Source: a virus (taxonomy: Duplodnaviria; Caudoviricetes). From it: 25,685 nt of DNA. Position numbers and translations under genes: made by a program. Numbering within the stretch: position 1 is the stretch's first letter; every line of letters begins with the position of its first letter. The notes beneath the pieces are model-generated. The model made no database searches. It saw only the letters and a list, made by a program, of their open reading frames with translations, and was not told where the DNA came from. This document shows positions 1 to 25,685 of this stretch, in pieces. The stretch spans positions 1-25,685 of IMG/VR virus record IMGVR_UViG_3300020044_002886; one strand, written 5' to 3'.

Positions 1-271
1 CAGCGACAGCGACAGACTTAGTGAAAATCTGTGTGCGGTTGCCGATACGGGTTGTTGGCGATGCGGTGATGCTAGAGGCATCAGCACCTTCAACAGCGCC
101 ACCCAAAGCAGCAGCGGCCAAAGAGTCAGTCTGCCACTCGTGGTAAGTTGCAGTTGCCTTGGTCTTGCCAATGGAAGACATGAAAGGAGTGTCGGTGGGG
201 CTGATGTTATAGATAACGTCAGAGAGGTCTTCGCGCATACCGATAGCGGTATAGGTCTGGTAGGTTGCCAT
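1..271 (-). CDS. Major capsid protein, N-terminal part (DUF5309/SU10-like family); runs off the window edge
   Basis: Manual translation from ATG at 271: MATYQTYTAIGMREDLSDVIYNISPTDTPFMSSIGKTKATATYHEWQTDSL...EGADA...RIGNRTQIFTKSV. The REDLSD.I.NISP.DTPF and HEWQTD motifs are typical of this capsid family. GGAG RBS upstream; lies directly downstream of the scaffold gene. Confidence 0.88.
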   Translation of the reverse strand, partial: MATYQTYTAIGMREDLSDVIYNISPTDTPFMSSIGKTKATATYHEWQTDSLAAAALGGAVEGADASSITASPTTRIGNRTQIFTKSVAVA

Positions 272-289
272 TTTTAAAGCTCCAAAAAT

Positions 290-1240
290 TTAAAGGAATC
301 GTTCAAACGCAGCAGCAGCATCACGGACTTTACCGGATTGACGCAGCCGTTGCATCACTTGTTTTTCCTGTTGCGACTGAGTATTTGGCGCTGAAGTCCC
401 AGATTTAAGCATCTTCGGAGCCTGTTGAACCTTTTTCTGGATTTCAGGTTTCGACTTCTGAAGTTGCTCAAACTTCATTGCTTTATACAGAGTCAGAACA
501 GCGCGGTGGTCATACACTGAACTAAGCTCTTGATCTGACCAGCCTTGAGACTTTGCGTATTCGCGGATTTGCTTGCGAACCTCATCGCCTTTAGGTGTAG
601 CCAGTTCAGGAATAGAAGCATTCAGCTTTTCAGCTTCTGAGGCAATATGCTTTTGCAAACTTTGCTGTTGTTCCGCTTGTTGCTGTTGAGCAATGCGGTT
701 CTGTTCAGCGCGGACAATTGCAAGTTGCTTATCACGCTCACTGCGTTCTGCGACCTTCACGGCATAACCGATCGGGTCCACTTCCTTCAGAGCTTCCAAG
801 TTCTCACCCTGATTCTGCTGACCCAAAAATTGGTTAAGGGCTTGCAGCTTCTGGGCGTATGCCTGTCGCTCTTGTTTCACTTGCTCAAGATGAACTCGCT
901 CGGCTTCAATAGCCTTACGCTGTTCAGCAAGAGCCTGAGATTTCTTCGTGTAATCAGCAGTCCGTTGGTATCCGTTGATAAGCTCATCAAGTTCAACTTC
1001 AACTTCCTCACCGTCTACCTTGGCCCGATATCGGGTTTTTGGCTGTTCCTCTTGGACTTCTTCCTCCGAATACTCAGCGGAATTGTCATCAGATTCTTCT
1101 ACAGATTCATCGGCTGTCTGAATGTTCTCTTCAGGTTGGCCTTCATCGGCTCCCGAATCCTCACCCATCAAACCAAGAAACGCAGAGGCGGCTTGATTCA
1201 CGTTTAGGCTTTCACTCCCGCTAGGGTTGGTGTTTTCCAT
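290..1240 (-). CDS. Capsid scaffolding protein
   Basis: Acidic N-terminus, KVDGEEVEVELDELINGYQRTADYTKKSQALAE motif, long coiled coil, C-terminal RLRQSGKVRDAAAAF; located between portal and capsid genes. Confidence 0.8.
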   Translation of the reverse strand: MENTNPSGSESLNVNQAASAFLGLMGEDSGADEGQPEENIQTADESVEESDDNSAEYSEEEVQEEQPKTRYRAKVDGEEVEVELDELINGYQRTADYTKKSQALAEQRKAIEAERVHLEQVKQERQAYAQKLQALNQFLGQQNQGENLEALKEVDPIGYAVKVAERSERDKQLAIVRAEQNRIAQQQQAEQQQSLQKHIASEAEKLNASIPELATPKGDEVRKQIREYAKSQGWSDQELSSVYDHRAVLTLYKAMKFEQLQKSKPEIQKKVQQAPKMLKSGTSAPNTQSQQEKQVMQRLRQSGKVRDAAAAFERFL

Positions 1241-1250
1241 GTGTCATCTC

Positions 1251-1280
1251 AAAAATCACTGGAACCGCCAGCGCGGGTGA
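1251..1280 (-). promoter_or_regulatory. Hairpin plus U-tract in the scaffold leader (weak terminator or translational operator)
   Basis: Minus strand reads TCA-CCCGCG-CTGG-CGGTT-CCAG-TGA-TTTTT, ending about 10 nt before the scaffold ATG. Confidence 0.3.
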
Positions 1281-1286
1281 GTTTCC

Positions 1287-1526
1287 TCACAGAATCTTAA
1301 ATCTCTTATCTTGGATTTGCTTCTCAGCAGCAATGCCTTGCAAGTGTCCAAGGATAAGGTCAACTGTCTTTACGACTCGATAAGCGTGTTCACGCTCATC
1401 AATGTCAACTTCATTTGTGTTCAATATAGCACTAATTTGCTGATTTTTCAAATCATCAATGACTTTTATGAAAAAGTCATCTTTGAGTAAGTTGTCAGCC
1501 CACTGTGCCAGAAGGAGTTTGTCCAT
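1287..1526 (-). CDS. Small head-module protein upstream of the scaffold gene
   Basis: 79 aa; A..LL.DDFF...EREHAY pattern of small helical proteins in the portal-to-scaffold interval; GAAGGAG RBS. Confidence 0.7.
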   Translation of the reverse strand: MDKLLLAQWADNLLKDDFFIKVIDDLKNQQISAILNTNEVDIDEREHAYRVVKTVDLILGHLQGIAAEKQIQDKRFKIL

Positions 1527-2904
1527 ATTGCCCTTGAATGCCAGAAATAATGTCGTTCAGTGTGAGGTTACCACCTTGACCACCTTGTAGGGTGTTCATC
1601 AGTTGGTTGTATCCCATGCCCATCTGAACGGGTTGGACAGCAGCAGGCTGAACAGGGTTAAGGTACTTCTCCCACTGAGTGCCACGCAGAAGCTCACGCG
1701 ATCCAAAATCAATTGGCGGCAATGGCTTATATGGGGCTTGTGTGTTTGTTGGTGCTCTCCAATCAGTTGGGACAGGAACAATATCAAAGCCTCCATTTTG
1801 TGGAGTAACTGAAGTTGGCACATTTGTAACACCACCAACTATTGCGGCAACTTTTGCCACATTTAATAAATTTCCTGGCGTCAATACACTACCACCACCG
1901 CCACCTCCACCGCCACCAACAACAGTAGGGGTACGCTTAGGAGTGCCTGTTTCAACTACCTTGGTAGGCAAGTAACCGGCTTCAGCCATATACTTTTCAA
2001 ATGAATTGCCAAGCTCATCAGCAGTCATTGGACCCATGTAGTTACCAGACGCCATGTCTGTAATAACATTGCCTTGAGCCAAGATTTGTTCAGGAGTCAT
2101 GCCAGCAACAGAACTATTGGCAATCATTTGCTCAATTGCGCTCATGGCCTCTGGTGTCATGGCCGATTGCATAAAAGCATCGTAAGCAGCATTAGTGCCA
2201 AACTCAGGAACCATACCGCCAGCAATATCAGCATCCATTGCAGCTTGCAGGTAGTCCGCATCAGTTACGCCAGATGCAAGAGCACTAGAAAGATACCCGC
2301 CAGCGCCGCCTAAAACAGCGCCTTTAAGCACATCACCACCTGTTAAAGCAGCATTACCGCCACCCAACAAAGCACTTCCAGCCACGTTGGCTGCTGTGCC
2401 TGTAAGACCTAAAGAGCCTCCCAGCAGACTACCAGCACCGCCAGCAGTCAGCGCCATCATACCAATGGGGCCAACTGCTTTGTAGGCGTCTTTTAAAAGA
2501 TCGCCAAAGTTGCCAACATCTTTAAACTGACCTGCTTTGATGTATTCGCCAGTAGGCGTGTATTGTTTGTAGGCATCGCCAGTTTGTTGGTTTTGGTTAT
2601 AAACCAATACTTCTTTTAATGGTGTTGACTCAGGCGCATCAATGCCTTGCAAAGACGATTGCTCATACACAGGCTGATAAACAACTCCACCTATGTTCTG
2701 AGCTTGTCCGGGGGAAAGTTGAGCAACAATATCTTGAACAGCAGGCGCAGCAATAACGCCTGTGGACATTGCCGCATTAATTTGAGAGGCTGGAATGCCC
2801 AAGTTAGCTGCGGCATTACTGACATCGGCGTAGGACAAAGTGCCACCGGCTTGGGCAGCAGCTTCTCGTACAAGCTGGTTTACATAGTCTTGTGAATAAG
2901 CCAT
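1495..2904 (-). CDS. Hypothetical Gly/Ala-rich protein, possibly an internal virion or ejection protein
   Basis: 469-aa ORF starting 3 nt after the portal stop; glycine-zipper-like segment (GAGSLLGGSLGLTG...GAVLGGAGGYL) and a poly-Gly linker. Confidence 0.65.
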   Translation of the reverse strand: MAYSQDYVNQLVREAAAQAGGTLSYADVSNAAANLGIPASQINAAMSTGVIAAPAVQDIVAQLSPGQAQNIGGVVYQPVYEQSSLQGIDAPESTPLKEVLVYNQNQQTGDAYKQYTPTGEYIKAGQFKDVGNFGDLLKDAYKAVGPIGMMALTAGGAGSLLGGSLGLTGTAANVAGSALLGGGNAALTGGDVLKGAVLGGAGGYLSSALASGVTDADYLQAAMDADIAGGMVPEFGTNAAYDAFMQSAMTPEAMSAIEQMIANSSVAGMTPEQILAQGNVITDMASGNYMGPMTADELGNSFEKYMAEAGYLPTKVVETGTPKRTPTVVGGGGGGGGGSVLTPGNLLNVAKVAAIVGGVTNVPTSVTPQNGGFDIVPVPTDWRAPTNTQAPYKPLPPIDFGSRELLRGTQWEKYLNPVQPAAVQPVQMGMGYNQLMNTLQGGQGGNLTLNDIISGIQGQYGQTPSGTVG

Positions 2905-2907
2905 TAT

Positions 2908-5031
2908 TTACCCCGGTATTTCAACATTACCACTGATGCCAGCACCGATCTTCATCGCTTTAAGCTGGGCCTCTGCTTCAAATTCTTGCTGCTTCATTTG
3001 GAAGTGCATCATCATCTTTTCACGTTCCATTTGCAACTCAGCTTCAACCTTCTCACGTTGCAACTGCATTTCAAGCGCAGCCTTTTGACGTTGAAACTCC
3101 ATGTCGGCTTGCATCTTTTGCTGTTGCATTTGCATGTCAGCTTGGAATTTAGCTTGTTGGGCTTGGATTTCAGCTTGCGTCTTTGCCATCATCGCCTGAA
3201 CTTCAGGAGGAACCTGAGGCTGTTGCTGAGGCGGGTTTTGCAACTGTTGGTCAATCTCAGGCGTAATCGGCTTAAAGAACTCAGCGGAGTCCTTGAAACC
3301 CGAGGCTTCAACGAAACGACCAAGAGTGCTGCGATATTGACCCAAAGAAACAAGCGGATTTGCAGGACCAAATTGCGCCAACATTTGCTCTTGTTTAGCC
3401 AAGACCATTTGAAGCATTGCCATTTGCTGGTCACGGTTGCCATTGCCAAGCCCCACATCAATTGACAAATCGTATTTGTTTGACCATGTGCGAGGGTCCA
3501 CGGAAACGTAATCACCACGCAAACGCAAGATACGTGCTTTATTCTGGTACTTTGTAACCAGATGCAAGATGCCTTCAAACAACTCTTTAACGCCACCTTC
3601 AGCAAACAATCGAGCAATCAACTCAATCTTGCCAGCGCCAGCTTGCTGCATAGATGCAACAGCAGCAGCAGTTACGTTTTGCAGGATATTGGCGTCCAAG
3701 CCTTGTGAAACATCAGTCACACCAGTGCGCTTTTGCTGGACAGAATCCAAGTATTGCAGCATTGGGAAAGACTGACTTGCCACGTTTTGGACAGTCAATT
3801 GATTGACAGCACTAGGATTCTTCACGCGAATCACGCCACCAGCAGTGGATGTCAGCAAGTCATCGAGGTTAACTTGACCTTCAACAGCGGTCACACGCGC
3901 ATTGTTTGTCAGATACAAGTTATCCAACATTTGACGGGTGATTGTGGTCTTAATCAGTTGCAGGTCAACAGTGCGATCAGCAAGTGAATTGCCAAAGAAC
4001 TTGTGCGGAATGGGAATCGGGCAGATTGAGTAGAAGGGAATATAGTCGCACTCTTCATTGCTCAGAATCTCATTGCCAGCGTAGAACACTTGACGCAGTT
4101 CAGCAATCCCATCATCATTCTCATCGTGCAAGATATAGCACTCAAAGACTTCAACCTCTTGCAGAGCAAACTCTTCTGCTTGAGTGTCATAAGGCTGTTC
4201 ACCAGGAGAGTAACGGACAACACGTTCAGGCGTATATGCAAGAGCATCACCACTTGGCAACGAGTCCACAATCTCTTTATCAAAGCCCATTGCAATCAAG
4301 TCACTGCGAGTTACTTGACGCCGATGAGCAACAAAAGGTGATGCCCGTGAACCACGGATAGCAACACCCTTCTTAGAAATCAAGAATTCTTCAGGCGGTA
4401 CGTTCTCAACAACAACACGGCTGGCGTTCTTTGTCTTTTTGACTTTTACGTCATTCAGGTTGAACGTAGGAACTTGACCACCAGCGGCCATGATGGTTTC
4501 GGCCATCACAGGGTCAACAGCAGGAATAGCACGGACATTCTGCGAAACGATTTCAATCTCATCGTCTTGCAACATCATTGCCATTTCATCGTCTGTCAGC
4601 CCCTCGTACTCCTCTTTGCTGACATCCTTCTTATCTTCCCAATACGCTTTTACGATGCCGTTCTTTTGCAGCAAGGCATCAAAGAACCAATCCCGCATGA
4701 TTGAAATGCCGGGATTGTCACGCATGAATATGTAGTTCAGGTAGTCGGTGGCTTGTTTAGCACCTGCCTCATCGCCTGGACCTGAAGGGTTAGCAACGAC
4801 AATCTGGTCTGAGCTAGTAAAGATGCGTAGCAGTGCAGGCAAAGCACCATCAATTGCTTCAGCAACCTCACCAGTGACAACTTGGCTTTTGCCTTCAACC
4901 TCATTGCCTAGAGGCTGTCTCAGATAGTATTGGAGTGCGGTTTTGCGCTGATCGACCGTTTCGCTTTCGATGAAACCAATACTATCGTCAATCGCTGCTT
5001 GAATCGCTGCTTGCAGGCTGATTTTGCTCAT
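2908..5031 (-). CDS. Portal protein (P22-like, with long C-terminal coiled coil)
   Basis: 707 aa after TerL; motifs YYLRQPLGNEVEGKSQVV, WFFDALLQKNGIVK, ENVPPEEFLIS, PIPHKFFGNSLAD, LDNLYLTNN; Gln-rich helical C-terminus. Confidence 0.92.
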   Translation of the reverse strand: MSKISLQAAIQAAIDDSIGFIESETVDQRKTALQYYLRQPLGNEVEGKSQVVTGEVAEAIDGALPALLRIFTSSDQIVVANPSGPGDEAGAKQATDYLNYIFMRDNPGISIMRDWFFDALLQKNGIVKAYWEDKKDVSKEEYEGLTDDEMAMMLQDDEIEIVSQNVRAIPAVDPVMAETIMAAGGQVPTFNLNDVKVKKTKNASRVVVENVPPEEFLISKKGVAIRGSRASPFVAHRRQVTRSDLIAMGFDKEIVDSLPSGDALAYTPERVVRYSPGEQPYDTQAEEFALQEVEVFECYILHDENDDGIAELRQVFYAGNEILSNEECDYIPFYSICPIPIPHKFFGNSLADRTVDLQLIKTTITRQMLDNLYLTNNARVTAVEGQVNLDDLLTSTAGGVIRVKNPSAVNQLTVQNVASQSFPMLQYLDSVQQKRTGVTDVSQGLDANILQNVTAAAVASMQQAGAGKIELIARLFAEGGVKELFEGILHLVTKYQNKARILRLRGDYVSVDPRTWSNKYDLSIDVGLGNGNRDQQMAMLQMVLAKQEQMLAQFGPANPLVSLGQYRSTLGRFVEASGFKDSAEFFKPITPEIDQQLQNPPQQQPQVPPEVQAMMAKTQAEIQAQQAKFQADMQMQQQKMQADMEFQRQKAALEMQLQREKVEAELQMEREKMMMHFQMKQQEFEAEAQLKAMKIGAGISGNVEIPG

Positions 5032-5173
5032 TGTTAACCCTTGGAGGTCGCCCGACTTTGGGCTTTGGGGCTAATTGTAGCCCTTTTACCAGATTTTCCA
5101 ATGCCTCAACACGTTTCTCTAGGGCATCAACCCTCTTGGCGTTTGAAATATCGCCTTGCTTCATCATAAACAT
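4988..5173 (-). CDS. Small hypothetical protein (coiled coil plus GRP basic motif)
   Basis: 61 aa starting immediately after the TerL stop; LEKRVEALE heptads and KPKVGRPPR; its 3' end overlaps the portal start by 44 nt. Confidence 0.6.
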   Translation of the reverse strand: MFMMKQGDISNAKRVDALEKRVEALENLVKGLQLAPKPKVGRPPRVNNEQNQPASSDSSSD

Positions 5174-6424
5174 TTAGACCACCCACTTTGCTGGTTTGTT
5201 GATTGACTTGCCCCATGAGCCGACATTCTCATCAAGAGCAACCGCCACATAACGCCAAGCATCAGCAGCGTGTGAGTGCTGGTCATGCAGTGGCTTATTG
5301 CTGAACATCTTAGTGTTTGGGTCCACGTCATAGCGGTAATGACGCAAATTCTGTAGCCCATCAGCACAGTTTGTTGCGTGAATGAAACACCTGTCTAGCA
5401 GTGTTCTGGCTGCGTTAATCCCGTCAGCAATGGACAATTTAGGCGTTATCCGTATTGGTTTACCCATGCCTTCAAGAATGTCTTTGACTGATTTGCCAGT
5501 CATATTCTTGTTTTCGGCATCATGAGGCAGCCACCAATCCTTGTAAATATATCCTTTGTCCTGAAGGATTTGAGCGTAGTGGTCGATGGTTTTCTGGCAG
5601 TTTTGGTAGAAATCAATCACCCTAACCTCACCGCCTGGAATGGTTTGGACAAACCATATAGAGGTCATGTCAGCCCAGCCCAAGTCCCAAAACGTCTGCA
5701 CAGGGATTGACTTGTCAATAATCAACTCACGGATGCGGTTCTCTTCCTGTGCTTTACGCAGTTCGTTGGCATACACAGCACCATCCAGCATTTGGCGTGT
5801 GTGGCCTTCCCATACGTTCAGGTAAGAATCCATGTTCTTAGCCTTCAGTTCTTCCAGTTCATCCTTTAGAACTTGAGGGAACCACGGATTGTCTGACCAG
5901 TTCACCTTGGCAATCTTTGCACTTGCAGGTGGATTGACCACAAACCGCTTGTAGGTTTCATCGGTGTCTAAGTCAGGGTTGAAGGTCACCCATATCTCTG
6001 AATCAGGCTTACGGATGGTAGGAATCAGCGTTTCCCACGATACTTTAGATACGGCTTGGCCTTCTTCAATCCAGCAAATGTCCACACCCTCAAACGACTT
6101 GATTGAGGTGACGTTGTGCTTTAGACCCGCAAAGCTGAACTCCGATCCGTTCTTGCCATAGATAGCTGTGCGCTGTACGTCAAAGAAAGATTCAAGCCCC
6201 ATCGCTTTGATCTGGTCACCCAATAGAGCAATCACAGAATCAGAGATGGAGTTCTGCAACTCACGGGCGCAAAGGATTCGGGTTTGTTTCTGTACAGCAA
6301 TAGCAATCAATGCTCGGGCCACCGACCAAGATTTCGCAGACCCGCGACCACCGTACAGTATTTTGTATCGGTGCGGCTCAAACAGGAATCCTAGCTTTTC
6401 AGGGAAATCCAGTTCAAGATTCAT
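5174..6424 (-). CDS. terL: Terminase large subunit (PBSX/XtmB family)
   Basis: Walker A YGGRGSAKS, CARELQNSI, Walker B ICWIEEGQ, TFNP, nuclease motifs WDLG..D and HAADAWRY. Confidence 0.96.
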   Translation of the reverse strand: MNLELDFPEKLGFLFEPHRYKILYGGRGSAKSWSVARALIAIAVQKQTRILCARELQNSISDSVIALLGDQIKAMGLESFFDVQRTAIYGKNGSEFSFAGLKHNVTSIKSFEGVDICWIEEGQAVSKVSWETLIPTIRKPDSEIWVTFNPDLDTDETYKRFVVNPPASAKIAKVNWSDNPWFPQVLKDELEELKAKNMDSYLNVWEGHTRQMLDGAVYANELRKAQEENRIRELIIDKSIPVQTFWDLGWADMTSIWFVQTIPGGEVRVIDFYQNCQKTIDHYAQILQDKGYIYKDWWLPHDAENKNMTGKSVKDILEGMGKPIRITPKLSIADGINAARTLLDRCFIHATNCADGLQNLRHYRYDVDPNTKMFSNKPLHDQHSHAADAWRYVAVALDENVGSWGKSINKPAKWVV

Positions 6425-6722
6425 TCGGCTTGACCAGCTTGATTTGAATAGCAGAAATCTCTACCGGACCACCGTTGTTTCCAGTTACTTCTGTTCTTGC
6501 CAGTTTGGGGATATGGTACTCAATGGCTCTGAGATACAAGTCAGCGGCTTTTGCTGGGTCTGGTCTATTGCCTCCAGAACCCTCTGCAACGCTGTCTAGC
6601 CATTGTTGTAGCTTATGGGCGTTACCCTCTGCGAAAGTGGCTATAGCGGCCCTTACGTCAGCCGTAGCCCTATTAACTGAACCTTTCGGTCTTCCTCGAC
6701 TAGATTCGGTTTGTTTATTCAT
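6414..6722 (-). CDS. Putative terminase small subunit
   Basis: 102 aa directly upstream of and overlapping TerL; GRPKGS.N motif at the N-terminus and PKLARTEVTG..GGP at the C-terminus. Confidence 0.75.
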   Translation of the reverse strand: MNKQTESSRGRPKGSVNRATADVRAAIATFAEGNAHKLQQWLDSVAEGSGGNRPDPAKAADLYLRAIEYHIPKLARTEVTGNNGGPVEISAIQIKLVKPNES

Positions 6723-6725
6723 GGT

Positions 6726-6770
6726 TTGACTCCCGTAGGTTGGTCAATGTTGATGCTGACTTACATCAGC
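6726..6770 (-). promoter_or_regulatory. Tandem hairpins in the TerS leader, one sequestering the RBS
   Basis: Minus strand: GCTGA-TGTAAG-TCAGC (6755-6770), then TTGAC-CAA-CC-TACG-GG-A-GTCAA (6726-6747) with a cUACGg tetraloop; the GGGAG Shine-Dalgarno lies in the loop/3' arm. Confidence 0.55.
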
Positions 6771-6776
6771 GGGTTG

Positions 6777-8027
6777 TTAACGGTCTAGTAGACCTCTGCG
6801 GATAATTGTACCGCTTGAGTCCATTTGAATAAGGTTGTCAGGATATACGTCCAGGCCATACCCTGTATCACCAGTGTATTCAAACGGAAAATATTTCCTA
6901 CGCTCTTCAGGAGTCAAGTCCATTCGGCGCTGTGTAAGTCTTGCCTCGGCTTCACCCATCAGGTTTCCGTATGCTTGCATTGGGTCAATTTGAGCAGCAC
7001 CAACCAGCGATTGCCGTTGATTTATTAGGTCATCGTACTCATTACGCAGCACAGACTTTTCTTGAGCAGTTGTTGCAGGGTTATCAATTTGCTGAACAAG
7101 CGCACGCATTTTTTCATTTAAAGAAGTGATTTGCTGGTTTGCTTCATAGCGCATTTTTGCAAAATCACGGGCATTTCCACCGACTCCAAAACCTTCAATG
7201 TCTTGAATTGAGTGCTGCAATTCATGTAATGTTGTTGATCTTGGGTTGTTCAGTAGGCCTTGAGTAGTTACATCAAGTTGATTGCCGTACAAAGAACCGC
7301 GCATTCCGTCATCACCCGATTTGCGACCCTGATAAACAACTCTTTGAGCAAGCTCAGGGTAAGCCTCAAACAAAGCTGGATGCTCAAGCGCAACATTTGC
7401 GTAGTTCCCAGTCATCCGAGGATCGGCGCTATAGCCGTAAAAGTCACTTACAGACTCTTGCAGCGATTCCGTTTTACCTTTTAACTCTTTCTTTGCTTGC
7501 GTCAATTCTTTAGGAAAAAGGTCTTTTGCCTCTTTTCCTCGCTGCTTTACAGCATCTAGCATCTCTTTGTTTAAAGCAATTTCAGATTCAATTTGTTCTT
7601 TTTTTGCACGAATGTCAGTGGCTGAATTAAATTTAGAGCCTTGATCGCTAATCTCTTGTCGCCATTGACCATCTGGCCCTTTAACAGTTCCAGTTGTTTG
7701 CCAAATCTCTTGAGGGGTTGCGCCCTTCTTTGCCATTTGACTAGCTTTAAATGCCATGTCTTTATTAAACATCTTGGACGATGGCCCGATAAACATCCCA
7801 ACAGGGTTGTACGCCTCAGCCATCAGACTAGCCAAACGCTGCGTAGCTGGACCGTAGTCAATGCCTTCCTTTGCGGCAGCGGCTGTCATCTCATTCAGAT
7901 TACGCGCCCTGTCGTTAAGGTTTCCAACAAACTGCTGTGCGCTCAATAGCGGATTACCAAGCAAATCGGTCAACTTTCGTTTCGCTACGTTGCCAGCACT
8001 GAAAATTTCACCAAGTAATCCAGCCAT
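6777..8027 (-). CDS. LPD23 (large polyvalent protein-associated domain 23) protein with HExxH zincin-like motif
   Basis: IWQTTG...GPDGQWRQEISD, HPALFEAYPEL, TTLHELQHSIQDIEGFGVGG and Y..LMGEAEARLTQRR are motifs I recognise from LPD23/metallopeptidase polyvalent proteins. Confidence 0.78.
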   Translation of the reverse strand: MAGLLGEIFSAGNVAKRKLTDLLGNPLLSAQQFVGNLNDRARNLNEMTAAAAKEGIDYGPATQRLASLMAEAYNPVGMFIGPSSKMFNKDMAFKASQMAKKGATPQEIWQTTGTVKGPDGQWRQEISDQGSKFNSATDIRAKKEQIESEIALNKEMLDAVKQRGKEAKDLFPKELTQAKKELKGKTESLQESVSDFYGYSADPRMTGNYANVALEHPALFEAYPELAQRVVYQGRKSGDDGMRGSLYGNQLDVTTQGLLNNPRSTTLHELQHSIQDIEGFGVGGNARDFAKMRYEANQQITSLNEKMRALVQQIDNPATTAQEKSVLRNEYDDLINQRQSLVGAAQIDPMQAYGNLMGEAEARLTQRRMDLTPEERRKYFPFEYTGDTGYGLDVYPDNLIQMDSSGTIIRRGLLDR

Positions 8028-8034
8028 ATCTATC

Positions 8035-8202
8035 TCACTTCTTATAACGGCCCATTGCTTTGGCGGCTTCGCTCATAGCAATTGCAACAGCTTGGTCACG
8101 GCTTTTGACAACCTTGCCACCTTTACCAGAGTGCAATGTGCCTTCTTTGTACTCGCCCATCACCTTGCCAACTTTGGCTTGGCCTTTTTTGGTCATCTTC
8201 AT
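8035..8202 (-). CDS. Small basic protein, DUF6496-like (not in the ORF track)
   Basis: Manual translation: MKMTKKGQAKVGKVMGEYKEGTLHSGKGGKVVKSRDQAVAIAMSEAAKAMGRYKK; ATGA overlap with the upstream ORF. Confidence 0.8.
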   Translation of the reverse strand: MKMTKKGQAKVGKVMGEYKEGTLHSGKGGKVVKSRDQAVAIAMSEAAKAMGRYKK

Positions 8203-8333
8203 TTATTGCCTTTCGGTTTAGAAAACTTGTATGCCATTGATTGCCAGCCCTTAGACTCAGCTTGCTTACGAGCTTGTTCAGCCAGTTTCTTGGCCTCTTT
8301 GGAGGTCATTGGTTGTTGGTTAGTAGTTCCCAA
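8199..8333 (-). CDS. Small basic hypothetical protein (TTG start; not in the ORF track)
   Basis: MGTTNQQPMTSKEAKKLAEQARKQAESKGWQSMAYKFSKPKGNK; GAAGGAG RBS; fills the gap exactly and its stop overlaps the next ATG. Confidence 0.6.
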   Translation of the reverse strand: MGTTNQQPMTSKEAKKLAEQARKQAESKGWQSMAYKFSKPKGNK

Positions 8334-8335
8334 TT

Positions 8336-8698
8336 TCAATCTCCTTCAGATTCGCCGTGTTCCCACCGCTTGCAAGTCTTGCCTTCGCCACAGACGAATT
8401 CAAACTTCTTGCAGTAGATAGCCATGTCGCCGTACATCTCTTTGGTTTCAGGGCTGTCATCACCGTATTCGCAGTTAGAACACAGCTTGCGTTTGGCCTG
8501 ATCTGGAGCAATTCGCCAGTGGTTAGCAAGGTTGCGCCAGAACTCGGAATTAGGCTTGCTTGGGTCTTTTGGCCCAAACATTTGCGTTTCTTCCATGTAT
8601 TTGATGGTTTTTGCGTTTTCAGCCTCATCAAATTTAGGCTCTTCAGCCTCTTCAATCTCGATTGAGATTTCCAGTTCTGTACCAAGCAAACCAGCCAT
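8336..8698 (-). CDS. Cys-rich hypothetical protein (metal or Fe-S binding candidate)
   Basis: 120 aa, GGAG RBS; CSNC...YCKKFEFVCGEGKTCKRW; first gene of the packaging/head operon. Confidence 0.75.
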   Translation of the reverse strand: MAGLLGTELEISIEIEEAEEPKFDEAENAKTIKYMEETQMFGPKDPSKPNSEFWRNLANHWRIAPDQAKRKLCSNCEYGDDSPETKEMYGDMAIYCKKFEFVCGEGKTCKRWEHGESEGD

Positions 8699-8718
8699 GA
8701 TGTTCTCCAGTTACCCGA

Positions 8719-8747
8719 ATTTTACAACACTAGCATAAATTTGGCGA
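8719..8747 (-). promoter_or_regulatory. Candidate leftward promoter for the packaging/head operon
   Basis: Minus strand TCGCCA-17 nt-TAAAAT, about 20 nt upstream of the ATG at 8698. Confidence 0.4.
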
Positions 8748-8753
8748 ATTGTG

Positions 8754-8798
8754 TATTAGGGTTTGTCCTATGGAATTTTTTGTTAATAAGTAGACAAT
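8754..8798 (+). promoter_or_regulatory. 17-bp box copy 1 with downstream GACAAT -10-like element
   Basis: TATTAGGGTTTGTCCTA (8754-8770) is identical to 16832-16848; GACAAT at 8793-8798; followed by an AGGAG RBS and ATG 8825. Confidence 0.65.
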
Positions 8799-8824
8799 AC
8801 AAGCATCAACAACAGGAGAACCCT

Positions 8825-8920
8825 ATGAAAGAAACCATCGCAGATATCACGCTGGCAATAGTGCTTGGCCTTGTTTTTTGCGGCTTTGCTCTTGCGTATT
8901 TTGATGTTCTGACTTACTGA
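8825..8920 (+). CDS. 31-aa single-transmembrane peptide (not in the ORF track)
   Basis: MKETIADITLAIVLGLVFCGFALAYFDVLTY; strong ACAGGAG RBS and its own promoter-like element; antisense overlap with the 3' end of 8847-9377. Confidence 0.65.
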   Translation: MKETIADITLAIVLGLVFCGFALAYFDVLTY

Positions 8921-9377
8921 TAATTGGTCTTGCTCGCTTGAGGATAATCTGTTTTGTAACAAAGTCGGACATTTCCTCAAGCTGCTTTACCGTGCTTTGC
9001 TCTAACTGTGCGTCATGGATTTCCATAGCCAGGTTCACAGCTTGCATCTCTGGTCCACGGAACAAAAACTTTTCTTTTTCAAGTCCTCTTGATGCCATTT
9101 CATAAAGAGCGTTCTGTGCTTCTCTGATCTCTAGCAGCCAATCTTTCCCTTTGCCGTGAACAGCGTAAGCCTCACACATATTGAGTGCGGCTATCAATAC
9201 ATCTATCTGGTCCCTGTTTCCACGGCCTTGAACAACCTCTGTCAGTGCTGAATGGTTCTTTGCCTTCAGAACTATCAAAGCGTCACCAACTTGAGATACT
9301 GGTTTCAGTCCAGACAGCACCCAATTAAGCGCATCCAGGCGCACACCCTTTGGTTTGTATTTGCTTTTTTTTCTCAT
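8847..9377 (-). CDS. Hypothetical phage protein
   Basis: 176 aa with basic N-terminus MRKKSKYKPKGVR; ATGA-coupled to the upstream ORF. Confidence 0.75.
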   Translation of the reverse strand: MRKKSKYKPKGVRLDALNWVLSGLKPVSQVGDALIVLKAKNHSALTEVVQGRGNRDQIDVLIAALNMCEAYAVHGKGKDWLLEIREAQNALYEMASRGLEKEKFLFRGPEMQAVNLAMEIHDAQLEQSTVKQLEEMSDFVTKQIILKRARPIISKSEHQNTQEQSRKKQGQALLPA

Positions 9378-9574
9378 GATTTCTTAAATGTAGGAAGTGG
9401 ACACCAGTGAGTCCATCGATCATTGTCACGCCAAGTCCCCAAAACAGCAATTCCAAGGTTTTTGTCAATCATCAGCATCTTTGGTCCGCAAGGTGGTGGG
9501 TTTTCTTTTGCGTCAATCCAGTGGTAATCCTGATCTACCATTGCTGCTTTACTGGTTGTGGTTGTTATTGCCAT
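9374..9574 (-). CDS. Small hypothetical protein, DUF551-like
   Basis: WI....PP.G...THWCPLP motif; start uncertain (9574 or 9541). Confidence 0.65.
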   Translation of the reverse strand: MAITTTTSKAAMVDQDYHWIDAKENPPPCGPKMLMIDKNLGIAVLGTWRDNDRWTHWCPLPTFKKS

Positions 9575-9906
9575 AAAGGCACACCTTTGACAAATGTAGT
9601 CTTGATCTTGGCAGCCTTTTGGGCTTGTACTTTTTTTACATAACTCTTGCGACTTCTGGCCGCTTGAGATTGAGAGCTTCTTGGCTGTGCATCCTCACCC
9701 TGTCCAAATGCGTAAATCTTGACACGGTTACGTCCATCAGTTTGGCCTGAGTAAGCAGCAACGTAGATCATTTCCTGCGCTCTCATCTCGTTTAGCAACC
9801 TGCCAATGGTCTTAGGATTGCATTTCGTTAGTTGAGCTAAATCAAGTCTGCTTGCTGGTGCTTCCATCAGTGCTTTAAATACTTGCACTGCATCTGCAAT
9901 GTTCAT
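9565..9906 (-). CDS. Putative winged helix-turn-helix DNA-binding protein
   Basis: Start reassigned to ATG 9906 (ATGA overlap with RBS): MNIADAVQVFKALMEAPASRLDLAQLTKCNPKTIGRLLNEMRAQEMIYV has an HTH pattern. Confidence 0.65.
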   Translation of the reverse strand: MNIADAVQVFKALMEAPASRLDLAQLTKCNPKTIGRLLNEMRAQEMIYVAAYSGQTDGRNRVKIYAFGQGEDAQPRSSQSQAARSRKSYVKKVQAQKAAKIKTTFVKGVPLWQ

Positions 9907-10211
9907 GTGTTCTTCCTTGCTCGGATGGCGGTGGCAGTATTTTTTGCACAAGCTAACCAGCCACGATCAAATTCTTCTATTTTTCCTGTTGCTGAATATT
10001 CATCACACACCTTTGCACACGCCTCACGTTCGGTTGCGACCATCTTTTCACACATCAGCGTCCAGCTTGCGTTCGCTCTGCGATTGGTTTCTTCACGCTC
10101 ATCAGCACGGACAAGGGCTTCAAAGGCTTTGAGTTGATACACATACCAATCGCTTGCAAAAGTGTCATCTATAAGATCAGCCTCACGGGCCATGTCTATC
10201 GTGTCTCTCAT
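9903..10211 (-). CDS. Hypothetical phage protein (EREACAK-motif family)
   Basis: MRDTIDMAREA...FEALVRADERE...EREACAKVCD...AIRAR; start at the ATGA overlap with GGAG RBS. Confidence 0.75.
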   Translation of the reverse strand: MRDTIDMAREADLIDDTFASDWYVYQLKAFEALVRADEREETNRRANASWTLMCEKMVATEREACAKVCDEYSATGKIEEFDRGWLACAKNTATAIRARKNT

Positions 10212-10612
10212 GTGTTCTCCTTGTTTGGCCACTCAGCCCAGAACAGCGGTTTACCGACCAAGTGCTCCTTCTCCATCGCCATCGTGACAAACTCAAGTGG
10301 GGATACCTGCACAGTTGCTGCGGGTGGGGTGGTGTTTAACCGCTTCAACAGCCACTCCATAACATTTAGGGATACAAATTCCCGTGTGTTTTCGTAAATT
10401 TCTTGCTCAAGGCTGTCTATTGTTGCCACAGGCTCCTGCACAGGTGCTGTCTCCATCACGCATTCAACGCAACTGCAATAACCAGTACCGCAGTTCTGTG
10501 GGCGTTTCTGCACAGGTGCTGAACGGACTTGCTTGATGGCGGCGATGGCATCAGACTGCCTCCATCCGTCACCAGCCTCCAACGCCAAGTCCAATGCGGT
10601 GTCTTTATCCAT
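10208..10612 (-). CDS. Hypothetical modular phage protein (QEPVA/TTPP family), paralogue of 10775-11188
   Basis: Start reassigned to ATG 10612 (GGAGAAG RBS); motifs ALDLALEA, RSAPVQ, CGTGYCSCVEC, APVQEPVA, TTPPA. Confidence 0.7.
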   Translation of the reverse strand: MDKDTALDLALEAGDGWRQSDAIAAIKQVRSAPVQKRPQNCGTGYCSCVECVMETAPVQEPVATIDSLEQEIYENTREFVSLNVMEWLLKRLNTTPPAATVQVSPLEFVTMAMEKEHLVGKPLFWAEWPNKENT

Positions 10613-11155
10613 TGTTCTTCTCCTTTCGTGGCGCACAAACTGCATGACCTTTTCCAATTTGAGGCAAGATGCTTTCTCTCGCCTTGTAGCAATCTTCTTG
10701 GGTCTTGTATTCGTATTCGCGCTGCATGTGGCAAATAGCAAAAGACATCCCAAAACACACTGAAAGAATCCAAGTCATGTGTTCTTCTCCCTAACTTTAG
10801 CTTCGGTTCGATGCACGCAATCGCGCAACAGTTCGTCAATAAACCCAAACTCTTGCTCAATGTCCTCATCTGTCAGCCAAACCCATTGCCGCTGTGCGGG
10901 TGGGGTGGTGTAGAGGGGTGTCCAGTGGTTCGGTTCAAAGTCGCCGCCTTTTGCCTTATTTGCTTGGCGCAACAAGCCTGTTTCTTTGTGCATCCACGCC
11001 ACAGGCTCCTGCACAGGTGCTGAACGGGCTTGCTTGATGGCGGTGATTGCTTCTCTTGCGTTTTGCAACGCAACGTGATCGTGCTTTACGGCAAACAACC
11101 TCGCCTCTGTTTGCGCCACAAGTTCCTTCAACGCCTCCAGCGCCAAGTCCAATGC
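10425..11155. repeat. Dispersed direct repeats shared by two paralogous ORFs
   Basis: GCCACAGGCTCCTGCACAGGTGCTG is identical at 10425-10449 and 10998-11022; the 39-mer at 10508-10546 matches 11009-11047 with 2 mismatches; GCCTCCA(A/G)CGCCAAGTCCAATGC occurs near 10575 and 11133. Confidence 0.85.
10605..10778 (-). CDS. Small hypothetical protein (not in the ORF track)
   Basis: MTWILSVCFGMSFAICHMQREYEYKTQEDCYKARESILPQIGKGHAVCAPRKEKNNG; ATGA overlap upstream and overlap with the next start downstream. Confidence 0.65.
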   Translation of the reverse strand: MTWILSVCFGMSFAICHMQREYEYKTQEDCYKARESILPQIGKGHAVCAPRKEKNNG

Positions 11156-11188
11156 TTCTTCAGTGCTTCGCACTTGGTCTTTAGTCAT
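10775..11188 (-). CDS. Hypothetical modular phage protein (QEPVAW/PLYTTPP/W..LTDEDI family)
   Basis: Start reassigned to ATG 11188 (GAGGAG RBS, ATGA overlap); motifs QEPVAWM, WTPLYTTPP, WVWLTDEDI, EAKVREKNT. Confidence 0.75.
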   Translation of the reverse strand: MTKDQVRSTEEALDLALEALKELVAQTEARLFAVKHDHVALQNAREAITAIKQARSAPVQEPVAWMHKETGLLRQANKAKGGDFEPNHWTPLYTTPPAQRQWVWLTDEDIEQEFGFIDELLRDCVHRTEAKVREKNT

Positions 11189-11349
11189 AAACAACTCCTC
11201 AATGTCAACAAGCCAAGCATCAGCACGATGAAAGCCCACAGTATCCAAATCAACTGCCCGTCAGCAGGGGTTGGTTTTGCTTCCATCTCCTTGCGGATCG
11301 GACAATCACGTCCTTGTCGGCAATTGCCGTGTTCATCGCAGCAAGTCAT
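11185..11349 (-). CDS. Small Cys-motif membrane protein (not in the ORF track)
   Basis: MTCCDEHGNCRQGRDCPIRKEMEAKPTPADGQLIWILWAFIVLMLGLLTLRSCL; C.QGR.CP motif plus one TM helix; ATGA overlaps at both ends. Confidence 0.7.
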   Translation of the reverse strand: MTCCDEHGNCRQGRDCPIRKEMEAKPTPADGQLIWILWAFIVLMLGLLTLRSCL

Positions 11350-11579
11350 ACGTTCCTCTGCTCAAAGCTGTAATCAGACATGGCGGCTTCTGCTTCCATC
11401 TCTAATGCTGTCAGTTGTTCTTTGAAAAGAAGTTCTGTTACGTCAGTTCCGTAGTAGTCAACGTAATCCAGACTTGTGTGGATGCTTTCACCGTCTTCGT
11501 CAAAGTCTTTATCAATCTTCATGTAAACAGTAATAGCACCACCGTTTAATGTCGTGTTGTATTTGAATTCGGTCATCAC
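11346..11579 (-). CDS. Acidic hypothetical protein
   Basis: 77 aa; AAGGA RBS; first gene after promoter copy 3. Confidence 0.7.
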   Translation of the reverse strand: MMTEFKYNTTLNGGAITVYMKIDKDFDEDGESIHTSLDYVDYYGTDVTELLFKEQLTALEMEAEAAMSDYSFEQRNV

Positions 11580-11584
11580 ATTCC

Positions 11585-11646
11585 TTGGTTAATGAGCCTC
11601 TATTGTCTAGCGGATAATTAACTTTGTGTATTGGTGAAAACCCTTA
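11585..11646 (-). promoter_or_regulatory. Box-associated promoter copy 3
   Basis: Minus strand TAAGGGTTTTCACCAAT (11630-11646), TACACA-17 nt-GACAAT, then AGAGGCTCA; shares AATACACAAA, ACAATAGAGGCTCA and AACCAA with 16832-16905. Confidence 0.65.
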
Positions 11647-11911
11647 TAAGTGTCCAATCAAGCAATTCTTGTTGCGTGATACCATAGTGCTTTACAAAGC
11701 CTTTAGTGCCAAGCCCATGAACACCCGTGTTGCCTCGATGGTGTTCAGCGCAAAGTGGTATCAGCGTCTTGTAATCACCCTTACCCCATCCTCCTGCTCT
11801 CAGGTGGTGAAGTTCTACGGGCGCTGGATCATGGTCGCCGTGTAAGTGATGGCAAAGAGCGCAACCTAGTTCAGCGACTGCGTTCTTATGGGCTTTTTCA
11901 TCCTTGGTCAA
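11618..11911 (-). CDS. Ref-like (recombination enhancement) HNH-type nuclease
   Basis: VAELGCALC...ELHHLRAG...LIPLCAEHHRGNTGVH...F...YG...ELL. Confidence 0.75.
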   Translation of the reverse strand: MTKDEKAHKNAVAELGCALCHHLHGDHDPAPVELHHLRAGGWGKGDYKTLIPLCAEHHRGNTGVHGLGTKGFVKHYGITQQELLDWTLIRVFTNTQS

Positions 11912-12308
11912 AAGTCACCCCGTTTTCTGTACCCCAAGCAAACAGCCACTCAATAAACTGACTTGACTCGTCTTTCTTAAACTTCCTTGTTTGCAGTCCA
12001 AGCTGAACAATTCCAGTGCCATCAAGGCTAGGAACTAGTTTTCCAGTGCTGATTCCCACCTCTTTAGCAAACTGCCAAACAAGAAAACGCTTCCAATCTT
12101 CTTGTGACCACTTAGCCCCTAAATGACTAGCTTGCTTTGCGATCTGACCAATAATGCTGTGATACATCTCTTCCTGGTCGCGGCTTTTTGATTCTTTTTC
12201 AATCGTCAGAACCAACTTGTTTCCAGCCAGCAAGTAAGGCTTGGCTTTTTGCCAAACATCTTTCAGGACAGTGTGCGCTTGTTGAGCGTTATAAAGGGTG
12301 ACTTTCAT
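11898..12308 (-). CDS. ninB: NinB/Orf-family recombination protein
   Basis: KSRDQEEMYHSIIGQIAKQ, WSQEDWKRFL, VPSLDG.GIVQLGLQTRKF, FIEWLFAWG.ENGV; start set to ATG 12308 (ATGA overlap with rusA). Confidence 0.85.
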   Translation of the reverse strand: MKVTLYNAQQAHTVLKDVWQKAKPYLLAGNKLVLTIEKESKSRDQEEMYHSIIGQIAKQASHLGAKWSQEDWKRFLVWQFAKEVGISTGKLVPSLDGTGIVQLGLQTRKFKKDESSQFIEWLFAWGTENGVTFDQG

Positions 12309-12718
12309 TCCAATTCCTCTTTCACGCAAACATGAACACTAGGAATGGTGTCGTAACGCTTTGTCACATGAAGACTCACCACTTGGACGTCATCTTTGTA
12401 AACAATCCCGTTCATAGAATCAAGGAACGCTTTAGCCACGTTATCCAAGTCGGGTTTCTTTGGTCGCTCAAAACGGTTTAAACAGGCTTCCTTGCGCTTT
12501 TTTGAGTAACTGGCGGGAATAGCATGGTTTATGTAGATATAGACCGCTACAGGCGTTTCTAGTGGTTTTGTCAGCCCCATAGCTTCCTTTGCTTTGTCAG
12601 CAATCAACTTCTCGTAGTCAACTGTCTTTTTTGGCGTGTATGTGTGGCCCCTTGAAAACCTCGGACGCTGCTTGCCAACAGGATCGCCATCTACGCTGAA
12701 AATTGTTTGGAAAGTCAT
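12305..12718 (-). CDS. rusA: RusA-family Holliday junction resolvase
   Basis: G.PVGKQRPRF, YTPKKT..YE, KKPDLDNVAKAFLDSMNGIVYKDDVQVV (catalytic D-x-D-N-x-x-K...D-D). Confidence 0.92.
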   Translation of the reverse strand: MTFQTIFSVDGDPVGKQRPRFSRGHTYTPKKTVDYEKLIADKAKEAMGLTKPLETPVAVYIYINHAIPASYSKKRKEACLNRFERPKKPDLDNVAKAFLDSMNGIVYKDDVQVVSLHVTKRYDTIPSVHVCVKEELE

Positions 12719-12927
12719 TCAAGTTCACCGCTTTGTAATTTCAGCATGTAGCCTCTAATTCGTTGTACAGCACCAGAGCCATATCGCTTTTCTAACCACT
12801 CCATGCGAACAGGCGTAAGAACTTTTTGTCCTGTTGATTCATATGTGCGGTAGAGCACTCTGGCTTCACCAAGTTCTATTTGGTATCTGTCACCAGAATT
12901 AGATATTTCTTTTCTGCTGTACGCCAT
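12715..12927 (-). CDS. Hypothetical protein
   Basis: 70 aa, ATGA-coupled to rusA. Confidence 0.65.
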   Translation of the reverse strand: MAYSRKEISNSGDRYQIELGEARVLYRTYESTGQKVLTPVRMEWLEKRYGSGAVQRIRGYMLKLQSGELE

Positions 12928-12939
12928 TAGTAAAAACCC

Positions 12940-13131
12940 TTAGTACGGCATTGGGTTAAGAGAAATCAAGCCCCACTTCATTTGAGGGTACTTGCGAACA
13001 ATGTCTGTCTTTTGCAGACGCTGGATGGTCGCCCATACTTGTTTTGTTGTCCAGCAAGTGATTTCTTCAATCTCTTTGCTAGACAGTTCACCGTGTTCAA
13101 GGAGGCGTTTGAGTGCGTAGGTACGGGTCAT
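12940..13131 (-). CDS. Small winged-HTH-like protein
   Basis: Start reassigned to ATG 13131 (ATGA overlap with the MTase stop): MTRTYALKRLLEHGELSSKEIEEITCWTTKQVWATIQRLQKTDIV. Confidence 0.65.
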   Translation of the reverse strand: MTRTYALKRLLEHGELSSKEIEEITCWTTKQVWATIQRLQKTDIVRKYPQMKWGLISLNPMPY

Positions 13132-13868
13132 GCTGTTAAAACTTTCCATGCTGTTGCTGCACAAAGTGGGACTTGTCCGTTACCAATGGCTTTAAGTCTG
13201 TCCACCCGACTGGATAACCCATCATTGCTTCCGAATGTTCTGGGATCGGATACGTCAGGCCAAATTTGATCTTGCACCAATGCCTCAATTGATCTGTTCT
13301 TGCTCGGCCTGTTTTGCTGTGGACTGTCGTTGTGCCACCCTTCCAATCGTCTGCCAATGGAGTTGGCAACAATCCAGATTCTTTCGCGTTTATGAGAGGC
13401 TCCGACAGCGTTTGCTCCCAGCACTCCCCATTTAGCATCAAACCCCATAAAGGCCAAATCTCCAAGAACAGTTCCAAGTCCCCTAGAAACGAGCATTGGT
13501 GAGTTCTCCACAAACACGAATCTTGGTCGTACTTCACAAATGATCCTTGCCATTTGCTTCCACATTCCTGATCTGGCCCCGTCAAGTCCATCGCCTTTTC
13601 CGGCTGCTGAGATGTCTTGGCATGGAAACCCACCCGAAACAACGTCAACAATTCCTCGCCACGGTTTTCCGTCAAAGGTTTGTACGTCATCCCAAATCGG
13701 GAAAGGCGGGAGAAGCCCGTCATTTTGCCTGGCGCACAGTACGCTAGCTGGATAGGGTTCCCATTCAACGGCGCAGACTGTGTTCCATCCGAGGAGCTTT
13801 CCTCCGAGAATCCCGCCACCTGCTCCGGCAAATAAAGCGAGTTCATTAAGGCTTTGCTGATTAGCCAT
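13128..13868 (-). CDS. dcm: C5 cytosine DNA methyltransferase, catalytic (alpha) polypeptide lacking motif IX
   Basis: Motif I LFAGAGG, IV GGFPCQDIS, VI FVENSP, VIII HKRERIWIVA, X RLKAIGNGQVP; no motif IX between VIII and X. Confidence 0.93.
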   Translation of the reverse strand: MANQQSLNELALFAGAGGGILGGKLLGWNTVCAVEWEPYPASVLCARQNDGLLPPFPIWDDVQTFDGKPWRGIVDVVSGGFPCQDISAAGKGDGLDGARSGMWKQMARIICEVRPRFVFVENSPMLVSRGLGTVLGDLAFMGFDAKWGVLGANAVGASHKRERIWIVANSIGRRLEGWHNDSPQQNRPSKNRSIEALVQDQIWPDVSDPRTFGSNDGLSSRVDRLKAIGNGQVPLCAATAWKVLTA

Positions 13869-13873
13869 GACAT
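13136..13873 (-). CDS. Alternative-frame methyltransferase beta polypeptide (carries a motif IX-like segment)
   Basis: 245-codon open frame overlapping the MTase almost end to end; its ATG overlaps the rep stop (TAATG); contains LPTPLADDWKG and PEHSEAMMGYPVGWT, lying just upstream of alpha-frame motif X. Confidence 0.72.
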   Translation of the reverse strand: MSWLISKALMNSLYLPEQVAGFSEESSSDGTQSAPLNGNPIQLAYCAPGKMTGFSRLSRFGMTYKPLTENRGEELLTLFRVGFHAKTSQQPEKAMDLTGPDQECGSKWQGSFVKYDQDSCLWRTHQCSFLGDLELFLEIWPLWGLMLNGECWEQTLSEPLINAKESGLLPTPLADDWKGGTTTVHSKTGRARTDQLRHWCKIKFGLTYPIPEHSEAMMGYPVGWTDLKPLVTDKSHFVQQQHGKF

Positions 13874-14694
13874 TATGCTTTCCTCAGAACTTGATTGATT
13901 TGCTGACGAATGTGGTCAGGCATAGGTGCGGCCTTTTGTCTGTCAGCCTCGATCTTCAGCAGCACAGGATCAGGGCCAGTATGTTGGGCAGGAACTGTTG
14001 TCCTGGCAACGTCAGCAGCTTGTTGGGCAAAGGATTGCTTTGGGGCCACCCACTCAGCTTTAAAACTTGCCCATGTACGCAAACAACACTCTTTGATTGC
14101 GTCCTCAAGAGTCCAGCCAGCTTTATTGACTTGATTTGAAAACAACTCCCAAGCGGTTTGAGTCAGTGGAGCATCCTTCTTCTTCCTGATTACAAGCCAA
14201 TCATTCCAAATTTGCTCATTAACAAAATCAGGCCGCGTTACTAACGAGTCATTTCCCTTCCTTTTCCCTTCCCTTCCCTTCCCTTCCACTTGAGTATGCA
14301 CAAGAGGCGTGACTGACGCGTCAACCACGCGTGACTCATGCGTGCAAGTTGTTGATTCTTCAGGGGAAGGCAGCAAAGATGTTGACTCTCTGTTGTTAAT
14401 TACCTGATGTTGTGACCAAGATGGAATACAGCCAAATTCATCGCCTTCAAAAGAATATTTGACAATAAATCCATGCGTGACTAACGCGTCAAGTACGCGT
14501 GAAAAATCAACTTGATCGTATGGAAGAACATCTAACTTCAATGCTCTAGGTTTCCATTTAAATCTACCTTCTCGATCACAAGCCGTAAACAATCCAATGT
14601 ATGCCAAACGCAAAGGCAATTTGTTTTGCTGCTCCGCTTCGAAAAGTGCTTCATGCCTAAACAACTCAGGCTTAACTGTTCTGATTCGTGCCAT
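13873..14694 (-). CDS. Replication initiator (lambda O-like / replisome organiser)
   Basis: MARIRTVKPELF N-terminus, D.EGRF.W.PR.LK, low-complexity linker EGKGREGKRKG, C-terminal W.DWL..RK.K.APLT.TA domain; internal DNA repeats. Confidence 0.8.
   Translation of the reverse strand: MARIRTVKPELFRHEALFEAEQQNKLPLRLAYIGLFTACDREGRFKWKPRALKLDVLPYDQVDFSRVLDALVTHGFIVKYSFEGDEFGCIPSWSQHQVINNRESTSLLPSPEESTTCTHESRVVDASVTPLVHTQVEGKGREGKRKGNDSLVTRPDFVNEQIWNDWLVIRKKKDAPLTQTAWELFSNQVNKAGWTLEDAIKECCLRTWASFKAEWVAPKQSFAQQAADVARTTVPAQHTGPDPVLLKIEADRQKAAPMPDHIRQQINQVLRKA
14235..14502. repeat. Iteron-like repeats and pyrimidine tract inside rep (candidate origin)
   Basis: GCGTGACTGACGCGTCAACCACGCGTGA (14307-14334) matches GCGTGACTAACGCGTCAAGTACGCGTGA (14475-14502) at 25/28 positions; GCGTTACTAACGAGTCA at 14235-14251; (TTCCC)n tract at about 14253-14287. 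Confidence 0.6.
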
Positions 14695-15061
14695 TGGCCT
14701 TCTCCAGAAACATATTGACCAAATCTTCTTTTGTCAAAACCGAAAGAATGTCACACAAACCATCAAGATCGTAACAATTCCAATAGCCAATTTTTGCCAA
14801 AGAAAGTATCACATTGGCCTTGCAGCCTTCGCTTTCCGCGTGTTGATCGGAATGACAATCAGCACATAAAGTTATGATTGTTTCAGAGTCGTAATCCCAC
14901 GGGCCTTCAGAATAAGGATGATAGTGAGAATGATGGGCGTGAAGCGTTTTTGTCGTGCTTCCGCAGCATCTACAAGCAAATCCGTCACGCTCATAGACGC
15001 GCAAACGCATCTGTTGCCAACGAGGGTCTAGCAATTTTTCGGAATAGCTTTTCTTAGCCAT
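14672..15061 (-). CDS. HNH endonuclease (HNHc)
   Basis: Start set to ATG 15061 (AGGTG RBS); DPRWQQMRL...RDGFACRCCG...LHAHH..Y...PWDY...TLCADCH...H. Confidence 0.85.
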   Translation of the reverse strand: MAKKSYSEKLLDPRWQQMRLRVYERDGFACRCCGSTTKTLHAHHSHYHPYSEGPWDYDSETIITLCADCHSDQHAESEGCKANVILSLAKIGYWNCYDLDGLCDILSVLTKEDLVNMFLEKANGTNQNS

Positions 15062-15095
15062 AAGCCGCACCTTTTAACAATGAGCCACCTTGAAA

Positions 15096-15163
15096 GAAAC
15101 CAACGGAAGGCGAGGTGGGGACGCTTTTCCCAAGGCTCATGACTTCCTTGGTATCCGGGTTTC
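15096..15163 (-). ncRNA. Structured leader RNA, c4/CI-antisense-like architecture
   Basis: Nested stems GAAACC/GGTTTC, CGGA/TCCG, CCAAGG/CCTTGG (loop AAGTCATGAG) and GCG/CGC (loop TCCCCACCT); begins at the predicted transcription start. Confidence 0.6.
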
Positions 15164-15168
15164 ACAAT

Positions 15169-15197
15169 ACTATATCACTTATCTAACGTCTTGCCAA
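15169..15197 (-). promoter_or_regulatory. Sigma70 promoter for the HNH-rep-MTase-nin operon
   Basis: TTGGCA (15192-15197)-17 nt-TATAGT (15169-15174) with an extended -10 TGn. Confidence 0.7.
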
Positions 15198-15516
15198 TCT
15201 CTGCTGCTGCACGGGTGATGGCTCGGCGGGTGGCGGCGTAGGGGTCTTCTAAATGAACCTCCACTTTGCTTGCTAATTTCCGAAGCGGCACTTCCCCGTC
15301 AGTAATTCCGGTTGCTTCACGCCCAATAAAAATGTTCAGATGCAACTTCACCGCCAAACGTAGCGCATCGCCATCGTCTGTGAGGGGGTTCCACATTTGA
15401 GTTATGACCATGCCGCTTTTTGGGTCTGCCAAACATAATCCACGACTCATGTGGTAGCTTTGCCACTTAATGCCCGCCGCCTTTGCAGCCAGTTCCAATA
15501 GTTCTCTGTCAGTCAT
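15175..15516 (-). CDS. Hypothetical phage protein
   Basis: MTDRELLELAAKAAG...WNPLTDDGDALRLAVKL...ATRRAITRAAAEIG, a family I recognise from proteobacterial phages. Confidence 0.85.
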   Translation of the reverse strand: MTDRELLELAAKAAGIKWQSYHMSRGLCLADPKSGMVITQMWNPLTDDGDALRLAVKLHLNIFIGREATGITDGEVPLRKLASKVEVHLEDPYAATRRAITRAAAEIGKTLDK

Positions 15517-15743
15517 TTTGTACCTTTCGGGGGCTTGCCAAAGTATTGTTTCGTTCCGTCTGGATTGTCTTTCTTTAAGATTGTCCAGCCGTGTAGCTTG
15601 ACCATACGTGCCATCTTACTGTGAGGGCTTGTTGTCGGAAGGTAACGGGCTATCTCCGCTGCTGTCGTGCCTTCCTTCTTGGCTAACAGAACTTTTATCC
15701 GTTCCGTCTGGCCGACTGGTTTCTTCTTGAACATTGTTAACAT
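15513..15743 (-). CDS. Small HTH-like protein
   Basis: TQ/GQTERIKVLL....GTTAAEI.....TSPHSKMA......GW.I.K pattern; ATGA-coupled to the downstream gene. Confidence 0.6.
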   Translation of the reverse strand: MLTMFKKKPVGQTERIKVLLAKKEGTTAAEIARYLPTTSPHSKMARMVKLHGWTILKKDNPDGTKQYFGKPPKGTK

Positions 15744-15834
15744 TTGACTTTCCTTTGTTAAAGATGGCTTCCCATCGGGCTGAAAAATCCTCTGCGGATA
15801 CAGAGAATGGTCTTGGTGAACTTCCCTTGCTCAT
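15616..15834 (-). CDS. Hypothetical protein (MSKGSSPRPFSV family)
   Basis: ATGA overlap with the upstream ORF and GGAG RBS; the low-complexity tail overlaps the next gene by 128 nt. Confidence 0.6.
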   Translation of the reverse strand: MSKGSSPRPFSVSAEDFSARWEAIFNKGKSNVNNVQEETSRPDGTDKSSVSQEGRHDSSGDSPLPSDNKPSQ

Positions 15835-16022
15835 TTTGGCGATCTCCGAAAATCACGTTGTTTAGGCGTTGCGTGACCAACGTGCCAGTAATGGCAATGA
15901 GGGCACTTGTAAGCCTCCATAGGGCTGTCTCTACGCCTTCCAACGATAACCAATGCAAGCTCTTTTGTTGGCAGCTTGTCTTTGCCTTGACATTGGATTG
16001 CAGGGTCTGTTGTGTATGTCAT
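15831..16022 (-). CDS. Small Zn-finger-like protein
   Basis: CQGK...AYKCPHCHYWHVGH; ATGA-coupled at both ends. Confidence 0.7.
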   Translation of the reverse strand: MTYTTDPAIQCQGKDKLPTKELALVIVGRRRDSPMEAYKCPHCHYWHVGHATPKQRDFRRSPK

Positions 16023-16243
16023 ACTTCCCTCGCTTTCAGCATGGCATCGGCAACGGCATAAGCTGCTTCAGCAAGTTTTTCAACACCGCCTGAAAATTGT
16101 GCGTTTTTGCCATTAAGAACAGCATCCCAAATCTGAGCGCCTGTAAGTGCTTGCGCCGCAAAGTAATCGCGCAAGCTCATGCCAAGATACATTGAATCGC
16201 TGCTGGTTGGGAAGGCTGCACCCCCTACATTGTCTTTGCTCAT
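16019..16243 (-). CDS. Hypothetical phage protein (GMSLRDYFAA family)
   Basis: GGAAFP...GMSLRDYFAAQA...AYAVADAMLKAR. Confidence 0.85.
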   Translation of the reverse strand: MSKDNVGGAAFPTSSDSMYLGMSLRDYFAAQALTGAQIWDAVLNGKNAQFSGGVEKLAEAAYAVADAMLKAREV

Positions 16244-16245
16244 GT

Positions 16246-16635
16246 TTATGCCCTTGAATATGCAATCACTTGCACTGGTGTGTTGTAGTTGTTCGGCTTG
16301 CCTTTGTTCATGGATGCCGCAAGCTCTGCCTTGTTAAACAAACCTTTGGCTGTTGACAGGTCAAAAGCATTGTTCTTGCTCTTTGGGGTTCCGTCATCCC
16401 ACAACTCTGAAGATGCTTTACCAAAAATGGATTTGCCTGTCAGTTTGTAAAATACATGATTCTTTCCTGCTTTGTCCATCTTGACATTGTTCACAACAAT
16501 CACGCCATCACGGATAAGCTCATCACGCACAATTGTTGAGGATACAGACCACAAGCCTAGCTTGCTGATCTGGCGATGTGACTTGCCTTTCAGTGTTTCT
16601 TCCAAATACCGCTGCTTATCGTGAAATTTGCTCAA
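16246..16635 (-). CDS. Hypothetical basic protein, possibly winged-HTH
   Basis: 129 aa, TTG start with GGAG RBS; VRDELIRDGVI....FYKLTG. Confidence 0.6.
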   Translation of the reverse strand: MSKFHDKQRYLEETLKGKSHRQISKLGLWSVSSTIVRDELIRDGVIVVNNVKMDKAGKNHVFYKLTGKSIFGKASSELWDDGTPKSKNNAFDLSTAKGLFNKAELAASMNKGKPNNYNTPVQVIAYSRA

Positions 16636-16798
16636 TGTAGATTCTCCGGTTAAAAAGATGTTCCAGCGTAACGATCAGAAGGGCTTTTGTGGCCGCATCT
16701 ATATCGCCAGGATGGTCTGTGTAACGAGTCACAAGTGAAATTGCATAGTCTAGCAATGCTTCGCTGGCCTCGTATTCGTCTTTGTCGTGTGTGTTCAT
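16616..16798 (-). CDS. Hypothetical protein, first gene of the leftward early operon
   Basis: 60 aa; ATG lies 7 nt downstream of a TAATCT -10 and has no Shine-Dalgarno (possibly leaderless). Confidence 0.6.
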   Translation of the reverse strand: MNTHDKDEYEASEALLDYAISLVTRYTDHPGDIDAATKALLIVTLEHLFNRRIYIEQISR

Positions 16799-16805
16799 AG
16801 CACAA

Positions 16806-16890
16806 AGATTACAGCAAAAAAAACTCTTGTCTATTAGGGTTTGTCCTAATACACAAACACGTTTTGTGCGTCAACAATAGAGGCTCAACA
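16806..16890. promoter_or_regulatory. Divergent promoter region with palindromic box copy 2
   Basis: Palindrome TATTAGG-GTTTGT-CCTAATA (16832-16851); leftward TAGACA-16 nt-TAATCT; rightward TACACA-17 nt-AACAAT; gene orientation switches here. Confidence 0.7.
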
Positions 16891-16906
16891 CAACCAAAGG
16901 AATGAT

Positions 16907-17068
16907 ATGAAAATCACTTTATCGCGTCAGGAAGTTGAAAAAATCTTGCTTGACTATGCCAATAAATTGGTCGAGGGTTACGGCTTTAACGAGGTTGTTG
17001 GCGGCTCTTACCGCGACATTCCTTCAAGCGTTGACTTAATTAAGGTTGACCCAAAGGAGCAAGAATGA
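16907..17068 (+). CDS. Small hypothetical protein (not in the ORF track)
   Basis: MKITLSRQEVEKILLDYANKLVEGYGFNEVVGGSYRDIPSSVDLIKVDPKEQE; AAAGGA RBS. Confidence 0.7.
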   Translation: MKITLSRQEVEKILLDYANKLVEGYGFNEVVGGSYRDIPSSVDLIKVDPKEQE

Positions 17069-17220
17069 ACACAGCGTACCTTACACGGGTGCGCAGCTTG
17101 TTCTGCGTTCCAGGTGTTCCAAAACACATTCAGCGTCACAACTGCCGCCAGTGGGTCAAATCAATCAGGAATCTTGGCGACAAGTGGCTTTTGGCACAAC
17201 CAATAAAGAGGCCACAATGA
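17065..17220 (+). CDS. Small basic hypothetical protein (not in the ORF track)
   Basis: MNTAYLTRVRSLFCVPGVPKHIQRHNCRQWVKSIRNLGDKWLLAQPIKRPQ; AAGGAG RBS; ATGA overlaps at both ends. Confidence 0.7.
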   Translation: MNTAYLTRVRSLFCVPGVPKHIQRHNCRQWVKSIRNLGDKWLLAQPIKRPQ

Positions 17221-17360
17221 ATGACTTTGAAGGCGTACAATTCTGCGCTTACTGCGGTGAAGAGCGAGGAGACAAACGCTCTTGCTGTCAGGAAAATCAC
17301 TGGGTTGAATATGAAGACCTGGATGAAGAAACTAAAAACTCACTGAAGGAATCAAAATGA
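17217..17360 (+). CDS. Small Cys-rich acidic protein
   Basis: MNDFEGVQFCAYCGEERGDKRSCCQENHWVEYEDLDEETKNSLKESK; this is the likely coding part of track ORF 17046-17360 and is coupled to erf. Confidence 0.7.
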   Translation: MNDFEGVQFCAYCGEERGDKRSCCQENHWVEYEDLDEETKNSLKESK

Positions 17361-17965
17361 ATGTATATCAAAAACTCAATGCGGCTCGGGCTAAGTTTCA
17401 CAGCATTGAACTCAAGAAGTCAGGCCACAACAAGTTTGCTGGCTACAAGTACTTTGAACTTGGCGACTTCATCATTCCAGCACTAGAAATCTTTAATGAA
17501 GTTGGCCTAACAGGGGTCGTTACATTTGGCGCAACAGAAGCCCACATGCGGATCATTGATGTTGACAAGCCAGACAACATGATCTTTATCTCTTCACCCA
17601 TGTCTACAGCGGCTTTAAAGGGCTGTCATGAGGTGCAAAACCTTGGGGCAGTGCAAACATACCTTCGCCGTTATTTGTGGGTTGCTGCGCTTGAAATTGT
17701 TGAGCACGATGCCATTGATTCAGCGCCAGCAAAAGAGAAAGTAGTTATCACCCCATCACAGGGTATTGCAGACACTATTCCTCAAGAGGAATTGCAGTAC
17801 CTTCAAGAATTAGCAATCGAGTTGGTTGCTAACGTAGCTGAAGGCAATCCAAAACAAGCACTTGAAAGGCTTGATTCGGAAAAGCTAGAGGCCGATCAAA
17901 AGGTAGCCTTGTGGTCAATGCTAGATAGCAAGACCCGTTCTGCCATTAAAAAAGCAAAGGAATAA
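17357..17965 (+). CDS. erf: ERF-superfamily ssDNA-annealing recombinase
   Basis: LKKSGHNKFAGYKYFELGDF, QNLGAVQTYLRRYL...LEIVEHD. Confidence 0.88.
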   Translation: MNVYQKLNAARAKFHSIELKKSGHNKFAGYKYFELGDFIIPALEIFNEVGLTGVVTFGATEAHMRIIDVDKPDNMIFISSPMSTAALKGCHEVQNLGAVQTYLRRYLWVAALEIVEHDAIDSAPAKEKVVITPSQGIADTIPQEELQYLQELAIELVANVAEGNPKQALERLDSEKLEADQKVALWSMLDSKTRSAIKKAKE

Positions 17966-17967
17966 TC

Positions 17968-18222
17968 ATGCAATACGACAATAGCAATCGCGGAGCCATC
18001 TTCAAGAATGAAGACAAGCAGCAAGACAACCACCCTGATTACAAAGGAAGTCTGAACGTCAATGGCGTTGACTTGTGGGTATCAGGATGGCTTAAAACAA
18101 GCGAGAAGACAGGTAAAAAGTTTATGAGCTTGTCAGTCAAGCCTAAAGAAGATAAGCCTGTTAAAAAGGCTTCTAAGCCTTCTGGCGGTTTTGACGATAT
18201 GGATTCAGACGTACCCTTTTAA
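17968..18222 (+). CDS. Phage single-stranded DNA-binding protein-like (DUF736-like)
   Basis: NRGAIFKN..K....HPDYKG...V.G....VSGW...GKKFMSLSV; acidic SSB-type tail DMDSDVPF; follows erf. Confidence 0.8.
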   Translation: MQYDNSNRGAIFKNEDKQQDNHPDYKGSLNVNGVDLWVSGWLKTSEKTGKKFMSLSVKPKEDKPVKKASKPSGGFDDMDSDVPF

Positions 18223-18234
18223 CATGGAGACAAC

Positions 18235-18384
18235 ATGAAAAAACTTGTTATCGGCGTTTACCTTGCAACACTTGCCACAATGACTTGGGCTAGTTGCACA
18301 ACAAACACTTACTACATCAATGGCAAGATGACCACTTGCACTGTTTGCTGTACGCAGTTCGGTTGCACAACTAACTGCTTCTGA
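18235..18384 (+). CDS. Secreted 6-Cys mini-protein (not in the ORF track)
   Basis: MKKLVIGVYLATLATMTWA-SCTTNTYYINGKMTTCTVCCTQFGCTTNCF; GGAGA RBS; Sec-type signal peptide pattern. Confidence 0.75.
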   Translation: MKKLVIGVYLATLATMTWASCTTNTYYINGKMTTCTVCCTQFGCTTNCF

Positions 18385-18389
18385 TTAAC

Positions 18390-18465
18390 GGGGGAAAGCG
18401 GATGCTGAAGCAAGAACTTCCGAAAGGATGGCGGTGCAACTCCGCACAGACGCAGCGAGTACCCC
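18390..18465 (+). ncRNA. Candidate structured RNA (loop-E, GNRA and T-loop-like motifs)
   Basis: Closing stem GGGG/CCCC flanked by GAA/AGTA; inner CTG/CAG; hairpins TCC-GAAA-GGA and GCGG-TGCAACT-CCGC; fills an otherwise non-coding gap. Confidence 0.55.
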
Positions 18466-18481
18466 ACCTACAAGGAAAAAC

Positions 18482-18799
18482 ATGAAAGAAACACAATCGT
18501 TTGGCATGACAGAGTTCCAGGTCATGCAATGGGCGCAAGCTCGTGGAATTTACGACAACGGCACAGCACTAGGCCAAGCAAAGAAGACGGTTGAAGAAGC
18601 CAATGAACTGCTTGCTGCTGTTGAGGCAAATGACCGTGCTGAGATTGCTGATGCTATTGGTGACGTTATGGTCACGCTGGTTAACGTAGCGGTGCTGTGT
18701 GACATGGATGTACGTCAATGCTTCTATAACGCTTACAAGGTCATTGAACCACGTAAGGGTTACATGAACAAAGATGGGCAGTTTGTGAAGGAGTCGTGA
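18482..18799 (+). CDS. MazG-like NTP pyrophosphohydrolase
   Basis: Start set to ATG 18482 (AAGGA RBS); WAQARGI, K..EEANEL...DAIGDVMVTL, AY..I..RKG.M..GQFVKE. Confidence 0.85.
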   Translation: MKETQSFGMTEFQVMQWAQARGIYDNGTALGQAKKTVEEANELLAAVEANDRAEIADAIGDVMVTLVNVAVLCDMDVRQCFYNAYKVIEPRKGYMNKDGQFVKES

Positions 18800-19017
18800 T
18801 GTCGGCCCTTGATAAGCAAATTTCGGGCAATCACTACAAAGACAAAGGCATCCAGCCTATTGTCTACATCCATGCAAACAATCTAGGTTTCTGTGAAGGC
18901 AACGTCATCAAGTACGTTACACGTCATAAGGAAAAGAATGGGGCTGCTGACATTAAGAAAGCAATCCATTACCTAGAACTTCTGCTGGAACTGGAGTACA
19001 AAGATGCTGCTGTTTGA
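18796..19017 (+). CDS. DUF3310 (SaV / T7 gp1.7-like) protein
   Basis: QISGNHYK...IQPI.YI....LGFCEGNVIKYVTR...KNG..DIKKAIHYL. Confidence 0.88.
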   Translation: MMSALDKQISGNHYKDKGIQPIVYIHANNLGFCEGNVIKYVTRHKEKNGAADIKKAIHYLELLLELEYKDAAV

Positions 19018-19204
19018 TGTTTGTCGGTGCGATCCTGAATTGCCCGATAACTTCTGCAAGAACTGCAAGAGGTGGCTCAGTCACCCTAACCAAGTAACTG
19101 TGCCACGTACTCCGATTGTTACTGTAGAGACAAGCGCATCAGAGGCTTGTGCCTACATGCCTATCAGCCTTTTAGAACATCCAAAGCGTTCTGGATGTGC
19201 TTGA
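19004..19204 (+). CDS. Small Cys-rich hypothetical protein
   Basis: DVCRC......CKNCKRW...C; GGAG RBS; 3' end overlaps the endolysin stop convergently. Confidence 0.6.
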   Translation: MLLFDVCRCDPELPDNFCKNCKRWLSHPNQVTVPRTPIVTVETSASEACAYMPISLLEHPKRSGCA

Positions 19205-19778
19205 TTCGGTCATCTAGACCAATAGTGCCGCCGTTGATCTTTTTGGTTAGCGCCAAAATGTTGCCAGATTCAGCCAAGGCATTTAGCTTATGGGTGTCCC
19301 AAAACCAACCAGCAGTTAAAGCAGCGTACTGTGGTGTCGCCACAAGGTCTGGTTCCATAATGAAATCAACACCGAGGGCATTGCTTGCGTGGTGGTAATT
19401 TGCCGCGCCAGTCAACTGCAAAATACCTCTTCCCCTGAACCGAAATCCATCACCCGATGCCTCATCGCGGTTGTTCATGCGGTTGCCGTAAATTCGGTTG
19501 GCAATCTTTTTGGGTTGGCGCTCATATGCGGCAGCCTCTTCAGGCGTAAAACCCCAAGTGCGTTTTGGTGTTTTAGGAAACAGCTTGAGAAGCGTTGCAG
19601 CGCGGTAATTTAGGTTTTCTTCCAGAACCCTGAAGTTTCCGCTTTCATGACTGCATTGTCCAATGAACGCAGCTTGTTGGCGAGGCGTCAGGATATTGAA
19701 TCGCTCAAAGGTGGCATTCAAAGCATCAACCCACTGAGGGCCGATATGCATCTTTTGGAGTTGCTCACTGTTGACCAT
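19164..19778 (-). CDS. Endolysin, glycoside hydrolase family 19
   Basis: AAFIGQCSHESGNF..LEENLNY, GDGFRFRGRGILQLTG..NY, TKKINGG..GL.DR. Confidence 0.93.
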   Translation of the reverse strand: MVNSEQLQKMHIGPQWVDALNATFERFNILTPRQQAAFIGQCSHESGNFRVLEENLNYRAATLLKLFPKTPKRTWGFTPEEAAAYERQPKKIANRIYGNRMNNRDEASGDGFRFRGRGILQLTGAANYHHASNALGVDFIMEPDLVATPQYAALTAGWFWDTHKLNALAESGNILALTKKINGGTIGLDDRIKHIQNALDVLKG

Positions 19779-20277
19779 TGATGATGTTCCTCATGTTGTC
19801 GTATGCGTCGATGCAGGAATTTAACTGGTTAATCGCCCTATCCCCATCGGCTGCAATCTGCGCAATCAGTTGGAGGGTTTCGCGCTCGGACTCACTGGGA
19901 CCAGTATCTGCGTCAGGCGTTGGGTTAGGTTGGCTTGGCGCTTGGTTGCTATCTCTTGCGACAACGGTGGCACTTGGGCTGGCTTGTGGACAACTGGCGG
20001 AGGGGAAGCGCACCCTGCCAGCACGAATGGCAGAATTAAGGTCCATTTGCTTTTTGTTGATAACATCATTGGCCTTTCTGAGTTCGGATTCTTTGTCAGC
20101 GACAGCTTTAGCCATCTCCTGCTCTTTGGCTCTTGCCTCTTCGTTCTTTCTGGCGATCTCGATTTGCATCTCGGTATCGCGGTCATCCCAGCCGTTGCTG
20201 TAGCCGTATTTGTAGAAGCCGCCGACAGTCAGCAGTGCCACAAGCGCAATCGCGGGGTACAAAGCAAGCGGGTTCAT
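19765..20277 (-). CDS. i-spanin (Rz-like)
   Basis: N-terminal TM anchor, periplasmic coiled coil, C-terminal AADGDRAI.QLNSCIDAY; contains a nested lipoprotein ORF. Confidence 0.85.
   Translation of the reverse strand: MNPLALYPAIALVALLTVGGFYKYGYSNGWDDRDTEMQIEIARKNEEARAKEQEMAKAVADKESELRKANDVINKKQMDLNSAIRAGRVRFPSASCPQASPSATVVARDSNQAPSQPNPTPDADTGPSESERETLQLIAQIAADGDRAINQLNSCIDAYDNMRNIINGQQ
19866..20069 (-). CDS. o-spanin (Rz1-like lipoprotein) nested in the i-spanin gene
   Basis: MMLSTKSKWTLILPFVLAGC lipobox followed by a Pro-rich mature part, in a different frame entirely within the i-spanin gene. Confidence 0.8.
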   Translation of the reverse strand: MMLSTKSKWTLILPFVLAGCASPPPVVHKPAQVPPLSQEIATKRQANLTQRLTQILVPVSPSAKPSN

Positions 20278-20807
20278 TCGGCCTCCCTACGGGCCTCGGC
20301 GATCTCAGCACGGTCCTCATCGTCTTCCAAATGCTCTGGTGGCGTGGTTGGTGGTGGGCCTGGCGTCCAAGATTCATCAAGCTCTGGATTCTTCCACACA
20401 GGCATAGCACCAAAAGGCTGGCTTGGAAGGCCATATGCGGACTGTGGAGGCGCATAACTGCTTTGGTTGTAGCCACCCATCATGGGCTGGCACATCGGAT
20501 GCTGTGGGGGCTGTGGCGTGAATGCCTTGGCCGCTGTCGATACAGCACGCTTGCCAATGACGCCACCGATACCGCCAACGATGAGCAACACAATGTCGTT
20601 CAGCATCTTGGTGTACGCCTGGTCAATTGGGGCCATTGACTTGATCGGCTGGGTAACAAACGTCACCGAATACAGCAAGGCTGTCACGATACCAAACAAA
20701 ATGATGGTAACGGCCACCACCACAAAAGCCCAAATGCGGACCTCCAGCAGCGCGGTTTCTTCTTCAACGGACCGGTGTGGGTTCGGCGGCTGGTTTGGTT
20801 TGCTCAA
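20274..20807 (-). CDS. Two-TM membrane protein with Pro-rich tail, holin candidate
   Basis: Start reassigned to TTG 20807 (GGAGAAG RBS); TM1 IWAFVVVAVTIILFGIVTALLYSV, TM2 IVLLIVGGIGGVIG; ATGA-coupled to the i-spanin. Confidence 0.65.
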   Translation of the reverse strand: MSKPNQPPNPHRSVEEETALLEVRIWAFVVVAVTIILFGIVTALLYSVTFVTQPIKSMAPIDQAYTKMLNDIVLLIVGGIGGVIGKRAVSTAAKAFTPQPPQHPMCQPMMGGYNQSSYAPPQSAYGLPSQPFGAMPVWKNPELDESWTPGPPPTTPPEHLEDDEDRAEIAEARREAE

Positions 20808-20988
20808 TTTGCTTCTCCAAGATTGGCGCGACAAGGTATTCAGGACAAGTCTGTGTGAACTGGCAACGAGGTTTCTGGCAGCGTTCAGCATGGAAGTTGT
20901 CAGGGTTCTGACAGAAATATCGGTAGTGCTCGTCTATACAACCACTCAACATGGCAACACTTATAAACGCCAAAAATGTTTTAAACAT
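20764..20988 (-). CDS. Small Cys-rich lipoprotein in the lysis module
   Basis: MFKTFLAFISVAMLSGC lipobox; mature part DEHYRYFCQNPDN....CQKP.C.....CPEYL. Confidence 0.75.
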   Translation of the reverse strand: MFKTFLAFISVAMLSGCIDEHYRYFCQNPDNFHAERCQKPRCQFTQTCPEYLVAPILEKQIEQTKPAAEPTPVR

Positions 20989-21493
20989 GTGGAGCCTTGT
21001 GGTGCGTAAAGTGTAGGTCTTCTGCCATCTTCCGAGCTTTTACAGCTTCTTCTGCTGTTGCAAAGTATCCCAAATGTTTCTGCTTGTAGTTATGCGTGAT
21101 GGTTGCAGACCAAGGCTTAGATTTCAATCTGGCTTCTTTTCTTACTCCTCGAAATCCAGATGTATTGTTTTTTGTGAGAAAAGTATTTTCACTGTTTTGC
21201 TTATGAGTTGCCAAACGTAAATTTACGGGTTTATTGTTGGCTTTATCACGATCAATATGGTCAATACCAAGTAGCGGAATTGCTCCATAGACATATAGCC
21301 ACATCAAACGATGTGCCAACTGGTCAGTTTGGTCAACACGAATCACAACATACCCAGCAGCATTTATTGAACCTGCTAGTTGACCTTTTTTTGCCTTACC
21401 ACCCATGGTGTTTTTCCACTTGAAAACGCCATCCTCGGTATCGACTTCAAGCAACTCACATAAACGGTCACGCGTTAAAATATCTTTAGTCAT
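20981..21493 (-). CDS. HNH homing endonuclease with C-terminal AP2-like DNA-binding domain
   Basis: LAHRLMWLYVYG..P...IDHIDRDKANNKPVNLRLAT..QN..N; NTSGFRGV...W.A.I......HLGYF.T.EEA..AR; start set to ATG 21493. Confidence 0.9.
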   Translation of the reverse strand: MTKDILTRDRLCELLEVDTEDGVFKWKNTMGGKAKKGQLAGSINAAGYVVIRVDQTDQLAHRLMWLYVYGAIPLLGIDHIDRDKANNKPVNLRLATHKQNSENTFLTKNNTSGFRGVRKEARLKSKPWSATITHNYKQKHLGYFATAEEAVKARKMAEDLHFTHHKAPHV

Positions 21494-21519
21494 TCCATGC
21501 TCCATTGCAATATGATTAG

Positions 21520-21582
21520 AAACACCGGTTGCGGACAACAATCGGTGTTTTGCATTGTAGCAAGAAATGTTATTCATGACAA
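21520..21582 (-). promoter_or_regulatory. Sigma70 promoter and leader hairpin of the HNH cassette
   Basis: TTGTCA (21577-21582)-17 nt-TACAAT (21554-21559); hairpin AAACACCG...CGGTGTTT (21520-21550). Confidence 0.7.
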
Positions 21583-21633
21583 GTGCTCATCGCAACCAGT
21601 AAGCAGTAGGATGGCTGCGACAAGATATTTCAT
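21574..21633 (-). pseudogene. Truncated 5' remnant of the lipoprotein gene
   Basis: MKYLVAAILLLTGCDEHLS-stop; ATGA-coupled to the upstream gene; lipobox plus DEH matches SGCIDEH of 20764-20988. Confidence 0.7.
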
Positions 21634-22112
21634 GGCTTCATCCCATACATGACTAGGTAAACACCAAAGCCAACAAGAGCAAAGATGACAACGATGCCAC
21701 CAACAACAATCAGGATTTCGACAAGCTCTTCCCGTTCTTGCTTGGCTCTGAGCGCCCTGTCTCGGGACAGTTGAGCGTCAATCTTGTCTTGCTTGTCCAT
21801 CTCGGCCACACGGACCATGATGGAATTCCAAACGTCCATGTTGTTTGGGAAAAACAAGCCTTTGACCTGCTCCTCGAAATCACGCTGGGCTTTTAGGTCA
21901 AGTTCGATCTGAACGGCTTGACCCATGTTGGAGCCGCCTTTTTTCTTAGCGACTTTAAGTGCTTTGGTGACTTCGTGCTTTTGCTCAAAGTATCGCCCTA
22001 GCAAAGGACCAAGGCTGCGCACATCATCGGCAGTTTTTGATGCCTGCTTAATCATGGATACCGTCTTTTGGACAGCAGCCATAGCCGTTAAGGCCATTGT
22101 GATCGGTTCCAT
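21630..22112 (-). CDS. Membrane-anchored coiled-coil protein
   Basis: 160 aa, MEPITMALTA N-terminus, helical middle, C-terminal TM ILIVVGGIVVIFALVGFGVYLV. Confidence 0.75.
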   Translation of the reverse strand: MEPITMALTAMAAVQKTVSMIKQASKTADDVRSLGPLLGRYFEQKHEVTKALKVAKKKGGSNMGQAVQIELDLKAQRDFEEQVKGLFFPNNMDVWNSIMVRVAEMDKQDKIDAQLSRDRALRAKQEREELVEILIVVGGIVVIFALVGFGVYLVMYGMKP

Positions 22113-22204
22113 TACAGCAAAACCTCAATAAATACTTTGACGCACCAAATAATCATGCAGACAAGAAGGGCTGCCGCAATAAAGCTGACAGCCCAATCTT
22201 TCAT
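22112..22204 (-). CDS. 30-aa single-TM peptide (not in the ORF track)
   Basis: MKDWAVSFIAAALLVCMIIWCVKVFIEVLL; ATGA overlap upstream and TAATG overlap downstream. Confidence 0.6.
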   Translation of the reverse strand: MKDWAVSFIAAALLVCMIIWCVKVFIEVLL

Positions 22205-22380
22205 TTGATGATCCAAACGGCAGAAAAGATTGTGCCAGCCATTGCCACAATCATGAGGCCAGCAGTTTTGAGCATGATGGTTTCAATGCGCTTGAGGCGG
22301 GCATTGATTTGTTCGTAGCGAATAGCGCAAACTTCTTCATGCGTAGAAAGGCGTGCGTCCGTTTTGTCAATCGTTGACAT
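22201..22380 (-). CDS. XhlA-like small membrane protein (not in the ORF track)
   Basis: MSTIDKTDARLSTHEEVCAIRYEQINARLKRIETIMLKTAGLMIVAMAGTIFSAVWIIK; coiled coil plus C-terminal TM; GGAG RBS. Confidence 0.75.
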   Translation of the reverse strand: MSTIDKTDARLSTHEEVCAIRYEQINARLKRIETIMLKTAGLMIVAMAGTIFSAVWIIK

Positions 22381-22395
22381 TTATTGCTCCGTCAA

Positions 22396-22875
22396 TTAAG
22401 GCATTTCAGGCCAAGTGATTGTCCATGGAAAGCCTGACTGTTCTGTGACATCCCGCAGCGCCTGGCGGTAGGTTGCCCATGCAGCCTGATCCACTGGAGC
22501 GTCAGCCACCTGTGTCCAATCGCTGTCTTTGAGCTTTTCACCACGCTGTTGACGCACAGACTTAGCCTGTTCAGCGTCTTTAGCGGCCTTGTAAGCGGCT
22601 TCCTGTTCAGCAGCAGTGGCTTCTTCAGTGTCAGTGAAGACAGGGCCAAGAACGTACTTGGTGTACCACTTGCCATTGATCTCTTCAACACCAGCGGCTT
22701 GGCTGTATTGGTAGACCGTACCGCCAGTTGCTTGTGGACCTTCAAAGACTACATCACCGCCGAACTCGTTGATGATGTCCTCTGTCAGTTGGGCAGGAAA
22801 GCCTGTGTTGGGGAACAGTGCACGAAACTCGTTCTCGTACATCACTGTGCCTGTTTGTCTTACTCGAATCTGCAT
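22396..22875 (-). CDS. Tail fibre assembly chaperone
   Basis: VR..R...LKDSDWTQVADAP....WATYRQALRDV..Q.GFPW.I.WP; directly downstream of the tail fibre gene. Confidence 0.85.
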   Translation of the reverse strand: MQIRVRQTGTVMYENEFRALFPNTGFPAQLTEDIINEFGGDVVFEGPQATGGTVYQYSQAAGVEEINGKWYTKYVLGPVFTDTEEATAAEQEAAYKAAKDAEQAKSVRQQRGEKLKDSDWTQVADAPVDQAAWATYRQALRDVTEQSGFPWTITWPEMP

Positions 22876-22887
22876 TTGTTACTCCTA

Positions 22888-24858
22888 TCAGGCTATTGCC
22901 AAAAAGATGAATGTGCCGCCACTGGCATTGATTGCTGCTGGTGCTGTGCTGCTGATCTCAAACCCTGCGCTGTAGGTGTCCACGTAATCGGTGTTGGTCA
23001 CTTCAGCCGCTGTGCTGTTGAGCAAGAGGTAAGGATCATTACCAGCCACGATGCCACGTGCAGAATCCCAAACGTACCAATCTCCACTCCCAGAAGTATC
23101 TGCACGTTTAATCATCACAAACCTAGCACCACCTGTAAAACCACAATCAACTTGAAGTGTAGTTCCTGTCCCAGTGTAGCTACCAAACTTACTTACGCCA
23201 GGGCATGAAGCAAAGAGGTAAGCCACATAGGTGTAGCCAGTTGCGTTGGAGTCGTAAGCCGTTGAACTTGCACGGACTCTAAACTGGGTAGCTGTATCGT
23301 TAGTGGTCGGCCAATATGTTGCAGAAATCGGGTCTGAGCTGGCGCTGTTAAGCGCCAATGCTCTCTGGCCAATAATTGCTTTTGCTTTTACAGGCCAGTA
23401 GTTGACATTCGTTCCATTTGACCTGCTCTTGATAATAATCAGCTCAGGCGGGACGCCAAGATTGTGGTTGTAAATACTTGTTGATGAACCACCACCCGTA
23501 TAGCAAACCTCATCAAAGAAGCCGGGGGCGCGGCGGAGGAACCACTCAATGTAATTTTCACCGGCAGCGTTGTAATTGGTTATGCCCTGCACATAAACGC
23601 CGTTTTGCCGACTAAATAAAGTAACACCCTCAGTGACCGACTGTTCAGCGCCGGTGCCAGTTGATGTAATGTTTCTTCCGCCTCCTCTAAGCCTGTCCCA
23701 AAAAGTCTTTCCGGAGCTGCTGGTTCTGTTGGAGCTTATGCACAGGTCAACAGGGAAACCCACTCCAGTCAACTCAATACCAGCAGCGTTAGTGCCAGAT
23801 CGCGGAATCGCGTTGTAAACACTCGTCCCCGTTGTCGGCACTTTCATCGGGCCACGGCGGATGGCGATGTAGATGAATGTGTTGCCAGAAGGACTGTTTA
23901 CGTCTCCAGCCGTGTCAGTAATCTTAAAACCAGTGGCAGTAGGAGAAAGCCTATTTGAGTAAGCCTCTGCGCTGCTTGTATTTGCGCTCAATATCCCATC
24001 GCCAGAACCTGTTGTGTTGACATCCATGCCCCTCATGTTGTCAAACATACGCCAAGCATTTCCAGCAGTGGTCACGTTTTTAATCATTACCCATTGCGGC
24101 TCCCAACCAAGATTGATTTCAGGGCCGTCATTAGAGTCATTCCCCGTATATGACCCACACGAAATCACATTGTCCGTACCCGTCAGGCCAAAGCCTCCTG
24201 CGTTGTGGGCGAAGAGGTAGGCTACGTAGGTTCCACCAGAAGCGTTTACGTTAGTAACATTTGATGAACCTCCGGGGTTAAGCAAGAAGTCAGTGGCTGT
24301 AAGCGCACCCGGATAGCCGCCTAATGTGTTGTCCGGTCCCGCAGCGTTGGTTGTGTTGAGGGTCAGCCATGCAGTCGCGCTGGGGAAAAAGCAAACCCAG
24401 TCACCAGTGCTGTCGGTGCGTTTGACCATGACACAACCCGGAGTCGAGCCAAGGTTGTGCGTAATGGTGCGATAGCTTGCACCGTTGCCTGTCCACGTCA
24501 CCACATCAAAGAACTTCGGCTGCTTTCTGAAGGTCCATGAGGCGTAGGTAGTGCCACTGCTTACTGATGAAGTAGTGAAGCCCGTGGACGAAACAGCAGT
24601 AATAACTCCAGAGCCTGTAATTTGAGCCGCTGTTGAGTTTGTACTCAACGAATTTGCAAAGCTGCTAGAACTGTCTTGCAGGTAATGGCTTTCAACGGCT
24701 GACCGTTTCTTTAGCCAAACCAGCCCACCCTTACCTGCTAAATCGATATTATTTGTATGAGTTTGCGATGCACCTGTGCCTGTATACAGGTAAGTGCTGA
24801 AGACGTCTTCGATGTAGTTGGCTGCACCGTTAGCAGCCGATGTATTTGAACTAAGCAT
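22888..24858 (-). CDS. Tail fibre / receptor-binding protein with six tandem beta-rich repeats
   Basis: 656 aa, Thr/Gly/Ser-rich; recurring (Y/W)TG.G...(HN)LG..P...(I/V)K.R...W...Y(V/I)(A/Y) units. Confidence 0.8.
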   Translation of the reverse strand: MLSSNTSAANGAANYIEDVFSTYLYTGTGASQTHTNNIDLAGKGGLVWLKKRSAVESHYLQDSSSSFANSLSTNSTAAQITGSGVITAVSSTGFTTSSVSSGTTYASWTFRKQPKFFDVVTWTGNGASYRTITHNLGSTPGCVMVKRTDSTGDWVCFFPSATAWLTLNTTNAAGPDNTLGGYPGALTATDFLLNPGGSSNVTNVNASGGTYVAYLFAHNAGGFGLTGTDNVISCGSYTGNDSNDGPEINLGWEPQWVMIKNVTTAGNAWRMFDNMRGMDVNTTGSGDGILSANTSSAEAYSNRLSPTATGFKITDTAGDVNSPSGNTFIYIAIRRGPMKVPTTGTSVYNAIPRSGTNAAGIELTGVGFPVDLCISSNRTSSSGKTFWDRLRGGGRNITSTGTGAEQSVTEGVTLFSRQNGVYVQGITNYNAAGENYIEWFLRRAPGFFDEVCYTGGGSSTSIYNHNLGVPPELIIIKSRSNGTNVNYWPVKAKAIIGQRALALNSASSDPISATYWPTTNDTATQFRVRASSTAYDSNATGYTYVAYLFASCPGVSKFGSYTGTGTTLQVDCGFTGGARFVMIKRADTSGSGDWYVWDSARGIVAGNDPYLLLNSTAAEVTNTDYVDTYSAGFEISSTAPAAINASGGTFIFLAIA

Positions 24859-24867
24859 TAATAGTCC

Positions 24868-25685
24868 TTAAACAGTGTAGTTCTTGCCAGCATCTGATCC
24901 ATACCAGTTAGTACCATCACTTGTGAAGATGTATTTATCAAGTTTTGAAGCAGTAGCTGTAATGGTAGGAGCAGTACCACCGGGCCACTTCACAGCTGAA
25001 GGCCATGTCACTGTGCGTGAGCCTGTACCGTCTTGCTTAAGCAACATAATGAAGCTTTTACCAGCAGCGGCTGTAGGGAATGTGAAGGTGCAGTTGCCTG
25101 TCAAGGTCAGGATTTGCACAGTACCGTTAGCCAAGTCAATGGTGTAGGCAGTAGAGGTGTTGGCTGTCACAGTCTCTTCTGTGTAACCGTTGGTAAAAGT
25201 ACCAGCTTCAATGGTTTTGTTGGTCAGTGTCTCAGTACCAGACAAAGTAGCAAAGCTACCAGCAGTCAGTGTTGCTTGCGTCCAAGCAGAGCCATTCCAG
25301 ACCCACAGTGTGTTACTTGTGGAATTCCAATAGATAGCGCCTGTCAGCAATGCATTGCCATCATTGTCAACTGAAGGTGCAGAACTCTTAGAACCCAAAT
25401 AACGGTCATCAAACGAGTCGTAGGCGGCTTCAGCAGCCGTTGCACTGGTTGCGGCTTGTCCTGCGCTTGTAGAGGCGTTTGTGGCGCTTGTAGCGGCATT
25501 TGTTGCGCTTGTAGCCGCTGCTGCTGCGCTTGTTGCTGCACTTGTAGCACTTCCAAGAATGCTGTCAACGTATGCTTTGCGTGTCAGGTCATCGTCAGTT
25601 GTTGGTGTGGCTGTGGATGTGACCTTGTTAGACCCCATCACAATGTTGCCAGTCATTGTCCCGCCAGCCTTTGGCAGCAAACCGC
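24868..25685 (-). CDS. Tail fibre protein, C-terminal part; start lies beyond the window edge
   Basis: LPKAGGTMTGNI.MG.NK, SATSAA repeats, YDSFDDRYLGSKS..P..DNDGNAL..GA.YWN, C-terminal LKQDGTGSRTVTWPSAVKWPGGTAPT domain. Confidence 0.85.
   Translation of the reverse strand, partial: GLLPKAGGTMTGNIVMGSNKVTSTATPTTDDDLTRKAYVDSILGSATSAATSAAAAATSATNAATSATNASTSAGQAATSATAAEAAYDSFDDRYLGSKSSAPSVDNDGNALLTGAIYWNSTSNTLWVWNGSAWTQATLTAGSFATLSGTETLTNKTIEAGTFTNGYTEETVTANTSTAYTIDLANGTVQILTLTGNCTFTFPTAAAGKSFIMLLKQDGTGSRTVTWPSAVKWPGGTAPTITATASKLDKYIFTSDGTNWYGSDAGKNYTV

Follow-up and report, generated by a model that had tools for sequence, protein, structure and literature searches.

The two-chain methyltransferase M.EcoHK31I was reportedly described by Lee, Kam and Shaw in 1995. 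The enzyme comes from E. coli HK31, recognises YGGCCR and consists of two polypeptides, and the available portions of the literature on it place the recognition domain in alpha (PMC2836561, PMC3404938) and state that activity requires both chains (PMC2836561). M.AquI is likewise presented, in the accessible part of PMC3404938, as a C5 methyltransferase of two chains. In the mycobacteriophage Corndog (Cluster O), overlapping methylase frames were noted for genes 7 and 6, with a frameshift kept as an option; the same portion of that paper reports that the gp6 and gp7 products were not detected by mass spectrometry and that the last 53 residues of gp6 were matched to the C-terminal helices of M.HaeIII (PMC4351075). 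Relaxed-specificity phage m5C methylases of about 700 aa are described in passages of PMC3925955 and PMC5537653, and out-of-frame HNH inserts in a passage of PMC11855218. The overlapping layout does not appear in the available text of PMC3925955, PMC5537653, PMC11954522 or PMC12707154. Papers on Paracoccus and Sinorhizobium prophages were considered as a precedent for the layout and rejected, as their passages concern the ~700-aa enzymes (PMC3925955, PMC5537653). Our literature search, which covered mostly papers outside subscription journals, found no description of the full-length phage form reported here; a prior one may exist.

The window, that is the whole 25,685-nt stretch of DNA that was analysed, also encodes portal, terminase, endolysin and tail genes. 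Its methylase gene is located within the phage replication module, near rep, an HNH protein, a small HTH-like ORF, RusA and NinB, and is laid out as follows.

13873..14694, minus strand: rep, replication initiation protein gene (phrog_16167, E 7e-42)
13882..13885, minus strand: Shine-Dalgarno-like GAGG, read from sequence, inside the rep 3' end; presumed function
13136..13873, minus strand: beta ORF, read in the +1 frame of alpha, 245 aa; putative partner chain
13128..13868, minus strand: alpha ORF, 246 aa; predicted catalytic chain

An earlier sequence-only reading had described two same-strand ORFs of 246 and 245 codons overlapping over about 730 nt, with ATGs 5 nt apart and the non-catalytic frame tied to the rep stop. 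The ORF coordinates agree with this description: the overlap is 733 nt, the beta ATG (13873) comes first and the alpha ATG (13868) follows 5 nt later, both within TAATGTCATGG, and the last A of the rep TAA is the A of the beta ATG, a 1-base overlap. The GAGG lies 8 nt upstream of the beta ATG and 13 nt upstream of the alpha ATG, and a promoter and terminator scan gave matches at chance level. No cognate restriction endonuclease, as in a Type II restriction–modification system, is annotated beside the methylase gene in the window. In a 33-kb contig of a related phage, the rep stop leads directly to the downstream gene and the module is absent, so the alpha/beta module is probably accessory. Gene annotation usually lists such a greatly lengthened relative of the two-chain M.EcoHK31I as one gene; the stretch concerned in the window is about 740 bases.

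The motifs of alpha were located by alignment to M.HhaI and by reading the sequence.

13812..13835, minus strand: alpha motif I (LFAGAGGG), read from sequence
13614..13631, minus strand: alpha motif IV (GFPCQD, catalytic Cys83), M.HhaI alignment and sequence
13500..13511, minus strand: alpha motif VI (VENS), M.HhaI alignment and sequence
13374..13394, minus strand: alpha motif VIII (HKRERIW), M.HhaI alignment and sequence
13167..13196, minus strand: alpha motif X (LKAIGNGQVP), read from sequence

Alpha matches PF00145 (E 1e-31), phrog_363, which is labelled DNA methyltransferase (E 8e-61), and M.HhaI over residues 7–169 (E 2e-12). Motifs I, IV (with PC), VI (with EN), VIII and X of the C5 cytosine DNA methyltransferases are all present, as the sequence-only reading had assigned them, although profile–profile comparison of alpha motif X with that of monomeric enzymes reached E 0.027 only. 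The catalytic part of a relative folds, in a predicted structure, onto M.HaeIII and M.HhaI over ~172 columns. In a naturally frameshifted relative (L127), in which motifs I–VIII are fused to the cassette and motif IX, only the catalytic part is folded in the AlphaFold model, and the tail has a pLDDT of 24–45. Alpha is likely the catalytic chain of a C5 cytosine methyltransferase, its activity being predicted from these matches. It does not have the make-up of a single-chain enzyme: motif IX and the predicted recognition region are not in alpha, and this region is conserved in the +1 frame.

The beta frame was divided as follows.

13700..13873, minus strand: beta N-terminal extension, residues ~1–58, clade-specific and overprinted on alpha motifs I–III
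13370..13699, minus strand: beta family core, residues ~59–168, common to distant phage betas
13418-13456, minus strand: core segment WPLWGLMLNGECW, within the family core
13250..13369, minus strand: variable cassette region in the beta frame, with one LPTPLADDWKG cassette; predicted target-recognition region
13199..13249, minus strand: beta-frame motif IX (PIPEHSEAMMGYPVGWT); its aligned counterpart in EcoHK31I-type beta is MLPSEYERLQGFPENWT

LPTPLADDWKG corresponds to beta residues 169–179 and PIPEHSEAMMGYPVGWT to residues 209–225. Beta matches phrog_1008, also labelled DNA methyltransferase, with E 3.5e-17 and from residue 71 onwards; its homologues number 3619 proteins of similar length (90% clustering), with relatives in phages of Vibrio, Klebsiella, Ralstonia, Mycobacterium, Bacteroides and Synechococcus. 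Pseudomonas phage PS-1 and mycobacteriophage Che9d are among the cultured phages of the family. The core is common to the betas of Mycobacterium, Bacteroides, Synechococcus and Sulfitobacter phages, and its WxxxGMxxxGExW part aligns to EcoHK31I-type beta. No match to beta was found among Pfam families, NCBIfam or PDB sequences, only viral clusters without names were found in the ESM Atlas, and the extension (~1–58) had no PHROG match. Against a profile of 25 monomeric methyltransferases, the beta tail gave an hhalign E of 0.19 with the best alignment on motif IX, and HMM and hhalign comparisons of beta tails with these 25 enzymes returned nothing significant. AlphaFold modelled beta alone with a mean pLDDT of 49 and only residues ~190–230 near or above 70; residues 1–170 received no confident fold, and a Foldseek search with the model gave no match at E <= 0.001. 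Such poor confidence is compatible with, rather than a demonstration of, a beta that folds on its partner chain.

The relationship to M.EcoHK31I was examined through bacterial loci of the same type, located with the published EcoHK31IB primer (PMC2836561 supplement). Such a locus is present in 81 of 5426 E. coli genomes, and EcoHK31I was not found in plasmid sequence searches. In one of these loci (L383), alpha has 309 aa and neighbours a NotI-family endonuclease, and the +1 frame, which carries no annotation, encodes 176 aa from an MQNSS start at alpha codon 104. The two alphas share 35% identity over 11–169 (E 9e-23). An HMM built from 132 full-overlap phage betas scored the L383 beta at 29.9 bits (E 2e-11), while the best of 500 shuffled controls reached 8.2 bits (0/500 at the score); part of this similarity is expected from the alpha homology, since both betas stand in the same frame relation to alpha. 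The HMM alignment spans WxxxGMxxxGExW and motif IX, and it is through this alignment that the phage motif IX-like segment is linked to canonical motif IX. The shared W...GM...GExW motif makes up residues 37–49 of EcoHK31I beta, and the available part of PMC2836561 describes N-terminal deletions of beta from residue 37 as lowering activity. In the window gene, a second ORF lies in an alternative frame inside alpha and encodes a homologous beta with motif IX. The profile match places the pair in the EcoHK31I family and makes a heterodimer likely, which strengthens the EcoHK31I-like two-chain interpretation offered by the sequence-only reading; by homology and layout, the window pair belongs to this family.

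Our main reading, to which we assign a probability of about 0.8, is that two chains made from neighbouring, rep-coupled ATGs form one C5 methylase of the M.EcoHK31I family, alpha being catalytic and beta supplying motif IX and putatively recognition, and that this enzyme protects replicating phage DNA. Ribosomes ending rep would re-initiate at TAATG to make beta and 5 nt further on to make alpha, and one message would serve both chains. The beta core would then wrap around alpha, the PTP cassette of beta would read the target site, and the enzyme would likely methylate phage DNA during replication, allowing escape from host restriction. For the last two steps, assembly and protection from restriction, we draw on knowledge of the family and on gene position.

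The coding status of the beta frame was first considered against chance. When alpha was recoded synonymously at random in 20,000 trials and the +1 frame was read over 240 codons, the frame was stop-free in 13/20,000 recodings, with 5.6 stops expected; the other long window genes tested (14/14) have 6–29 stops in their own +1 frame. Relatives were chosen with alpha as query, beta being ignored in the selection. Among them, beta is stop-free from motif I to motif X in 78/79 usable viral loci (80 fetched) and 17/17 usable GTDB loci (27 fetched), against a median of 14 (viral) and 12 (GTDB) stops in the control +2 frame of the same loci, all of which are relatives and hence not independent samples. 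The count leaves aside 61/303 loci that were truncated, frameshifted or unmatched by the pattern, including Bacteroides-type loci, of which one (L193) was read individually. Both frames therefore stay open in homologues, a check the sequence-only reading had proposed, and beta stops are not frequent. Further, alpha-synonymous codons have been fixed in opposite directions in ways that keep beta residues: Phe56 is TTC in 136/141 loci and Phe65 is TTT in 136/141, and Asp60 is GAT in 135/136 and Asp85 GAC in 125/140, while codon choice at Phe119 and Asp75 is near 50:50. The synonymous constraint that had also been proposed as a check emerged in part. Four-fold sites are modestly more conserved than in flanking genes at 80–90% protein identity (0.63 vs 0.54); at 90–97% identity there is no excess (0.72 vs 0.71), and the middle third of the gene is at control level. 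Judged on these patterns, alpha and beta are both conserved protein-coding frames.

The N-terminal part of beta has a history of its own. Distant relatives from phages of Mycobacterium, Bacteroides, Synechococcus, Sulfitobacter, Microbacterium and Stenotrophomonas encode the same protein in the +1 frame, again ending in a motif IX-like segment, but they have stops over motifs I–II and their first ATG mostly lies +38 to +61 codons beyond motif I; their late beta start provides an internal control for N-terminal openness. Over the first 40–45 codons after motif I, the window clade has 0 stops vs 56.9 expected (93 distinct loci), whereas the equivalent stretch in the S-H1-like clade has 56 vs 54.8 expected (55 loci). 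In the S-H1-like clade, the first in-frame Met is at codon 39–45; motif IX could be recognised in 58 of its 66 loci, and in 57 of these 58 no stop interrupts the frame between codon 46 and that motif. On a tree of 87 selected alpha rows, built by quick search and with a midpoint root only, the full-overlap loci group in a single clade of 67 rows (SH-aLRT 97), one of which lacks the canonical ATG, with late-start relatives around it; the 'ext' label on five S-H1-like rows reflects solely the absence of an early stop. As full overlap is confined to one clade and the core is shared with distant relatives, only ~58 beta residues are clade-specific. The sequence-only reading had supposed an overprinted domain of ~170 residues, which is too wide: beta residues ~1–58 are, by this comparison, a clade-specific extension, and ~59–168, with the phrog_1008 match from residue 71, are family core. 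The beta start may have crept upstream, from about codon 104 (EcoHK31I type) or ~50–70 (distant phages) to the gene start, with the full creep only in the window's clade.

The usual start reads ATGAATGAG, with alpha MNELALF first and beta MSWLF four bases later, and in the majority of these loci an upstream frame terminates exactly at the beta ATG or runs over it (39 and 17 distinct canonical starts, respectively). The window gene start has nine extra codons and is read as two successive 27-nt blocks.

13847..13873, minus strand: duplication copy 1, beta MSWLISKAL; contains both ATGs
13820..13846, minus strand: duplication copy 2, alpha NELALFAGA (motif I lead-in); beta frame drifted to MNSLYLPEQ

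Across 20 distinct duplicated starts, copy 1 agrees with the canonical block at 12.3/27 nt, 7.0/9 beta residues and 0.3/8 alpha residues, and copy 2 at 19.9/27 nt, 7.8/8 alpha and 3.5/9 beta residues. The beta N-terminus, MSWLISKAL in the window vs the canonical MSWLFSQAL, persists even though both of its serines have switched codon family (AGY to TCA in 19/20; TCN to AGC in 19/20). One locus (L038) still has ATGAATGAGTTGG at the first copy and is an apparent intermediate of the duplication, and two others with different insert lengths (L056, L152) keep M-x-W-L-x-S-K-A at the beta start. This is most simply read as a tandem duplication followed by retention of one frame's motif in each copy. 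That copy 1 keeps beta MSWLxSxAL and copy 2 the alpha lead-in is direct evidence for selection on the beta N-terminus. A single event may lie behind all 20 duplicated starts; their scatter among canonical starts on the tree suggests recombination.

These data bear on a variant of the two-chain model, in which the working beta starts internally, at Met51 or Met62, and the first 50–60 residues serve mainly as an open leader coupling translation to the upstream gene, with no structural role. Met62 is kept in 137/141 loci and Met51 in 124/141, the late first ATG of distant relatives is in line with such a start, AlphaFold pLDDT is 35–44 over the N-terminal part of beta, and substitutions in its first 40 codons show no conservative bias (BLOSUM -1.35 vs -1.33 expected). 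Against this, the Shine-Dalgarno core is absent before Met62 in 136/136 loci and present before the first ATG in 118/140 (shared with alpha in the usual layout), third-position identity in the window clade is the same over codons 0–40 as over codons 46–100, whereas in the late-start clade the first stretch is clearly less conserved by this measure, and MSWLxSxAL was retained at protein level after duplication. We consider an internal start unlikely.

A single polypeptide made through two programmed frameshifts, +1 after motif VIII and back before motif X, would restore the monomeric order I–VIII, recognition, IX, X. The motif order on the DNA is exactly that, and a frameshift was kept as an option for Corndog genes 6/7 in the available portion of PMC4351075. 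Such a product would leave unexplained why beta is open and constrained ahead of motif VIII, why its ATG is conserved and why its N-terminal motif is kept. In addition, M.EcoHK31I, a homologue, consists of two polypeptides according to the portions cited above, PF00145 is annotated in 0/32 longer beta homologues, and a slippery-site check for G runs found none of at least 7 in the window copy. This is, of all the explanations weighed here, the one we find hardest to credit.

We return to the two-chain reading and the question of which chain would read the target. Over the VIII–IX region, 32 equal-length pairs differ at rates of 0.38/0.12/0.12 at alpha codon positions 1/2/3, alpha position 1 being the beta wobble position, and identity is 0.81 in beta vs 0.58 in alpha. 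The window differs from three close relatives (L001, L082, L083) at 0, 2 and 2 of 42 beta residues and at 8, 14 and 11 of 43 alpha residues. This frame-specific conservation fits the proposal of the sequence-only reading that LPTPLADDWKG marks the recognition region in beta. Among 117 loci, [LW]PTP cassettes number 0 in 15, 1 in 71, 2 in 26 and 3 in 5, identical cassettes reappear in different combinations across loci, and in contigs of related phages the sequence is replaced over ~13207-13413. As the variable region is conserved in beta and not in alpha, with 0–3 swappable PTP cassettes, target recognition has probably shifted to beta, the DNA-reading role of the cassettes being suggested by their position. 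In seven EcoHK31I-type loci, by comparison, alpha 216–255 is nearly invariant, and in three of equal length the changes in this stretch fall on alpha third positions, which agrees with the published recognition domain in alpha; the window gene probably does not share this placement.

It has also to be asked whether alpha alone could be a relaxed-specificity methylase, with beta accessory or unrelated. Beta has no significant match to methyltransferase entries of Pfam or PDB, and relaxed-specificity phage m5C methylases do exist, but these have ~700 aa in the passages describing them (PMC3925955, PMC5537653). The alpha linker is unconserved (column conservation 0.30) and varies freely over a stretch where beta does not, beta shares homology with a chain that M.EcoHK31I needs according to the available text on that enzyme, and the beta chain itself carries motif X in Corndog and in 4/4 longer homologues read. 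An alpha acting alone is thus highly improbable.

Within the two-chain reading, one joint interpretation is offered tentatively, at somewhat less than even odds. Beta would be a swappable specificity subunit, targets being changed or multiplied by exchanging and stacking beta-read PTP cassettes, while alpha would treat that stretch of DNA as a neutral linker and loop it out; the ~58-residue extension would be a young overprinted arm with MSWLxSxAL as its required tip, and the 27-nt duplication would be the overlap resolving, one motif per copy.

To our knowledge, two chains of one enzyme are rarely encoded by same-strand frames that overlap over their full length, and the arrangement here belongs to a large family (the 3619 beta homologues). 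Annotated phage and plasmid records of the family annotate one frame only (14/14), often part of one. An annotated protein cloned after codon optimisation would therefore be expected to be inactive, and specificity predictions would search the wrong frame. The family also forms a graded series of EcoHK31I type, late start, full overlap, duplicated start and Corndog type, which makes it possible to study directly how an overlapping gene arises, grows and is resolved.

Among known systems, phrog_363 (alpha) and phrog_1008 (beta) already exist as families, both labelled DNA methyltransferase, and are not linked as one dual-coded gene. The methyltransferases of Bacillus phages SPR and phi3T are multispecific, monomeric enzymes with tandem recognition domains. 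Their tandem exchangeable modules lie between motifs VIII and IX, as do those of the window family, a likeness that we take as a lead only. Corndog gp6 falls within the beta family (E 1.5e-25) and unites LPTP, motif IX and, directly after it, motif X in a single chain; in Corndog, alpha ends after motif VIII, motifs IX and X are encoded in the second frame and the overlap is partial, whereas the overlap in the window is full-length. The small chain of M.AquI resembles beta in having part of the variable region and motif IX; unlike beta, it also has motif X, and the accessible part of PMC3404938 does not describe nested frames. The closest likeness in layout is to M.EcoHK31I, in which an alpha with motifs I–VIII and X likewise contains a +1-frame beta with motif IX. 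The EcoHK31I-type beta (L383) starts at alpha codon 104 and has 176 codons, whereas the window beta has its start 5 nt ahead of the alpha start and spans the entire gene; the variable region is alpha-conserved in EcoHK31I-type loci and beta-conserved in the window family; and L383 adjoins a NotI-family endonuclease, in contrast to the window gene with no annotated cognate endonuclease. The departures from M.EcoHK31I are the full-length overlap, the frame that carries the variable region and the duplicated start.

In public records, the two frames of the dual-coded gene are annotated unevenly. In the RefSeq entry for E. coli that holds the EcoHK31I-type gene (L383:1731-2660), alpha, the catalytic frame, is the sole one annotated, and the overlapping 176-aa beta frame carries no annotation. 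Across the GenBank phage records L189, L190, L191 and L192, the piece that is annotated varies by record. Judged by coordinates, the Vibrio and SOVA965 entries annotate beta, which SOVA965 names DNA-cytosine methyltransferase; those for Klebsiella and Ralstonia phages give alpha in a shortened form. Further, tblastn returned weak beta-like matches beneath annotated methyltransferases in one archaeal plasmid and in several cyanobacterial and Bacillus plasmids, including those of Methanomethylovorans (L200) and Nostoc (L199). These weak matches suggest that the methylase family extends outside phages.

The methyltransferase gene is frameshifted in six relatives (L127, L132, L145, L146, L175 and L186), each of which carries a run of 8-12 G inside the gene. 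G runs of at least 7 are also present in 19 of the 117 intact methyltransferase loci, and the window copy has no G run of 7 or more. The runs and frameshifts in the relatives could reflect either phase variation or assembly error.

One related phage has a 33-kb contig (contig 17 of run X5) that, compared with window 12932-13875, lacks the methylase pair. The small ORF that follows the pair is also missing there, and 107 other bases lie between the stop of rep, the replication initiation gene, and the downstream gene.

Other features of the window include the following.

14672-15070: HNH endonuclease gene, immediately upstream of rep
20981-21577: second HNH endonuclease gene
14262-14290: purine repeat in mid-rep, with GGGAA units on the coding strand
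1495-2904: long ORF amid the head genes; PHROG match weak or absent
6777-8027: long ORF amid the head genes; PHROG match weak or absent

In L127, another HNH endonuclease gene lies immediately upstream of the methyltransferase. The purine repeat encodes GKGREGKRKG within rep, and could lie near a replication origin.

Four homologous betas (P0125, P0131, P0144 and P0149) are longer, at 459-500 aa; past motif IX, their reading continues across an insert and terminates in alpha's motif X. This layout, in which the beta chain ends in motif X, resembles that of mycobacteriophage Corndog, whose gp6 carries motifs IX and X in one chain.

Follow-up and report, generated by a model that had tools for sequence, protein, structure and literature searches.

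A three-way-junction leader RNA of the int-alpA type before the HNH-rep-methyltransferase operon of a tailed phage: a putative translational switch

The locus and its surroundings

The window analyzed in this study (the complete stretch of DNA under examination) is the whole 25.7-kb contig of a tailed phage, in which 46 open reading frames (ORFs) were scanned. Its tailed-phage gene set comprises an SU10-type portal, terminase, lysis genes, Erf, RusA and NinB. The leader lies on the minus strand and is flanked by a gene without assigned function (15516-15175) and by an operon encoding an HNH endonuclease, a replication initiation protein (Rep) and a DNA methyltransferase (Table 1). Rep is similar to Ralstonia phage proteins over its first half only (59%). 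Neither a CI-type repressor nor an integrase turned up in the scan of these 46 ORFs, and no alpA gene was found in the window; with regard to CI-type proteins, this agrees with a preliminary description of the same DNA, which had seen no protein repressor. The promoter, structure, loops and sites had all been placed correctly there, as was confirmed on re-check.

Several other features of the window were observed. A 76-aa protein (15513-15743, minus strand) matched a helix-turn-helix model faintly (Pfam HTH_23, E 0.25); encoded upstream of the leader, it could act as a small regulator that binds DNA. The gene that precedes the promoter belongs to a mosaic family (PHROG 5086), of which the blocks 15190-15246, 15343-15393 and 15467-15522 are common to many unrelated contigs and the intervening parts vary. 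A 416-aa protein with an LPD23 large-polyvalent-protein domain is encoded just before the terminase genes (6777-8027, minus strand), and a second HNH endonuclease gene without a recognizable int-alpA leader (20981-21577, minus strand) precedes the lysis genes. Among four loose pattern matches to the leader in the window, no other copy with matching stems was seen by eye.

Table 1. Positions of the leader RNA, its parts and the neighboring genes in the window
Feature	Position	Strand	Remarks
Sigma70-type promoter	15169..15197	-	-35 TTGGCA 15197-15192; extended -10 TATAGT 15174-15169; start predicted at about 15163-15162
Whole structured RNA, 68 nt, three-way junction	15163-15096	-	Directly behind promoter; covariation
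P1 5' strand	15154..15163	-	
P2 hairpin, 6 bp	15130..15151	-	Double changes at all six pairs
P2 loop (L2) with 6-nt palindrome TCATGA (15142-15137)	15136..15145	-	Predicted self-kissing loop
GAAAA junction strand, invariant	15125..15129	-	Fixed by search patterns; also in Rfam int-alpA consensus
P3 hairpin; pyrimidine-rich specificity loop L3 = 15121-15113 (holds CCACCT)	15110..15124	-	
P1 3' strand (15107-15096) running into U-rich tract (15099-15092)	15092..15107	-	Tract is a possible weak terminator
Target t1 (AGGTGG)	15085..15090	-	Matches L3 perfectly over 6 bp; predicted to form a cis pseudoknot or to serve as a decoy
Target t2 (AGGTGCGG), overlaps Shine-Dalgarno region	15065..15072	-	7/8 match to L3
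HNH endonuclease gene, first behind leader	14672..15061	-	ATG 15061; PHROG 119, E 6.5e-13; start aligned across relatives
Replication initiation protein gene	13873..14694	-	PHROG 16167, E 7.4e-42; 23-nt overlap with HNH gene end
DNA methyltransferase gene, next in operon	13136..13873	-	PHROG 1008, E 3.5e-17

Relatives, fold and family of the leader RNA

Protein searches returned 32 loci with HNH and 56 with Rep, and a loose leader match was present in 67 of these 88; a pattern scan added 119 viral loci, and about 1,200 viral stretches were estimated for the long form alone. For this form, to which the window RNA belongs, 136 distinct members were parsed and 128 kept after filtering on P2 pairing, tail length and U tract. 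It should be noted that P1, the junction and P3 were partly prescribed by the patterns with which members were picked, and that the filter dropped 8 of 136. Three further scans in which the P2 loop was left free yielded 95, 62 and 77 distinct members from 120, 120 and 119 loci, most of them short-P2. Kinship inflates all of these member counts, which the type-level tests reduce rather than remove.

The first gene behind the leader, classified by N-terminal motif (n=126), was of the rep type in 103 cases, of the HNH type in 21 and of another type in 2; the leader thus persists while the first gene changes. When 12 representative first genes were scanned, 6 proved to encode replication proteins, 3 HNH endonucleases and 1 a methyltransferase, and 2 were unmatched. 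No DNA match to the leader was found in the cultured-phage collection. Only 8 matches appeared in 185,579 genomes; they come from MAGs of unrelated phyla, most of them lie on short contigs, and they are probably binned phage DNA. In the RNA runs (three of five compared), the shares were 0.05-0.11 and one 167-nt contig (run X1) spans 15016-15178; it was rejected as evidence of expression, as contigs reveal neither strand nor ends.

The promoter agrees with the sigma70 consensus at 10 of 12 positions, and a scan found 5 such sites where 3.9 were expected; taken by itself, the match is thus no better than chance. In 103 of 128 relatives, on the other hand, the distance from the end of a TANNNT hexamer to P1 is exactly 5 nt, and the RNA therefore likely starts at P1, in agreement with the start near 15163 that had been proposed. 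Similarly, the 68-nt multi-stem structure noticed at this position could be resolved as a three-way junction by stem covariation. In 58 aligned members of the 128, 98.0% of cells were paired and 9 of 13 pairs had double changes; none of 500 shuffles was as good, and slid controls reached 35-59% paired. The minimum-energy fold of the 73-nt window stretch alone is a long hairpin (-22.7 kcal/mol, z -2.06), which 6 of 200 shuffles equaled, and the three-way junction (-17.2 kcal/mol) is not the single-sequence minimum. The junction was assigned because its stems covary, not because of single-sequence energy. Judged by this covariation, the three-way-junction RNA before the HNH-rep-methyltransferase operon is a real element. 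The U tract (at least 6 T in the 8 nt after P1) was present in 98 of 128 long-form members and scarce in the wider family (9/62 and 8/77 in two further samples).

The only Rfam match over the element was int-alpA (RF02996; Rfam type 'Gene; sRNA'), at 20.2 bits (E 4.5) and thus below the gathering cut-off of 35.8. Among long-form relatives, 19 of 20 matched this model at 21.6-37.6 bits and 1 passed the cut-off, which was exceeded by 17 of 20 short-form loci, including short-P2 relatives at the equivalent position before rep, as well as by leaders before related rep genes in two other loci (L086 and L089). The element shares with int-alpA the three helices and a junction with UA, GAAAA and CU linkers, and the Rfam consensus itself has a loop-tail match and a palindromic P2 loop. 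It differs in its longer P2 (6-7 bp with a loop of 8-10 nt) and shorter P3, which explain the low score. The family name implies a location between integrase and alpA genes, whereas the context here is a phage rep/HNH operon. In addition, the Rfam model has neither L3-target pairs nor loop-loop pairs. Since most short-P2 relatives and one long-form relative pass the cut-off, the element is a long-P2 outlier of int-alpA. The motif reportedly originates from Weinberg et al. 2017. In the literature found, int-alpA is represented by its gene order and a table entry, with nothing on function and no mention of RF02996, and no account of a kissing, palindromic or dimer loop was found for this RNA. 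The main text of that study (PMC5737381) does not contain int-alpA; its supplement may already describe loop-target or palindrome features.

Leaders also vary within and between phages. One phage (L062) has two leaders that differ in their L3 code: a short int-alpA form (1242-1308; 41.2 bits) lies before an inserted ORF and a long form (2492-2560) before rep. Another locus (L245) has two int-alpA copies above the cut-off. In some loci (L024:2865-2997, L026, L051 and L588-L611), the position next to the promoter, ahead of the same HNH/rep genes, is occupied by another kind of leader in place of the int-alpA form. It consists of two long hairpins, the second being a strong terminator; the two loops are complementary to each other and covary, five versions having been seen among 18 distinct sequences (24 loci), and 8 loci gave no Rfam match of note.

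Covariation of L3 with its targets and the palindromic P2 loop

The leader reads AGGTGGCTCAT at 15090-15080 and carries the Shine-Dalgarno sequence AGGTG at 15072-15068; the preliminary description had noted that a CCACCT loop is complementary to both. Among 128 members, 45 different L3 sequences were observed, and this complementarity goes beyond chance. On average, L3 had a perfect match of 5.68 nt to its own t1 (3.67 when permuted; permutation maximum 4.23) and of 4.95 nt to its own t2 (3.58; maximum 4.16), with 44 loop types in each case, and 0 of 10,000 permutations was as good for either site when one member per type was used. This test was based on ORF-derived start codons (n=126; 2 of 128 dropped), and the duplex-energy, P2-loop and upstream-target tests on start codons from a motif list, some of which are likely wrong (12 at 27-28 nt). 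The covariation was repeated at both sites in two further samples (52 and 67 loop types). Both targets were present in 97 of 126 members, t2 being the weaker signal with only a 3-nt perfect match in 26 of 126. Their positions are also regular: in 93 of 126 members t1 begins 13-14 nt beyond the P1 core, and in 102 of 126 the end of the t2 core is 3-9 nt ahead of the start codon, where the Shine-Dalgarno sequence lies. In the window, the duplex energies were -9.4 (L3:t1) and -8.9 kcal/mol (L3:t2). The averages were -6.2 for t1 and -7.2 kcal/mol for t2; because these energies fail to rank t1 above t2 (72 vs 54), we could only infer which pairing is ON and which OFF.

It had been suggested that the element is akin to P1/P7 c4 (RF01695) and P4 CI. 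In the Rfam scans, however, neither the window (E up to 5) nor 20 relatives (E up to 3) gave a C4 or c4-2 match. c4 RNA is cut from within its transcript and has two antisense loops. Like c4 and CI, the element is a small branched phage-leader RNA with a loop complementary to its own downstream sites. However, it starts at the promoter, whereas c4 and CI are cut from within; it has one antisense loop with two sites instead of two loops; and no upstream L3 target was found in 45 nt (-2.8 for own vs -3.2 for foreign), whereas c4 and CI have targets both upstream and downstream (for the seqA/seqC layout of P4 CI, see PMC4825925). Membership in the C4 family was thus not borne out, nor were the two-loop a'/b' scheme of c4/CI and, within 45 nt, an upstream target. 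The idea that an RNA switch gates the operon held in part: the promoter-proximal RNA and the covariation of a loop with leader and ribosome-binding site stood, and the two-loop scheme did not.

These comparisons bear on the possibility that the element is a c4/CI-like immunity or exclusion RNA, in which a short RNA released at the U tract would act in trans on t1/t2 of co-infecting phages with the same L3 code. The 45 L3 codes in 128 members and the different codes of paralogous leaders in one phage (L062) are in line with it, as is the gene content upstream of the leader in 13 relatives, where Cro-like proteins occurred in 4 and the 63 of 83 ORFs that were scanned showed no CI-type domain. 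A precedent is IsrK of Gifsy-1, for which the available part of PMC4825925 describes a short leader RNA and a read-through mRNA from one promoter, the short form acting on translation of its own mRNA; IsrK differs in activating by strand displacement, no self-kissing loop is described for it in that part, and no sequence or Rfam likeness to the element was found. However, an upstream target (in 45 nt) and a second antisense loop are absent, the genome-collection matches are few and mostly on short MAG contigs, and with no integrase in the window lysogeny is not evident. We therefore consider such a function unlikely.

The role assigned to the second loop had to be revised. In the window, ATGAGCC of the P2 loop can pair with GGCTCAT in the leader, as had been pointed out. 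ATGAGC was found in P2 in 44 of 128 relatives, only 3 of which had the downstream GCTCAT, and three loci (L016, L017 and L025) retained GCTCAT with a different P2 loop. The P2 loop matched its own leader by 3.82 nt and foreign leaders by 3.85, and 1,954 of 10,000 permutations were as good, which shows no covariation; a P2-loop target in the downstream leader was accordingly rejected as a coincidence of the window's lineage. Nor was the own P2 core enriched in the region from P1 to 30 nt into the gene, where a cis partner was sought.

What the P2 loop has kept instead is self-complementarity. Palindromes of at least 4 nt were present in 18 of 21 (shuffle mean 7.8) and 15 of 23 loop types (6.3), with 0 of 10,000 shuffles as good in each case, and this was replicated in 14 of 22 (7.4; 2/5,000) and 21 of 34 (8.6; 0/5,000). 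L3, used as a control, had palindromes in 3 of 45 and 4 of 57 loop types. In the pooled set, 259 of 362 loops contained such a palindrome, representing 13 of the 16 possible tetramer cores, 36 further members had a GACG loop and 67 had neither. A self-complementary central dinucleotide was seen in 127 of the 128 long members and in 166 of the 169 P2 hairpins of odd length (GC 132, AT 21, CG 12 and TA 1); part of this signal is plain conservation among kin, because most have GC. Two neighbors in one strand are unable to pair with each other, which points either to a contact between two copies or to a DNA dyad. A self-complementary apical loop that is kept through compensatory change suggests, at the sequence level, a self-kissing loop. 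According to PMC7357161, natural functional RNA homodimers are rare, and self-kissing retroviral loops include a purine-flanked 6-nt palindrome (HIV-1 DIS) and a GACG tetraloop (Moloney virus). Both loop types occur as alternatives in P2; the likeness is one of loop design, and dimerization of the leader RNA is predicted from it by analogy. Finally, L2 types and L3 codes combine freely, so specificity would reside in L3.

The palindrome might also act in DNA, as an operator or methylation site, with no RNA role. The operon contains a methyltransferase gene, and we take the P2 cores to be typical 4-bp restriction-modification sites. However, the palindrome center sits 0.5-1 nt off the hairpin dyad, GACG is not a DNA palindrome, and no link was found between core type and tetramer frequency in the flanks, as restriction-site avoidance would give. 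A role in DNA only is hardly credible. A purely cis, monomeric switch deserves more weight: t1 would trap L3 during transcription, and L3 would later refold onto t2, leaving a short translation window per transcript, with the P2 loop merely structural or protein-binding. The fixed distance of t1 suits a cis pseudoknot, most short forms are without a U tract, and a second molecule would be unnecessary. Yet the 13 palindromic P2 cores and GACG would go unexplained, although tetramers of the core type are depleted in flanking DNA (for example, GATC 0.48-0.63 in five large groups). We regard this reading as doubtful.

A putative switch tipped by dimerization

Taken together, these comparisons lead us to lean, with limited confidence, towards an int-alpA-type leader that acts as a translational switch, with L3 on t1 being ON and L3 on t2 being OFF, likely tipped by L2 homodimerization. 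As t1 is transcribed first, L3 would pair with it in cis and the Shine-Dalgarno sequence would be free (ON). When leader RNAs accumulate, two copies would kiss through L2, and the second L3, from the partner RNA, would cover t2 (OFF). The partner might be a short species ended at the U tract and devoid of targets; such a release step would not be general, because the U tract is rare in short forms. The outcome would be negative feedback on the synthesis of HNH and, by coupling, of Rep, restricted to phages that share an L3 code. The two sites of a single RNA would be matched by the two loops that a dimer supplies.

The same covariation data could also be read in the opposite direction, with the monomer holding L3 on the Shine-Dalgarno sequence (OFF) and the dimer shifting L3 to t1 (ON). 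The t2 duplex is on average as strong as that of t1, and an activating pseudoknot is known in the IncI1/IncB repZ leaders, where pairing of a leader loop downstream governs translation of the replication initiator (PMC8053102). The element likewise has a leader loop that is predicted to pair downstream; repZ differs in its counter-transcribed antisense RNA and leader peptide, neither of which was found here. However, t1 is transcribed first and matches L3 perfectly, and positive feedback on a nuclease and an initiator would be harder to justify. Dimer activation therefore appears highly improbable.

The repressing switch more likely serves to adjust replication or the dose of the nuclease by feedback in lytic growth than to confer lysogenic immunity, given that no CI-type domain was found upstream in the 13 relatives and that the genome collection gave only the 8 matches. 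More tentatively, and with less confidence than in the switch as such, int-alpA leaders may be protein-free, self-counting repressors, in which a kissing dimer of the DIS or GACG type forms and the programmable P3 loop of one copy shuts the ribosome-binding site of the other. If true, such leaders would be an RNA counterpart of dimeric phage repressors; they would have dozens of orthogonal codes and would sense either the copy number of the genome or co-infection. Control of translation through dimerization of the 5' leader itself would add a new type of autoregulation. The many L3/t1/t2 codes, which combine freely with L2 types, could also be put to use as compact orthogonal riboregulators. 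Our analysis takes an orphan Rfam motif to a testable mechanism with named parts.
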